A DNA stretch of 60,837 bases, counting the filler. It is 5 parts of 5 records of this genome, joined end to end, with 100 filler letters (N's around TTAATTAATTAA, not from the genome) between each part and the next. Parts side by side here need not be neighbours in the genome. Positions count along the whole stretch, not along the records: positions 9,503 to 19,549 come from DRR723986_9638; 4 more parts are not named here. The stretch is one strand, 5' to 3'. A program made the translations under genes and the position numbers. The notes under the pieces were generated by a model. The model ran no database searches. It worked only from the letters and a program-made list of their open reading frames with translations, and was not told the origin of the DNA. Of the stretch, positions 1 to 60,837 are shown piece by piece; the stretch's first letter is position 1; the number at the start of each line of letters is the position of its first letter.

Positions 1-337
1 GCTGGTCAACACCGGCTGGACCGGCGGTGCATATGGCACCGGGCAGCGCATGCCGATCAAGGCAACCCGCACGCTGCTCACTTCCGCACTGAACGGCAGC
101 CTGAAGGACGCCGAGTTCCGCACCGATGCGAACTTCGGCTTCGATGTGCCGGTTTCCGTCGAAGGTGTCGACGATACGATCCTGACCCCGCGCGAAACCT
201 GGACGGACAAGGATGCCTATGACGTTCAGGCCGCCAAGCTGGTGCAAATGTTCGTCAAGAACTTCGCGACCTTTGAAGCCCATGTCGACGGTGCCGTGCT
301 GAATGCCGCTCCCGCCGTGCGTATGGCTGCCGAATAA
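1..337 (+). CDS. pckA: Phosphoenolpyruvate carboxykinase (ATP), 3' part
   Basis: Frame from nt 2 reads [23 protein letters not shown]...PRETWTD...LVQMFVKNF, the typical PckA C-terminus; truncated by the window start. Confidence 0.95.
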
Positions 338-365
338 GCCCGACAATAATACCCCGCAAAACCTG

Positions 366-397
366 AACGGCTCCTCCCCCTCGAGGAGCCGTTTTTT
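366..397 (+). terminator. Intrinsic terminator after pckA
   Basis: AACGGCTCCTC-ccctc-GAGGAGCCGTT followed by a T-run. Confidence 0.8.
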
Positions 398-581
398 CGT
401 GGGTAGACAACGCTCTTGCGCTTCCCGATCACGACGTCCCGCCGGATGGATGATCGTTGAGAACGTCCGCCGTTGGCGCGAGGAGCACAGGGTGATGCTG
501 CGCTTGCTTTCCCTTGCCTGCTCTCTTTCATCAAATTCAGAAAGATCTATATTGAAGGTCCTACCTTGAAGGGGCGACCTC

Positions 582-917
582 ATGACGGCCACAGAGACGA
601 CTTCCATTCCCGACGTTTTGAAGACCGCCGAAAGCTGGCGCGGTGCGGGACGTTCCGTTGCACTGGCGACCGTGGTCGAGACCTGGGGTTCCGCGCCACG
701 TCCGGTCGGGTCCCATCTGGTCATTGATGCCGAAGGCAACTTCGAAGGCTCCGTCTCCGGCGGTTGTGTCGAAGGGGCGGTGGTGTCCGAGGCCATCGAC
801 GTCATCGAGACCGGCAAGCCGACCACGCTGGAATTTGGCGTTGCCGATGAGACAGCCTGGCGTGTCGGCCTTTCCTGCGGCGGCCGCATTCGCGTCTACG
901 TCGAACCCGTCACCTGA
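582..917 (+). CDS. XdhC/CoxI family protein (N-terminal XdhC domain)
   Basis: ATVVETWGSAPRPVGS, GSVSGGCVE and GLSCGGRI motifs. Confidence 0.9.
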   Translation: MTATETTSIPDVLKTAESWRGAGRSVALATVVETWGSAPRPVGSHLVIDAEGNFEGSVSGGCVEGAVVSEAIDVIETGKPTTLEFGVADETAWRVGLSCGGRIRVYVEPVT

Positions 918-934
918 TCCCGGACCTGATTTCG

Positions 935-1561
935 ATGACCACGGAAACCCTGCTTGCCTTCGTCGCCGCTACGGCTCTTTTTGCCTATATGCCTGGCCCG
1001 GCCCTGCTTTATACCGCCGCACAGACGATCGCCCGCGGACAGCGGGCCGGTTTCATGGCTGCCGCGGGTATTCACCTGGGCTGTTATGTGCATGTCTTTG
1101 CCGCAGCCTTTGGCCTGTCGGCGATCTTCAGTGTCGTGCCGACACTCTATTTTGCGCTGAAGCTGGTTGGCGGGCTTTACCTGATCTTTCTCGGCATCCA
1201 GATGATCCGGACCCGCATAGTGGCCGGACCGACACCCAATCTGCCCCAAAAATCCGAAAAGCGAGCCTTTGCAGACAGCGTGCTGGTGGAGGTTCTCAAT
1301 CCCAAGGTCGCCATCTTCTTCATCGCCTTCCTGCCTCAGTTCGTCACCCCTGACGCAAGCCTGCCGATCTGGGCGCAGTTCCTGATCCTGGGAACGTTCG
1401 TCAACTTCGCTTTCACCTCGGCAGATATCGTCACCGTTCTTTTTGCAAGCCAAGTGAAGAAACGGCTGACCAGGACATCGAGATTCCAGAGCCTCACACG
1501 CTGGCTCGGAGGCTCGCTTCTGGTGGGACTTGGACTGAAACTGGCAACGGACCGCGCATAA
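935..1561 (+). CDS. LysE/RhtB family translocator
   Basis: PGPA motif, LNPKVAIFFIAFLPQF, hydrophobic helices. Confidence 0.9.
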   Translation: MTTETLLAFVAATALFAYMPGPALLYTAAQTIARGQRAGFMAAAGIHLGCYVHVFAAAFGLSAIFSVVPTLYFALKLVGGLYLIFLGIQMIRTRIVAGPTPNLPQKSEKRAFADSVLVEVLNPKVAIFFIAFLPQFVTPDASLPIWAQFLILGTFVNFAFTSADIVTVLFASQVKKRLTRTSRFQSLTRWLGGSLLVGLGLKLATDRA

Positions 1562-1564
1562 ACC

Positions 1565-2260
1565 ATGGACTTTTCCCTGCTAAGTGACCTCAACAAGGAC
1601 CGTGCCGCGCGCCGTGCGGCGATCCTGGTGACCGACATGGTGGACGGGCAGCAACGCCTCGTCCGCAAATCCGACGATTTTTCCGGCGATCCCCTGGCTG
1701 AGGAACTTGCAAGGCGTTTCCGCTCAGGGAAATCCGGCATGATCACCGCAGAAAGTGGCGAAGTCTTCCTGAACGTATCCTTGCCTGCGCCGCGCCTGGT
1801 CATCATCGGCGCAGTGCACATCAGCCAGGCGCTTGTTCCGATGGCGGAGATTGCGGGGCTTGATGTGACCGTCATTGATCCGCGCACCGCCTTTGCCACC
1901 GAAGACCGCTTTCCCGGAAGCACACTCAAGGCGGACTGGCCCGAAGAGGTCTTGAAGGATGCGCCCCTTGATGCCTTCACGGCCGTTGCCGCTGTCACTC
2001 ATGATCCGAAGATCGACGACTACCCCCTGATGGAAGCGCTGACGACCGGATGTTTCTATGTCGGGGCGCTCGGCAGCCGCAAGACCCACGGCAAGCGTCT
2101 GGAACGCTTTACCGAAGCCGGCCTGGCACCTGAGCTGTTTGACCGGATCGATGCTCCGATCGGTCTCGATATCGGTGCAGCATCGCCGGAGGAAATTGCG
2201 GTGGCCGTGCTGGGCGCCATCATCAAGGCGTTACGGACGGCTCCGGGAGCTGCCGCATGA
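1565..2260 (+). CDS. XdhC family protein (Rossmann/XdhC_C domain)
   Basis: IIGAVHISQAL, THDPKIDD, YVGALGSRKT, PIGLDIGAASPEEIA. Confidence 0.9.
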   Translation: MDFSLLSDLNKDRAARRAAILVTDMVDGQQRLVRKSDDFSGDPLAEELARRFRSGKSGMITAESGEVFLNVSLPAPRLVIIGAVHISQALVPMAEIAGLDVTVIDPRTAFATEDRFPGSTLKADWPEEVLKDAPLDAFTAVAAVTHDPKIDDYPLMEALTTGCFYVGALGSRKTHGKRLERFTEAGLAPELFDRIDAPIGLDIGAASPEEIAVAVLGAIIKALRTAPGAAA

Positions 2261-3873
2261 TATTCGGCCCTTGTCCGCCGGAAGATGCCGAAGGCTGTAT
2301 TCTCGCGCACCGGACAGCCCTGCCGAAGCGTGTGCTGAAAAAAGGCCGCCGCCTGACGGGACAAGACTGCGCCGAGATTGCCGCCGCCGGTATCGACAGC
2401 CTCATGGTTGCCCGGATAGAACCCGGCGACACCGGAGAGGATGCCGCGGCCGAGCAGCTCGCCACGGCTGCTGCAGGTGCAGGTCTTGAGACCGACACCG
2501 CCTTTACGGGGCGCATGAACCTCTATGCCGCCACCAACGGCGTTCTGGTGGTCGATGCGGATGCGGTTACCGCGGCCAACCGGATTGATCCGGCCATCAC
2601 CTTCGCGACGCTGCCGAACTACAGCAAGGTTCTGGCCGGCCGTATGGTTGCAACCGCGAAGATCATTTCCTTTGCCGTTCCAGAAGAACAACTGGGAGCC
2701 GCCGCAAAGGCTCTGAGAGGCGCAGTCCACGTTGCCGGCTTCAGTCCGCGCAAGGTTGGCCTTGTCGCAACGCAACTGCCGCATCTCAAGCCTTCGACCA
2801 TGGACAAGACCCGCCGCGTGCTGGAAGACAGGCTGTTGCCGAGCGGATCAACCGTCCTGAACGAGCACAGGGTCGCCCACAGCAGGGAGGCCGTTGCCGA
2901 AGCCTTGCGCTCGCTGAAGGAAGAAGGCGCTGATTTTCTGATCCTGTTCGGGGCTTCTGCCGTTGTCGACAGGCAGGACGTGCTGCCTGCGGGTCTGGAT
3001 CTCGCCGGCGGGACAGTGCACCACCTGGGCATGCCGGTGGATCCCGGCAACCTGCTGATGCTCGGAAGTCTCGACGGCATTCCCGTGCTGGGCGCACCGG
3101 GCTGCGCCCGAAGCCCGAAGGAGAACGGTTTCGACTGGGTTCTGGACCGCCTGCTTGCCGGACTGGAAGTTCACCCTGACGACATTACCGCGATGGGTGT
3201 TGGAGGCCTTTTGATGGAAATCGGGACACGGCCGCAGCCTCGCGAAGGCAAACGCAAGGGCGAAGCTGCCAGGATCGCGGCGCTGATCCTTGGCGCAGGC
3301 AAGTCGTCCCGCATGGGCGGTCCGAACAAGCTGCTTGCGACGCTGGACGGCAAGACCCTGATCCGGCATGCCGCGGAAGCTGCCGCCGGCGCCGGTCTGT
3401 CACAGACCGTTCTGGTAACCGGGCATCTGGCTGAAGAAGTCGGCGCACAGGTCGAAGATCTGGACGTTACGCTGGTGCACAACCCGGATTTTGCAGACGG
3501 CATGGCCGGGTCTATCCGCACCGGTATGAATGCTCTCGCCGCAGATACCGATGCGGTGATCGTTCTTCTGGGCGACATGCCACGCATCGGCAGCGATGTT
3601 CTGAAGAGGCTGATCGGCACTTACCGCGAAAACGACAACAGTCTGATCGTCACCGCAACAGCGGATGGGAAACGGGGCAATCCGGTCTTGTGGGACCGAC
3701 GCTTTTTCGAAGCCCTGAAATCCTTGAGCGGCGACGTTGGAGCGCGCCACATCATTGGCGAAAACCCCGGGTTCGTGGCCGAAGTCGAGATCGGATCCGC
3801 AGCAAGACTGGATCTTGATACACCCGATGCGCTTCGGCAGGCTGGAGGCAAGTTGCCTGAGCCAAAAGGCTAA
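2257..3873 (+). CDS. Molybdopterin-binding domain fused to MocA-like molybdenum cofactor cytidylyltransferase
   Basis: N-terminal MoeA-like region (GMPVDPGNLL, PGCARSPKENGFDWVL); C-terminal LGAGKSSRMGGPNKLL, LGDMP, GNPVLW, GDVGAR; ATGA overlap with the upstream gene. Confidence 0.88.
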   Translation: MIFGPCPPEDAEGCILAHRTALPKRVLKKGRRLTGQDCAEIAAAGIDSLMVARIEPGDTGEDAAAEQLATAAAGAGLETDTAFTGRMNLYAATNGVLVVDADAVTAANRIDPAITFATLPNYSKVLAGRMVATAKIISFAVPEEQLGAAAKALRGAVHVAGFSPRKVGLVATQLPHLKPSTMDKTRRVLEDRLLPSGSTVLNEHRVAHSREAVAEALRSLKEEGADFLILFGASAVVDRQDVLPAGLDLAGGTVHHLGMPVDPGNLLMLGSLDGIPVLGAPGCARSPKENGFDWVLDRLLAGLEVHPDDITAMGVGGLLMEIGTRPQPREGKRKGEAARIAALILGAGKSSRMGGPNKLLATLDGKTLIRHAAEAAAGAGLSQTVLVTGHLAEEVGAQVEDLDVTLVHNPDFADGMAGSIRTGMNALAADTDAVIVLLGDMPRIGSDVLKRLIGTYRENDNSLIVTATADGKRGNPVLWDRRFFEALKSLSGDVGARHIIGENPGFVAEVEIGSAARLDLDTPDALRQAGGKLPEPKG

Positions 3874-4164
3874 ACCTTTGGCCTGGTAAAGTAAGCCGAA
3901 GCAATAAAGCCAAACGATAACATTACATTAACCCGGTATGCACTGAGTGCAGGCCGGAATTGCCAGCTATTCTATTGCAATTTTGTGACATGCCGCTTAT
4001 GTAATGCCTGCGCTTGCTGAAGGGCACCCAATTGGGTTGGACAACGGATGACGTCCCGGGCGCCGCTTACATCCGATTCCTGTCGAAAGCTGTTCGGATC
4101 CTCCCTCCCGAGGATGCTCGAGCGCTTTTGTCGCTTGGTTAAAAGAAGAACGAAGGAAAACGTC

Positions 4165-4371
4165 ATGGCTGACTTGTCTCTCCCGCGCCCGGGCTGCTGC
4201 AAATGGGCAGAAGGTGATTCTGGTAACTACATCTTCCCGTGCAGCACGCGCGTCGAAGCAGGTGTCTCCTATTGCACCGAACATAGCGCCATCGTCTACA
4301 TCCCGCCGGAAGAGCGCCGCCGCAACCGTTCCGGTGGTGGCATGAGCCTGTCCTTCCGCCGCGCGGCATAA
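4165..4371 (+). CDS. Small GcrA-like protein (C-terminal Cys/His domain only), 68 aa
   Basis: AAGGA SD before ATG 4165; CCKWAEG...FPC...GVSYCTEHSAIVY resembles the GcrA C-terminal CxWPxG..FC..G.PYC..H...AY pattern. Confidence 0.65.
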   Translation: MADLSLPRPGCCKWAEGDSGNYIFPCSTRVEAGVSYCTEHSAIVYIPPEERRRNRSGGGMSLSFRRAA

Positions 4372-4427
4372 GAATACAAGCTGCTTGAACTAAAAAAGCA
4401 GACATACCGTGGAACACCACGTACCTC

Positions 4428-4458
4428 GAAACCCGGCCCCCAGGCCGGGTTTTTTATT
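4428..4458 (+). terminator. Intrinsic terminator
   Basis: AAACCCGGCC-ccca-GGCCGGGTTT followed by TTTATT. Confidence 0.8.
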
Positions 4459-4767
4459 GCCCGGATTTTCCCGTGCTGGATTTCAAGTCTGCAAGGCCGG
4501 ACAAAAGGCATCTCAACATCGAGCAACCTCTGGGTGAACAGAAGATTTCATGCGATTTTTTCGATCTAAGCAAATATTCTTACCGAATATTACCTAGAGG
4601 CGATTCTTCGTTAAAATACAATCACCCTCACCGCGCAAAACAACCCTGCCTTTATGGACAATTTAATTCAATCTCGCAAAGTTAATACTTTGTTTTAGTT
4701 CTATACCTAAGAGTAAACAAACTAAAACCGAGATAGTGACGCGTTCGGCAGAGAGGCACAGTGCATC

Positions 4768-7700
4768 ATGACCCCTGTGCAGGGAGACAGCGAACAGGAC
4801 CGCCTGGACGCACTGGCGACCCTTCAGATTCTCAATTCTGAACGCCTGCCGGAATATGACGATCTCGTGGAGACCCTTGCCACGATCTTCGATGCCCCGA
4901 TGGCCTTAATTTCCATCGTCGGAAAGGATGACCTCTGGTTCAAGGCCAAGATCGGCATAGACGTCGACGGCACTCCAAGAAAAGGCACTTTTTGCGATCA
5001 GGCGATCCTCTCGCGTGAGTTGATGGTCGTTCCTAACGCCCTTGAAGACCCCCGCTTCCGCGATACGAGCCTCGTTGCCGGTCCACCCTACACACGCTTT
5101 TATGCAGGCTTGCCGTTGTGCCTGGATGGCACGCACATCCTTGGGACACTCTGCGTCGTCGACACCAAACCACGGCAGCCAAGCGAAACACAGCTCCGCC
5201 AACTGCAGCGTATGGGATCGATCGTCCTCGGTCTGATGAAGTCTCATCGCGCCCAGAGTGATACGCAATCTGCCCTTCGGGCGGCCGAAGAACAGCAACG
5301 GCTTGCGATGCGCAAGAGCGATCTGCTGGAAGAGATCACGGCCGTTTCCGGTGTTGGCGGCTGGGAAGTGGATATTGATACCGACACGGTAACCTGGACG
5401 GAAAAAACCTGCGAAATCCATGAAGTGGATGACGACTTCGTTCCAACTGTCGATATGGCGCTTTCCTTCTACGCACCGGATTGCCGTCGCCAGATCTCGG
5501 ATGCCGTCATCAAAAGTGTCAAGGAAGGCGTTGCCTGGGATCTTGAACTCCCGTTCGTGACCGCCAAGGGGCGTGAGATCTGGGTTCGCACCGCGGGCAG
5601 GCCCATCATCGAAGATGGTCGCGCGACCCGTTTGATCGGTGCCTTCCAGGACATTACCGAACGCAAGCAATCCGAACAGGCCGTGCTTCATTCCGAAGCG
5701 GTCCATCGCACCACCCTGGAATCCCTGAGCGAAGGGATTCTCCTCGTCAACAGAGCCGGACAGATCCAGTCCTTCAATCCTGCAGCAGCTGCATTGCTCG
5801 GCTACACCGTCGGGGAAATGAAAGGTCAAAAGCTTCAGGATCTCGACCTCGATATCGAATGCGAAGAAGACGGCCACGTTTCCGGCTGCAATCCCCTGCA
5901 ACAGGCTGCGGTCAATCCGGACAAGGTTTGTAACGTCGTTGCAAACGTGACCCGCCGCGGGACCGATCAGTCTGTCTGGCTGCGGCTGAATGCGAAATCG
6001 ATTGGCGACGACAATGCGTATGGCCTCGACGGCGTTGTCCTTTCCCTGACCGACGTCACCGCGACCAAGCGGCAGCTCATCGCTCTGCAAGCCATTTTCG
6101 ACAACCTGCCGGGTGGCCTCGTCTATTATGACCCCGACAGACGGCTTGCGGTCTGCAACAAGGATTTTCAGCGCCTTCTGCAATTGCCGCAGGAATTTAT
6201 TGATCGCAAGGCGCCGTTGCTGGAGGTGGCGACATATCTGGCGAAGCGGGGAGACTACGGTCCGGGAGACCCGGACAAGCTTCTGGAAGAACGGTTCAGG
6301 TATTTCAATGATCCCAAACCGCATATTTACGAGCGCGTCAGCCCCGATGGGACACATCTGGAAGTCCGTGGTATCCCTCTGCCGAGCGGCGGCCTTATCA
6401 CCAGTTTCTTTGATATTTCGGAGCGCAAACGGGCAGAGAACATCTTACGGTATTCCGAGGCCGTCCAAAGGACAACGCTCGAGTCTCTCAGCGAAGGTAT
6501 TCTTCTGCTGACACATACCGGCGAGATCCAGTCAGCCAATCCTGCTGCGATCGACCTGCTGGGCGTGACCGGCAGGGAGCTGGTCGGGTTGAACGTAACC
6601 GACATTGATTTTGGCCTTCGCTGTGATCTTGAAGGCAAGGGTCCGTGCGATGCACCGCTGGAGCTTGCTGCCCGTGACCCGGGATCACTGAGGGACGTCA
6701 TCGCCCGTCTCTCCCCCACCAACGGGCGCCCGAGGAAGTGGCTTCGCCTGAGCGCCATGCCAATCGACGACGATCAGGAGTTCGATCTTGACGGTGTCGT
6801 CGTCTCCCTGACGGACATTACCGAGACCAAGCAGCAGGCCGACACGCTGCAAAGCATTTTCGACAACTTTCCGGGTGGGATCGTTCACTACGATGAAACG
6901 CTCCGGCTCGCTTCGAGCAATCAGCAGTTCCGCGACCTTCTCGAATATTCTGATGAGTTGATTGAAGGGCGGCCTTATCTTTACGACTTCTTTCTCTTCA
7001 ACGCTCGAAGAGGTGACTATGGCCCTGGAGACCCAGAGGCTCTCGCTCTGGAGCGGTATCGGAAGTACGACCTGAAAAAATCGCAGGTGTTCGAACGGCG
7101 CGCCGCGAACGGCACCTACATCGAAACCCGGAGCACGCCACTACCGTCAGGTGGTCTGATCCATAATTTTTACGACATCACCGACCGCAAGAACCTGGAA
7201 GAACAACTTGCTGCGAACGAACGGCTGGCACGGCATCGCTCGCAGGAACTCGAAGCCATTCTCGCCAATATGCGCCAGGGTGTCAGCGTCTTCGACGCGC
7301 GTGGCCGCCTGTCGTTGTGGAACAAGCAGTACCTGGAAATCTTCAATAAACCCGAAGCGGACGTTTACGAGGGTGTCAGCCTGATTGAGTTGATCCAGGC
7401 CGAGAAGGAACGCGGCGAATTCGAAGGCGACGTACAGGAACACGTCATGGATCTGATGATCCGTCTTTCGGCAGGCGAAGTGGTCCGTTCCAAGTTCAAA
7501 CATCCCAACGGCAGGATTGTCAGCGCGGTCCATGCACCCTTGCCAGCGGGCGGCTGGATCGGCACACATGAAGACGTCACATCCCGTGAACTGGCGGCTG
7601 AAAAGATCCAGTTTGCCGCCCACCATGACACCCTGACCGGTTTGGCGAACCGAACGCTTTTCAATGCAAAGCTGGACGAAGCCCTGAATGCGGCTTCGGC

Positions 7701-8142
7701 CAATGGCATCGCCGGCGACCTGATGCTGCTTGATCTCGACAAGTTCAAACCGGTGAATGACAGCTTCGGTCATGACGTCGGTGATGAACTTCTTAAAACA
7801 GTCGCACAGCGACTGCGCGAGTGTGTCCGGTCCTCAGATCTGGTCGCTCGTCTCGGCGGCGACGAATTCGGGATTATCCTGACCGGCACCGGTTCCGGCA
7901 ATGCCAGTACGGCCGAGATCGCCGATCGTATCGTCCGCAAGATCGGGGCACCGTTCGCTGTCCAGGATCACATTATTTCGGTTGGCGTCAGCGTCGGAAT
8001 TTCCCCGATAACGGGCACGGAACTGGATCCTCGTCCAGTGATAAAGCGCGCTGATATGGCGCTTTACGACGTCAAGCATAACGGGCGTAACGGGTTCAAG
8101 TTCTTCGAAGAAGAGGATGCCGCGCGGTTTGCTCGCGCCTGA
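4768..8142 (+). CDS. Diguanylate cyclase with GAF and multiple PAS domains
   Basis: N-terminal GAF (RFYAGLPL, GTLCVVDTKPR), several PAS/PAS_7 blocks, C-terminal DLDKFKPVNDSFGHDVGD and RLGGDEF; no EAL domain. Confidence 0.93.
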   Translation: MTPVQGDSEQDRLDALATLQILNSERLPEYDDLVETLATIFDAPMALISIVGKDDLWFKAKIGIDVDGTPRKGTFCDQAILSRELMVVPNALEDPRFRDTSLVAGPPYTRFYAGLPLCLDGTHILGTLCVVDTKPRQPSETQLRQLQRMGSIVLGLMKSHRAQSDTQSALRAAEEQQRLAMRKSDLLEEITAVSGVGGWEVDIDTDTVTWTEKTCEIHEVDDDFVPTVDMALSFYAPDCRRQISDAVIKSVKEGVAWDLELPFVTAKGREIWVRTAGRPIIEDGRATRLIGAFQDITERKQSEQAVLHSEAVHRTTLESLSEGILLVNRAGQIQSFNPAAAALLGYTVGEMKGQKLQDLDLDIECEEDGHVSGCNPLQQAAVNPDKVCNVVANVTRRGTDQSVWLRLNAKSIGDDNAYGLDGVVLSLTDVTATKRQLIALQAIFDNLPGGLVYYDPDRRLAVCNKDFQRLLQLPQEFIDRKAPLLEVATYLAKRGDYGPGDPDKLLEERFRYFNDPKPHIYERVSPDGTHLEVRGIPLPSGGLITSFFDISERKRAENILRYSEAVQRTTLESLSEGILLLTHTGEIQSANPAAIDLLGVTGRELVGLNVTDIDFGLRCDLEGKGPCDAPLELAARDPGSLRDVIARLSPTNGRPRKWLRLSAMPIDDDQEFDLDGVVVSLTDITETKQQADTLQSIFDNFPGGIVHYDETLRLASSNQQFRDLLEYSDELIEGRPYLYDFFLFNARRGDYGPGDPEALALERYRKYDLKKSQVFERRAANGTYIETRSTPLPSGGLIHNFYDITDRKNLEEQLAANERLARHRSQELEAILANMRQGVSVFDARGRLSLWNKQYLEIFNKPEADVYEGVSLIELIQAEKERGEFEGDVQEHVMDLMIRLSAGEVVRSKFKHPNGRIVSAVHAPLPAGGWIGTHEDVTSRELAAEKIQFAAHHDTLTGLANRTLFNAKLDEALNAASANGIAGDLMLLDLDKFKPVNDSFGHDVGDELLKTVAQRLRECVRSSDLVARLGGDEFGIILTGTGSGNASTAEIADRIVRKIGAPFAVQDHIISVGVSVGISPITGTELDPRPVIKRADMALYDVKHNGRNGFKFFEEEDAARFARA

Positions 8143-8302
8143 CGTCCGGCTTTCTGCTCGAGTGTCGAAAGTTTGAGAGGTAGCCTGCCAGGCACGTCGG
8201 AACCGTGCCTCTTTGCATACTTGACCGATCGCTTCTCCCAAAAAGCAAAAAACGCGGCCCGTTGCCGGACCGCGTCATTGAATGAAGCTTGAGGGGGTCG
8301 TA

Positions 8303-8713
8303 TCAGGCCTTGGTGAGGGCTTCTGCGACGTCCTTGAGCTGAGCCAGTGTCATTTCGGCTTTCTGCCGCGAGGCATCGTCCTTGGCGTCGGAAACATCTT
8401 CCTGCGCATCCTGGATTGCCTGGTCGAGCTGCTCACGGCTGATCTCGCCAACCGGAACGGCCTGTTCGGCCAGAACGGTGAGACCGCCTGCTGCAACATC
8501 GGCAAAACCACCGCGGACGAAATATTCGTCCCAGCCACCATTTTCGCTGCTGCGCACCTTCAGGATGCCCGGCAGGATGGTGGAGATGAACGGGGCATGG
8601 TTCTTCAGAACGCCAAACTCGCCTTCGGCGCCCGGTACAACGACCTCTGCGACCTGTTCGGAGAGGAGCTGGCGCTCCGGCGAGACCAACTCAAACTGGA
8701 AAAGTTCAGCCAT
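8303..8713 (-). CDS. atpC: F0F1 ATP synthase subunit epsilon
   Basis: FELVSPER, PGAEGEFGVLKNHAP, VRGGFADV; directly downstream of atpD. Confidence 0.96.
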   Translation of the reverse strand: MAELFQFELVSPERQLLSEQVAEVVVPGAEGEFGVLKNHAPFISTILPGILKVRSSENGGWDEYFVRGGFADVAAGGLTVLAEQAVPVGEISREQLDQAIQDAQEDVSDAKDDASRQKAEMTLAQLKDVAEALTKA

Positions 8714-8770
8714 TTGGCGTCTTCCTTGTCAGTCTAATTCTGATGGCAAGCCATCAAGCATGAAGAAGAC

Positions 8771-8792
8771 GGACGCCCGATAACGGGCGTCC
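8771..8792 (-). terminator. Hairpin between atpD and atpC
   Basis: GGACGCCCG-ataa-CGGGCGTCC inverted repeat. Confidence 0.5.
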
Positions 8793-8806
8793 GGTCAATT
8801 CGCCGA

Positions 8807-9402
<596 letters not shown>

Positions 9403-9502
9403 NNNNNNNNNNNNNNNNNNNNNNNNNNNNNNNNNNNNNNNNNNNNTTAATTAATTAANNNNNNNNNNNNNNNNNNNNNNNNNNNNNNNNNNNNNNNNNN
9501 NN
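9403..9502. other. Artificial contig linker
   Basis: N-run containing TTAATTAATTAA (stops in all frames); 100 nt. Confidence 0.99.
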
Positions 9503-10830
9503 TGCCCGGCATGTTGCCCGTGATCAACGAATACTGTGTTGAGCAAGCGGTCCGCACAGGATTGGGTCTGAAGGCCGAAATCAACCTGAATTCCGCCTTT
9601 GACCGCAAGAACTATTTCTACCCAGATTTGCCGCAAGGCTATCAAATCTCACAACTTTATCATCCCATCGTAGGCGAAGGTGAAGTGTTGGTTGAGATGG
9701 GCGATGGCACCGCGCGTCTGGTGGGTGTGGAGCGTATTCACATGGAACAGGACGCTGGTAAGTCGATTCACGACATGGATCCGAACATGTCTTTCGTGGA
9801 CCTGAACCGGACCGGTGTGTGCTTGATGGAGATCGTTTCGCGCCCGGATATTCGCGGCCCTGAAGAAGCGGCGGCTTATATCGCGAAGATCCGTCAGATC
9901 CTGCGTTACCTCGGGACCTGTGATGGCAACATGCAGAACGGCAACTTGCGCGCGGACGTGAACGTGTCGATCTGTCGACCCGGTCAGTACGAGAAGTATC
10001 AGGAAGCAAACGATTTTTCCCATCTGGGAACCCGTTGCGAAATCAAGAACATGAACTCGATGCGGTTCATTCAGCAGGCGATCGACGTCGAAGCACGTCG
10101 TCAGATTGCGATTGTTGAGGGTGGCGGAACTGTGGATCAGGAGACCCGCCTGTACGATCCGGACAAGGGTGAAACGCGGTCAATGCGGTCCAAAGAAGAA
10201 GCGCATGATTACCGCTATTTCCCTGATCCTGATCTGTTGCCTTTGGAGATTGAACAGGCGTGGGTTGATGACATTGCGGCCAGCCTGCCCGAGCTGCCAG
10301 ATGCCAAAAAAGCGCGTTTTATCAACGACTTCAAGCTGAGCGACTATGACGCGTCGGTGCTGACGGCGGATGTGGAATCTGCGGATTATTTCGAAGCTGT
10401 GGCCAAAGGGCGCGACGGGAAACTGGCGGCGAACTGGGTCATTAACGAGCTGTTTGGCCGTCTGAAAAAAGAAGATCACGATATCACAGACAGCCCGGTT
10501 TCCCCGGCACAGTTGGGTGGCATTATTGAGCTGATTTCTGCGGATACAATCTCGGGCAAAATCGCCAAGGATCTGTTTGAAATCGTCTATACCGAAGGCG
10601 GCGATCCTGCTGATATCGTTGAGAAACGTGGCATGAAGCAGGTCACGGACACTGGCGCGATTGAGGCGGCTCTGGACGAGATCATCGCGGCCAATCCGGC
10701 GCAGGTCGAAAAAGCCAAAGAGAACCCAAAACTGGCCGGTTGGTTCGTCGGTCAGGTGATGAAAGCCACCGGTGGCAAGGCCAATCCAAAGGCCGTCAAC
10801 CAGTTGGTTGCGCAGAAACTGGCGCAGTAA
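9503..10830 (+). CDS. gatB: Asp-tRNA(Asn)/Glu-tRNA(Gln) amidotransferase subunit B, 5'-truncated
   Basis: [43 protein letters not shown]. Confidence 0.98.
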
Positions 10831-10831
10831 A

Positions 10832-10940
10832 TCGTAGGAAATGTGGGCCGTTTCGTACGAAATGGCCCGCTCTCCGCACGTCAAAAACACCCCAAAAATC
10901 GCTGTTTGTAGGATTACCCCCTGATTTCGTACGAAATCAG
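10832..10940. promoter_or_regulatory. Duplicated palindromic element GTAGGA-N11-TTTCGTACGAAAT
   Basis: TTTCGTACGAAA at 10851-10862 and 10925-10936, each preceded 17 nt earlier by GTAGGA. Confidence 0.45.
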
Positions 10941-11137
10941 TTTCCAAAAGGTTGCGCACGGTGCTGTGTGGCACTGATTTTCGGTCTAGGCGTCAAAATC
11001 GTGCAACCCGGTCTGAAATCCAATCTCATAAAAACCACACACGCTGGATCTATTTTTACGATTCTCATTGCCAATCATTCCCGCCAGAGTAGAGTTCCCT
11101 CAAGATGTTTGGTGCTCTTTATTGGTGAAGGTTTGAA

Positions 11138-13099
11138 GTGTTAAAAAAATTACTATTAGGTTTGTCGGCGATTGCTGTGATTGCCACCGGCACCGGGTTG
11201 TATCTGACCCGTGATACAGCCCCCACCCACCCCGTTTTAAAAGCCAGCGATCTACCACCGCTAATTTCGACGCAGGCGTTTTATGCCGATCCGCGCGCGG
11301 CCTTTGGGTACGTCGCATCGAGCGATGGCAGTTTGGTGGCCTTTCAGCAGGCCAGCGTTTTCGGGCGCAGCATCGCCGTGCAAGAGGTGGCCACGAAAAA
11401 GACCATCGCTGAGTTCCCGATTGGCCTGTCGGGAATTCGCTGGCACCCGACCAAACCTTTGTTGCGGTTCATCCACGAAGGCGATGAATGGGAGGCTGAC
11501 CCAAAATCGCCAGAGAGAGAGAACTGGACCCGCACCACCCCTGTGTCGCTGTCGGGGTGGTTAAAGCTGAGATTTGCGACAGATGACACATTGCCAACCA
11601 TTGTCTGGGGCCGGAGCGGCAACCGCGACTACAACCATTTGTGGCATGTCTCCCAAGACGGGGTTTCGGCAGACATCATCGCAAAAGGTGACGCGAAAAC
11701 GCATCTCTGGGTCTTGGATAAGGCGGACAAACCCGTTTTGCGTGCCGACAATTTGGACACGGCCACTTTCCGTTGGTTTCATGATATAGGCAATGGCTGG
11801 GAACCGCTGATTGATACCAACATCAATGAAACATTCTATCCGGTGTCCAACATGCGCGCGGATGGGACGGTCCTGTTTCGATCTTCACGCGGGCGGGACA
11901 AAGTGGCGCTGGTGTCGTTTGACACAAAAACGGCAGAAGAAACGGTGCTGATCGAAAACCCGGATGCGGATATTGGGGGAACCACCCCGCTGACCTATAG
12001 TCGTGAACCCGATCTTATTCGCATGGGCACCAATAGCCATGAACGGGTGGCGCTGACCGAGCGCGGACAGGTGTTTCTGGATATCCTGGCTGACTTTCCG
12101 CAACCTATCTCATTGGGTACCACAACGCCAACCGCATCGGGGCGATACGTTACCCAAGCCTTATCATCGCAGAGCAAATCCTTTGTCTATCTGCTGATTG
12201 ATCTGCAGGAACAGAGGTATGAAGTGCTGAGCGAGTACCATTTTCGTCGGTTCAAGGATCATCTGGTCCAGCCAGAGGTGGTGACGTTCACAGCGCGGGA
12301 TGGGTTGGAAATTCCGGCTGTTTTGACCATGCCCAAAGATGTGACCGGCCCGATCCCATTTGTCGTTTTCATTCATGGGGGCCCCGCCGGTCAGGTTGGA
12401 CCCAACTACGGGCACGGTACCCAGTTTCTAGTGAACCGGGGCTATGGCGTGTTGTCGGTCAATTTTCGCGGCTCAACCGGGTTTGGCAAGGCATTTCAAG
12501 CCAAGGGTTATCGCGAATTCGGGCGCGCGATGCAGGATGATATTGCGGATGCCGCGCTGTGGCTGGTGGATCAAGGGATGGCCGATACTGATGCCTTGGT
12601 CGCGATGGGCATGAGCTATGGCGGCTATTCTGCCGCGTTGGCGATGACCCGCGATCCTGGTCTGTTTGATGCGGCCATTGTGGAATTCCCGCTCTTGGAT
12701 TTGGAATTTCAAGGCAAGCATCATCCCGGGTTCTGGAACAACTCTCTGGAATATTGGACGCGGTATTTTGGGGATATTGATGCGCCCGAGGATGTCGCGC
12801 TGATGCGGAAATATTCGCCATCGGATCGGGTGGATCAAATTCACGGACCGATTTTGGTGTTGGGCGGTAAAAAAGATCAGATCACCCCGATTCAACAGGT
12901 TCGCAATTTCGAAGCCGATGCGCATATGGCAGGCAAGGATGTGCAGGTGTATTATTTCCACAATGCGGGGCATGGCACGCGTCATTGGCGTGACAAACTG
13001 CGCCAAGCCCGGCTGCGCGAGGATTTTCTGGCCAAGACCGTTGGCGGCCGGTCTGGCGGTTATGAGTTTGTTGAGGATGCGCCCGCTTTTATCGACTGA
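11138..13099 (+). CDS. S9 family (prolyl oligopeptidase/acylaminoacyl peptidase-like) serine peptidase, exported or membrane-anchored
   Basis: N-terminal hydrophobic segment; IHGGP, NFRGSTGFG, GMSYGG nucleophile motif, DQIT and AGHG catalytic positions. Confidence 0.9.
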   Translation: MLKKLLLGLSAIAVIATGTGLYLTRDTAPTHPVLKASDLPPLISTQAFYADPRAAFGYVASSDGSLVAFQQASVFGRSIAVQEVATKKTIAEFPIGLSGIRWHPTKPLLRFIHEGDEWEADPKSPERENWTRTTPVSLSGWLKLRFATDDTLPTIVWGRSGNRDYNHLWHVSQDGVSADIIAKGDAKTHLWVLDKADKPVLRADNLDTATFRWFHDIGNGWEPLIDTNINETFYPVSNMRADGTVLFRSSRGRDKVALVSFDTKTAEETVLIENPDADIGGTTPLTYSREPDLIRMGTNSHERVALTERGQVFLDILADFPQPISLGTTTPTASGRYVTQALSSQSKSFVYLLIDLQEQRYEVLSEYHFRRFKDHLVQPEVVTFTARDGLEIPAVLTMPKDVTGPIPFVVFIHGGPAGQVGPNYGHGTQFLVNRGYGVLSVNFRGSTGFGKAFQAKGYREFGRAMQDDIADAALWLVDQGMADTDALVAMGMSYGGYSAALAMTRDPGLFDAAIVEFPLLDLEFQGKHHPGFWNNSLEYWTRYFGDIDAPEDVALMRKYSPSDRVDQIHGPILVLGGKKDQITPIQQVRNFEADAHMAGKDVQVYYFHNAGHGTRHWRDKLRQARLREDFLAKTVGGRSGGYEFVEDAPAFID

Positions 13100-13231
13100 T
13101 CCGGCATGGGTGCCCTGATGTTGCGATTTTGGGGCACACGCGCTTGCATGCGTGACGTAAGCGCCTGCAAACCTTGACGCCTCGTGCACATCCGCTACAC
13201 CTGCCCATCACAGTGCGTTCGGAGGGCGATA

Positions 13232-13741
13232 ATGCCGCGTTATGAATACAAAGTCTTGCCGGCCCCGCCCAAGGGGACCAAAGCCAAGGGTATCAAAACC
13301 CCCGAAGGACGGTTTGCTTTGTCCATCGAACAGCTGCTCAACCAGATGGGCGCGTCGGGCTGGGAATATCAGCGCGCTGAGTTATTGCCGAGCGATGAGC
13401 GGTCGGGTCTGACCGGCACCACGGTGAACTGGCGCAATGTGCTGGTGTTTCGTCGCGCACTTGATTCGGTGGTGGCGCATGTGGATGCGGTGCAGGATGA
13501 CATCGCAGTGTTGCAAGACAGTGACCCGGAACCCGTGGCCGACGTCCCGCTTGCCGCGATTTCGCAGCCGGTGGAAGACCCGCCCATGACGGGGGCCCCG
13601 AGCGCGGACGCAGAGGCGTCGGCACACGAGGATGAGAACGAGACGCCAGTTCTGAGCGCCGCACTCAAAACCCGCGCCGAGCAGGTGAGCCCTAAGCCGC
13701 CCGTGATTGAGGCAGACGGCAAAGAGACGGATCGGTCTTAG
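13232..13741 (+). CDS. DUF4177-like protein with acidic low-complexity tail
   Basis: GGAGG SD; YEYKV...LNQMGASGWEY...LVFRR pattern. Confidence 0.7.
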   Translation: MPRYEYKVLPAPPKGTKAKGIKTPEGRFALSIEQLLNQMGASGWEYQRAELLPSDERSGLTGTTVNWRNVLVFRRALDSVVAHVDAVQDDIAVLQDSDPEPVADVPLAAISQPVEDPPMTGAPSADAEASAHEDENETPVLSAALKTRAEQVSPKPPVIEADGKETDRS

Positions 13742-13992
13742 GTATCTAAATCCAGTGCAAGGGCATGAATGCGGGGCACAATATCGCCCAGCGCCTTGTG
13801 AACGGCGCGGTGGCGTTGCACGCGGGATTGGCCGTCAAAGGATTGTGAGCGAATACGCACGTTGAAATGTGTTTCGCCGCCTTCGCGGTGGCCGGCGTGT
13901 CCGCGGTGGCTTTCGCTGTCGTCTTCGACATCCAATTCACGGGGATCAAACGCCGCTTGCAGTTTTGCGCGCATTTCGTCGGTTATGCTCAT
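13738..13992 (-). CDS. bolA: BolA family protein
   Basis: DDSESHRGHAG, ETHFNV, SRVQRHRAV, IHALAL. Confidence 0.92.
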   Translation of the reverse strand: MSITDEMRAKLQAAFDPRELDVEDDSESHRGHAGHREGGETHFNVRIRSQSFDGQSRVQRHRAVHKALGDIVPRIHALALDLDT

Positions 13993-14114
13993 GGGGGGTG
14001 CCTTCATTTTTTCGCCGACGAAGAAATATATTCGCCGTGCCCTCTTCTATCTTCTGCCACATAGATTAGACTGTCTCCTCCGAGTCGAGAAGTAGTATCC
14101 ATAAGGTGCCTGTT

Positions 14115-14738
14115 ATGACGAAATCTGATCCCTTTGGGTTTGATATGTCCGTCTCCACTGCCAAGAAAAAGAACCCTAGGGGTCGTCGTGGCATGTCGGG
14201 AGCGTCTGAAACGTCGCAACGCGTGTGTGAACACGACGGTTGCGAAGAGCCGGGCAAGTTCCGTGCGCCCAAAGCGCCGGACGTTCTGGATGAATTCAAG
14301 TGGTTCTGCCAGCAGCATGTGCGGGAATATAACCTCAAGTGGAATTTCTTTGATGGAACGACTGAGGCCGAGCTGAACGCGCAGCAGTCTAAGGACAAGG
14401 TGTGGGAGCGCAAGACCCGCCCGATTGGCGACCCCGAAGCGCGGGCCTGGGAACGGCTGGGCATCGAGGATCCGCATCAGGTGCTGGGCGCCAATGCGAC
14501 GCGCAACCCCGGTAAGGGTGGCGGCGGTGGCAAACGTCTGCCGCCCACCGAACGCCGCGCGGTCGAGATTCTGGAAGGTAAGGATCACTGGACCAAAGCC
14601 GAGATGCGCAAGGCGTATAAGAAGCTGATCAAAGTGCTGCACCCCGACATGAACGGCGGCGATCGCAGTCAGGAAGAGCAGCTGCAAGAGGTGGTCTGGG
14701 CTTGGGATCAGATCAAAGAAAGCCGCAACTTTAAGTGA
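14115..14738 (+). CDS. J-domain (DnaJ-like) protein
   Basis: C-terminal YKKLIKVLHPDMNGG (HPD motif); N-terminal CxxxxC...WFCQQHVREYN; divergent from bolA. Confidence 0.9.
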   Translation: MTKSDPFGFDMSVSTAKKKNPRGRRGMSGASETSQRVCEHDGCEEPGKFRAPKAPDVLDEFKWFCQQHVREYNLKWNFFDGTTEAELNAQQSKDKVWERKTRPIGDPEARAWERLGIEDPHQVLGANATRNPGKGGGGGKRLPPTERRAVEILEGKDHWTKAEMRKAYKKLIKVLHPDMNGGDRSQEEQLQEVVWAWDQIKESRNFK

Positions 14739-14762
14739 CGGTCTGATCCGGTTTGAATTTTC

Positions 14763-14793
14763 AACGGGACGCCTTGATGGGGCGTCCCGTTTT
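14763..14793 (+). terminator. Intrinsic terminator between the convergent J-domain and radical SAM genes
   Basis: AACGGGACGCC-ttgatgg-GGCGTCCCGTT followed by TT. Confidence 0.8.
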
Positions 14794-14814
14794 ACGTTGG
14801 GGCGGGATCGCGGC

Positions 14815-15969
14815 CTAGGGGGTGGCGGCCACACCCAGATCTTGGACCACGCGTTTCAGCGTGAGGAATTCCAGCGCACAGGCCTGCGTTTCAGCGACGT
14901 CAAACGTGCCGAATTCTGAGAACTTTTGCGCAATGAAAAATGACCCGCAGCTGAGATACTCTGGGCAGCTAGCCCGACATTTTTCGGCCCCGCGCAGGAT
15001 TTCATCGCCAAGACGACGAAAGGTCGGCGTGGTCAGGCACTCCAGAAGTGGGCCGTCCCTGACATTTCCCAAGGCAAATTGCCCGCTTTCGTGAAACAGC
15101 AATTCGCCGGAAAAGACCGTGAAATCGCCATTGACCGCAACGGTCAGGTTGCGAAACGGCACCATGGTCACCGGGATTTTCTGAACCGTGTCTTCGAGCA
15201 TGTGTTTCAGGCGGGCAGCTGAGAACTCGCGCACGGTCACAGCGCCGGTTTCATGCAATTGGTGATAGAGCGTCGTTAGGAACCGGGCATAGCGCGCTTG
15301 GGCGTTCTGTGCGGTGACAAAGCCGCGCTGGTTGGCGATGCTGATCTGTTCTGCCTTGATGCCAAGGGTTTTGCACCCCGTGCGTTGGACAAAATCACAG
15401 AACGCCTGTGGGTCGTCGACGTTAGTGTCCCCCACCACCGCCAACATGGTCCACGGAATGCCGCGTTTGTTGAGCTTTGCGATGCCGGACATGACTTGGT
15501 CGTAAGCCGCCTGCCCGGCCCAGTTGACCCGTTCAGAGGATTGCGCGCGGGGGCCATCAAGGCTGACACCTACCTCGCAGCGCGCACTTTGGAACAGATC
15601 GCACCACGCGTCGTCGATCAGCGCGCCGTTGCTCTGAAAGACATGGGTGATTTTTGTGAGGGGGCCAAGCATTTCCTCGGCCAGTGCAAAGGCCGCCCGA
15701 TAAAAGGCGACGCCGGCGGTCAGAGGTTCGGCACCGTGCCATGAAATCGTGAGGCTGGGCCCCCGCAGGTTTTCGTCGCGCAGCCGTTCGAACAGCTGTC
15801 GCAGCACCTCTGGGGCGATGATCTGCTTGGCCCGCCGAGAGCTGGCCGGAATGTAGCAATAGCTGCAGTTCAGGTTGCAAAAGGTGCAGGCCTGTATCCG
15901 CAGCAAAGACACCGTGGGGCCTGCGAACAGGACCGGTTCAACTGCCTGCGGCGACGGAGCGCCGTCCAC
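14815..15969 (-). CDS. Radical SAM peptide maturase, GrrM/OscB-like (cyclophane-forming family)
   Basis: CNLNCSYC (CxxxCxxC), ISWHGAEPL, QSNG, GVSLDGP, NGDFTVFSGELL, LGNV, C-terminal CRASCPEYLSC...ETQAC; GTG start directly follows the precursor TAA. Confidence 0.85.
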   Translation of the reverse strand: MDGAPSPQAVEPVLFAGPTVSLLRIQACTFCNLNCSYCYIPASSRRAKQIIAPEVLRQLFERLRDENLRGPSLTISWHGAEPLTAGVAFYRAAFALAEEMLGPLTKITHVFQSNGALIDDAWCDLFQSARCEVGVSLDGPRAQSSERVNWAGQAAYDQVMSGIAKLNKRGIPWTMLAVVGDTNVDDPQAFCDFVQRTGCKTLGIKAEQISIANQRGFVTAQNAQARYARFLTTLYHQLHETGAVTVREFSAARLKHMLEDTVQKIPVTMVPFRNLTVAVNGDFTVFSGELLFHESGQFALGNVRDGPLLECLTTPTFRRLGDEILRGAEKCRASCPEYLSCGSFFIAQKFSEFGTFDVAETQACALEFLTLKRVVQDLGVAATP

Positions 15970-16140
15970 TTAGGTCTTTGTCGGCTGGTCTTCTTCGCCT
16001 TCCCAGTCGTCGACCCATTTCAGGCCCAGTTCGAGGGGCGCGTCGGTCGCATCTGCGGTGGGAAACTGGTCCAACCAGCGAGCAAAAGCCGCCTGCCCGG
16101 TTTCTGGAGTGTCCGCTTGGGTGGTGGCTGTTGTTGTCAT
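15970..16140 (-). CDS. Putative RiPP precursor peptide, 56 aa
   Basis: GGGGAG SD before ATG 16140; MTTTATTQADTPETGQAAFARWLDQFPTADATDAPLELGLKWVDDWEGEEDQPTKT; its stop abuts the rSAM start. Confidence 0.75.
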   Translation of the reverse strand: MTTTATTQADTPETGQAAFARWLDQFPTADATDAPLELGLKWVDDWEGEEDQPTKT

Positions 16141-16228
16141 GGCTCTGCTCCCCTGATGATCGGTTATTCTGACAGCTAACGAGACAAGCAACGGGGGCGT
16201 CAATAATTTTCTGCCGCCCCCCCTTTTG

Positions 16229-17500
16229 CTAAAAGGTTGCGTTGACGGCGTGCTGCACCGCCGCCTGTGTCTGTTCCAGATCGGTTTCAGTCAGGGCGAG
16301 AGAGGGATAGAGTTTTCCCGGTGACTTAAAGATGCCATGTGTGCGCAATGCGGCGTTGTAGGTGGCGTTTGTCTTGGGGTCATCATGTTGTGCGGTTCGA
16401 TAATCGCGACAGGCCGCATTGGTGAAATAGATATCAAACAGGGTTTCATCCCCGCAGATCTGGTGCGGGACACCGGCCTTGGTGAGCGCATCGCTTTGCA
16501 TATCCTGCAGGGATTTCCCCAGCGTGCGCAGCCGGTCATAGCTGCCCTCGCGGCGCAATACTTCCATCGTTTTCAGGCCCGCAGCCGCCGCAATCGGATT
16601 GCCCGAAAGCGTGCCAAGTTGCATCAGCCATTTATCGGCACCGACGCTGGATTTATCGAAATGCTGCATGATTTCTGCGCTGGCGCCCAGCGCGGCCAGA
16701 GGGAAGCCACCGCCGATAATCTTGCCCAACGTGCAAATGTCGGGCGTGACGCCATATCGTTCTTGCGCGCCGCCATAGGCCAGTCGGAACCCGGTGACAA
16801 TTTCGTCGAAAATCAGCAGGACACTGTGTTTGTCGCACAGATCACGCAGGCCCTGCAGGTATCCGGGCGCGGCGGGAATGATCCGCTGCAGTGGCTCTGC
16901 AATGATGGCCGCGATGTCTTTGTGTTCGTTCAGCAGCGCCTCGACCGCGGCGAGGTCATTGTAGGGCGCGATCAGCATTTCGTCGGCCACGCCCTGTGGG
17001 ATGCCCGCACTGTCGGGCACCGCTTGGGGAAAGTTCACACGGGCTGCGGGGGCGAGGCTCATCTGGGCTTCGGCGCTCATGCCGTGATAGCCGCCTTCGA
17101 ATTTTAGGATCTTGGAGCGGCCTGTATAGGCGCGGGCAAGGCGGATTGCGTACATGTCCGCTTCGCCACCGGAGGCGACGAACCTGACCTGTTCACAACA
17201 GGGGACGGCGTGCACGATTGCCTCGGCCAGTTCTATGCCTTTGGCGTTGTTGGCAAAGAAGGTCATGCCTGTGGGCAGTTGTTGCAGGACCGCCTCTATC
17301 ACTTCGGGGTGGCCGTGCCCAAGGAGCATGGGACCAGATCCGATCAGGTAGTCGATGTATTCGGTACCATCTTCGTCCCAGACATGGCTGCCCTCGCCCC
17401 GGGCGATGATGATGCCGGGGTCGAAATTGCCAAACCCACCGGCGGGCAGGACCGCTTGGGCGCGGGTGATCCATTCGGATTTAGAGGTCAGTTTTTGCAT
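16229..17500 (-). CDS. Class III PLP aminotransferase (glutamate-1-semialdehyde aminomutase-like)
   Basis: GPMLLGH, KFEGGYHG, LIFDEIVTGFR, TLGKIIGGGFP, GTLSGNP. Confidence 0.88.
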   Translation of the reverse strand: MQKLTSKSEWITRAQAVLPAGGFGNFDPGIIIARGEGSHVWDEDGTEYIDYLIGSGPMLLGHGHPEVIEAVLQQLPTGMTFFANNAKGIELAEAIVHAVPCCEQVRFVASGGEADMYAIRLARAYTGRSKILKFEGGYHGMSAEAQMSLAPAARVNFPQAVPDSAGIPQGVADEMLIAPYNDLAAVEALLNEHKDIAAIIAEPLQRIIPAAPGYLQGLRDLCDKHSVLLIFDEIVTGFRLAYGGAQERYGVTPDICTLGKIIGGGFPLAALGASAEIMQHFDKSSVGADKWLMQLGTLSGNPIAAAAGLKTMEVLRREGSYDRLRTLGKSLQDMQSDALTKAGVPHQICGDETLFDIYFTNAACRDYRTAQHDDPKTNATYNAALRTHGIFKSPGKLYPSLALTETDLEQTQAAVQHAVNATF

Positions 17501-17503
17501 GTC

Positions 17504-18607
17504 TTAGTCCATTATCAGGAGGGGCGTGCCGAGAACGTCTGGATCGGGGGTCACGCCCAGACCTGCCCCCTCGGGGGGGGCGATGCGTCCATTTTTGCGT
17601 GTCGGGCCATCCTGAGCAAGCCGGGGGCCCACGTAGGAGGACAGATCACAGGTGTTCAGCAGTGCGTTGGCGGGGGTTGAGGCCGCGAAATGCAGCGCGG
17701 CAGCAGTAACAATGTCTGAGCCCCACGTGCATTCGGCGCAGATTTCGGCCCCCAGATGCACGCTGAGGTCGCGGGCGCGGCGCATGGCAGAGAGGCCGCC
17801 GAATTTCGACAGTTTCAGAGCAACGGCATCGAGCACCCCTAGCTGTGCTGCGTGCAAGAGGGACGCCAGATCATGGGCGCTTTCGTCGATTTTCATGGCC
17901 AAACCGGTGGCTTGGCGGACTGCGGCGCAGTCTTCGAGCGTTTTGCAGGGTTGTTCGAGCATGACGTCGAGGTGCGCCACAGCGCGACCCGTGCGCGTGG
18001 CTTGCAGTTTCGTCGCGCCGCAGTTCCAATCGCCGTAGACCAGAGGCCCTGCCCCCACCGCCTCGCGCACGCGGGTCAGGCGTTCGACGTCGGCCTGCCA
18101 ATCCGCATCGGCGCCCAGTTTGACCTGAAACTGGCGGATGCCGGTCGTCGCGGCCTCTTTGGCGATCCGCGCCATGTCGTCGGGCGCAATGCAGGTGATC
18201 GAGTGATAGAGCGGCATGTCGGTTTGGGTGCGCCCCCCGAGCAGCGCATAGAGCGGTTGGCCGGTGGCCTGTCCGAACAGATCCCAGAGCGCCATATCAA
18301 CGCAGGATTTGGCGTAGACATGGCCCTGAAGGACCCCATCCAATGTGCGCATGAGGGCGTCCACGCCCAAGGGGGATTTGCCAAGGATTTCGGGGGCCAT
18401 TTCCGCAACGGCGCTGGGCACCCCATCTGCAAAAGCGGGCAGATAGTGCGGGATCGGGCAGACCTCGCCCCATCCTTGTAGGCCGGTGTCCGTTTCCAGA
18501 CACAGCACGTGGGTTTTGACCGTGTCGCAGGTTTTGCCTTCGGCCATGTAATAGGGTTGGTGGCTGGTCAGTCCAAGCGACCAGAGGGTGATGCGGGTTA
18601 TCTTCAT
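17504..18607 (-). CDS. Mandelate racemase/muconate lactonizing enzyme family protein (hydroxyproline-betaine epimerase/cis-3-hydroxyproline dehydratase-like)
   Basis: GWGEVCP, QVKLG, DWNCG, EQPC, DES metal ligands, LKLSKFGG, GLGV. Confidence 0.85.
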   Translation of the reverse strand: MKITRITLWSLGLTSHQPYYMAEGKTCDTVKTHVLCLETDTGLQGWGEVCPIPHYLPAFADGVPSAVAEMAPEILGKSPLGVDALMRTLDGVLQGHVYAKSCVDMALWDLFGQATGQPLYALLGGRTQTDMPLYHSITCIAPDDMARIAKEAATTGIRQFQVKLGADADWQADVERLTRVREAVGAGPLVYGDWNCGATKLQATRTGRAVAHLDVMLEQPCKTLEDCAAVRQATGLAMKIDESAHDLASLLHAAQLGVLDAVALKLSKFGGLSAMRRARDLSVHLGAEICAECTWGSDIVTAAALHFAASTPANALLNTCDLSSYVGPRLAQDGPTRKNGRIAPPEGAGLGVTPDPDVLGTPLLIMD

Positions 18608-19549
18608 GCGTATACCGCCACGGGATCGCCCAGCGCGCCCTCGTCAGGATGCACGCCGAGACCGGGGGCTTCGGGCAAATGCAGATGCCCATCTTGATTG
18701 CGGGGTCCGCGTCCGCCGGCGATGTCGACGGTCAGCATGTCCTGACAGGCCCAGACAGCGTGGCAGTTGGCGTCAGGGATCGTTGCGGCCAAATGCAGCG
18801 CCTCGGTGTCGGCTAAGACCGACCCACCTGTCGCCATTACGAACATATCAATGCCGTGGGCCAGCGCCACGTCCCGCATCCGGGCCGCTTTGGTCAGCCC
18901 CCCGACGCGGTTGAGTTTGATGCCGAACACCTCGGCCAGGCCATCGCGCGCGATGCGGGTGGCGTCTTGGAGCGTCACCAATGCCTCGTCTACGGAGACG
19001 GGCGCGGCATGTTTGCCAGAAATCGCCGCGATATCGTCCAAGGTTTCGCAAGGCTGTTCGAACATCACGTTCAGGTCTTGGGTCGCGGACATGACCCTTA
19101 GGGCCTGTTGCCGGGTCCAGCCGCGATTGACATCAAAGAGCACGATTTCACCGTCACGGCGGATGTCTTCGACATCGCGCACCCGTGCAATGTCGCGGGC
19201 CACATCGCCGCCGATTTTAACCGAATGCGCGACATAGCCACGTTGGCGATAGCGATCAATCACAGCGCGGGTTTCTTGCACGGTTTTGGCCCCGACGGAG
19301 GACGCAATGGCGCGCGGTGTACGGGACCCACCCCCCATCAGATCAGCAATCGGCAGGCCAGCCGACTGCCCGGCAATGTCCCAGCACGCCATGTCGATGG
19401 GGCTTTTGGCGTAGAGATGGCCGGGCAGCGCAAGATCCATCGCCCGTTCCACATCCAGAACCCTGCGGGGATCCAGCCCCAGAATGAACGGAGCCATCGT
19501 TTCAATCCCAGCGCGAATACCGGGGCCATGGGCGGGCACATAGGTGTGT
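18604..19549 (-). CDS. Second mandelate racemase/MLE family protein, 5'-truncated
   Basis: SVKIGG, DVNRGW, EQPC, VDE, IKLNRVGG, PGLGV; truncated by the linker. Confidence 0.85.
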
Positions 19550-19649
19550 NNNNNNNNNNNNNNNNNNNNNNNNNNNNNNNNNNNNNNNNNNNNTTAATTA
19601 ATTAANNNNNNNNNNNNNNNNNNNNNNNNNNNNNNNNNNNNNNNNNNNN
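19550..19649. other. Artificial contig linker
   Basis: N-run with TTAATTAATTAA. Confidence 0.99.
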
Positions 19650-19818
19650 GGCGATTGTGATCAAAGATCGCAAATGTTCGACATCCTACATTCAGCGTAA
19701 GCTGGCCATTGGCTATAACAAGGCCGCGCGCCTTGTTGAGCAGATGGAAGACGAAGGATTGGTGTCGCCCGCGAACCACGTGGGCAAGCGTGAGATTTTA
19801 GTACCGGAACAACAGTAA
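19650..19818 (+). CDS. ftsK: DNA translocase FtsK, C-terminal gamma domain (partial)
   Basis: Frame from 19651: [55 protein letters not shown]; followed by lolA. Confidence 0.93.
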
Positions 19819-19861
19819 GTTCCGGCTTTCAATTTCGCGCAGGGTGATTATCTGGAGAGGC

Positions 19862-20452
19862 ATGAAACAGATTGCTTTCGCCTTGGCGCTGACGCTCAGC
19901 GCCCCCGCCGCCTGGGCCGCTGATAAGCTGCCCCTGACCGAGATTTCGGGATATCTGAACCGTCTGAAAACGGTTCAGACCACGTTTACGCAGATCAATG
20001 ATGACGGGTCGCTATCGACGGGTAAGCTGTGGTTGCAGCGCCCGGGACGGATGCGGTTCGAATATGATCCGCCTGAACGTGCGGTTGTGACGGCAAAGGG
20101 GGGGACGGTGATTATCCATGACCCCAAGTCCAACCAACCCGCGGATCAATACCCGTTGAACCGGACACCGCTGTCGATCATTCTGGCGCGCAAGGTCGAT
20201 CTTTCGCGTGCGAATATGGTGGTGGGGCACGGGTTTGATGGCACCTCGACCGTGGTGACGGCGCAGGATCCTGAAAACCCGCAATATGGCAAGTTGGACC
20301 TGATGTTTACCGGGGATCCCGTCGAGCTGCGCAAATGGGTGGTGCATGATGGGGCTGGGTCACAGACCACCGTGATTTTGGGCAAACTGACCAAGGGAAA
20401 CAGTTTGAACCAGAACTTGTTCGTCAATGGAAAAACCAACGAGGACCGCTAA
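19862..20452 (+). CDS. lolA: Outer membrane lipoprotein carrier LolA family
   Basis: Signal peptide; FTQ, LQRPGRMRFEY, TPLSIIL; ftsK-lolA gene order. Confidence 0.88.
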   Translation: MKQIAFALALTLSAPAAWAADKLPLTEISGYLNRLKTVQTTFTQINDDGSLSTGKLWLQRPGRMRFEYDPPERAVVTAKGGTVIIHDPKSNQPADQYPLNRTPLSIILARKVDLSRANMVVGHGFDGTSTVVTAQDPENPQYGKLDLMFTGDPVELRKWVVHDGAGSQTTVILGKLTKGNSLNQNLFVNGKTNEDR

Positions 20453-20476
20453 GCGCGGTCCTCAGTAATTGGCGAA

Positions 20477-21064
20477 TCAGAACCGTCGGCGGCACCCTGC
20501 GATCTGGCGACGGTACATGTCTGAGCGGGCTGCAACATTGTCAGCGGTACGCAAGAGCCACGATTTGGAGTTGTAAGACCCGCGTGCAAATCCGGTGTGA
20601 CCTTCGTGATAGGCCAGATATTGGTTGCGCGCATCGCCTAGGGAAATTCCGTTCCGCTCGCGGCTGATATTCATGTACCACCCCACAAAATCAGAGGCGT
20701 CGCGGATACGATCCCGCTTGGCGCTGCTGCGGCCGGTTTCCTTTTTATATTGCTTCCAGGTGCCATCCAGCGCTTGGCTGTAGCCATATGCACTGCTTTG
20801 ACGGCCCATCGGCAGGACCCCAAGCACATATTTGTGTGGGGTGCGCGCCTCGGCGCGATAGCGGCTTTCTTGATAGATCGTCGCCATCTGGACATGCACA
20901 GGCACGCCCCATTTGCGTTCAGTTTTCTTGAACGCTTTGATATAGTCCGGGCGCTGTTTGGCAATGCTGCAGGCATTGTCCAAATCACGTGGCGGAATTT
21001 TTGATCCCCCACCACAAGATGCCACAAGGAGCACCAATATCAGCGCGCAAAGAGATCTGCTCAT
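20477..21064 (-). CDS. Lytic transglycosylase-like lipoprotein (SLT family)
   Basis: Lipobox VASC; IYQES, SSAYGYSQALDGTW, YLAYHEG. Confidence 0.8.
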   Translation of the reverse strand: MSRSLCALILVLLVASCGGGSKIPPRDLDNACSIAKQRPDYIKAFKKTERKWGVPVHVQMATIYQESRYRAEARTPHKYVLGVLPMGRQSSAYGYSQALDGTWKQYKKETGRSSAKRDRIRDASDFVGWYMNISRERNGISLGDARNQYLAYHEGHTGFARGSYNSKSWLLRTADNVAARSDMYRRQIAGCRRRF

Positions 21065-21127
21065 CTGCCTCTTGCCCTTTTTTTCAGGCATATTACCGCA
21101 AGTTGGTCTGTGAGGAAATCACATTTC

Positions 21128-22009
21128 CTAGAGCAAGATCGCCAAAACAAGAGGGAGTGCCGCCACGGACATCAGGGTTGAGGTGACAACCATGCCTGCA
21201 ACGGCATTTGAATCGGCGCCGAATCGTTCCGCCAGCAGGTAAGACGTGACAGCGACCGGGGTGACCATCTGCAAAACCAAGACGCCAAATGCCTCGTCTG
21301 TCAGTTCAAACAGTATGGCGACGGACCAGCCAAGGGCAAAAGATACGACGAGTTTGATCAGAGACAACCAGATCGCTTTGCCAATTTTGTCAGGCGTCAA
21401 TCGGGCCACGGCCACGCCGAGCGTGACCAGCATCATCGGCACCGCCATTTGCCCGATCAGTTCAATCCCGTTGGTCAGGAAGGTCGGGGTTTGCCATCCC
21501 TGCCAGAGGAAAACGGCACCAAGTATCGTCGCCCACACCATAGGCTGTCGCAAGACGGTGCCCAGTGATCCACGCCCGGCAAACAGATAAATCCCATAGG
21601 TGAAAGACCACAGGGCCGTCACGGACAGGAACACCACCGCATAGCCCAGACCAGCTTGGCCAAAAGCAAAGATGCACAGCGGCAGGCCAAGGTTCCCGGT
21701 GTTGCCAAAAACAAGCGGCGACAGATAGCTGCGTTGATCTATGCCCGTCACCCGCACAAAGACCCAAAACACCACCGTCAGCGCCAGATTCGCGGCAATT
21801 GTCGCCACAGTGAAGCGGCCCAGATCATCGCCAGCAATGTCTGTTTGCATCAAGGCGACAAAGATCAGGCAGGGCACCGCGAGCGTTGTGGCCAAGCGTG
21901 TGACGAACTGAATCCGGTATTCAAATCCAAGTTTGACCCAAGTAAATCCAACCGCCGCCAACATAAAAACGGGGGCGACGATTTCCATGACTGTTAAAGT
22001 AAGGTTCAC
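21128..22009 (-). CDS. AEC family transporter
   Basis: Multiple TM helices, GNTGNLGLP, TPVAVTSY; probable GTG start at 22009. Confidence 0.85.
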   Translation of the reverse strand: MNLTLTVMEIVAPVFMLAAVGFTWVKLGFEYRIQFVTRLATTLAVPCLIFVALMQTDIAGDDLGRFTVATIAANLALTVVFWVFVRVTGIDQRSYLSPLVFGNTGNLGLPLCIFAFGQAGLGYAVVFLSVTALWSFTYGIYLFAGRGSLGTVLRQPMVWATILGAVFLWQGWQTPTFLTNGIELIGQMAVPMMLVTLGVAVARLTPDKIGKAIWLSLIKLVVSFALGWSVAILFELTDEAFGVLVLQMVTPVAVTSYLLAERFGADSNAVAGMVVTSTLMSVAALPLVLAILL

Positions 22010-22088
22010 AGACTGTTTCCTTAAAATACGGATCAATTGTTGGACAATGGTGGCGCCTTGGGGGTACTAACAAGGCATAGGGGCTAAA

Positions 22089-22421
22089 ATGACAATGCTA
22101 AAAACACGCGCCAAATATCATTTGGGACAAGTGGTTCGCCACAAGAAACACCCGTTTCGGGGTGTGGTATTTGATGTGGATCCACAGTTCTCAAATACGG
22201 ACGAATGGTATCAGGCCATTCCGGAAGATAGTCGGCCTGTCAAAGAGCAGCCTTTTTATCATTTGCTGGCTGAAAACGACCAAAGCTACTATGTCGCTTA
22301 TGTTTCCGAGCAAAATCTGGTTGCGGATTATTCCGGTGAACCGGTGGATCACCCTGATATTCCCGATATGTTCGGGCCATTTCAAGATGGATCTTACCCA
22401 CTTCACTTTCAATTGAACTGA
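22089..22421 (+). CDS. hspQ: Heat shock protein HspQ
   Basis: AKYHLGQVVRH, RGVVFDVDP, QPFYHLLAEN, YVSEQNL. Confidence 0.92.
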   Translation: MTMLKTRAKYHLGQVVRHKKHPFRGVVFDVDPQFSNTDEWYQAIPEDSRPVKEQPFYHLLAENDQSYYVAYVSEQNLVADYSGEPVDHPDIPDMFGPFQDGSYPLHFQLN

Positions 22422-22423
22422 GT

Positions 22424-22451
22424 AAATCCCCGCCCGATTGAGCGGGGATTT
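22424..22451. terminator. Bidirectional terminator between hspQ and ggt
   Basis: AAATCCCCGC...GCGGGGATTT. Confidence 0.7.
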
Positions 22452-22455
22452 CGCG

Positions 22456-24033
22456 TTAGTAGCCCAAAGCACAGCCATCTTTGCGCGGGTCGCTGGCCCC
22501 TTCGAGGACGCCATCGGGGCGAATGCGAATCGCTTGGGCCCCGCCAATTGCGGTGTCGGGTGTCGCGACGTCATGCCCAAGGTCGGCCAATTCCTGCCGG
22601 ACCTTGTCGCTATAGCCGCGTTCCACTTTGAGGGTGCCAGCATCGGCAAAGGCGCGGGGGGCATCAATGGTTTGCTGCAACCCCATGTCAAAATCCGTCA
22701 GGTTGGAGACAAAACGGGCGTGGCCGTTGGGCTGATACGCGCCGCCCATGACGCCAAACGGCATCGTCACTTGCCCACCTTCACACAACATTCCGGGAAT
22801 AATAGTGTGCATCGGCCTCTTGCGACTGCCCAACTCATTTGGGTGTCCGTCTTGCAGGGTAAATCCAGCGCCGCGGTTCTGCAGGAGGATGCCGAACTTT
22901 TCGGAGGCAATCCCGGACCCGAAACCGTGGAAGATGGAATAGATCAGCGACACCGCCATGCGGTCTTTGTCGACCACGGTGATATAGATGGTGTCTTTGT
23001 GGACTGCTTCGGTCAGGGGCGCGGCGGCTTTCATCGCCTGTTTGGGGTCGATCAAAGCGGCAAGGGCGGCGGCCGTTTCCGGGGAGAGCATATAATCCAG
23101 GCGGGCCATGTGATCGGGGTCGGCCAAAAAACGATTGCGGGCGTCGTAGGCCAGTTTTGCGGCTTCGGCCTCGATATGGATGCGCTCTGATCCTAGGGGA
23201 TTCATTGCGGAAATATCGAAATGTTTGAGTATGTTGAGCATTAGGATCGCGGTGGCGCCTTGGCCGTTTGGTGGATGCTCGACCAGATCTGTGCCTTTGT
23301 AGGTGCCGCTGATGGGGGTGGTTGCGTCACAGGTGGTGTCCGCAAAATCCTGCAAGCTGTGGACCCCTCCCAATTGGGCGAGCGCGGCCTGCATGTCTTC
23401 GGCGACTTCGCCGGTATAAAACGCATCGCGACCCTGTTTGGCGACGCGGCGCAGAACCTCTGCCTGTCCGGGGGCACGAAAGATGTCCCCGACTTTTGGG
23501 GGCTTGCCGCCTAGCAAGTAAGAGGTGCGCGCCGCCCCCTGTAGAGTGGGTGCGCTGTCGTGCCAGTCAAAGGCGACGCGCGCGGCGACGGGCACACCTT
23601 GTTCGGCGTAGTGGATGGCGGGGTGCAGCAGGTGATCGAGCCCAAGTGTCCCAACCGTTTCGGCCAAGTGGCAAAACGCGGCCATTGCGCCGGGGAGGGT
23701 CACGGAATGGGGGCTGGTCAAGGGAATATGATCTAGGCCCGCATCCCGTAAGTGTGCGGCATTGGCCGCGCGCGGTGCACGACCTGAGCCGTTCAGGGCA
23801 TGGATTTGGCTGTCGCCGGGCCGGGAATAGAGAACAAAGCAATCCCCGCCGATGCCCGTCATTTGTGGCTCACATATGCCTAGCAAAATAGCGGCGGAAA
23901 TCGCGGCATCCATGGCGTTGCCGCCTTGTTTCAGGATGTCGATGGCTGTGTGTGCTGCAAGGGGGTGCGATGTGGCGCACATTCCGTTGCTCGTCAGAAC
24001 CTCAGACCTGCCAGGTAAGTGAAAGTCGCGCAT
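22456..24033 (-). CDS. ggt: Gamma-glutamyltransferase family protein
   Basis: GGNAMDAA, TGIGGDCF, HKDTIY (Thr nucleophile), KRPMHTIIP, FGVMGG, SDPRKDG. Confidence 0.92.
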   Translation of the reverse strand: MRDFHLPGRSEVLTSNGMCATSHPLAAHTAIDILKQGGNAMDAAISAAILLGICEPQMTGIGGDCFVLYSRPGDSQIHALNGSGRAPRAANAAHLRDAGLDHIPLTSPHSVTLPGAMAAFCHLAETVGTLGLDHLLHPAIHYAEQGVPVAARVAFDWHDSAPTLQGAARTSYLLGGKPPKVGDIFRAPGQAEVLRRVAKQGRDAFYTGEVAEDMQAALAQLGGVHSLQDFADTTCDATTPISGTYKGTDLVEHPPNGQGATAILMLNILKHFDISAMNPLGSERIHIEAEAAKLAYDARNRFLADPDHMARLDYMLSPETAAALAALIDPKQAMKAAAPLTEAVHKDTIYITVVDKDRMAVSLIYSIFHGFGSGIASEKFGILLQNRGAGFTLQDGHPNELGSRKRPMHTIIPGMLCEGGQVTMPFGVMGGAYQPNGHARFVSNLTDFDMGLQQTIDAPRAFADAGTLKVERGYSDKVRQELADLGHDVATPDTAIGGAQAIRIRPDGVLEGASDPRKDGCALGY

Positions 24034-24255
24034 AGGGGCCTCTTTTCCCGTTTGTTGGGTCGACCGTAGGTCGCCGGGGCGGGAATTCCAATCGTGAGTT
24101 TTCGAAAGGGAAGGGTAGTCCTCGGCGTCACGTACTGGGTGGGGGCTGTTACACGTGACGCCAAGGGAAGCCTTATGCAGCTACACGTACTGTATGTCGT
24201 GTGTTTGGGGCGGCAGTGCGAAACAAATGGGGCTTAATTGTGTTTGGTGATTTTT

Positions 24256-24732
24256 TCAGGGATTGGTGCAGGGCAGGTCGAACCCCAAGGACAGCAGGTT
24301 ATGCCCCTTTGCCCGCTGATAGCTGATGTCGCTTGCGATCTGACGGATCATAAACCAGCCAAATCCTCCTTCGGGAAGGTCTTGCAGATCCACATTCAGA
24401 TCAGCGGCTTCACCCGCAGGCAGCTTATTTGAGGGCAGCGGATGCCCCATGTCACAGATACGAACGTCCAGCCGGTTCACATGAAAGGTGCACCTTACGC
24501 GCACTTTCCCGGGTTCAATGCCGGTATAGGCATGTTCAACGACGTTGTTGATCGCCTCGGCCAAGGCGATTTCAACGTCCCCAGCTTTGTCTTCGGACAA
24601 GCCGCGTTCTTTGAGTTGGCTGGCGACGGCACAAATCCCTGCCCTCGCTTCCAGCTCGGTGGCGCGAAACGACAAGGCAAACCCATCTCGTCTGCGGTTC
24701 AGGTTCAAACCGGTCACTCCCGTTTGGCTCAA
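24256..24732 (-). CDS. Anti-sigma factor/serine kinase (RsbW/RbaW-like)
   Basis: EAINNVVEHAY, ICDMG, EGGFGWF (HATPase_c_2). Confidence 0.88.
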   Translation of the reverse strand: MSQTGVTGLNLNRRRDGFALSFRATELEARAGICAVASQLKERGLSEDKAGDVEIALAEAINNVVEHAYTGIEPGKVRVRCTFHVNRLDVRICDMGHPLPSNKLPAGEAADLNVDLQDLPEGGFGWFMIRQIASDISYQRAKGHNLLSLGFDLPCTNP

Positions 24733-25067
24733 TTCACGCTGTCAGACAGGGCATCGTCAAGGGATGCGAACAAATTGAACACAGTGTCCATGCGAGTCAG
24801 GCGAAACACCTTGTCCACGACAGGGGTTAATCCAGCCAAGTCCAGTTTACGATCGGCACCCAGCTGTTTCATGGAGGCCACGATGGCACCCAGACCACTG
24901 GAATCGATGAAATTAACGGCTGAGAGATCTAGAATAATGCGATCTGGCCCACCTTCGGTTTCTGCGCGCATGTCCTCTTTGAACTGGATTGCCATCGCGG
25001 CATCGATGCGATCGGCGCTTACTGTGATGACGCGTGCATCGCCACTTTGCGTACTGGTCAGGCTCAT
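24729..25067 (-). CDS. STAS anti-anti-sigma factor (RsbV/RbaV-like)
   Basis: LDLSAVNFIDSSGLGAIV, FRLTRMD; AGGAG SD. Confidence 0.92.
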   Translation of the reverse strand: MSLTSTQSGDARVITVSADRIDAAMAIQFKEDMRAETEGGPDRIILDLSAVNFIDSSGLGAIVASMKQLGADRKLDLAGLTPVVDKVFRLTRMDTVFNLFASLDDALSDSVN

Positions 25068-25162
25068 GTTTGTTCTCCTTCGTGGCTACCTATCGACGCA
25101 TAGGCTAGACGCCAATTCTTACTATTCGGTATTCATTGCCGGAAAGTTGGAGGAATTAGCAG

Positions 25163-26335
25163 ATGAAAAATGTCGTTATTGCGGGCGCCGCACGAACACC
25201 AATGGGTGGATTTCAGGGGGCTTTTGATGGGCTCAGCGCGGCTGAGCTTGGTGGGGCGGCAATTAAGGCCGCGTTAACAGGTGCAAAAACCGACACAGTA
25301 GATGAGGTTCTGATGGGCTGCGTTTTGCCCGCGGGTCAGGGGCAGGCACCGGCGCGCCAAGCCGGTTTTGCGGGCGGTCTGGGCGAAGAGGTTCCCGCCA
25401 CAACCCTGAACAAGATGTGTGGATCAGGCATGAAGGCGGCGATGATCGCCTTTGATCAGATCGCGTTGGGGCATACGGACACGATGATTGCGGGTGGCAT
25501 GGAGAGCATGTCGAACGCGCCGTATCTGCTGCCCAAAATGCGCGGCGGCGCACGGATTGGTCATGGTCAGGTGATTGACCACATGTTCCTTGATGGGCTT
25601 GAGGATGCGTATGACAAGGGGCGCCTGATGGGCACCTTTGCCGAGGATTGCGCCGAAACTTATCAATTCACCCGCGAACAGCAGGATGAATATGCGCTCA
25701 AATCGCTGTCCAATGCCTTGGCTGCGCAAGAGAGCGGCGCGTTTGACGGGGAAATCGCGGCGGTCACTCAAACGACCCGCAAAGGGGATGTGGTGACGGA
25801 TGCGGACGAGCAGCCGAAAACCGCGCGCCCTGAAAAGATCCCGACGCTAAAGCCGGCCTTTCGCAAAGAGGGCACTGTGACCGCGGCCAATGCGTCGTCG
25901 ATCTCGGATGGGGCGGCGGCCTTGGTGCTGGCCTCGGAAGAGGTGGCGCAGGCGCGGGGGATGACCGTGCGGGCGCGCGTGTTGGGCCATGCCAGTCATG
26001 CCCAAGCGCCAGGCCTGTTCGCCACGGCCCCGGTTCCGGCAGCAAAGAAGTTGTTGGATAATCTGGGGTGGAGCGCAGAAGACGTTGATCTGTGGGAAGT
26101 GAACGAGGCCTTTGCCGTGGTTCCTATGGCGTTCATGCAGGAAATGGGCCTGTCGCGTGACATTGTGAACGTCAATGGTGGGGCCTGTGCCTTGGGCCAC
26201 CCGATTGGCGCGTCTGGGGCCCGGATTGTGGTGACATTGCTGAACGCGTTGGAAAAACGTGGTCTTAAGCGTGGTGTTGCAGCCATTTGCATTGGTGGCG
26301 GTGAAGGCACGGCAATCGCGATTGAGCGGGTTTGA
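25163..26335 (+). CDS. Acetyl-CoA C-acyltransferase (thiolase)
   Basis: NKMCGSG, NEAFA, GHPIGASG, CIGGG. Confidence 0.95.
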   Translation: MKNVVIAGAARTPMGGFQGAFDGLSAAELGGAAIKAALTGAKTDTVDEVLMGCVLPAGQGQAPARQAGFAGGLGEEVPATTLNKMCGSGMKAAMIAFDQIALGHTDTMIAGGMESMSNAPYLLPKMRGGARIGHGQVIDHMFLDGLEDAYDKGRLMGTFAEDCAETYQFTREQQDEYALKSLSNALAAQESGAFDGEIAAVTQTTRKGDVVTDADEQPKTARPEKIPTLKPAFRKEGTVTAANASSISDGAAALVLASEEVAQARGMTVRARVLGHASHAQAPGLFATAPVPAAKKLLDNLGWSAEDVDLWEVNEAFAVVPMAFMQEMGLSRDIVNVNGGACALGHPIGASGARIVVTLLNALEKRGLKRGVAAICIGGGEGTAIAIERV

Positions 26336-26425
26336 CCTTAGGCGCGTTCCTGAATACTGCGGAGGAAAGTGGATCAAGTGATCCTGAGGGGGGTAGCCCC
26401 CTCCCTCCTAACCAAGGGCGATTAG

Positions 26426-26878
26426 ATGACTGTAGAGTACGAGACATTGGCAAAGACCATTGCATCGCTCACCGAAGGTGAAACAGATGTGGTGGCTTTG
26501 ATGGCGACGGTCACCTGTGAGGTGCATCATGCGGATGATCGGTTTGATTGGACCGGGTTTTATCGTGTGACTGAACCAGAGGTCCTGAAGATCGGCCCCT
26601 ATCAAGGTGGGCACGGCTGCCTTGTCATCCCATTTTCACGTGGGGTTTGCGGAGCGGCGGCGCGGACTGGGGAAACCCAATTGGTTGCTGATGTGGACGC
26701 GTTTCCGGGTCACATCGCCTGTGCCTCCTCAACCCGGTCTGAGCTGGTTTTGCCTGTGTTCAATGCGCAGAACGAGGTGATCGCTGTGTTTGATATCGAC
26801 AGCAATCAGCCGGATGCTTTTACTGAGGCTGATGCCGAGGCGCTGGGCGCGATCCTGTCACAGGTATTTGCCCGCTAA
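26426..26878 (+). CDS. GAF domain protein, free methionine-(R)-sulfoxide reductase-like
   Basis: WTGFY, GPYQG..GC, GVCG, FPGHIAC, SELVLP, DIDS. Confidence 0.85.
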   Translation: MTVEYETLAKTIASLTEGETDVVALMATVTCEVHHADDRFDWTGFYRVTEPEVLKIGPYQGGHGCLVIPFSRGVCGAAARTGETQLVADVDAFPGHIACASSTRSELVLPVFNAQNEVIAVFDIDSNQPDAFTEADAEALGAILSQVFAR

Positions 26879-27127
26879 GACAATGCCAGCGGCAAGTTGA
26901 AACAACAAAATTGACAGCAGCCATCGTGAAAATGGCTGCTTTCGTGTTTTGTGGTGAAACAGGATTCGGGCCAGATAGGCCCCGGGTGTTCCCCCCAAAA
27001 CGGACAACCACAGCAAAAAATGCTCGGGTACGCGCCACCAGCGGCGTTTGGCGCAGATCTTGTCCCAGCCGAACAGCACGACGGTCAGGGCATTGATGAC
27101 CCACAGATAAATTACCGCATACCACAT
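26858..27127 (-). CDS. DUF1294 family membrane protein
   Basis: DK..A...WRVPE...GG..G......HKTRK pattern. Confidence 0.8.
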   Translation of the reverse strand: MWYAVIYLWVINALTVVLFGWDKICAKRRWWRVPEHFLLWLSVLGGTPGAYLARILFHHKTRKQPFSRWLLSILLFQLAAGIVLAGKYL

Positions 27128-27273
27128 TCTTCGACCTCATGCCTTTCGGGGTCTCTCCTGTGCCAGCGCGCAGAAATGTTCAACCCCTGTGAAAAAACGC
27201 TTTGATTTTTCACGGACATGATGCAGCATGAAAAAAGAGGATGAAATTTCACGAGACCTGAGGAGAGTCGCTG

Positions 27274-27843
27274 GTGAATGCCCAAGCCCCCCAAAGCGCC
27301 ACGCTGGGCGCCGATATTCGTGCGCTGCGAAAGGCGCGCGGGTTGACGCTGTCTGAGATCGCGACGCGTCTGGATCGGTCGGTGGGCTGGCTGAGTCAGG
27401 TCGAGCGCGACATGTCCGAGCCGTCGATTTCCGATCTGCGTCAGATCGCAGGGTGCCTTGGGGTTCCGATGTCGATGTTGTTTGCCCATTCGGCAGCGCC
27501 CTCTGATGAACAGGGCTATATCGTTCGGGCCAGCGCGCGCCGCCCCATGGGGTCGGGCGAAGAGGGGCTGATCGAAGAGCTGCTGTCGCCTGATCTGACC
27601 GATGATTTTGAGATGGTGCATTCCACGTTTCAACCGCAATCACGGATGCAGAAACCGGCGAACCGCCCCACGCAAGAGGTGGGGTACATCATCTCGGGCC
27701 AGCTTGATCTTGTGATTGGCGGGCGGTCCTTTTCCGTCGGGCCGGGGGACAGTTTCCGTATCAAGCACGAGCCGTATCAATGGTCCAATCCCTATGATGT
27801 GCCTGCTGTGGCCATCTGGGTCATCGCGCCGCCGGTGTATTGA
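27274..27843 (+). CDS. XRE-family HTH regulator with cupin domain
   Basis: IRALRKARGLTL...LSQVERD HTH; C-terminal cupin (GPGDSF). Confidence 0.9.
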   Translation: MNAQAPQSATLGADIRALRKARGLTLSEIATRLDRSVGWLSQVERDMSEPSISDLRQIAGCLGVPMSMLFAHSAAPSDEQGYIVRASARRPMGSGEEGLIEELLSPDLTDDFEMVHSTFQPQSRMQKPANRPTQEVGYIISGQLDLVIGGRSFSVGPGDSFRIKHEPYQWSNPYDVPAVAIWVIAPPVY

Positions 27844-28466
27844 TGAGTTTTGAGGCTTGGATCATATTTGCGCTGTTCTGGGTGGTGTTTGTCACCACTC
27901 CGGGTCCCAACGCGGTCAACTGCATCTCGAATGGGATGAGCCTGCCATTTGGGCGCGCGATGATTGGCGTGTTGGCCATTCTGACACAGGCCACTGCGTT
28001 TTTGATCCTGTCCGCTTTGGGTGTGACCGCCCTGATCACCGCATCCCCAACCGCGTTTTTTGTGGCCAAGCTGATTGGCGCTGGGTTCCTGATCTATCTG
28101 GGTGTGCGGGGGTGGATTAATGCCAGCAAACCCGCCCCGACCGAGGTGCGGCCCGCGCGCCACGTCTATTTGCACGCGCTGGCCATCGCCACGATCAATC
28201 CCAAAAGCGTGGCCGGGTATCTCGCCGCCTTTTCACAGTTCGTTCAGCCCGATGTTTCGATCTGGGCGCAGATGACTGTGATCATGCCAACCGCTTTGAC
28301 GCTGACAGCGCTGAGCTACACCGGCTTTATCACTTTGGGTGCGGTGATGGGTAAGGCGGCGCTGGGCGCGGTGTTCAACACATGGGTCCGGCGGGTCATG
28401 GCGATCTGTTTCATAATTTACGGCGTGTTGCTGGGGGCCAGCAGCACACCGCAACCAAGAGGGTAA
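27843..28466 (+). CDS. LysE family translocator
   Basis: TPGPNA, INPKS; TGATG coupling to the upstream gene. Confidence 0.88.
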   Translation: MSFEAWIIFALFWVVFVTTPGPNAVNCISNGMSLPFGRAMIGVLAILTQATAFLILSALGVTALITASPTAFFVAKLIGAGFLIYLGVRGWINASKPAPTEVRPARHVYLHALAIATINPKSVAGYLAAFSQFVQPDVSIWAQMTVIMPTALTLTALSYTGFITLGAVMGKAALGAVFNTWVRRVMAICFIIYGVLLGASSTPQPRG

Positions 28467-28469
28467 ACG

Positions 28470-28841
28470 ATGCTCAAAGGATCCTGCCTGTGCGGCGATA
28501 TCAGTTTTTCGACCGAGGCCGAACCACAAGGCCCGTCGATGTGCCATTGCAGCCAATGCCGCAAACAATCGGGCGGCATCTGGTCGTCGGCCTATGTCAA
28601 CGACGCTGATTTGACCGTTAACGGCGCGGTGCGCTGGTTCAGCACCAGCCCGACTGCCAAGCGCGGCAGCTGTCCCCGGTGTGGATCGTTCCTGTTCTGG
28701 AAGGCCCACGACGAGGACACCACCAGCTTTGCCCTTGGCGCCGTCGATGGCCCCACCGGGCTGACCCTGCAGAAACACATCTTTGTCGCCGACAAAGGCG
28801 ATTACTACGACATCGCGGACTCTGTGCCGCAAAAAGACTGA
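28470..28841 (+). CDS. GFA family (glutathione-dependent formaldehyde-activating-like) protein
   Basis: GSCLCG, CHCSQCRK, CPRCGS. Confidence 0.9.
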   Translation: MLKGSCLCGDISFSTEAEPQGPSMCHCSQCRKQSGGIWSSAYVNDADLTVNGAVRWFSTSPTAKRGSCPRCGSFLFWKAHDEDTTSFALGAVDGPTGLTLQKHIFVADKGDYYDIADSVPQKD

Positions 28842-28853
28842 AGAGGATTGGTC

Positions 28854-29117
28854 ATGTCTGATTTCCCAACCAAGGCCCGTGTGGTCGTTATCGGGGGCGG
28901 CGTTGTTGGCTGCTCGGCGCTGTATCATCTGGCCAAAAAGGGCTGGACCGATTGCGTTCTGCTGGAAAAGAACGAGTTGACCGCCGGGTCGACGTGGCAC
29001 GCGGCGGGCAACGTTCCGACGTTTTCGACGTCATGGGCGATCATGAACATGCAGCGCTATTCGACCGAGCTGTATTCCGGGTTGGCCGAAGAGGTCGATT
29101 ACCCGATGAACTATCAC
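28854..29117 (+). CDS. GcvT-family FAD-dependent oxidoreductase (dimethylglycine dehydrogenase-like), 5' part
   Basis: [25 protein letters not shown]; truncated by the linker. Confidence 0.88.
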
Positions 29118-29217
29118 NNNNNNNNNNNNNNNNNNNNNNNNNNNNNNNNNNNNNNNNNNNNTTAATTAATTAANNNNNNNNNNNNNNNNNNNNNNNNNNN
29201 NNNNNNNNNNNNNNNNN
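29118..29217. other. Artificial contig linker
   Basis: N-run with TTAATTAATTAA. Confidence 0.99.
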
Positions 29218-29269
29218 CCCAAGCCGATCGGGCAGTTAACCGGCAGAAGAGAGATCGCAACCCTAGCAG

Positions 29270-31669
29270 TCACGCCAGAATTTTCTTGGCCTTGTCGCTT
29301 GTAATTTGCTGGGCCCACACAAACTGGCGTGAATCATCTGCCGTCATCGGTCGAGCCAGGCCAAAACCTTGCAGTTCAAGCACACCCGACTCAATCAGGA
29401 AATCACGTTGCTCGGCGGTTTCAACGCCTTCAGCGACAACTCCCAAACCCAGTGCCTGAGCCATTGCCAACACAGTGCGAGACAGAATTACACTGTCGGT
29501 TTTGTTGGGCAGGTTGCTGACAAATGAGCGATCGAGCTTGATCGACTGAACCGGCATCCGGTGCAGTGTGGCCAGCGACGAATAACCCGTACCAAAGTCG
29601 TCAATCGACAAGGAAACCCCCAATTCATGCAAGCGGTTCAGGTCATGCAATACGGTTTCCTGATTCTGCATCAACACGGTTTCAGTCAACTCAAGTTCCA
29701 GCAGCCTGGGGGGCAATGCTGTTAGTTTAAGTACCTTTTCGACTGTGTCACAGAGTTTGCCATCCAGCAGCTGAATTCCCGATACATTCACCGAAATGCT
29801 AATGGGGTTCTTCAGTTTCTTGTTGGTGTCTTTCAGCCATTTGCAGGCTTTGCGCATCACCTGTTCACCCATCGGGATGATTAAACCGGTTTCCTCGGCA
29901 ATCGGAATGAACTGGGCCGGTGGAATCAATTCACCTGTGCGGGAACGCATCCGTGCCAGCGCTTCAACCGAACAAATGGAACCATTGGCGTTAAAGCGCG
30001 GCTGATAATGCAATTCGATTCGATCGTGCAAAATTGCATCATGTAGATCATTCTCAAGATCCACTTTGGTTTGCAGGGTTGCACTCATGTTGGCGTGGAA
30101 TACGCGCACCGTATTTTTGCCGGCTTGTTTGGCCTGGTACATCGCAATATCGGCGTGTTTCAGCAGGCCTTCCACATCGGTGGCGTCGGTGGGAAACAGG
30201 GCCACGCCGACCGAGGCACCCACATAAATTTTCTTTTCACCCAACTCAAACGGTTTTTTGCTGACTGCGTCCACGACCTTTCGGCCCACATTGAATGCGG
30301 TTTCCTGGTCGGCAATGTAGGGCAGGGTAATGACAAACTCATCGCCTGACAAACGGGCAACGATGTCTGAACTGCGCACCACGCTGCGCAGCCGTTTGGA
30401 CACGGCGATCAGCAAGTCATCGCCGCGGTCATGCCCAAGCGTGTCATTCACCGCCTTAAAGCCATCCAGGTCGATAAACAGCAAGCCCAGCTTGAAATCC
30501 TGAACCTGGTCATTGCCCAGTAGTTCTTGCAAAGTTTGCGACAGGGCCAAACGATTGGGCAGACCCGTCAATGGATCATGCGTGGCCTGATGCCGCATTT
30601 TGCTTTCATTGCGTTTAATGGAGCTGATGTCGGTGAAGAAAATCGAAATCAGTTCATCGCTTGGGTAGGCTTTCACTTGGTACCACATTTCGTTGGCAGG
30701 GTCCTGCCACTGGAATGTTTCAGGTTGCATGCTGCCTTTGGCCTGATTCACATATTTGAACAAAGGCGTTTTCTTCAAGTGGGGGGCACGTTCCCACACC
30801 ATACGACCCAGCAACAACGGCGCAGTTTTACCCAGAAGTTCAGCACCTTTTTCATTGAGGTAATTCACATAGCCATTCATGTCGATGGCGAAAAACGCAT
30901 CATCCATCGATTCAAGAATGTTGTTGATGCGTTCTTCACTTTTTAACAACGCTTCTTCAAGATGAATATTGCTTGAGCGCCCAATCAGCAGTATGTCTGC
31001 GCCGATGCAGGCCGCCGTCCAGTCGAAGTACACCACATCGTTGAATGTGTTGCGCAGGCGGAAGGAGCCGTCGGTAGAGCCTGTCTGGTATTTTACCTGG
31101 TCGAGCAGTCGCTTGAATTGACCCACATCGGTGCGAAACACCAGGTTGGACGCGTCCAGGTTTTCCAGTTGCTCGCTGCTTTGTCCCAAAAACTCTTCCA
31201 GTGAGGGGCTCAGTTTCTTGATGCGCCCCTTGTCGTCGACATTTAGCAACACACTGTTGGGAATTTTTTTGTCGATGCTGTCGGAGAAATCGGAGCGTTG
31301 TTCCGGTGTATTGACCGCAGACACGGCGGGTGTGGACAGTTGGGTGTTTTTTGCGTCGTGTTCCTGAATCACTCCAAACTCGCCGTGCGCCAGCATTTGT
31401 AAACGCAACCACTGCGAGTTGACTTTGACATGACCTGTCCAGCCTTGTTGCCGGTGCAATGCATTCGAAAGAGCTCGATAAATGGCCATGCCGTAGCGAT
31501 TCACAATCAGTTCGCTGCCCGATTTGAATCCCAGCTCTTGTCGGAATAATTTGCTGGCTGCGATGAGGCTTAATTCCTCGTTAACATGACCCAGCAGGGC
31601 ATAACGCGAGGTGCCGCTGTCCAGTAGCTCATTGATCAGCGGATCATCAAGAACATTGCTCAGGCTCAT
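29270..31669 (-). CDS. PAS-PAS-GGDEF-EAL c-di-GMP protein
   Basis: DLDGFKAVNDTLGH, RLSGDEF, EALAR, DDFGTGYSS, EGVET. Confidence 0.93.
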   Translation of the reverse strand: MSLSNVLDDPLINELLDSGTSRYALLGHVNEELSLIAASKLFRQELGFKSGSELIVNRYGMAIYRALSNALHRQQGWTGHVKVNSQWLRLQMLAHGEFGVIQEHDAKNTQLSTPAVSAVNTPEQRSDFSDSIDKKIPNSVLLNVDDKGRIKKLSPSLEEFLGQSSEQLENLDASNLVFRTDVGQFKRLLDQVKYQTGSTDGSFRLRNTFNDVVYFDWTAACIGADILLIGRSSNIHLEEALLKSEERINNILESMDDAFFAIDMNGYVNYLNEKGAELLGKTAPLLLGRMVWERAPHLKKTPLFKYVNQAKGSMQPETFQWQDPANEMWYQVKAYPSDELISIFFTDISSIKRNESKMRHQATHDPLTGLPNRLALSQTLQELLGNDQVQDFKLGLLFIDLDGFKAVNDTLGHDRGDDLLIAVSKRLRSVVRSSDIVARLSGDEFVITLPYIADQETAFNVGRKVVDAVSKKPFELGEKKIYVGASVGVALFPTDATDVEGLLKHADIAMYQAKQAGKNTVRVFHANMSATLQTKVDLENDLHDAILHDRIELHYQPRFNANGSICSVEALARMRSRTGELIPPAQFIPIAEETGLIIPMGEQVMRKACKWLKDTNKKLKNPISISVNVSGIQLLDGKLCDTVEKVLKLTALPPRLLELELTETVLMQNQETVLHDLNRLHELGVSLSIDDFGTGYSSLATLHRMPVQSIKLDRSFVSNLPNKTDSVILSRTVLAMAQALGLGVVAEGVETAEQRDFLIESGVLELQGFGLARPMTADDSRQFVWAQQITSDKAKKILA

Positions 31670-33090
31670 ACATCGAACCTCGAGAGCCGTTTTTCCATTT
31701 CGCGCATCAACTCATCGGAGCGCAATATGGTTTGTACCGTGCTGGCCAACGTTCGGAAGGCGCTTTCCGTGCGCGCTTGCATCCCTTCCATGGCACCCAG
31801 CACTTCCCAACCCTGACGTTGATTGCCATGACCATTTTCTACCCACTGATGTGTGGCACGGTCAATGGATACCAACTGGTTCTCAATGGCGCTCAAGCCG
31901 CTTTTCAGCACATCCATCCGGGCCATGAAGCCGTTGGTGCGTTCGTTCAGATTGTCCAGCGTACCCAAGGTCGCTTGCACCTGCTGTGCTACAGCAGGAG
32001 ACAGTTCTTTTTGAAACTCCTTGTGCAGGGCCTGCATCTGTTGACTGGAATCAAAAGCCTGTTTGCTGATGCGTTGTAATTGTTCCAGGGATTGGTTCAG
32101 TTCATTGAGCAGATCAAAACTGTCTTCGGTGACTTTCTTGGACAGCTCAGCAGTGCTTTGTCCCATGCGGGTTTGGTTGCCCAGGCTTTGAACGAAATCG
32201 CGCAGCTTTTTGGAAGCCTGTGAGCTGTCTTCCATTTGTTGTGTATTGCCTGCGCCCAGTTCTTTCGCAATTTGCGAAAGCTCTCGAATGTCTGTCCGAA
32301 GCATTTTGAATGCTGCGACGACAAAAGCCATGTTGTCTGCATAATCGTTGAAGACCTGCCCCATCGGGGACATGCGACCACGCTCATCGGTTTGTGCGCG
32401 TACCCGCAGGTTAATACCCTTTTCCTTGTCCAGATAGGCTAACAGTTTGGCGCCTTCTTCTGCGGCCAAAGCATGTTGGCGAAGCGTTTGCGCGATGACT
32501 GAGAGCAGCAATACAGCCACAGCCACGTAAAAGCCGTGAAGAGCCACTGCGGGCATGCCCGAAAATGGACCGCGGAAGATGTAGCATTCAAAACCCGCCT
32601 GCTGCAGCATGTCGAACACAATGTGATGGATCACGATAAACAAGCCCATGCTGAGCAAGGGGCGAGTGTCCCGGTAAGCCAGCATCACTGGCAACAACAT
32701 GAAAAAGCTGAAGTGATACTCAAGCAGTCCGCGTGCCAGGTGCACGTGCAGTGCGCCCATGCCCACCAGCAGTGCGGCGTTGATGTGCATGGTCAAAGGC
32801 TGTCCCGCGTGCCAGCGTGTAATCGCCAGGCTGCTCAGAAAAAGCGGAATTCCCCAGCCCAGCGCTTGGGCCAAATTGTTGTAGGCCAGCCCTTCGAGGG
32901 TGGCAAACACCAGGCAGGCAAAACTGACGATCACGCACAGCCAGTCGGCGTTGATCCGGATTGAGGCAAAGTCAGTGGCGTTGGGCGCTGCGCCGGACAG
33001 TTTGCTTAGAAAAGTAAAGAAGCCGTGGGAGGGTAGCTGCACCGGAGCGTGGGAAGCTTGTTGGTTCAGGGCCGAGTGCTGGGCGTGCAT
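31666..33090 (-). CDS. Multi-TM His-rich membrane sensor with chemoreceptor-like coiled coil (atypical MCP)
   Basis: About six TM helices with EYHFSFF, YRD and HH motifs, HAMP-like linker, long heptad region; canonical MCP tip absent; ATGA overlap with the GGDEF-EAL gene. Confidence 0.65.
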   Translation of the reverse strand: MHAQHSALNQQASHAPVQLPSHGFFTFLSKLSGAAPNATDFASIRINADWLCVIVSFACLVFATLEGLAYNNLAQALGWGIPLFLSSLAITRWHAGQPLTMHINAALLVGMGALHVHLARGLLEYHFSFFMLLPVMLAYRDTRPLLSMGLFIVIHHIVFDMLQQAGFECYIFRGPFSGMPAVALHGFYVAVAVLLLSVIAQTLRQHALAAEEGAKLLAYLDKEKGINLRVRAQTDERGRMSPMGQVFNDYADNMAFVVAAFKMLRTDIRELSQIAKELGAGNTQQMEDSSQASKKLRDFVQSLGNQTRMGQSTAELSKKVTEDSFDLLNELNQSLEQLQRISKQAFDSSQQMQALHKEFQKELSPAVAQQVQATLGTLDNLNERTNGFMARMDVLKSGLSAIENQLVSIDRATHQWVENGHGNQRQGWEVLGAMEGMQARTESAFRTLASTVQTILRSDELMREMEKRLSRFDV

Positions 33091-33095
33091 GGTGA

Positions 33096-33136
33096 ATTCT
33101 CGAATGTAACTTTGTCCAAATGTTAAATTCGAGAAT
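33096..33136. promoter_or_regulatory. Long inverted repeat over the ribosome-binding region of the MCP-like gene
   Basis: ATTCTCGAAT-g-TAAC-TTTG-tc-CAAA-t-GTTA-a-ATTCGAGAAT. Confidence 0.5.
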
Positions 33137-33187
33137 ACTGGAAGTCATTTGTAATCAATCACCTGAATAGAGTGGATTTTCACCCCT

Positions 33188-34219
33188 TCAGAATCGTTCT
33201 TCGGGTGTCAGCAAACGCCACTGGCCCACCGGCAGGTCGCCCAGCATCACTCGACCAATCCGGACACGTTTCAAGCCCACCACTTTCAGGCCGACGATTT
33301 CACACATTCGGCGAATTTGCCGCTTTTTGCCTTCGTTCAAAATGAAGCGAAGCTGGTCCTCGTTTTGCCAACTGACGCGTGCGGGTTTGAGCGCTTCGCC
33401 GTCAAGGCTAAGGCCATAACGCAGCATTTCAAGTCCACGATCAGTCAGTTCACCTTCGACTCGCACCAGGTACTCTTTTTCCACGGTGCTGTTGGCATCG
33501 ATCAATTGTTTGGCGATTCGTCCATCTTGGGTCAACACCAACAAGCCAGTGGAGTCGATGTCAAGTCGCCCTGCTGGTGCAAGGCCTTTGAGCATGGCGG
33601 GCTGAAATGGAGTCGATGTTTTCCGGTCGGCCTGATTCTCAAGGCTTAAGCATTCCATGGCGGCTTTGTACCGGCCCTCGGGTTGCCCTGAAACCACACC
33701 GATTGGCTTGTGGTAAAGAATGGTGACCTGCTTGCCGAGTACATTTTTTGCGCGTGCATCCAGGTCAATCGTGACAGTGGGCAGCACCTTGGCCCCCAGC
33801 TCGTCAACCACTTTTCCATTGACGCGCACCCAACCGTTTTCAATCAGGTAATCTGCTTCGCGGCGCGAACAAAGACCTTTCGCAGCCATGATTTTGCTAA
33901 GGCGTTGTGGTTCAAACGGGTCGAGCATGTCCAGTGTGTTTGTGCCGGTGACCTTGCTGCGGCGAGGCCGTGCAGCACCGGCAGCCGGGGCCACAGGGGC
34001 GCTGCGCATGGCTGCACGGTTGCGGTCGGGCTTGGCGGCAGGTTTTGTCAGGGTAGTTGCTGCTTTGCCTGTTGCGCTGCCGGGCCTGCCACGTCCCGCT
34101 GCTGCTGGTTTGGCGGGGGTGGCTGTTTTGTTGCGGTTACTGGGGCGTGCCGGTGGACCGGAACGCCCTGAGTCGCCAGTGCGGCCTGCACTACTGTTGC
34201 GGCCTGCGGGTTTTTTCAT
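33188..34219 (-). CDS. rRNA pseudouridine synthase (RsuA/RluB/RluF family) with basic disordered N-terminus
   Basis: S4 domain (RLSKIMA..GLCSRREAD), GRLDIDSTGLL, EGKKRQIRRM. Confidence 0.92.
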   Translation of the reverse strand: MKKPAGRNSSAGRTGDSGRSGPPARPSNRNKTATPAKPAAAGRGRPGSATGKAATTLTKPAAKPDRNRAAMRSAPVAPAAGAARPRRSKVTGTNTLDMLDPFEPQRLSKIMAAKGLCSRREADYLIENGWVRVNGKVVDELGAKVLPTVTIDLDARAKNVLGKQVTILYHKPIGVVSGQPEGRYKAAMECLSLENQADRKTSTPFQPAMLKGLAPAGRLDIDSTGLLVLTQDGRIAKQLIDANSTVEKEYLVRVEGELTDRGLEMLRYGLSLDGEALKPARVSWQNEDQLRFILNEGKKRQIRRMCEIVGLKVVGLKRVRIGRVMLGDLPVGQWRLLTPEERF

Positions 34220-34277
34220 GATTTCACGGTGTCCTTGTGCATTGAGGCCGTATTGTAGGTGAAATCAATGGCTTAGG

Positions 34278-37200
34278 CTATGTCCTCTGCAGGTCGGGTG
34301 GCAACAGTTTGTATAGCACCGGCGTCACCAGGCGACCGATGAAGGTTGAAGAAATCAGGCCGCCAATAATGACCCAAGCCATGGGCGAGTAGAGCCCGCC
34401 ACCCTGCAAGGCCAGAGGCAGCAAGCCACCCACGGCAGTGGCGCTGGTCAGCAAAATCGGCAGGAAACGGATTCGACCTGCTTCTTCAATGGACTCATCA
34501 AGACCCTTGCCCTCTTCGCGCAACTGGTTGGTGAAGTCCACCAGCAAAATCGAGTTCTTGATTTCAATACCGATCAGCGCAATGAAGCCAATCATCGCGG
34601 TGAAACTGAGTGAGTTCCCGGTGAGGAACAGCATGACCATCCCACCGGTAACACCCAATGGAATCACGAACAGCACAATCAGTGTGCTTTTAAAGCTGCC
34701 AAATTCCAGCACAAGAATAGCCAGAATGCCGAATATGGTAATCAGGATCGCGGTGCCAAATCCTGCAAAGCTTTCCTGTCGGCTCTTCACTTCGCCAGCC
34801 ATTTTGTAACGGTAACCCGTGGGCAAGCCCATCTCGTCGATCTGCTTGGCAATTTCATTGCTGACCTTTTCCGTGTTGTACCCGGTGCGGGTGTAGGCAG
34901 TCAGCAAAACAGCACGCTCGCGGTCAAAGCGGTAAATGCTGTTCAGGTTGTCATCGAGTTCAAGCGTGGTGAGTTGAGTCAGTGGCACGGCTTGTCCGGT
35001 GCGTGAAATCACATGAAAGTCGTCGAGCGCACTCAAGCTGCTGCGTACACCTGCAGGGCCACGCACGCTGATTGTGTATGCGTCGCCGTTGCTCTGGCGA
35101 ATTTCACCTGCAAATGCGCCTGCAATCGCCAGCCGCACTGCCTGGTCCAGCTCGGCCGAATTCACGCCCAGCAAACCTGCTTTTTCAAAATTCACTTTTA
35201 ATCGAAGGTCACTGCGCCCAGTACGCTGAGGGTTGTCCACGTTTTGCGTACCAGGGTGGGCCAGCATGATGCGCTCCACCTGTGCGGACAATTCGCGCAG
35301 AGTCTCAATTTCGGGCCCAACCAAGCGAATGCCAATCGGCGCATCGATGGGCGGTCCATTTTCAAACTCGCGTACGATCAGGTTGGCCCCTGCAATTGTT
35401 TTCAATTCGTTGCGAATGTTGTCGAGCAGCTTCGGCGTGTCGTCGTTGTACTCCTTGAGTTGCACGAAAAGCTCACCCACATTCGATTGTTTGTCTTGTT
35501 GGAACACGTTGTAATAGATTTGCGGATTGCCTTCACCCACGGTGGCCATGACTGCAGTAATCTCGTCGAATTCACTGAGTTTGTTTTCCACCTGTTTCAC
35601 CACAGAGTCGGTGGCGGTCAAGCTGGAGCCTGGAGGCAAACCTACCTCGATGACAAACTGCGGTGTATTGGCTTTGGGGAACAGCGACATGCCCATGAGT
35701 GGCGCCAAACCCAGGCTGGCCACGAACAACACCAGCGATGCAGCCACCACGGTTTTTGGGGTTTGCAAAGCGCGGTGCAGCAGCGGGGTGTAAATTTTGT
35801 CGATTAGCCCCATGAGTTTCTGAAGCACGATATTGCCGTGTTCGTTTTCTTCTTTTTTCAGCACACGACTGGCCAAAAACGGAATAATGGTCAAAGCAAC
35901 AAACAGCGATGCAATCACTGTAAACACCACAGCCACGGGCAGTGAACGAATGAATTTCCCAGCGTTGTCTGGAAGCATCAAGAGGGGCAGGAAGGCGAAC
36001 AGCAAAGTTGCGGTACAGCCCAAAACAGCCAGCGAAATTTGCTTGGTGGCCAAACGTGCAGCATCGATGCGGTTGTAGCCCATGCGCAGGTAACGTGAAA
36101 TGTTTTCAATCACCACGATTGAATCATCGACCAACAGGCCCAAGGCAACCACCAGACCTGCAATGGAAAGCTGGTTCAGCGAAAAGCCTGCATAGTACAA
36201 ACAGGCTAAGCCTGTGAGCAGCGAAAGCGGTACGCTGACCATCACAATACCCGAGGCCCGCAAACCCAAAGGCAAGAGCGTAATCAGCACCAGCGTGACA
36301 GCCAGGGCAAAGTCAAAGGTCAGGCGATCAATCCGCTTCTCCACGTTTTTGTACTGCTCAAATCCGCGTTCGAGTTTGATGTTCGGGGGCAGCGTTTTCT
36401 CGAACTCGTCCGCGGTCTCCTGCAAGGCTTTCTGGGTCACAAAAATATTGCGTTCATCTTTCTGGTTGGCTGTGACAAACACCGCACGCTGACCATTGAA
36501 TCGGGCCATCACCTCCTGGTTTTCATAGTCCCATTGCACATCGGCCACATCGCCCACTCGAATCAAGCGACCGCCCAGATCACCACCTGTGCCTGTGCCC
36601 GCAATCACCGTGTTTCTGATTTCTTCAACGCTACGGTACTGACCGGAAGTTTGCACGTTCAAACGACGTGCGCCTTCTTCAACGGGTCCCCCGGGGATAT
36701 TCAGTGATTCACCCTGTATGACACGCGCTACATCGGCAGCTTGTATACCCAATTCTGCAAGCTTCTTAAAGTTCAGGCTGACCCGCACTTGTTGCTCTGG
36801 GTAGGCCCAGCTTTCGCTTTCACGCACCGATGAAATGCGCTCGAACGCCTCGGAAAGGTCTTCAGCGTAATTGGCCAAATCAGCATAGCTCGCTGTTTCC
36901 GACACCAGTGAGTACTGAATGATGTTGGTGAAGCCAGGGTTGATTCGTTCAATTTCCAGTTTTTGTATGCCCGCAGGTAGCTGGTCTCGAATGCTGTTGA
37001 GTTCCCGGTTTACTTCATCGAACTTTTTATCAACATCGACTTCCGCATCGAAACGCACAAATACCACACCGCCACTGTTACGGGATGTTGAAAGCATTTC
37101 TTTCAGGTCATCCAGGCTGCGCAGTGCATCCTCAATTGGCTTGGCCACCTGTTGTTCCATCTCGCGTGGGTCAGCGCCCGGATAGATGACATTGATGCGG

Positions 37201-37334
37201 AATGCGCTGATGTCGAAGTAGGGGTCTTCGGTTCTGGGAATGTTTTGATACGCGCTGATACCGATGGCCGTCAGCAGGAAAAAGATCACCAGCGTGAACT
37301 GGTAATTCTTGATGGAAAAGTCCGAGAGTTTCAT
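34278..37334 (-). CDS. RND efflux transporter permease
   Basis: 1018 aa, GLLVDDSIVVIENI, KNSILLVDF, RFLPILLT. Confidence 0.95.
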   Translation of the reverse strand: MKLSDFSIKNYQFTLVIFFLLTAIGISAYQNIPRTEDPYFDISAFRINVIYPGADPREMEQQVAKPIEDALRSLDDLKEMLSTSRNSGGVVFVRFDAEVDVDKKFDEVNRELNSIRDQLPAGIQKLEIERINPGFTNIIQYSLVSETASYADLANYAEDLSEAFERISSVRESESWAYPEQQVRVSLNFKKLAELGIQAADVARVIQGESLNIPGGPVEEGARRLNVQTSGQYRSVEEIRNTVIAGTGTGGDLGGRLIRVGDVADVQWDYENQEVMARFNGQRAVFVTANQKDERNIFVTQKALQETADEFEKTLPPNIKLERGFEQYKNVEKRIDRLTFDFALAVTLVLITLLPLGLRASGIVMVSVPLSLLTGLACLYYAGFSLNQLSIAGLVVALGLLVDDSIVVIENISRYLRMGYNRIDAARLATKQISLAVLGCTATLLFAFLPLLMLPDNAGKFIRSLPVAVVFTVIASLFVALTIIPFLASRVLKKEENEHGNIVLQKLMGLIDKIYTPLLHRALQTPKTVVAASLVLFVASLGLAPLMGMSLFPKANTPQFVIEVGLPPGSSLTATDSVVKQVENKLSEFDEITAVMATVGEGNPQIYYNVFQQDKQSNVGELFVQLKEYNDDTPKLLDNIRNELKTIAGANLIVREFENGPPIDAPIGIRLVGPEIETLRELSAQVERIMLAHPGTQNVDNPQRTGRSDLRLKVNFEKAGLLGVNSAELDQAVRLAIAGAFAGEIRQSNGDAYTISVRGPAGVRSSLSALDDFHVISRTGQAVPLTQLTTLELDDNLNSIYRFDRERAVLLTAYTRTGYNTEKVSNEIAKQIDEMGLPTGYRYKMAGEVKSRQESFAGFGTAILITIFGILAILVLEFGSFKSTLIVLFVIPLGVTGGMVMLFLTGNSLSFTAMIGFIALIGIEIKNSILLVDFTNQLREEGKGLDESIEEAGRIRFLPILLTSATAVGGLLPLALQGGGLYSPMAWVIIGGLISSTFIGRLVTPVLYKLLPPDLQRT

Positions 37335-37339
37335 CTGGA

Positions 37340-38386
37340 TTACTCCTGAACTTTCACGGTTTCACCGTCTTGGAGGTAGGCGGCGCCTGTGCTTACCACG
37401 CGTGTGCCCTCAGCCAGTTGGTCGACCAATGCAATTCGGTCGCCTTGTATAAAGGCCACAGCCACAGTTTGACGTTTCACGGTGTTGTCAGTTTGTACTG
37501 TGTAAATCCAGGCTGCCTTGTTGTCGCCTTCCACGACGGCTTCAATCGGTACGTAGCTGCGAGTTCCATTGAAATTGTTGGGCTCGATGTGGGTACGACC
37601 TTGCATACCGGACAGCAGGTTGAGGTTTTCATGCGCACTGGTATTGACCTCAACCAGTACCCCGTAGGTGCCTGTGGCCGGGTCTGCAGCCTGACTAAGT
37701 TCAATCACCTTACCGGGCCACTTCACGCCCGGCAGGGCATCGAATTGCACTTCAGCTTTTGCGCCGAGCTGGATGTGAACCGCTTGCCTGTCTGCAAGGC
37801 TTGCTTTCATGACAAAGCCACTGCTTTTACTGCCGAGCAGCAAGATCGGCTGGCCGGGAGATACGACCTCACCAGTTTGCGCAAAACGCTTGAGCACAAC
37901 ACCATTGGCCTGGGCTTGAATTTCTGCAGTTTGGCTTGCAAATTGAGCTTGACTCAATTGTGCGCGTGCCGCTTGTGCGGCAGTTTCAAGGTTGTCGAGC
38001 TGTACTTTTGAAATCACTTCCTGTTCACGCAATAATTTGCCACGTTGCAAATCGCGTTGGGCTTTCTCAAAACCTGCGCTGGCTTGGCTCACAGCTGCGT
38101 TGACGTCTTGTTTGTTCAGCGAAGCCAGCCGCTGGCCTTTCTCCACGGTTTCGCCTTCACGCACATTGATGCGTTCGATCACGCCACCCACTTTGAAACT
38201 CAACCGTGTTTCATCCCGAAAGGCGCCAATGCCAGGTACTTCAATCAAGCTGGCTGCAGGGCCGCTCTGTACGGCTTCGGTTTTCACCAAACGGTATTCC
38301 ACCGGGGGTGCTTCCTCAGGAGTCGCCGGGCCACAGGCTGCCAGCACCAATAGGGAGAGGGTTGAAAAAACGAGTGCGGGTTTCAT
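37340..38386 (-). CDS. RND periplasmic adaptor (MFP) lipoprotein
   Basis: Lipobox LAAC; LSFKVGGVI..INVREGETVEKGQ.LA lipoyl-like motif. Confidence 0.92.
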   Translation of the reverse strand: MKPALVFSTLSLLVLAACGPATPEEAPPVEYRLVKTEAVQSGPAASLIEVPGIGAFRDETRLSFKVGGVIERINVREGETVEKGQRLASLNKQDVNAAVSQASAGFEKAQRDLQRGKLLREQEVISKVQLDNLETAAQAARAQLSQAQFASQTAEIQAQANGVVLKRFAQTGEVVSPGQPILLLGSKSSGFVMKASLADRQAVHIQLGAKAEVQFDALPGVKWPGKVIELSQAADPATGTYGVLVEVNTSAHENLNLLSGMQGRTHIEPNNFNGTRSYVPIEAVVEGDNKAAWIYTVQTDNTVKRQTVAVAFIQGDRIALVDQLAEGTRVVSTGAAYLQDGETVKVQE

Positions 38387-39846
38387 GGTTGAGCTCCTTC
38401 CTGTGGGCTTGGCTCGGGAATGTTTCGGTTGTTGTACTGCCAGACTGCATGGTCGATTCGGGCCTGATACACGGCAGTGACCAAGCCCAAACGTGCACGT
38501 GTTGCATTTTGTTCGGCACTTAAAAATTCAACTTGGGTCGTTTCGCCGGCATCGCGTTTGCGTTCATTGATCCGCAGGCTTTCTTCTGAGGCGGCTTGTT
38601 GGGCCATGCGCGCCTGGATGCTGTCCAGCGACACCAGCAGGTTTTCCCTGGATTGAAGTTTGGCCAGTTGCAGCTGCCGGTTCACTTGTCGCGCACGTGC
38701 TTCCAGAGCCTGCACCTGCGCTTGGTTGCGCGCCACTTCACTGCTGCGAATTCCGGCGTCTGCGAGGGTCCAGTTCAACACCACCGATGCACTGGCAAAT
38801 CCGGTGTTTGGGCCAGTGTTGTAGTCGCGTCCCTGGTAGCCGCCTTCAATTGAGTAGCCCAATGTTGGTTTGTAAGTTGCACGACTGGCATCCAGTTGGG
38901 CGCGTTGGGCGGCCAGGCTTCGCTCAAGCCGGGTGAGGGCGGGCGCTGCTGTGTTGCCCAGTGTTTTTGGTGTGAGTTGGTCCAGCAATGTTTGTATGGC
39001 ACCTGGGCTAAGGTCTTCTTGTGGAAGTTCTACCGGGCTGTCGTTGGGTGCATAGCGCAGCAGGTTGAAATATTCTTTGGCCAGTAAGGCCTGCGTTTGA
39101 GCCTGGCGCAAGGCCACTTGGACCTCAAGGGATTCGGCTTCGGCACGCTTGGGTGCGTCCAATGTCGTTTCCCCAGCCTTGTTAAGCACTGTGTTGATAC
39201 GCTCGTTCTCTTTCAGTGTTCGCAGACTGGCCTCAAGAATCGAGATTCGGGCCTTGGCTTGTGCATATTGCCAATAGGCGGTGTGCAGGTCGCGTACCAA
39301 TTCCTCTTTCACTTGCAGCTGAGCGGCCTCCTGGGCACCCACTGCCTGGGTTTGTGCTTGCAGTTGCTGGTCCAGAACAGGTTCGTAAATCGGGCCGCGT
39401 ACCACCAGCCGGGTGTCTTGCTCGGTCGGGCGTAACAGGGGAATGGACTGGTTTTCCACTGTGGGAAAACGGGGCGGTTGACCTGGGGCTGCGGTTAGTG
39501 AATTTAATGTTGTATACACGGGGTTGAGCAAATCACCTGCCGGGAAATCAATGGTGCGCCCGCCTTCGGCCACGCTGGCCCGAGCTTGCAGTGCCAGGCT
39601 GGGATAAAAACGTGCGCGTAAATTTTCTAGTCGCTGGCGTTCAGCTTCCACTTCGAAGCTGGCTTGTGCCAAGGCTGGGTTGTTGGTCATCGCCTGGTCG
39701 AGGTAATCGTCCAGTGGTGTGCCCGCTTGGCTGGAATGTTGAATTTGAATGGCCATCAACAGCAATGCAGCCATTAGACGCCTGTCAAACCAAGTGTAAA
39801 AAAAAGCGCCCCTTGGTCGGGCGCCTGCGTGATTGTGCGAGATCAT
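38383..39846 (-). CDS. TolC family outer membrane efflux protein
   Basis: AMTNNPAL, ARFYPSL, helical OEP repeats; start at 39846 overlaps the TetR stop (ATGA). Confidence 0.88.
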   Translation of the reverse strand: MISHNHAGARPRGAFFYTWFDRRLMAALLLMAIQIQHSSQAGTPLDDYLDQAMTNNPALAQASFEVEAERQRLENLRARFYPSLALQARASVAEGGRTIDFPAGDLLNPVYTTLNSLTAAPGQPPRFPTVENQSIPLLRPTEQDTRLVVRGPIYEPVLDQQLQAQTQAVGAQEAAQLQVKEELVRDLHTAYWQYAQAKARISILEASLRTLKENERINTVLNKAGETTLDAPKRAEAESLEVQVALRQAQTQALLAKEYFNLLRYAPNDSPVELPQEDLSPGAIQTLLDQLTPKTLGNTAAPALTRLERSLAAQRAQLDASRATYKPTLGYSIEGGYQGRDYNTGPNTGFASASVVLNWTLADAGIRSSEVARNQAQVQALEARARQVNRQLQLAKLQSRENLLVSLDSIQARMAQQAASEESLRINERKRDAGETTQVEFLSAEQNATRARLGLVTAVYQARIDHAVWQYNNRNIPEPSPQEGAQP

Positions 39847-40508
39847 TTTTTGCCTCCGCCATTGCGGTTGATCAGGGATTGCATGACCAGCTCCACTGCC
39901 TGGTTCATGAATGATTCTTTGCTGATACCCATAGTGGCCATAAAGTTGGCCTTGGTTTGCGCCAGCTGGATAGTGCCATGCGTGAAACCCCACAAGGTAA
40001 TGGAAATTTGCATCAGGTTGTCCAGGTCATCCCGCAGTGTTTTATCCGCCATGCCTTTGGCAAGTGCCAGCACCGTTTGTTCATGCACCTGTTGCCCAGC
40101 CTGAATCATTTCCAGTGTTGCCGAGCAGGGGTCGTCCAAGGCAATTTCGTGGTGAGAGGCTTCAAACCTCGACATGGCGGCGAAATGTGTTGGGTATTCT
40201 TCGGAAAACTGCATGTAAGCCTGACCAATTGCCCGAATTTGCTCCTCGCCAGTGGCATGTTCTTTTCGTGCCGTTTCAAACATTTCCCGCAGTATTCGCA
40301 AACCCCGCAGGCAAATGGCCAAATGCAGGGCTGCTTTGTCCTTGAAGTACACGTAAACCAGCGCGCGAGACACTCTCGCCTTGCGTGCAACTTGGTCCAT
40401 GGTGGCTGCGTCAAAGCCTTTTTCAGAAAAAACAAGTTCGGCGGCGTCCAGAATTTCTTCCCGGCGGCGTTCCTTTTCTTCTTCGCGACGTTCGATGACA
40501 TAGTTCAT
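39843..40508 (-). CDS. TetR/AcrR family transcriptional regulator
   Basis: ILDAAELVFSEKGFDAATMDQVARKARVSRALVYVYFKDK HTH. Confidence 0.95.
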   Translation of the reverse strand: MNYVIERREEEKERRREEILDAAELVFSEKGFDAATMDQVARKARVSRALVYVYFKDKAALHLAICLRGLRILREMFETARKEHATGEEQIRAIGQAYMQFSEEYPTHFAAMSRFEASHHEIALDDPCSATLEMIQAGQQVHEQTVLALAKGMADKTLRDDLDNLMQISITLWGFTHGTIQLAQTKANFMATMGISKESFMNQAVELVMQSLINRNGGGKK

Positions 40509-40514
40509 GATTGG

Positions 40515-40546
40515 ATCTTAGTTTAACCGTTGACAGAGTGTCAACG
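40515..40546 (-). promoter_or_regulatory. Sigma70 promoter with overlapping TetR-type operator
   Basis: Minus strand TTGACA(40544-39)-N18-TAAGAT(40520-15); palindrome CGTTGACA-gag-TGTCAACG at 40528-40546. Confidence 0.7.
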
Positions 40547-40657
40547 TATTTTTGATTTTTTGATTTGAAACCCCGATTTGAATCGATTTACCGAGTTTGT
40601 TTCCCGCACGGCTTGGTTGCTTCGTCAATTAAAGTTAAATCATGGTGAATTGTTTCT

Positions 40658-41323
40658 GTGAGAAGCGTGGTGGTTAAAAAACTGGACAGCCTGGGGCGGC
40701 AAGTGGTGTTTGTAATTGATGATCATCCGATCATCAGTTTCGGTTTGGTTGAAATGGTGAAGGATGTGGCACCCCATGCCCGCATTCGCCAGTTCTCGAC
40801 ACTGAAGGAGGCGGCACGACATGCTGTCGAAGAATTTCCAGCGTTGATCATCACCGACTTTCACCTGCGGGATGTACAAGCTGAAACTTTCGTGGGTTTG
40901 TTTGAAACCCTGTTCCCGGAAATTCCGGTGTTGATTACCGCCAACGATGAGAAAGTCATGGGGCAGTTAAAGCGTCATCAACTGGACAGGTTTATTGCTT
41001 TTTCAAAATTCACGCCCTTTGGAAAAATGATCGACCTGATTCGAGTGGGCTTAAGCCAGGCCAATATCGAATTGCTGCAAATGCCAACTTTGTCAAAAGC
41101 GCTCACGCACAAACAGGTTGAAGTGCTTGAATTGATTGGCGCTGGTCACAGCAACAAGGAAATTGCCACCTTGCTGAAAATTAGTGTGGAGACCGTGAAG
41201 GGGCATGTGAAAGACATTCTGGAGCGCTTGAAAGCGAAGAACAGAATGGAAGCGTCCATCATTTATCGGCACACCCAGATCCAGAAACACAGCTCGCCAG
41301 AACCGAGCTTGCACAATAATTAG
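40658..41323 (+). CDS. NarL/LuxR family response regulator (orphan)
   Basis: IDDHP, LIITD receiver; LTHKQVEVL..GHSNKEIA..L.ISVETVKGHV HTH; start uncertain. Confidence 0.88.
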   Translation: MRSVVVKKLDSLGRQVVFVIDDHPIISFGLVEMVKDVAPHARIRQFSTLKEAARHAVEEFPALIITDFHLRDVQAETFVGLFETLFPEIPVLITANDEKVMGQLKRHQLDRFIAFSKFTPFGKMIDLIRVGLSQANIELLQMPTLSKALTHKQVEVLELIGAGHSNKEIATLLKISVETVKGHVKDILERLKAKNRMEASIIYRHTQIQKHSSPEPSLHNN

Positions 41324-41499
41324 TCAGTCGATCTAAATCCTCATGTTTTGAATGGCTTGGAGGACTTGTCCACATGCTATCCCCGAGGTTGTGCCCACTT
41401 TTTGGGGATATCCACAGAAATCCAGAGTGCTCAATTTCAATCGATTCGGTAAACTGCTTGCACGCAGTCCAATGTCGTCCTTCCAAAGGAGAATGAGAG

Positions 41500-42849
41500 A
41501 TGAGCAGCTCGCCAGAATTAGAAGAGTTCATGAATGGACTGATTCGCAGAAATCCCGGCGAACCAGAGTTTCACCAGGCAGTGCATGAAGTCGCGCAACA
41601 CATCATTCCTTTCGTTGCAAAAAATCCGAAGTATGAAGCTGCGCAAATTTTGCAGCGCTTGACCGAGCCAGATCGAATTGTCAGTTTCCGGGTGTGTTGG
41701 GAAGACGATCAGGGCAATGTGCGAACCCAGCGTGGTTACCGGGTTCAACACAGCAACTCGATTGGTCCCTACAAAGGCGGTATTCGGTTTCACGACAACG
41801 TGACCCAGAGTATTCTGAAATTCCTCGCCTTTGAACAAACTTTCAAAAACAGTTTGACCGGTTTGCCCATGGGGGGCGGCAAGGGTGGCTCCGACTTTAA
41901 TCCAAAAGGCAAAAGCGATCGTGAGATCATGCGTTTTTGCCAGGCTTTCATGACCGAACTTTCACGCCATATTGGTCCTTTCACCGATGTGCCAGCTGGC
42001 GACATCGGTGTGGGTGGACGCGAAATTTCTTACATGTTTGGCCAATACAAAAGAATCTGTAATGAATTCACTGGCGTGCTGACCGGCAAGGGGCTCGCCT
42101 TTGGGGGAAGTGAGATTCGAGTCGAAGCCACAGGGTATGGCGTGGTGTATTTTATGGAAGACATGTTGAGCCACAAGGGTTTGAAGTTTGAGGGCAAGGT
42201 GTGCTCAGTCAGTGGCTCTGGCAACGTGGCGCAATATGCAGTTGAAAAAATTCTTGCACTGGGCGGCAAAGTGATCACCATGTCTGATTCATCCGGAACG
42301 CTGCATGACAAAGACGGCATTACGATGGAAAAGCTGGCTCACATCAAAGAGCTGAAAGAAGTAAAACGGGCCCGCATCAGCGAGTACCTCAATCAATATC
42401 CGAATGCCGAATTTATTGCTGACAAACGCCCATGGCACATACCCTGCGACCTGGCTTTTCCATGTGCAACGCAAAATGAAATCAATGCCGAAGAGGCTGC
42501 CATGCTAATCAGGAATGGTTGCATGGGTGTGTCTGAGGGCGCAAACATGCCCTCTGAAAAAGGCGCAATCGATGTGTTTCAGAAGGCCCGCATTTTGTTT
42601 GCACCGTCCAAGGCAGCCAACGCGGGTGGCGTTGCTGTGTCGGGTCTTGAAATGACTCAGAACAGCATGCGTCTGTCCTGGTCACGGGATGAACTGAATC
42701 AGCGGCTGCGGACCATCATGAGCGATATTCACAAGCGCTGCGTGAAGTATGGCGCCGAAGAAGATGGCCACATCGATTACTTAAAGGGTGCCAATGTGGG
42801 CGGTTTTGTGAAGGTCGCTGACGCGATGCTGGCCTACGGCGTAATCTAA
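41500..42849 (+). CDS. gdhA: NADP-specific glutamate dehydrogenase
   Basis: GPYKGGIRFH, GGGKGGSDF, DVPAGDIGVG, GSGNVA, KAANAGGVAVS. Confidence 0.96.
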   Translation: MSSSPELEEFMNGLIRRNPGEPEFHQAVHEVAQHIIPFVAKNPKYEAAQILQRLTEPDRIVSFRVCWEDDQGNVRTQRGYRVQHSNSIGPYKGGIRFHDNVTQSILKFLAFEQTFKNSLTGLPMGGGKGGSDFNPKGKSDREIMRFCQAFMTELSRHIGPFTDVPAGDIGVGGREISYMFGQYKRICNEFTGVLTGKGLAFGGSEIRVEATGYGVVYFMEDMLSHKGLKFEGKVCSVSGSGNVAQYAVEKILALGGKVITMSDSSGTLHDKDGITMEKLAHIKELKEVKRARISEYLNQYPNAEFIADKRPWHIPCDLAFPCATQNEINAEEAAMLIRNGCMGVSEGANMPSEKGAIDVFQKARILFAPSKAANAGGVAVSGLEMTQNSMRLSWSRDELNQRLRTIMSDIHKRCVKYGAEEDGHIDYLKGANVGGFVKVADAMLAYGVI

Positions 42850-42868
42850 AGTCCAGCGGTTTGATCTT

Positions 42869-42907
42869 AAAAGGGGTTCCCAGCGAATTGGGAATCCCTT
42901 TTCTTTT
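42869..42907 (+). terminator. Intrinsic terminator after gdhA
   Basis: AAAAGGGGTTCCCA...TGGGAATCCCTTTT followed by CTTTT. Confidence 0.7.
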
Positions 42908-42948
42908 GGTAGCATGGCTAATCATTTTCCTGAAAAGAAGCCAACACC

Positions 42949-43653
42949 ATGAACGTTCTGATTGTGCATGCACACCCCGAGCCCCAATCATTCTGCACAG
43001 CAATGATGAAGCGCATGCAAAACCGTTTTGAGGAGCAGGGCCATGCGGTGACCGTGTCGGACTTGTACGCCAAGCAATTCAACCCCGTAGCCAGTGCTGC
43101 CGACTTTGCTGAGCGCAGCAACCCGGATTACCTGGTGTATGCGCTGGAGCAGCGGCACGCACAGAAAACCAATACATTGCCTGCGGACATCGCAACAGAA
43201 CTTGAGTTACTCAAGCAGTGCGATTTGCTGATTCTGAATTTTCCGTTGTACTGGTTCTCTGTTCCGGCAATTTTAAAGGGATGGATCGACCGTGTGTTCT
43301 TGTCGGGCGTCGTGTACGGTGGCCGAAACTTCTATGACCGTGGTTTGATGAAAGGCAAGAAAGCGTGGCTTACTTTTACACTGGGCGGGCGCGAGCATAT
43401 GTTTGGCGACCATGCTGTGCATGGTGACTTGAACACCATGTTGCGCCCGGTATTGCGCGGTAGCCTGGGTTACGCCGGGTTTGATGTACTGGAGCCTTTT
43501 GCCGCTTACCATGTGCCTTACATCACACAGGAGGCGCGAGTGGATATGCTTGAACAATTGGACAGGGCTGTCGATACTTTGGCTTCGCGTGCGCTGGTCT
43601 CGTACCCCAGCCTCAACAATTTTGATGCACAGATGAATCCGCTTGAACAATAA
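42949..43653 (+). CDS. NAD(P)H-dependent quinone oxidoreductase (flavodoxin-like, NQO/MdaB family)
   Basis: VHAHPEPQSF, DLY, FPLYWFSVPAILKGWIDRV. Confidence 0.92.
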   Translation: MNVLIVHAHPEPQSFCTAMMKRMQNRFEEQGHAVTVSDLYAKQFNPVASAADFAERSNPDYLVYALEQRHAQKTNTLPADIATELELLKQCDLLILNFPLYWFSVPAILKGWIDRVFLSGVVYGGRNFYDRGLMKGKKAWLTFTLGGREHMFGDHAVHGDLNTMLRPVLRGSLGYAGFDVLEPFAAYHVPYITQEARVDMLEQLDRAVDTLASRALVSYPSLNNFDAQMNPLEQ

Positions 43654-43756
43654 AAAACCCGCGGTGCTTTCGCACAACGGGTTTCAATCAAATCTACAAG
43701 AAGACCTTTCGTACGAAAGGTCGTGTAGCGGTCTTGTTGTTTTTGCTATTTCTGGA

Positions 43757-44308
43757 TTACTTCATGCCCAGTTGCTTTTTGATCTTGGCGATCACGTCAG
43801 TTTGAACTGACTTGACCATGCCCTTGACTTGTTTCTCAAGGTCCTTGATCTGCTTCTGAACATCGCTCAACAATTTTTTGCGATCTGTCGCGCTGAACAC
43901 TGATTTGGCTGCGGCGGCCTTGGCTTTTGCAGCTGGCTTTGCTTTGGCAACAGTTTTCTTCGCTTTGGCCGCAGCATTCGCTACGCTGGCAGTGGCTGCC
44001 TTGGCGCGGCTAGTTGCGGGCTTCTTGGCGGCTGGCTTGGCAGCAGCTTTCTTGGCAGCCGGCTTTTTGGCAGCAGCTGGTTTCGCAGCGGCGGGCTTTT
44101 TAGCAGCAGGCTTTTTGGCGGCAGCGGCTGGTTTTGCAGCAGCTGGTTTTTTCGCGGCAGCGGGTTTTGCTGCTGCTGGTTTTTTCGCTGCTGCGGGTTT
44201 TGCAGCGGCTGGTTTTTTAGCAGCGGGTTTTTTTGCTGCTGGTTTTTTTGGAGCTGGGGTTGCTTTGCTTGCCTCGGCTTCGACTGGCTTTTGATCTGTT
44301 GTAACCAT
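43757..44308 (-). CDS. Histone H1-like Lys/Ala/Pro-rich protein with C-terminal coiled coil
   Basis: Tandem KKPAA/AKPAA repeats; AAGGAAGG SD; amphipathic C-terminal helix. Confidence 0.8.
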   Translation of the reverse strand: MVTTDQKPVEAEASKATPAPKKPAAKKPAAKKPAAAKPAAAKKPAAAKPAAAKKPAAAKPAAAAKKPAAKKPAAAKPAAAKKPAAKKAAAKPAAKKPATSRAKAATASVANAAAKAKKTVAKAKPAAKAKAAAAKSVFSATDRKKLLSDVQKQIKDLEKQVKGMVKSVQTDVIAKIKKQLGMK

Positions 44309-44538
44309 GTTTTGTAACCTTCCTTAAACGGTGTGGTGAGTTATGTGTACATCAAATTTTATTAACTGAAAAGCTTTTTTCACCAATACATGATCAACAA
44401 CCCGTTTGTGTGTAAATTTCAATAACTTTTGTCGTTTTTTTTTCGCACCACTCGCGTGCAAATTCTCAAATTTTTTTTTGAATTTTATTGGCATTGCTCT
44501 TGCTAGTTTGATGTTGAATCAACTTCAAATGCACCGCC

Positions 44539-45684
44539 GTGTTCAAGCATCTTTCCAAACTTTCTCACCACGCAGCCTGGCGACGGCAACTTGAATTGCT
44601 GCTCGATTCCACTGGCGAGGGCATTTATGGAATCGACCTGAAAGGCCGTTGTGTTTTCATCAACAAAGCGGGTGCGGAAATGTTGGGTTACTCGGCCGAT
44701 GAAGTGCTTGGCAGGAATATGCATTACTTGATGCACCACTCCTATGCGAACAACGATTTGATGCCAGTGTGTGAATGCCACATCTTTCGGGCGTTTCAAG
44801 AAAACAAGGGTTGCCGAGTGGACAACGAGGTGCTGTGGCGAAGGGACGGCACTTGCTTTCATGCCGAGTACGCTTCTTACCCTATTTTTGAAGAACAAGC
44901 AGTGGTGGGCGCTGTAGTTACATTCAATGACATCACCGAGCGGGTTGAAGCCCAGAATATTCGTGCTGCGGCGCAGGTCGAGCTGGAGCGCAGAGTGATT
45001 GAGCGCACCGCACAATTGCAGAAGGCACACGACAGAATGCGCAGGTTGTCCGCTCACCTCACCACTGTTCGCGAAGAGGAACGTACCCGCATCGCTCGCG
45101 AGATGCACGATGACCTCGGGGCCAAGCTGACCGCGTTTGATCTGGAGTTGAAGGCGCTGTCGTACCGTTGTGCCAACGATGAAAAACTCACCTTGAGAAT
45201 CGAGAGCATGTTGGACCTTGCACAGGGCGCCATGGAAAGTTTGCGTCGAATTCTTTCAGACCTTCGGCCAGGCGTTCTGGATCATCTGGGGCTTTGGGCG
45301 GCAGTCGAGCATTTGCTGGGAGAGTTCTCCCAGCGCACCAAAGTGGTGAGTTCAATCGATATTTCCCCAGAGTTGGAACATGTCCGTTTAAGCAAAGGTA
45401 CTGAGACAGCCCTGTATCGAATTTTGCAGGAGGCACTGAACAATGTGGCCAAACACTCCGGGGCAAGCAGGGTGGAGGTACGTGCACACACCGAGGGCAG
45501 GGCCATTCTTTTTCAAGTCAGGGACAACGGGCGCGGCATGGCGGTGCGCACTTTCAATGCCGGTTTCGGTTTGATGGGTATTGAGGAACGCGCTTGGGAC
45601 ATTGGTGCGCGTTGCTCGATTGATTCGATGTTGGGTCAGGGGGTTTGCATTACGCTTCGCCTGCCGGAGGTGCTAGCGTCATGA
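44539..45684 (+). CDS. PAS sensor histidine kinase (HisKA_3, NarX/UhpB type), no TM segment
   Basis: PAS (GIDLKG..FINKAG), EERTRIAREMHDDLG, QEALNNVAKHS, DNGRG, GFGLMGIEER. Confidence 0.92.
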   Translation: MFKHLSKLSHHAAWRRQLELLLDSTGEGIYGIDLKGRCVFINKAGAEMLGYSADEVLGRNMHYLMHHSYANNDLMPVCECHIFRAFQENKGCRVDNEVLWRRDGTCFHAEYASYPIFEEQAVVGAVVTFNDITERVEAQNIRAAAQVELERRVIERTAQLQKAHDRMRRLSAHLTTVREEERTRIAREMHDDLGAKLTAFDLELKALSYRCANDEKLTLRIESMLDLAQGAMESLRRILSDLRPGVLDHLGLWAAVEHLLGEFSQRTKVVSSIDISPELEHVRLSKGTETALYRILQEALNNVAKHSGASRVEVRAHTEGRAILFQVRDNGRGMAVRTFNAGFGLMGIEERAWDIGARCSIDSMLGQGVCITLRLPEVLAS

Positions 45685-46304
45685 ATATTTTGATCGTAGA
45701 CGACCACATGATCATTCGCCGCGGCCTGGTTCAGATTCTGGACGAGTTTGATGGGCAGTACTGCAGCGAGCAGGCCGCCGATGGCGTGGAGGCCATGCAG
45801 AAACTCCGCAAGGGAAATTTTGATGCGGTATTGCTGGACGTTGCCTTGGGCGAACGGGATGGCTTTGATGTACTGAAAAGCGTGCGCAGTGAGTTTCCGA
45901 AATTGGGGGTGGTGATGTTGTCGGTGTACCCCGAAACGCAGTTCGCCTTGCGTGCCATTCGCAGTGGTGCCAATGCCTACCTGAACAAGGGCTGCTCGCC
46001 TGCCGAATTGACACAGGCCCTTCAAATGGCCTGTTCCGGACAAGTGTATTTAACTCCGGCCACGGCCAACCTGATGGCCAATGATTTGCGTAAACCTGCT
46101 GACCGGCCTCCTCATGAGCGATTGTCCAATCGGGAGATGCAGGTGTTGCGTTTGATGGCGCAGGGCGAGACCGTTCAGCACATTGCACAGGCCTTGTGTT
46201 TGTCAGGCAATACAGTTTCAACTTACCGGGCCCGTGTGTTTGAAAAACTGGAACTGAAAAACCTGGTGGACCTGGTGAACTACACCAAGATGCATGGCCT
46301 GTAA
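45681..46304 (+). CDS. NarL/UvrY family response regulator
   Basis: MNILIVDDH, LLDV, LSNREMQVL, TVSTYRARVFEKL; ATGA overlap with the kinase. Confidence 0.93.
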   Translation: MNILIVDDHMIIRRGLVQILDEFDGQYCSEQAADGVEAMQKLRKGNFDAVLLDVALGERDGFDVLKSVRSEFPKLGVVMLSVYPETQFALRAIRSGANAYLNKGCSPAELTQALQMACSGQVYLTPATANLMANDLRKPADRPPHERLSNREMQVLRLMAQGETVQHIAQALCLSGNTVSTYRARVFEKLELKNLVDLVNYTKMHGL

Positions 46305-46324
46305 AAACCCGGCGTGAAGTTTTC

Positions 46325-46344
46325 TTGTAGGGCCAGCACTACAA
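46325..46344. promoter_or_regulatory. Candidate response-regulator binding palindrome
   Basis: TTGTAG-N8-CTACAA upstream of the DJ-1/cyanate operon. Confidence 0.45.
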
Positions 46345-46431
46345 CACAATCACAAATGACGTGATACCCGGCTCAAGGCCTGCACGGCACACTGAAAGCC
46401 TGTTCAAAGCAGTGTTGCCGGAGAAACGTGA

Positions 46432-47112
46432 ATGGCCAGAATGCAAGGGTTCAGACTGGGTGTGTATGTGTTCAAGGAAGCCGAGGTGGTGGACTATGCA
46501 GCACCCTATGGGGTGTTCTCAGTGGCCAAGCGTTTCGACCCAGAGTTGGAAGTGTTCTTGATCGCCGAAAGCATGCGCCCTGTGCAAACGCAGGCTGGTC
46601 TCACTGTATTGCCCAGCTATGCGTTTGCTGACACCCCCGACATGGATGCATTTCTGATTCCCGGTGGCTTCGGTACCCGGCAGGAGATGAACAACGGCAA
46701 TTTGCACCGCTTCATTCGGACCCTACCTGACACCTGTCTGTTGACCAGCGTGTGCACAGGCTCCTGGATATACGCCCGCATGGGTTTGCTCGATGGCTTG
46801 GCTGCCACCAATCGCAAAGAACCTGATCGTCTTGAGGCCTCGCATCTCGGTAAAACTCCCATCGATCGACTCGCTGAAATTGCGCCGGCTTGCCAGGTCA
46901 GCAGAGCCCGAGTGGTGGATGCAGGCCGGATCGTCACAGGTGGGGGCATCGCAAGCGGAATGGAAGTGGGTTTCCACCTGCTGCGCCGCGCCGGTTACGA
47001 CGAGGAATTCATTGCAGAGGTAGCCCGTGTGATGGAGTACACCAAGGCCTACCAGCAATACCAGCATGACATTGATTATTTTCGCCCCGCATTAAGCCGC
47101 GCCACAGCCTGA
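46432..47112 (+). CDS. DJ-1/PfpI family protein (isonitrile hydratase-like)
   Basis: EVVDYAAPYGVF, IPGGFG, SVCTGS nucleophile elbow, GGIASGME. Confidence 0.85.
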   Translation: MARMQGFRLGVYVFKEAEVVDYAAPYGVFSVAKRFDPELEVFLIAESMRPVQTQAGLTVLPSYAFADTPDMDAFLIPGGFGTRQEMNNGNLHRFIRTLPDTCLLTSVCTGSWIYARMGLLDGLAATNRKEPDRLEASHLGKTPIDRLAEIAPACQVSRARVVDAGRIVTGGGIASGMEVGFHLLRRAGYDEEFIAEVARVMEYTKAYQQYQHDIDYFRPALSRATA

Positions 47113-47140
47113 TTGTTGCAACACTGCATAGGAGTTCACC

Positions 47141-48502
47141 ATGTCCTTTTTCAAGAACCCGTTTGATCCCAATACTCGTCTGGGCATGCGTTGCGCCTGC
47201 GGCCAACACAACAGCCAGGCAGAACACGACCAGCAACTGGCTGTGCAACAAATGGAAGAGCGTGCAGTTGAAAACGCTGTCATGCACGCCTTGTTTCCCA
47301 ACGACCAGTTGCGCCGAAATTTCCTGCGCGCGGTGGGCAGTGGTACCGCCATGGCAGCCATTGGCAGCCTGTTCCCTTTGGCGGCAGCCAAAGAGGCGTT
47401 TGCCCAAAGCAATGGCCCTTTGGAAAAGCAAAAGCTGAAGGTCGGCTTCATTCCGATTACCTGTGCAACACCCATCATCATGGCGCAGCCTTTGGGCTTT
47501 TACGCCAAGCAAGGCCTGGATGTTGAAGTGGTGAAAACCGCAGGTTGGGCGGTGGTGCGCGACAAATCGCTGGCCAAAGAATACGATGCGGCGCACATGT
47601 TGTCGCCCATGCCCTTGGCCATCTCCATGGGTGTAGGCTCGAACGCCATTCCATGGACCATGCCCGCCGTTGAAAACATCAACGGTCAGGCGATCACGCT
47701 CGCCATGAAGCACAAGGACAAACGCAATCCGAAAGACTGGAAGGGTTTCAAGTTTGCAGTGCCGTTTGACTATTCCATGCACAACTACCTGTTGCGCTAC
47801 TACCTGGCCGAGGCTGGCCTTGATCCCGATCGCGATGTCCAGATTCGTTCTGTTCCACCTCCCGAAATGGTGGCCAATATGCGTGCTGACAACATTGATG
47901 GTTTCCTAGCGCCTGACCCTGTGAACCAGCGCGCAGTGTATGACGGCGTGGGCTTTATTCACATTCTGTCGAAAGAAATCTGGTCGGGCCACCCTTGCTG
48001 CGCATTTGCGGCCAGCAAAGAATTTGTGACCCAAAACCCCAACAGCTACAAAGCCCTGTTGAAGGCGGTGCTGGATGCCACGGCCTACGCACGCAAAGCC
48101 GAGAGCCGCAAGGAAATTGCAGCAGCGATTGCACCTACGAACTATTTGAACCAGCCGTTGACTGTGGTCGAGCAAGTGTTGACTGGCACCTATGCCGATG
48201 GTTTGGGCGGGATTCAGAAAGATCCGCAGCGCATCGACTTTGATCCATTCCCGTATCAGAGTTTTGCGATCTGGATTTTGACGCAGATGAAACGCTGGGG
48301 GCAAATCAAGGGCGATGTGGATTACAACAAAATTGCCAAGGACGTATTTCTGGCCACCGATGCAACCCGTTTGATGAAGGAAGTGGGCTTGCAACCACCG
48401 TCATCGCTCGACAAAAAATTCAGCGTGATGGGCAAGCCATTCGATCCCAAAAAGCCTGAGGAGTACATCAACAGTTTTGCAATTTCCAGAACCAAGGGCT
48501 AA
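47141..48502 (+). CDS. CmpA/NrtA family ABC substrate-binding protein (probable cyanate transporter)
   Basis: RRNFL twin-arginine-like motif, GFIPITCATP, GHPCC; in an operon with cynS. Confidence 0.88.
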   Translation: MSFFKNPFDPNTRLGMRCACGQHNSQAEHDQQLAVQQMEERAVENAVMHALFPNDQLRRNFLRAVGSGTAMAAIGSLFPLAAAKEAFAQSNGPLEKQKLKVGFIPITCATPIIMAQPLGFYAKQGLDVEVVKTAGWAVVRDKSLAKEYDAAHMLSPMPLAISMGVGSNAIPWTMPAVENINGQAITLAMKHKDKRNPKDWKGFKFAVPFDYSMHNYLLRYYLAEAGLDPDRDVQIRSVPPPEMVANMRADNIDGFLAPDPVNQRAVYDGVGFIHILSKEIWSGHPCCAFAASKEFVTQNPNSYKALLKAVLDATAYARKAESRKEIAAAIAPTNYLNQPLTVVEQVLTGTYADGLGGIQKDPQRIDFDPFPYQSFAIWILTQMKRWGQIKGDVDYNKIAKDVFLATDATRLMKEVGLQPPSSLDKKFSVMGKPFDPKKPEEYINSFAISRTKG

Positions 48503-48507
48503 GCGGC

Positions 48508-49356
48508 ATGAAAGATTTCAGGAAGCAAAAGTGGGCGCCATGGGCTTTGTCGGGATTGATTCTGGTGGTGTTGATTGCCATTTGGACTGTCGCCACCTTG
48601 CCCGAAGACTCGGCAGTGAATGTGGACCCGGAGTATGCAGCACTGGTGGGTCAGGCTGCATCCACAGGCAGCAAAACCCCATTGCCCACGCCGGGCGATG
48701 TGGGTGAAAAGTTGTGGGGGCACATCAGTGATCCCTTCTACGACCGTGGCACTAACGACAAAGGCATCGGCATTCAATTGGGCTATTCCATTTTCCGCGT
48801 GCTGGTGGGTTTTGGTTTGGCCGCACTGGTGGCGATTCCTTTGGGTTTTGTGATCGGGATGTCACCTTTGCTGTACAAGGCGCTTGACCCCTTCATTCAG
48901 GTGTTGAAACCGGTATCGCCTTTGGCGTGGATGCCCTTGGCGCTATACACCATCAAGGACAGTGATACCTCGGCCATCTTTGTGATTTTCATTTGTTCCA
49001 TTTGGCCCATGTTGGTCAACACAGCGTTCGGTGTGGCGGGAGTTCGGCGCGATTGGCTGAACGTAGCAAAAACGTTGGAGGTCAGTTCACTGCGCACAGC
49101 TTTCCAGGTGATCTTGCCAGCAGCGGCCCCCACCATCATGACTGGCATGCGCATTTCCGTGGGCATTGCCTGGTTAGTGATTGTGGCGGCTGAAATGCTG
49201 GTGGGCGGTACCGGCATTGGCTACTTTGTGTGGAACGAATGGAACAACTTGTCGATTGCCAACATCATCAGCGCAATTTTGTTCATCGGCTTGATCGGCA
49301 TGTTGCTCGACACGCTGCTGGCTCGAATGGCCAAGCTGGTCAGCTACAAGGAGTAA
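48508..49356 (+). CDS. NrtB/CynB-type ABC permease
   Basis: LKPVSPLAWMP, GMRISVGIAWLVIVAAEML. Confidence 0.92.
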   Translation: MKDFRKQKWAPWALSGLILVVLIAIWTVATLPEDSAVNVDPEYAALVGQAASTGSKTPLPTPGDVGEKLWGHISDPFYDRGTNDKGIGIQLGYSIFRVLVGFGLAALVAIPLGFVIGMSPLLYKALDPFIQVLKPVSPLAWMPLALYTIKDSDTSAIFVIFICSIWPMLVNTAFGVAGVRRDWLNVAKTLEVSSLRTAFQVILPAAAPTIMTGMRISVGIAWLVIVAAEMLVGGTGIGYFVWNEWNNLSIANIISAILFIGLIGMLLDTLLARMAKLVSYKE

Positions 49357-49362
49357 ACCAAC

Positions 49363-50346
49363 ATGACGACTGAACACAGAATATTCAGCAAAGACCTCGT
49401 GCCCGGTGAGCTGGCAGCTGCCTTCCTCCAAGTGGAAGGATTGGTGAAAAGCTACGCACCTTCGGATTCCTCTGTTCCTCCTGTGTTCGAGGCTGTGAAC
49501 TTCGACATACAGAAAGGTGAGTTTGTTTGCATCATTGGCCATTCGGGTTGCGGCAAAAGCACGATTCTGAACATTCTGGCCGGGCTGGATGAAGCCACGC
49601 AAGGCTATGTGATCATGAATGGCAAGGAAGTGGTAGGCCCGTCGCTGGACCGTGGGGTGGTGTTTCAAAGCCATGCGCTGATGCCCTGGATGACAGCGTT
49701 GAAAAACGTGGAGTTTGGTGTACGTTCTCGCTGGCCCGACAAAACCCCTGAAGAAGTCACCGAACATGCCATGAAGTATCTGGACATGGTGGGGTTGAGC
49801 AAAGCAGCCAACAAAAAGCCGCATGAACTGTCGGGAGGCATGAAGCAACGTGTGGGTATTGCCCGCGCCTTTGCCATTCAGCCGCAAATGCTGTTACTGG
49901 ACGAGCCATTCGGCGCACTGGATGCACTCACCCGCGGAACGATTCAGGACGAGTTACTGCAAATTGTGAAGGCCACAGGGCAAACCGTGTTCATGATTAC
50001 GCACGATGTGGATGAAGCCATTTTACTGGCCGACAAAGTGATGCTGATGAGCCATGGTCCACGCGCGCGCATTGCAGAAATTGTTGAAAACACCATGCCG
50101 CGCGAACGCACCCGAAGCACCGTGCATCACGACCCGCAGTACTACGCCATTCGCAACCATTTGGTTGATTTCCTGGTGAACCGTGCAGCACCCGCACCCA
50201 GCGCCGAACCCGATGGCAACAAATTGAATGCTGAATTGCACAAACAACCCACCGTGGTTCGCCCAGGCTTGAAAGCCCTGAGCAACACGAAAGTTGGCAC
50301 CGAGACAACACCCCCACTAAATTTGATTCAAAGGAGTGCACCATGA
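49363..50346 (+). CDS. NrtD/CynD-type ABC ATPase
   Basis: GHSGCGKST, LSGGMKQR, LLLDEPFGALD. Confidence 0.93.
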   Translation: MTTEHRIFSKDLVPGELAAAFLQVEGLVKSYAPSDSSVPPVFEAVNFDIQKGEFVCIIGHSGCGKSTILNILAGLDEATQGYVIMNGKEVVGPSLDRGVVFQSHALMPWMTALKNVEFGVRSRWPDKTPEEVTEHAMKYLDMVGLSKAANKKPHELSGGMKQRVGIARAFAIQPQMLLLDEPFGALDALTRGTIQDELLQIVKATGQTVFMITHDVDEAILLADKVMLMSHGPRARIAEIVENTMPRERTRSTVHHDPQYYAIRNHLVDFLVNRAAPAPSAEPDGNKLNAELHKQPTVVRPGLKALSNTKVGTETTPPLNLIQRSAP

Positions 50347-50786
50347 AACGAACCGACGTCACCGAATTGATTGTATTGGCCAAGCGCAAGAAGAAATGCA
50401 CTTGGGACGACTGTGCCAAAGTACTGGGCCAGTCCAAGGAATGGAGCACAGCGGCATTGCTGGGCCAGATGACCTTGACCGAAGAACAGGCCAAGAAAAT
50501 TGGCGAGTATTTGGCCTTGCCACCCGAGGCAGTGGATTGCCTGCAAGTTGTGCCTTACAAGGGGTCGCTGCCCACCGCCGTGCCGACTGACCCTCTGATT
50601 TATCGCTTTTATGAATTGATCAGTGTGTACGGCACTACCTTCAAGGAACTGATTCATGAAGAGTTTGGTGACGGCATCATGAGTGCGATCGACTTCAAAA
50701 TGGATTTGCAGCGCGAGCCTCACCCCATGGGTGACCGCGTCAGCATCAATATGAGCGGCAAATTCCTGCCCTACAAAACCTATTGA
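50343..50786 (+). CDS. cynS: Cyanase
   Basis: PTDPLIYRFYE, EEFGDGIMSAIDF, GKFLPY. Confidence 0.97.
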   Translation: MKRTDVTELIVLAKRKKKCTWDDCAKVLGQSKEWSTAALLGQMTLTEEQAKKIGEYLALPPEAVDCLQVVPYKGSLPTAVPTDPLIYRFYELISVYGTTFKELIHEEFGDGIMSAIDFKMDLQREPHPMGDRVSINMSGKFLPYKTY

Positions 50787-50866
50787 TTTCAAGGCCGAAT
50801 TTACGGCTGGCTGAACACCCCGGGTTAGAATAAGCGCTTGTCTTAATTCTTACCTGGGGTAATGCT

Positions 50867-51235
50867 GTGACTGATTCAACCAACAACGCCGCCGCTGGCG
50901 ACGAACTCGTACTTCCTTCTGGCGTGAAGCTGACTTTCAAAAAGCGCGGCACCGGCACGCAAAAGCCCACACCGAATTCAATCGTGGAAGTGCACTATGA
51001 GGGCACTTTTCTGGATGGTCGCGTATTCGATAGTTCAATCAAACGCAACGAAAAAATCTCTTTTCCGCTGAACCGTGTGATTCCAGCCTGGACCCAGGCT
51101 TTGTGCGAAATGGTGGTGGGTGATCGGGCAATCGTGTTCTGCCCATCCGACACTGCATATGGCGCGCGTGGTGCAGGTCCGATTCCGGGCAACACCGACT
51201 TGGTGTTTGATGTGGAGTTGTTCGACATCCGCTGA
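50867..51235 (+). CDS. FKBP-type peptidyl-prolyl isomerase
   Basis: VHYEGTFLDG.VFDSS, VIPAW, AYG, IPGNTDLVFDVEL. Confidence 0.93.
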   Translation: MTDSTNNAAAGDELVLPSGVKLTFKKRGTGTQKPTPNSIVEVHYEGTFLDGRVFDSSIKRNEKISFPLNRVIPAWTQALCEMVVGDRAIVFCPSDTAYGARGAGPIPGNTDLVFDVELFDIR

Positions 51236-51367
51236 GGTTTTTTGCTCACTTGGCATGGGTTGTTTGTGTCGCACTGGACTAGCGGACTAGTGGGCTTGGG
51301 AGCAAAACTTGAAGGGTCACCGCTGCGGTTTTTGGCAAACTCGGCATGGGTTACTTGTTCCGCACAG

Positions 51368-51467
51368 NNNNNNNNNNNNNNNNNNNNNNNNNNNNNNNNN
51401 NNNNNNNNNNNTTAATTAATTAANNNNNNNNNNNNNNNNNNNNNNNNNNNNNNNNNNNNNNNNNNNN
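51368..51467. other. Artificial contig linker
   Basis: N-run with TTAATTAATTAA. Confidence 0.99.
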
Positions 51468-51499
51468 AAAAGGATATCTTAACTTAAGAATTGAAGCAG

Positions 51500-51520
51500 C
51501 ATCGGTCATCGGTCATCGGT
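51500..51520. repeat. Short tandem repeat (CATCGGT)x3
   Basis: catcggtcatcggtcatcggt, intergenic. Confidence 0.6.
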
Positions 51521-51861
51521 CTTCCGGCCAGATAAGCAATGAATCTTAGGTGACAGGCATCTTTGCGGATAATCATATAATAGAAGATAGGATTCACCGA
51601 GTTTACCTTTCTGTTAAGAATATAAAACTGACTTAACCCTTAAAAAAGCACAAACCCGACCACTTGACTAAAATAAATTACTTTTTCATAACAAAAACTA
51701 ATCTGCTCATTGATAAAGACTATTTAATACATCTACTTTTTTAAAAAGTGTGGATTTATAAAAAGTCAATTAGTTGACCACATTACCTCTCCTTTATTAT
51801 TCAGGTTTTTAAAATAACAAATTGAAAACCTAAATTCTAAGCCTCCCTTTCTCTCCTTAGA

Positions 51862-51869
51862 TACTTTTG
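51862..51869 (+). promoter_or_regulatory. Candidate Bacteroidota -7 promoter element for susC
   Basis: TACTTTTG matches TAnnTTTG; no clear -33 element. Confidence 0.35.
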
Positions 51870-51957
51870 TCCTCTGATATCAGCCACAGCTACTTACATC
51901 TGGCTTCAAACTGATTATCAATTATTTAAAACCATTCTCAAATTTTAAATCTAGGAA

Positions 51958-54900
51958 ATGAAGAAGACTTTTACAGTTATTGCTTTGTTGATGCTGTTCC
52001 TGCCGACATGCCTTTTGGCGCAGGTTCAGATCAAAGGAAAAGTATCAGACGCCACAGGAGAGGGACTTCCAGGGGTAACCATATTGGTGAAGGGCACCAA
52101 TAAAGGGACGATTGCCGATTTTGATGGTAATTACACAATCATGGCAGACGAGAGCGCTATTTTAGTGTTTAGTTTTATTGGATTTGAAGCTCAAGAAGAG
52201 CCTATCAATGGAAGAAGTATTATCAATATCACTCTAACGGAAGACAGCAAGTCTCTGGATGAAGTAGTAGTAACTGCGATAGGTATCAAGCAGCAGAAGA
52301 AAAAACTAGGCTATGCTACGCAGGAAGTTCCAATGGAAGTAGTAGCAGAAGCTTCTACTTTGAACCTTGGGAATGCCTTATCTGGTCAAATTGCAGGATT
52401 GACAGTTACCAATCCCACGGGAATGTTCCAATCCCCTTCATTTAGTCTAAGAGGGAAAAGTCCATTGATTGTATTAGATGGCATTCCTCTAGAAAGTGAC
52501 TTATTTGACATCTCTCCAGAAGACATTGAAAGCATTAATGTGCTTAAAGGGGGGTCCGCCTCTGCCCTTTATGGCTCTAGAGGAAAAAATGGTGCAATTC
52601 TGATCACAAGAAAAAATGCGTCTAAAGAAGGGCTAACTGTAACTGCCTCTACGAACAATATGATTACTGCTGGTTTCACGGTCTTTCCAGAAACTCAGAC
52701 AGCATATGGAAATGGATCAAATGGAAAATATGAATTCTGGGATGGTGCAGATGGTGGTATCTCAGATGGTGACATGATCTGGGGTCCAAAGTTTGAACCT
52801 GGAGTAATGGTTCCTCAATGGAATAGCCCTATCCGTGATAAGCAGACAGGTGAAGAAATCGAATGGTACGGAAGCGTCACTGGTACCGTATATGATGACA
52901 AATCTCGCTATGAACGTGTACCTACAGAGTGGAAGCGTCATGATAATTTGAAAGATTTCATGAGAACTGGTGTAGTTACCAAAAATGACATTTCTGTTGC
53001 TTACCAAGGTGAAAAAGCTCAATTGAGATTTTCAGCAAATTATGCATTTCAGCAAGGTCAGGTTCCAAATACTTCTGTAAACACAGGAGGTTTTAACTTT
53101 AACTCTACTTTTAAGCTCAGTGAAAAATTGCAATTGGATGCGACATTGGGTTACAATAAAGTTTACTCCCCAAACTATCCACGATACGGATATGGTCCTA
53201 AAAACCACATGTACACAATCCTGATATGGATGGGTGATGATGTAAATGGCCAGGACTTGAGAGACCACATGTACGTACCTGGACTGGAAGGCTATAGACA
53301 AGCTAACTTTAATTATGCTTGGTATAACAATGTCTATTTTGCAGCCAACGAACTGAATCAGGTTCACAACAGAAATGTAATGGACGGCAAGCTGAAACTG
53401 AAATATCAGATCATGCCTGATTTGTACATACAAGGTAGAATCTCTGCGAGACAGAGATCTCTTTTTGAAGATATGCAGAGTCCGAAGTCCTATATGAATT
53501 ATGGAGACTCCAGAAACGGCGATTACAAATTCTGGAATGATGACCAGTTAAACCTTGACACGGATTTCCTTGCCGCCTACAATAAGAATTTCAACGAAAC
53601 CTTTGGATTAACAGTCAACGCGGGTGCTTCAAGTTTCTACAGAAGCTACAAACAAGCTTATTCTTCTTCAGATGGATTGATCGTTCCTTATGTTTATAGC
53701 TTAAATAACACCCAGGGTCCAGTTCAAGCTTCCAATTATTTGGAAGAAAAAGAAATTCGAAGTGTATATGGCTCAATAGGCTTAGACGTATGGCAATCGC
53801 TTTTCTTCAACTTTACAGCAAGAAATGACTGGTCGTCGACCTTGCCAAAGGTTAACAATTCGTACTTCTACCCATCTGCCTCTATAAGTGCAATTGTATC
53901 TGAATTTGTTACCCTGCCAAAAGCAATCGACTTCATCAAGTTGTATGGATCCTGGTCTGAGGTTTCGAGTGATTTGAGTCCTTACAGTATTTACTCTGCT
54001 TACAATAAAGGAGTGACTTACGGTTCTATCCCTTCAGTAAACTATTCCTCGAGCCTTGTAAATCCTGAGATCATGCCTCAGAAATCAACAACTTTCGAAG
54101 CTGGTTTATCTACTTCATTTGCTCAGAAAAGATTAAGTGTAGAAGGAACCTACTATAGAATTTTGGATGAAAATCAGATCATAGATCTAAGCATATCTGA
54201 AGCATCTGGCTACTCTTCACGCAAGGTGAACGGAAACGAATACACCACCAACGGTTTTGAATTAATGTTGAATTATGCAGCAATTCAGAAAGAAAAATTC
54301 TCTTGGAACATTGGTGCCAACTGGACCAAGTTTGAGCGAAAAATCACAGGCATCTATGGCGACGAGGAGAAATTCGGCAACCTAAGCGTAGGTGATAGAG
54401 CAGATAGCTATTATGCTACTGTTTGGCAAAAAAGTGCTGATGGTCAAGTAATCCTAGACGCCAACACTGGAATGCCTTCCAGAGATCCTTTCCCAACTAA
54501 AATTGGCCACCTAGACCCATCCTGGAGATTTGGTATCCAAAACCAATTTAACATCAACAAATTCAGAATTGCAATGGATGTGGATGGTGCCTGGGGAGGA
54601 TTACTGAGATCAGTGACTATAGAGAAAATGTGGTGGGGAGGTAAGCACCCGAACTCTACAGAATATAGAGATGCAGAATATGCTGCCGGGCAACCAGTCT
54701 ATGTACCAGAAGGTGTAGTAGTCACTGGGGGTGAATTGGTACGAGATGTAAATGGAAATGTAATTTCTGACTCCAGAGAATACACTCCAAACACAACTGC
54801 AGTGAGCTGGCAGACCTGGTCGCAGACCTATCCATATAGAGCACAAGTCACTGAAGACGAAAGCAAAACTTTTGCGAATGTGTATGACCGTTCCTACCTC

Positions 54901-55104
54901 AAGTTGAGAAGACTCTCTGTAACCTATGACTTGATGAACCTCATGCAGTCCAAAAAAATTAAAAACCTTGATCTGACACTTTATGGATACAATCTATTTG
55001 TACTGAAGAAATTGCCTTATCTAGACCCGGACTATGGCAATGATAACAATCTACAGGATCCATCTTCTCGCTATGTAGGCATGACCTTGAAGGCCGTATT
55101 TTAA
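51958..55104 (+). CDS. susC: SusC/RagA family TonB-dependent receptor
   Basis: Signal peptide, N-terminal LPGVTILVKGT domain, LDEVVVTAIG, VLKGGSASALYGSRGKNGAILIT plug, RNDWSSTL, C-terminal F. Confidence 0.95.
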   Translation: MKKTFTVIALLMLFLPTCLLAQVQIKGKVSDATGEGLPGVTILVKGTNKGTIADFDGNYTIMADESAILVFSFIGFEAQEEPINGRSIINITLTEDSKSLDEVVVTAIGIKQQKKKLGYATQEVPMEVVAEASTLNLGNALSGQIAGLTVTNPTGMFQSPSFSLRGKSPLIVLDGIPLESDLFDISPEDIESINVLKGGSASALYGSRGKNGAILITRKNASKEGLTVTASTNNMITAGFTVFPETQTAYGNGSNGKYEFWDGADGGISDGDMIWGPKFEPGVMVPQWNSPIRDKQTGEEIEWYGSVTGTVYDDKSRYERVPTEWKRHDNLKDFMRTGVVTKNDISVAYQGEKAQLRFSANYAFQQGQVPNTSVNTGGFNFNSTFKLSEKLQLDATLGYNKVYSPNYPRYGYGPKNHMYTILIWMGDDVNGQDLRDHMYVPGLEGYRQANFNYAWYNNVYFAANELNQVHNRNVMDGKLKLKYQIMPDLYIQGRISARQRSLFEDMQSPKSYMNYGDSRNGDYKFWNDDQLNLDTDFLAAYNKNFNETFGLTVNAGASSFYRSYKQAYSSSDGLIVPYVYSLNNTQGPVQASNYLEEKEIRSVYGSIGLDVWQSLFFNFTARNDWSSTLPKVNNSYFYPSASISAIVSEFVTLPKAIDFIKLYGSWSEVSSDLSPYSIYSAYNKGVTYGSIPSVNYSSSLVNPEIMPQKSTTFEAGLSTSFAQKRLSVEGTYYRILDENQIIDLSISEASGYSSRKVNGNEYTTNGFELMLNYAAIQKEKFSWNIGANWTKFERKITGIYGDEEKFGNLSVGDRADSYYATVWQKSADGQVILDANTGMPSRDPFPTKIGHLDPSWRFGIQNQFNINKFRIAMDVDGAWGGLLRSVTIEKMWWGGKHPNSTEYRDAEYAAGQPVYVPEGVVVTGGELVRDVNGNVISDSREYTPNTTAVSWQTWSQTYPYRAQVTEDESKTFANVYDRSYLKLRRLSVTYDLMNLMQSKKIKNLDLTLYGYNLFVLKKLPYLDPDYGNDNNLQDPSSRYVGMTLKAVF

Positions 55105-55134
55105 TTGATTTCAGTCAGAAAAAACTTGAATAAA

Positions 55135-56610
55135 ATGAAAAACATATTAGTTATCCTATTTCTTTCTATGGTGTTCATTTCCTGCTCCGATTTGGAGGAA
55201 ATGAACATCAACCCTAACCTACCTACTGAAACTCACCCTCAGCTCCTACTGACAAACGTAGAATGGGATGTCTTCAGAGCTTATGGAGGCACTTCTCCAC
55301 TTTATGCGCAGAAAATGCTCGTTCAGACCGATGGAGAAAACTCCAATCAATTTTACAAATGGGACAGAGGCAGCTTCGGACCGTATTCTGTATTGAGAAA
55401 TGTAACCAAAATGATCGAAGAGGCTGAGCGAATTAATGATCCTTCCTACATCGCTTTGGGCAAGTTCTTTAGAAGCTACTACTTCTTCAATTTAACTTTG
55501 AATTTTGGTGATGTGCCTTATTCTTCTGCCTTGAAAGGTGAAACCAATGAAGAATATGCTCCAATATATGACGATCAGGAAACTGTATTCAACGGAATTT
55601 TGATGGAATTGAAAGAGGCTGAAGAGATACTTTCGGAGCAAAACACAATTATTGCTGGTGATATTATCTATGGTGGAAATGTGCTTTCTTGGAGAAAATT
55701 GATTAATGCCTTCCGACTTAAAGTTTTGATGACTCTTTCTCCTAAGGTAGAGTCAGGAGAAATCGACCCATCTGAATTCAATTCTATTTTCACGAAAAAT
55801 CCATTAATGGAAAGTGAGTCTGAAAGTGGTCAATTGGTTTTCTTAGATCAGCAAAACAACCGTTACCCTGACTTCAATAGTAGTGGATTCAGTTCTGGGA
55901 TGTACATTGATTCTACATTTATCCAGAGACTACAGGTTAGAAAGGACCCTCGTCTATTTATCTACTGTACTCAGACGAAATCTGCCAAAGAAGCGGGTAA
56001 GGCAATAGATGACTTCTCTGCATACGAAGGTGGTGATCCTGCTGCTCCTTATGGCGAAGTAAATGAAAAAGCAACTCAAGGAAATGTGTCTAAAGTGAAT
56101 GATAGGTACCACAGAGACCCTGTGAACGAACCTTACAAGCTTATGGGCTATTCTGAGCAGCAACTGATTCTAGCTGAAGCTGCTGTTCGAGGCTGGATCA
56201 ATGCAGACGCCAAAATGCTTTATGAATCTGGAGTAAAAGGTTCTTTCAAATTCTATGAAATGTATTCTGAAGAATACAGCAGCTATGTAGATGCTGATGC
56301 AGCGTTGAGCTACCTGAACGAACCATTGAATGACTTTTCCAATGCCACCCAGAAGGAAGAAAAAATCGAGATGATTGTCATGCAAAAATACCTACAGTCT
56401 TTCTTCCAGATGCAATGGACATCTTTCTACGACCATCATCGCACAGGTTTCCCTTCTTTCAGAAGACCTGCAGGAGTAGAGATTCCATACAGATGGATCT
56501 ATCCCCAGTCAGAATACAATTTCAATGCTGACAATGTTACTTCCGCGATTACAAAACAATTTGGAGCAGGCAATGACAACATTCACGAAATGACGTGGTG
56601 GATTAAATAA
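55135..56610 (+). CDS. susD: SusD/RagB family lipoprotein
   Basis: Lipobox FISC, NINPN, FGDVPYSSA, RTGFP, RWIYPQSE, terminal WW. Confidence 0.92.
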   Translation: MKNILVILFLSMVFISCSDLEEMNINPNLPTETHPQLLLTNVEWDVFRAYGGTSPLYAQKMLVQTDGENSNQFYKWDRGSFGPYSVLRNVTKMIEEAERINDPSYIALGKFFRSYYFFNLTLNFGDVPYSSALKGETNEEYAPIYDDQETVFNGILMELKEAEEILSEQNTIIAGDIIYGGNVLSWRKLINAFRLKVLMTLSPKVESGEIDPSEFNSIFTKNPLMESESESGQLVFLDQQNNRYPDFNSSGFSSGMYIDSTFIQRLQVRKDPRLFIYCTQTKSAKEAGKAIDDFSAYEGGDPAAPYGEVNEKATQGNVSKVNDRYHRDPVNEPYKLMGYSEQQLILAEAAVRGWINADAKMLYESGVKGSFKFYEMYSEEYSSYVDADAALSYLNEPLNDFSNATQKEEKIEMIVMQKYLQSFFQMQWTSFYDHHRTGFPSFRRPAGVEIPYRWIYPQSEYNFNADNVTSAITKQFGAGNDNIHEMTWWIK

Positions 56611-56633
56611 CACCCAATTGAAATAAATTAAAT

Positions 56634-56670
56634 GGGCTTTTCTCAATAAGAGACGAAGCCCTTTTTTCTT
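56634..56670 (+). terminator. Intrinsic terminator after susD
   Basis: GGGCTT...AAGCCC followed by a T-run. Confidence 0.6.
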
Positions 56671-56731
56671 TATAGCGTATACAAAATCATGATAATCATA
56701 TCTTAGCATATCATTCATTTGAGAAGCATCA

Positions 56732-56759
56732 AAAAGCCCAGACTTTCATCTGGGCTTTT
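56732..56759 (-). terminator. Intrinsic terminator after the M1 peptidase
   Basis: AAAAGCCCAGA-ctttca-TCTGGGCTTTT. Confidence 0.75.
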
Positions 56760-56764
56760 CTACT

Positions 56765-58723
56765 TTAATTTTCGTATAGATGCTGTGGCCAGCTATCGTT
56801 ACCAAGATTTACATCTGGAAGAAGCTTATCCGGATCAATAACTACGCTTTTCACTTTCTTGTCAGTTTTCAACAAGTAATTCCAAGTATCACCTCTTTGC
56901 CAAATCTCTACAGGAAGCATTTTTCGCTCTGTGGTACCATCCTCAAAAGTAACTTCCAGCAATACTGGCATTGGCATATCTCCTTTGTTTGCTAAAACAA
57001 CCACATAGTTGCCAGCATAAGGAACTACTGCACTTACACCTAAATCAATATTACCTGTTCCGTAGAACCATCCTTGCCAAAACCATGAAAGGTTTTCACC
57101 AGCTACATTTTCAATATGATTGAAGAAATCTTTTGGTTGCGGATGCTTGTAAGCCCATGTTTTGATGTAGGACTTAAACGCATTGTCAAAACGCTCATGG
57201 CCCAGTACATATTCACGAAGCAACAACAATCCCATTGCAGGCTTATTGTATGCTAACATTCCCAAATTATTGATATTCACAACATCTGGATAGGTATCGA
57301 TTCCCTCTCGTGTCTCGCTAGTAAAGAAATTCACATATCTGCGAGTTTGATTCAGATTAGAAGGATACTCTCCTTCATTGAATGCCAATGTACTGTAATG
57401 ATTGATAAACGTGTTAAAACCTTCATCCATCCAAGCATAACGACGCTCGTTAGTACCTACGATCATTGGGAACCAGTTGTGTCCAAATTCGTGATCAGTC
57501 ACGCCCCACAACCCTGCTCCTTTGGAATTATAGCTACAGAAGTTCAGGCCGGGATACTCCATGCCTCCTATGTCTGCTGCCACATTAGTTGCAGTTGCAT
57601 AAGGAAACTCAAACCACATTTCGGAATAATGCTCGATTGAAGCTTTACTATATTCCGTTGATCTTGACCAAGCTTCTATCCCATTTGATTCTTTAGGATA
57701 TGCAGACTGAGCCAAAATTTTCTTCCCACTAGGAAGATTGATTTTTGCAGCATCCCAGATAAATGCTTTGGAAGTAGCAAAAGCCACATCGCGGCTATTT
57801 TCGATAGCGAAGTGCCAAGTGACCGTTCCTTCTTGCTTAGGTCTCGTCAATTCTGTATTGCCAAGCTCCTCGGCAGTAATCAACATTACAGTGGTATCAC
57901 TGTCCTTTGCTTTCGCATAACGATTCTGAAGCTCTTTGCTTAGCACTTCTTTTGGATTCAAAAGCTCACCGGAACCTACCACGATGTGGTCATAAGGCAC
58001 AGTAACTTTATAATCAAAATCTCCATACTCGAGGTAAAACTCTCCAGCTCCCAAGTATGGCTCGACATTCCAACCTTCTACATCATCGAATACCGCTACT
58101 TTAGGATACCACTGAGCAAAAGCATAAATCCAACCATCTTCTACTTCTAATCTTCCCATTCTATCCATTCCTTCAACTGGAACTTTGAAAGAGAAATCCA
58201 TAGAAACAGTTGCTGTTCCACCTTTCGCTGGGATAGGCTCATTGAACCAAACCTGCATTCTTGTGTCAGAATCAATATGCTTGGTAGAAACTGACCCTTT
58301 GGAACCAACTTTGGCCTGTAGATTTGTTATTTCATATCCTCCATCCACATCACCATTGTAACGGTTGCCTTGAATCGGGGTAGTCAATGTACCTCGGGAA
58401 TCCTCGGTGAATCGATTTTGCTCCATCTGCATCCAGATAAAATCTAAAGACTCAGGGCTGTTATTTGTATAAGTAAGGGTGATGTTTCCGGCCAGCGTAT
58501 GGGTGGAATCATCCAAGGTTACCGCGATTTGGTAGTCCGCTTTGTTCTGCCAGTATCCCACATTAGGTTTTCCTGAGGCAGATCGGGTATACGTACCTTT
58601 ACGGTTGATAAATTCTCCAAATTCCTTTTGGTTATTCTTTTTTACTTCTTGAGCAAAAGAATTGCTGAATCCTGCGAGCATAGCTCCTGCAAAAAGCAGC
58701 TTAACTATTATTTTCCTGCGCAT
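56765..58723 (-). CDS. M1 family metallopeptidase (exported)
   Basis: GGMEYP, HEFGHNWF...WMDEG (HExxH-x18-E); signal peptide; probable start at 58723. Confidence 0.93.
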   Translation of the reverse strand: MRRKIIVKLLFAGAMLAGFSNSFAQEVKKNNQKEFGEFINRKGTYTRSASGKPNVGYWQNKADYQIAVTLDDSTHTLAGNITLTYTNNSPESLDFIWMQMEQNRFTEDSRGTLTTPIQGNRYNGDVDGGYEITNLQAKVGSKGSVSTKHIDSDTRMQVWFNEPIPAKGGTATVSMDFSFKVPVEGMDRMGRLEVEDGWIYAFAQWYPKVAVFDDVEGWNVEPYLGAGEFYLEYGDFDYKVTVPYDHIVVGSGELLNPKEVLSKELQNRYAKAKDSDTTVMLITAEELGNTELTRPKQEGTVTWHFAIENSRDVAFATSKAFIWDAAKINLPSGKKILAQSAYPKESNGIEAWSRSTEYSKASIEHYSEMWFEFPYATATNVAADIGGMEYPGLNFCSYNSKGAGLWGVTDHEFGHNWFPMIVGTNERRYAWMDEGFNTFINHYSTLAFNEGEYPSNLNQTRRYVNFFTSETREGIDTYPDVVNINNLGMLAYNKPAMGLLLLREYVLGHERFDNAFKSYIKTWAYKHPQPKDFFNHIENVAGENLSWFWQGWFYGTGNIDLGVSAVVPYAGNYVVVLANKGDMPMPVLLEVTFEDGTTERKMLPVEIWQRGDTWNYLLKTDKKVKSVVIDPDKLLPDVNLGNDSWPQHLYEN

Positions 58724-58880
58724 ACTATTTATTTGATTTAGTTTCAAAAGTAAGAATTGCTATTCTAACCTCCCTTATATTTTCCATGAGATTCGCCCTT
58801 TAAGGAATTTTTAGAAATATATCCTTATTGGAAAAAGGATATTTTCAGTCCACTTTTGGGTTACTATTTACGATCAACCC

Positions 58881-60707
58881 ATGCAAAAACTAGTACTACT
58901 TGTGTCTTCCTTGGCATTTTGTTTAAGCGTAAATGCCCAAACAGACACTACCACCCAAGAATTAGGAGAAGTTTTGATTCAAGAAAACAGGATCCAACTT
59001 CCTTTTTCAAAGCAAAGCAGAAATATCTCTCTGGTCAGTAAACGTCAAATAGAAACTACGCCAGCCCGAAGTTTAGCCGAAGTTTTATCCTTTGTTCCTG
59101 GAGTTGATGTCCGTCAAAGAGGTGTCACCGGGGTGCAATCCGATATTAGTATCCGTGGTGGCTCTTTTGAGCAAACGCTGATGCTGCTAAATGGAATCAA
59201 ACTCAGCGATCCGCAAACAGGCCATCACATGATGAACATACCTGTCCCGCTGGTGAATATCGATAGAGTTGAAGTACTGAAAGGCCCAGCTTCAAGAGTT
59301 TTTGGTCAAAATGCTTATGCTGGAGCGATTAATGTCATTACCGAACTGAGCGATAAAAGATACGCAAGAGTACAAGGATATGCTGGCGACTTTGGAATGA
59401 AAGGAATCAACTTCGCCGGCTCTCTACCCATAGGGAGCTACAAGCAAAATCTGGCGATTTCCTACGATGACTCTAATGGACATTGGTACAACTCAGACTA
59501 CCAGGTCAGTAATATATTCTACGAAGGGGGAACTAACCTCAACGAAAAAAATGAGCTAAAAGGGATGATTGCCTACACAGATAGAAGTTTTGGAGCCAAT
59601 GGTTTTTACTCCAGTTCCTTTCCAGACCAGTGGGAAAGTGTGCAAACTACCTTAGCCTCCTTGAGTCACACTCTTACGTTGAACAACTTTTACTTGAACA
59701 CCCGAGGCTACTTTCGAAGAAATCAAGATGAGTATGTGCTCAAAAGAAATGAGCCTTCTTTTTACCAAAACTTTCACACCACCGATGTCTACGCGTTGGA
59801 GGCAAATGGGAATTTTGAGACAAAACTTGGCACAACTGGCTTTGGAGTAGAAACTAGAAAAGAAACGATCGAAAGCACTAACCTTGGAAATCGTGATCGA
59901 GTTTTAACAGGAATCTTCTTGGAGCAGATGGTTACCTTCGGTTCGAAAGTAGATTTGAGAGCTGGAGTTTATTCAAATTATTATTCAGAATATGGCTGGA
60001 AGCATTTCCCAGGTGCTGAACTCGGCTTTCAAGCGACAACCGACTTTAGATTATACTCAGGATACGGAATCAGCTATCGTATCCCCACCTACAACGATCT
60101 CTATTATGTGGGCCCTACGAATATCGGGAATGATCAACTGGTACCTGAGCAGGCTCAAAACTTTGAGATTGGAGCAAAATGGTCGAAATCCGGAATTTTT
60201 GCAGAACTGGTTTACTTTAACAGAAGTACTGACAACCTAATCGAATGGACTCGACCTGATGCAGACACACCATGGCAACCACAGAATTTCAGTCAAGTTA
60301 AATTCAATGGAATTGAAGCTTCATTAAATTATAGAATTAGCCCTAATGGCAAAACTTTACACATCAAAGAATTTAACCTATCCTATAACTACCTCGACGC
60401 AGATTTAATCAATCAGCCTGGAATCGAGACTAGATACGCATTGACAGCTTTGAAAAATCAGCTGATTGGCGGAATCCTCATTGGGATTGGCCAAAAGCTG
60501 GAGTGGAATACAAAGATGAGAAATGTAGAACGAATGAATCAGGACCCCTATTTCCTTCTGGATATGAGAGCAGATTATAATAGAACAGGAAAAATCGGAT
60601 TCTTTGTAGAAGCATCCAATATCACAGACACTGATTACGTGGAAGCTGGAACTGTGCAAATGCCAGGGAGATGGTTTAGGGCTGGATTCATGTTGAATTT
60701 AGAATAA
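58881..60707 (+). CDS. TonB-dependent receptor (plug + barrel, BtuB-like size)
   Basis: Signal peptide, VPGVDV, SIRGG, IDRVEVLKGPASRVFGQNAYAGAINVIT, MPGRWF. Confidence 0.92.
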   Translation: MQKLVLLVSSLAFCLSVNAQTDTTTQELGEVLIQENRIQLPFSKQSRNISLVSKRQIETTPARSLAEVLSFVPGVDVRQRGVTGVQSDISIRGGSFEQTLMLLNGIKLSDPQTGHHMMNIPVPLVNIDRVEVLKGPASRVFGQNAYAGAINVITELSDKRYARVQGYAGDFGMKGINFAGSLPIGSYKQNLAISYDDSNGHWYNSDYQVSNIFYEGGTNLNEKNELKGMIAYTDRSFGANGFYSSSFPDQWESVQTTLASLSHTLTLNNFYLNTRGYFRRNQDEYVLKRNEPSFYQNFHTTDVYALEANGNFETKLGTTGFGVETRKETIESTNLGNRDRVLTGIFLEQMVTFGSKVDLRAGVYSNYYSEYGWKHFPGAELGFQATTDFRLYSGYGISYRIPTYNDLYYVGPTNIGNDQLVPEQAQNFEIGAKWSKSGIFAELVYFNRSTDNLIEWTRPDADTPWQPQNFSQVKFNGIEASLNYRISPNGKTLHIKEFNLSYNYLDADLINQPGIETRYALTALKNQLIGGILIGIGQKLEWNTKMRNVERMNQDPYFLLDMRADYNRTGKIGFFVEASNITDTDYVEAGTVQMPGRWFRAGFMLNLE

Positions 60708-60734
60708 TCAACAAGTACAATTCGAACCAAGGCT

Positions 60735-60769
60735 AGGCTGTTTCATATTTGAGACAGCCTTTTTTTTTT
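60735..60769 (+). terminator. Intrinsic terminator after the TonB receptor
   Basis: AGGCTGTTTCA-tatt-TGAGACAGCCT followed by a long T-run. Confidence 0.8.
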
Positions 60770-60771
60770 AA

Positions 60772-60805
60772 CAAAAAAAAAATCCCGAATAAATTATCCG
60801 GGATT
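60772..60805 (-). terminator. Intrinsic terminator downstream of the tRNA
   Basis: AATCCCG...CGGGATT hairpin with an A-run on the plus strand (U-tail on minus). Confidence 0.65.
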
Positions 60806-60810
60806 GAATG

Positions 60811-60837
60811 TGGGAGTTGAGGGATTCGAACCCCCGA
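60811..60837 (-). tRNA. tRNA 3' fragment (possibly tRNA-Val; anticodon outside the window)
   Basis: Minus strand TC-GGGGG-TTCGAAT-CCCTC-AACTCCC-A: T-arm, acceptor 3' strand and A discriminator; CCA not encoded. Confidence 0.85.

Follow-up and report, generated by a model that had tools for sequence, protein, structure and literature searches.

An adjoining acidic peptide and radical SAM enzyme on a Roseobacter-like contig: a probable Trp-Asp cyclophane pair from an unnamed sister clade of GrrM/OscB

The window, a stretch of 60,837 nucleotides made of joined contigs, carries a two-gene cassette that is probably a cognate triceptide-type pair, in which a radical SAM maturase would install one Trp42-Val-Asp44 carbon-carbon cyclophane (−2 Da) in the peptide encoded next to it. 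As judged from sequence comparison, the enzyme belongs to an unnamed sister clade of GrrM/OscB that is accompanied by a new precursor family. The triceptide reading draws on the adjacency of the two genes, the co-occurrence of clade enzymes and precursors, the invariance of the Trp and the Asp in the core, and the homology and fold of cyclophane synthases. The features discussed below are listed in Table 1.

Table 1 Position of the cassette, its motifs and its surroundings in the window
Feature	Position	Strand	Details
Precursor peptide gene	16140..15970	minus	ORF of 56 aa, net charge about −9
Radical SAM enzyme gene	15969..14815	minus	GTG start, 384 aa
Alternative enzyme start	GTG 15912 (V20)	minus	365 aa
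Shine-Dalgarno-like GGGGAG	16153..16148	minus	7 nt 5' of the peptide ATG (sequence reading)
Leader motif F19-A-R-W22-L-D-Q-F-P27	16060..16086	minus	family pattern [FY]xxW[LM]xxLP
Core W42-V-D44-D45-W46	16003..16017	minus	predicted W42-D44 cross-link
Radical SAM [4Fe-4S] motif C31-x3-C35-x2-C38 (CNLNCSYC)	15856..15879	minus	translation
C-terminal Cys set C331-x3-C335-x5-C341 ... C364	14878..14979	minus	presumed auxiliary Fe-S cluster
G+C-rich hairpin, 11 bp	14763..14791		between the convergent enzyme and J-domain genes; −27.1 kcal/mol
G+C stem	16193..16221	minus	just past the aminotransferase stop, upstream of the peptide gene
BolA	13738..14007		Pfam
J-domain protein	14106..14738		Pfam
Class-III aminotransferase	16229..17500		Pfam
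S9 peptidase	11138..13099		1.7 kb from the cassette in the window (Pfam)

The initial annotation had described a 56-aa ORF with its own GGGGAG and a TAA stop, followed from the adjoining GTG by a 384-aa ORF, the pair being placed between the bolA and J-domain genes and an aminotransferase gene. The ORFs and the sequence read in this way, and the neighbours were identified with Pfam. The TAAGTG junction is likewise present, the stop codon of the peptide abutting the GTG without a gap, but the coupling that it seemed to imply is uncertain. In L011, a metagenome locus 97% identical to the window, the last 19 peptide codons encode the same protein with one synonymous change, whereas the approximately 17 codons 3' of TAAGTG contain nine nucleotide changes, mostly non-synonymous. 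The enzyme residues encoded just 3' of the junction also have low model confidence, and together with the divergence of L011 this suggests that translation of the enzyme may start at the internal GTG (V20) and not at TAAGTG. As the protein is kept in L011 and the DNA just downstream diverges, the peptide core appears to be under purifying selection.

The precursor had been called very acidic and not Gly-rich, in agreement with its translation, in which 12 of the 56 residues are Asp/Glu, 3 are Lys/Arg and 3 are Gly. A six-frame search of the 60.8-kb window gives a single occurrence of the pattern of leader and core, at this peptide, and P0260 from the public protein sets equals the peptide with one substitution. 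Clade enzymes are encoded at 20 metagenome loci, 12 of which have at least 400 nt upstream, the other eight being too short to judge. A same-strand protein with the leader motif and then W-x-D-E cores was found directly upstream of the enzyme in all 12 informative loci (9 distinct sequences), so homologues do carry a conserved upstream peptide, as the proposed check asked. Neither 110.8 kb of non-clade radical SAM loci nor 92 kb of other loci contained the leader and core pattern.

Across 10 aligned precursor N-termini, P27, W42 and D44 do not vary and F19, W22, L26 and E45 hardly do; residue 45 is Glu in the nine aligned relatives and Asp in the window. Of WxDxW and the leader, whose conservation the initial annotation proposed to test, W42, D44 and the leader are conserved, but position +4 (W46) is not. 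A profile built from the precursor alignment and run against 1.84 billion representatives gave 38 matches: 32 conform to the pattern, P0277 conforms on visual inspection, and the remaining five are repeat proteins that are unrelated; the search yielded 33 precursor clusters. In 23 of the 32 pattern-fitting matches, residue 15 is the first of the leader motif. NCBIfam and Pfam assign no precursor family to any of the ten precursors.

Using a pattern in which W, D and [DE] are fixed, we collected 85 cores, whose logo reads R-E-K-A-W-L-D-E. The residue after the Trp is most often Leu (51), followed by Arg (16) and Ala (8). Position +3, at which the collecting pattern demanded Asp or Glu, is Glu in 82 of the 85 cores and Asp in three, position +4 is Ile, Tyr, Gly or Val in most relatives, and the residues beyond are not conserved. 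The core of the window departs from this consensus, with Val for Leu at +1, Asp for Glu at +3 and no R-E-K before the Trp. Its W-V-D-D-W is also found in P0275, which, judging from contigs of equal size, would pair with P0002, the closest non-self enzyme; on the same grounds five precursors, P0275 among them, would pair with clade enzymes. The leader of the window peptide holds a second W-L-D triplet (W22-D24), whose Asp is not conserved in the family.

The motif set that had been read in the enzyme (CxxxCxxC, WHGAEPL, NGDFTVFSGELL, the C-terminal Cys and ETQAC) is seen in the translation, where it appears as the radical SAM motif, SWHGAEPL, NGDFTVFSGELL, the C-terminal Cys set and ETQAC364. 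All 16 aligned enzymes, clade and GrrM-like, have the C31/C35/C38 motif, and the C-terminal Cys set is kept in 8/8 clade members and 8/8 GrrM-like enzymes. Eight conserved Cys columns (C31/35/38, C123, C331/335/341 and C364) are common to both groups (8/8 each), whereas C199 is an extra Cys found only in the clade. Membership of the superfamily is indicated by PF04055 (Radical_SAM, Pfam), with 63 bits against a threshold of 29.5. The Pfam SPASM model PF13186 gives 15.9 bits, under its cut-off of 21.5, and the seven-Cys SPASM motif is missing, only four C-terminal Cys being conserved, as in curated GrrM/OscB members.

The best NCBIfam match is GrrM/OscB (TIGR04261), which aligns over the full length with 252.4 bits and does not reach the cut-off of 310, consistent with the earlier description of a divergent GrrM/OscB-type maturase. 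The second is AmcB (NF041718), also full length, with 233.3 bits (cut-off 425), and the third is anSME (TIGR03942), whose 140.4 bits against a cut-off of 349 place the enzyme far from the anaerobic sulfatase maturases, a check proposed at the outset. XyeB/XncB (TIGR04496; 49.5 bits, cut-off 450) and FxsB/MscB (TIGR04269; 86.7 bits, cut-off 370) match weakly. Since these scores lie under the cut-offs, the enzyme is a relative of GrrM/OscB and AmcB, both of which are synthases of three-residue cyclophanes, and not a member of either, and its function is transferred across a family boundary. The AlphaFold model (pLDDT 87.8, pTM 0.87) has its best fold matches in ChlB with bound leader (9gm3, TM 0.75, E 1.1e-21) and in anSME (4k36, TM 0.76), and a sequence profile search returned the same two, ChlB (E 1.5e-24) and anSME (E 9e-31).

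A search of 5.8 billion proteins returned one twin of the enzyme, with 96% identity, and then 58 proteins (P0002-P0059), the full-length members of which are 43-51% identical to the window enzyme (E 1e-87 to 1e-116). Past P0059 the identity falls to 37% or less, and there the proteins named GrrM/OscB begin. Similarity and phylogeny thus delineate a separate clade of about 59 public proteins, cleanly split from curated GrrM/OscB enzymes. With TIGR04261, six other clade members score 206-267, all below 310, whereas every one of 11 non-clade relatives exceeds it (329-638). In a FastTree phylogeny of 120 rows (five length outliers excluded), a branch with support 100 separates the 57 clade rows from the others, the group having been preset from the gap in E-values; within the clade, the window enzyme and its twin form a long branch, 49-51% identical to the other members. 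No curated model exists in NCBIfam or Pfam for either the enzyme clade or the precursor family, and proteins of both are currently annotated as 'radical SAM protein' or 'hypothetical protein'.

Comparison of clade and GrrM-like rows gave 32 clade-specific positions. Position 205 is Lys in 57/57 clade rows and Asn in 56/59 GrrM-like rows, and at position 210 Asn occupies 95% of clade rows, with Ser in the window enzyme, compared with Glu in 54/59 GrrM-like rows; the clade has WHGAEP and FSGELL where GrrM-like enzymes have WHAGEP and FSPELL. The acidic core fits the charge change at positions 205 and 210, and Lys205 is a candidate partner that would accept it. This proposal was prompted by HtkB and HaaB, in which a single active-site residue is reported to set X3 specificity, the D214/H204 switch being likened to Lys205 by analogy.

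The J-domain protein on the cassette contig is 83-89% identical to proteins of Lentibacter, Shimia, Pseudooceanicola and Roseovarius, which bears out the assignment of the contig to a Roseobacter-like host. An N run with a TTAATTAATTAA linker at 29118..29217 joins this contig to another in the window; the contig beyond it is 99% identical to genome G001, which matches this contig only, and has a lower G+C, and the J-domain protein of the cassette contig is missing from the kin of G001.

A search of 401 genomes, from 400 genera of the Roseobacter-like family, detected no clade member. The four full-length matches to the clade profile in these genomes (210-269 bits) are GrrM-like; all three that were scanned pass the TIGR04261 cut-off, and two have W-x-N-W repeat precursors with signal peptides. 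A single-sequence scan of the genome contigs likewise returned distant, non-clade relatives only. The block of a hypothetical gene, bolA and the J-domain gene is kept in four relatives, in which no enzyme, peptide, aminotransferase or S9 peptidase is found within 18-kb regions (about 8-10 kb on each side). The order J-domain protein, enzyme, peptide, aminotransferase recurs, at about 96-99% identity, on metagenome contigs of four studies, from marine sediment, seawater, coral and microbial mat; these contigs bridge the J-domain gene to the enzyme (14473-15329) and the enzyme to the peptide and aminotransferase (15301-17332). The window itself may derive from one of these metagenome runs.

The hairpins noted on both sides of the cassette differ in strength. 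The downstream one is strong (z = −3.78, with 0/200 shuffles folding as well) and is likely a two-way terminator. The upstream stem exists, but the 95-nt stretch that contains it folds no better than shuffles (z = −0.06). A simple terminator scan flagged neither hairpin.

OscB joins the C7 of Trp to the C-beta of Asn or Asp at i+2 (PMC11002830), and triceptides are described by an aromatic-to-C-beta link made by a radical SAM enzyme on aromatic-X-X motifs (PMC11499958). The window presents the corresponding arrangement, a precursor beside the enzyme with a conserved aromatic-X-X in the form of W42-V-D44. From the OscB precedent for Trp-to-Asn/Asp links, abstraction at the C-beta of Asp44 with closure onto Trp42 is the best reading. 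The enzyme would bind the 56-aa peptide, probably via its conserved N-terminal FxxWLxxFP, a leader-binding step that has precedent since ChlB was solved bound to the leader of its precursor. Reductive cleavage of SAM would then generate a 5'-deoxyadenosyl radical, which would abstract a hydrogen from the C-beta of Asp44, and the carbon radical so formed would attack the indole of Trp42. The Trp-Val-Asp ring would be complete once a proton and an electron had been lost, the electron probably to the C-terminal auxiliary Fe-S cluster. This chemistry, the position used on the indole ring and the roles of the leader motif and of Lys205 are what we infer from the comparisons above.

A second ring at W46-E-G, which would make the product bicyclic, had also been suggested. 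This idea was abandoned: position +4 and the residues that follow are not conserved, most relatives having Ile, Tyr, Gly or Val in place of W46, and Gly has no C-beta, so that the second ring is unsupported. W22-L-D24 in the leader is a possible further site, and the assignment of the modification to W42-V-D44 is therefore provisional.

A cognate pair with a different chemistry, for instance a four-residue ring between Trp42 and residue 45, a W22-L-D24 link, a C-O or C-N link, or oxidation of Asp without a ring, seems unlikely to us. Residue +3 could be reactive, as it is acidic in 85 of 85 collected cores, where the pattern required it, and Glu in nine relatives of the independent alignment. 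The enzyme moreover lies outside all curated families and has its 32 clade-specific positions, and related radical SAM cyclophane synthases form C-C, C-O and C-N links (PMC11499958). However, the nearest characterised relatives all join i to i+2 at C-beta (PMC11002830, PMC11499958). The Asp at +2 is also invariant in the independent alignment, and D24 of the leader is not conserved in the family. OscB is reported by Ma et al. (2021) to form formylglycine and aminomalonate in vitro; if this holds, other chemistry is possible in OscB relatives.

Two further explanations question the pairing or its function. That the small ORF is not the substrate, and that the enzyme acts on another protein or a small molecule in the manner of a sulfatase maturase, the adjacency being incidental, is very improbable. 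anSME is indeed the third-best family match and an equally good fold match, and the usual RiPP partners are missing from the cassette, but the enzyme scores 140 bits with the anSME model, whose cut-off is 349, the peptide family accompanies the enzyme clade in all 12 informative loci and is missing from the rest of the DNA examined, and the peptide core appears to be under purifying selection. We give equally little credence to a recently acquired, silent or decaying cassette without function in its host. The clade was not found in the 401 genomes of the Roseobacter-like family, and the bolA/J-domain block lacks the cassette in four relatives, as would suit such a cassette; against it, both ORFs are intact, all cluster cysteines are there, the model is confident, and the arrangement recurs at about 96-99% identity in the metagenomes of four studies. 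The cognate triceptide-type pair remains our preferred interpretation. Weighing against it are the scores under the cut-offs of the two nearest families, the long branch of the window enzyme and its twin, the departure of the window core from the consensus and the second W-L-D triplet of the leader.

The initial annotation had regarded the precursor as short and non-repetitive, which describes the member in the window but not the family. Most relatives have 2-7 repeated cores, within a family range of one to about 20; the upper end is the precursor of L016, in which a Tat-like SRR-x-FL start precedes about 20 W-R-D-E repeats. The precursors of L014 and L015 end in a C-terminal PEP-CTERM sorting domain, above the NCBIfam and Pfam cut-offs. 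Clade substrates extend from 47-aa peptides to PEP-CTERM-anchored proteins of up to 260 aa, and the window peptide is a minimal form, with one core and no signal.

The genes beside clade enzymes vary (amidase, ParA-like, class I/II aminotransferase, alpha/beta hydrolase), and no protease or transporter recurs in these neighbourhoods, in line with the earlier remark that the cassette has neither. Two neighbours in the window were considered and set aside: the S9 peptidase as a leader protease, as it is absent by the bolA/J-domain block of the four relatives and from the clade loci, and the aminotransferase as part of the cassette, given the variable neighbours of clade enzymes.

All characterised triceptides are stated to undergo proteolytic release before the first ring (PMC12912966). 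A more speculative reading, which we regard as doubtful, is that the clade is a protein-stapling system and not a natural-product pathway. Trp-Asp cyclophanes would then be installed in cytoplasmic precursors of exported or surface proteins, in parallel to the anSME relatives that modify sulfatases before export. The 56-aa peptide of the window, without signal, protease or exporter, would represent a minimal version retained inside the cell, where it might serve, for instance, as an acidic peptide of metal-binding or cofactor-like function; W22-L-D24 and W42-V-D44 could then both be sites of modification.

As a probable cognate pair, the locus leads to what appears to be a coherent unnamed sister clade, comprising about 59 enzymes and 33 clusters of precursors and marked by a leader of its own and an acidic W-x-D-E core. 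Triceptides form the largest subclass of radical-SAM cyclophane peptides, with about ten maturases characterised as of 2024 (PMC11499958), and the cassette offers a compact two-gene test case for Trp-Asp ring formation. The contrast between Lys205 in the clade and Asn in GrrM-like enzymes provides a natural comparison for X3 specificity, echoing D214/H204 of HtkB/HaaB, and the repeat and PEP-CTERM substrates prompt the question of whether such rings have a role in protein modification as well. Genome annotation would benefit from curated HMMs for the enzyme clade and the precursor family. Our literature search, with most subscription papers outside its scope, found no W-x-D-E precursor family and no link between PEP-CTERM and cyclophanes, and its query with the AmcB name gave nothing relevant; the cluster may already be among the roughly 3,900 predicted triceptide pathways.

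Among known systems, anSME (TIGR03942; 4k36-4k39) shares the overall fold of the window enzyme (TM 0.76), but its substrates are sulfatases, of which it modifies a Cys or Ser, and not a small peptide encoded next to it. XyeB/XncB and FxsB/MscB are triceptide synthases of the same class as the window enzyme and share the aromatic-X-X logic, and AmcB is a cyclophane-forming maturase with which the window enzyme was compared by score (233 bits, cut-off 425). ChlB (9gm3, 9gmc), a triceptide synthase, is the top fold match, although its identity to the window enzyme is about 19%; it works on a Tyr-Asp-Arg motif (PMC11499958). The closest system, GrrM/OscB, has the same conserved cysteines as the window enzyme and a precursor gene directly upstream. 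The GrrA-type precursor beside a GrrM/OscB enzyme is characterised by Gly-rich repeats, and the window peptide, with 3 Gly in 56 residues and no NCBIfam or Pfam match, is not of this type. In the GrrM-like loci L001, L009, L038 and L039, Gly-rich or W-x-N-W repeats follow signal peptides. In contrast, the clade members scored with TIGR04261 fall under the cut-off of 310, the clade has its own branch and its 32 specific positions, and its precursors combine a different leader with acidic W-x-D-E cores.

Some substrates of the precursor family are larger than the 56-aa precursor peptide of the window and show several architectures. The repeat proteins L016:2158-2982 and L021:1092-1766, together with the public proteins P0243-P0249, carry from 4 to ~20 W-[RLA]-D-E units, and the leader motif of the precursor family is contained in their Tat-like signal (SRR-x-FL, a hydrophobic stretch and A-x-A). 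The public protein P0257 (729 aa) contains tandem ~73-aa units, each with a leader-like Y/F-x-x-W-M-x-Q-LP followed by G-W-E/D-D-D/E. These units could be leader-core modules fused into an array; alternatively, they could form a repeat domain unrelated to the family.

The substrates of two further clade loci, L014 (2140-2919) and L015 (2661-2954), have a PEP-CTERM sorting domain at the C-terminus, with scores exceeding both the NCBIfam and the Pfam cut-offs. A full-text literature search returned no paper that brings together a cyclophane, a radical SAM enzyme and PEP-CTERM. By eye, the C-terminal tail of the public protein P0276 resembles the PEP-CTERM tails of these two substrates.

Some of the genes near the cassette are listed below. 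Some cyclophane peptides are processed by S9 proteases (PMC12957482). The S9 peptidase gene of the window was not found at the clade loci, and in the four relatives examined it showed no linkage to the bolA block. The aminotransferase and the two MR/MLE genes look like a separate small-molecule operon.

Genes neighbouring the precursor and radical SAM enzyme genes
Feature	Position	Strand	Remark
S9 prolyl-oligopeptidase-family peptidase, hydrophobic N-terminus	11138-13099	+	1.7 kb from cassette
Class-III aminotransferase, then two adjoining enolase-superfamily (MR/MLE) genes	16229-19539	-	gene ends overlap or nearly touch

At 29118-29217 the window joins two contigs by an N run with a TTAATTAATTAA linker. 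The first contig is Roseobacter-like, while the second (29218-60837) is 99% identical to genome G001 and has a lower G+C content, 52-55%, dropping to ~41% from 50 kb; its first ~50 nt (29218-29269) are repeated at at least six places in G001. The two contigs may come from different organisms, for example via mixed binning.

GrrM/OscB-type enzymes, the sister group of the clade, are themselves present in three Roseobacter-family genomes: G803 (L037), G960 (L038) and G854 (L039). Two of the three enzymes were scored, those of L037 and L038, and both exceed the GrrM/OscB cut-off. The upstream precursors at L038 and L039 combine a signal peptide with W-x-N-W repeats, whereas L037 has a different, Trp/Asp-rich tail.
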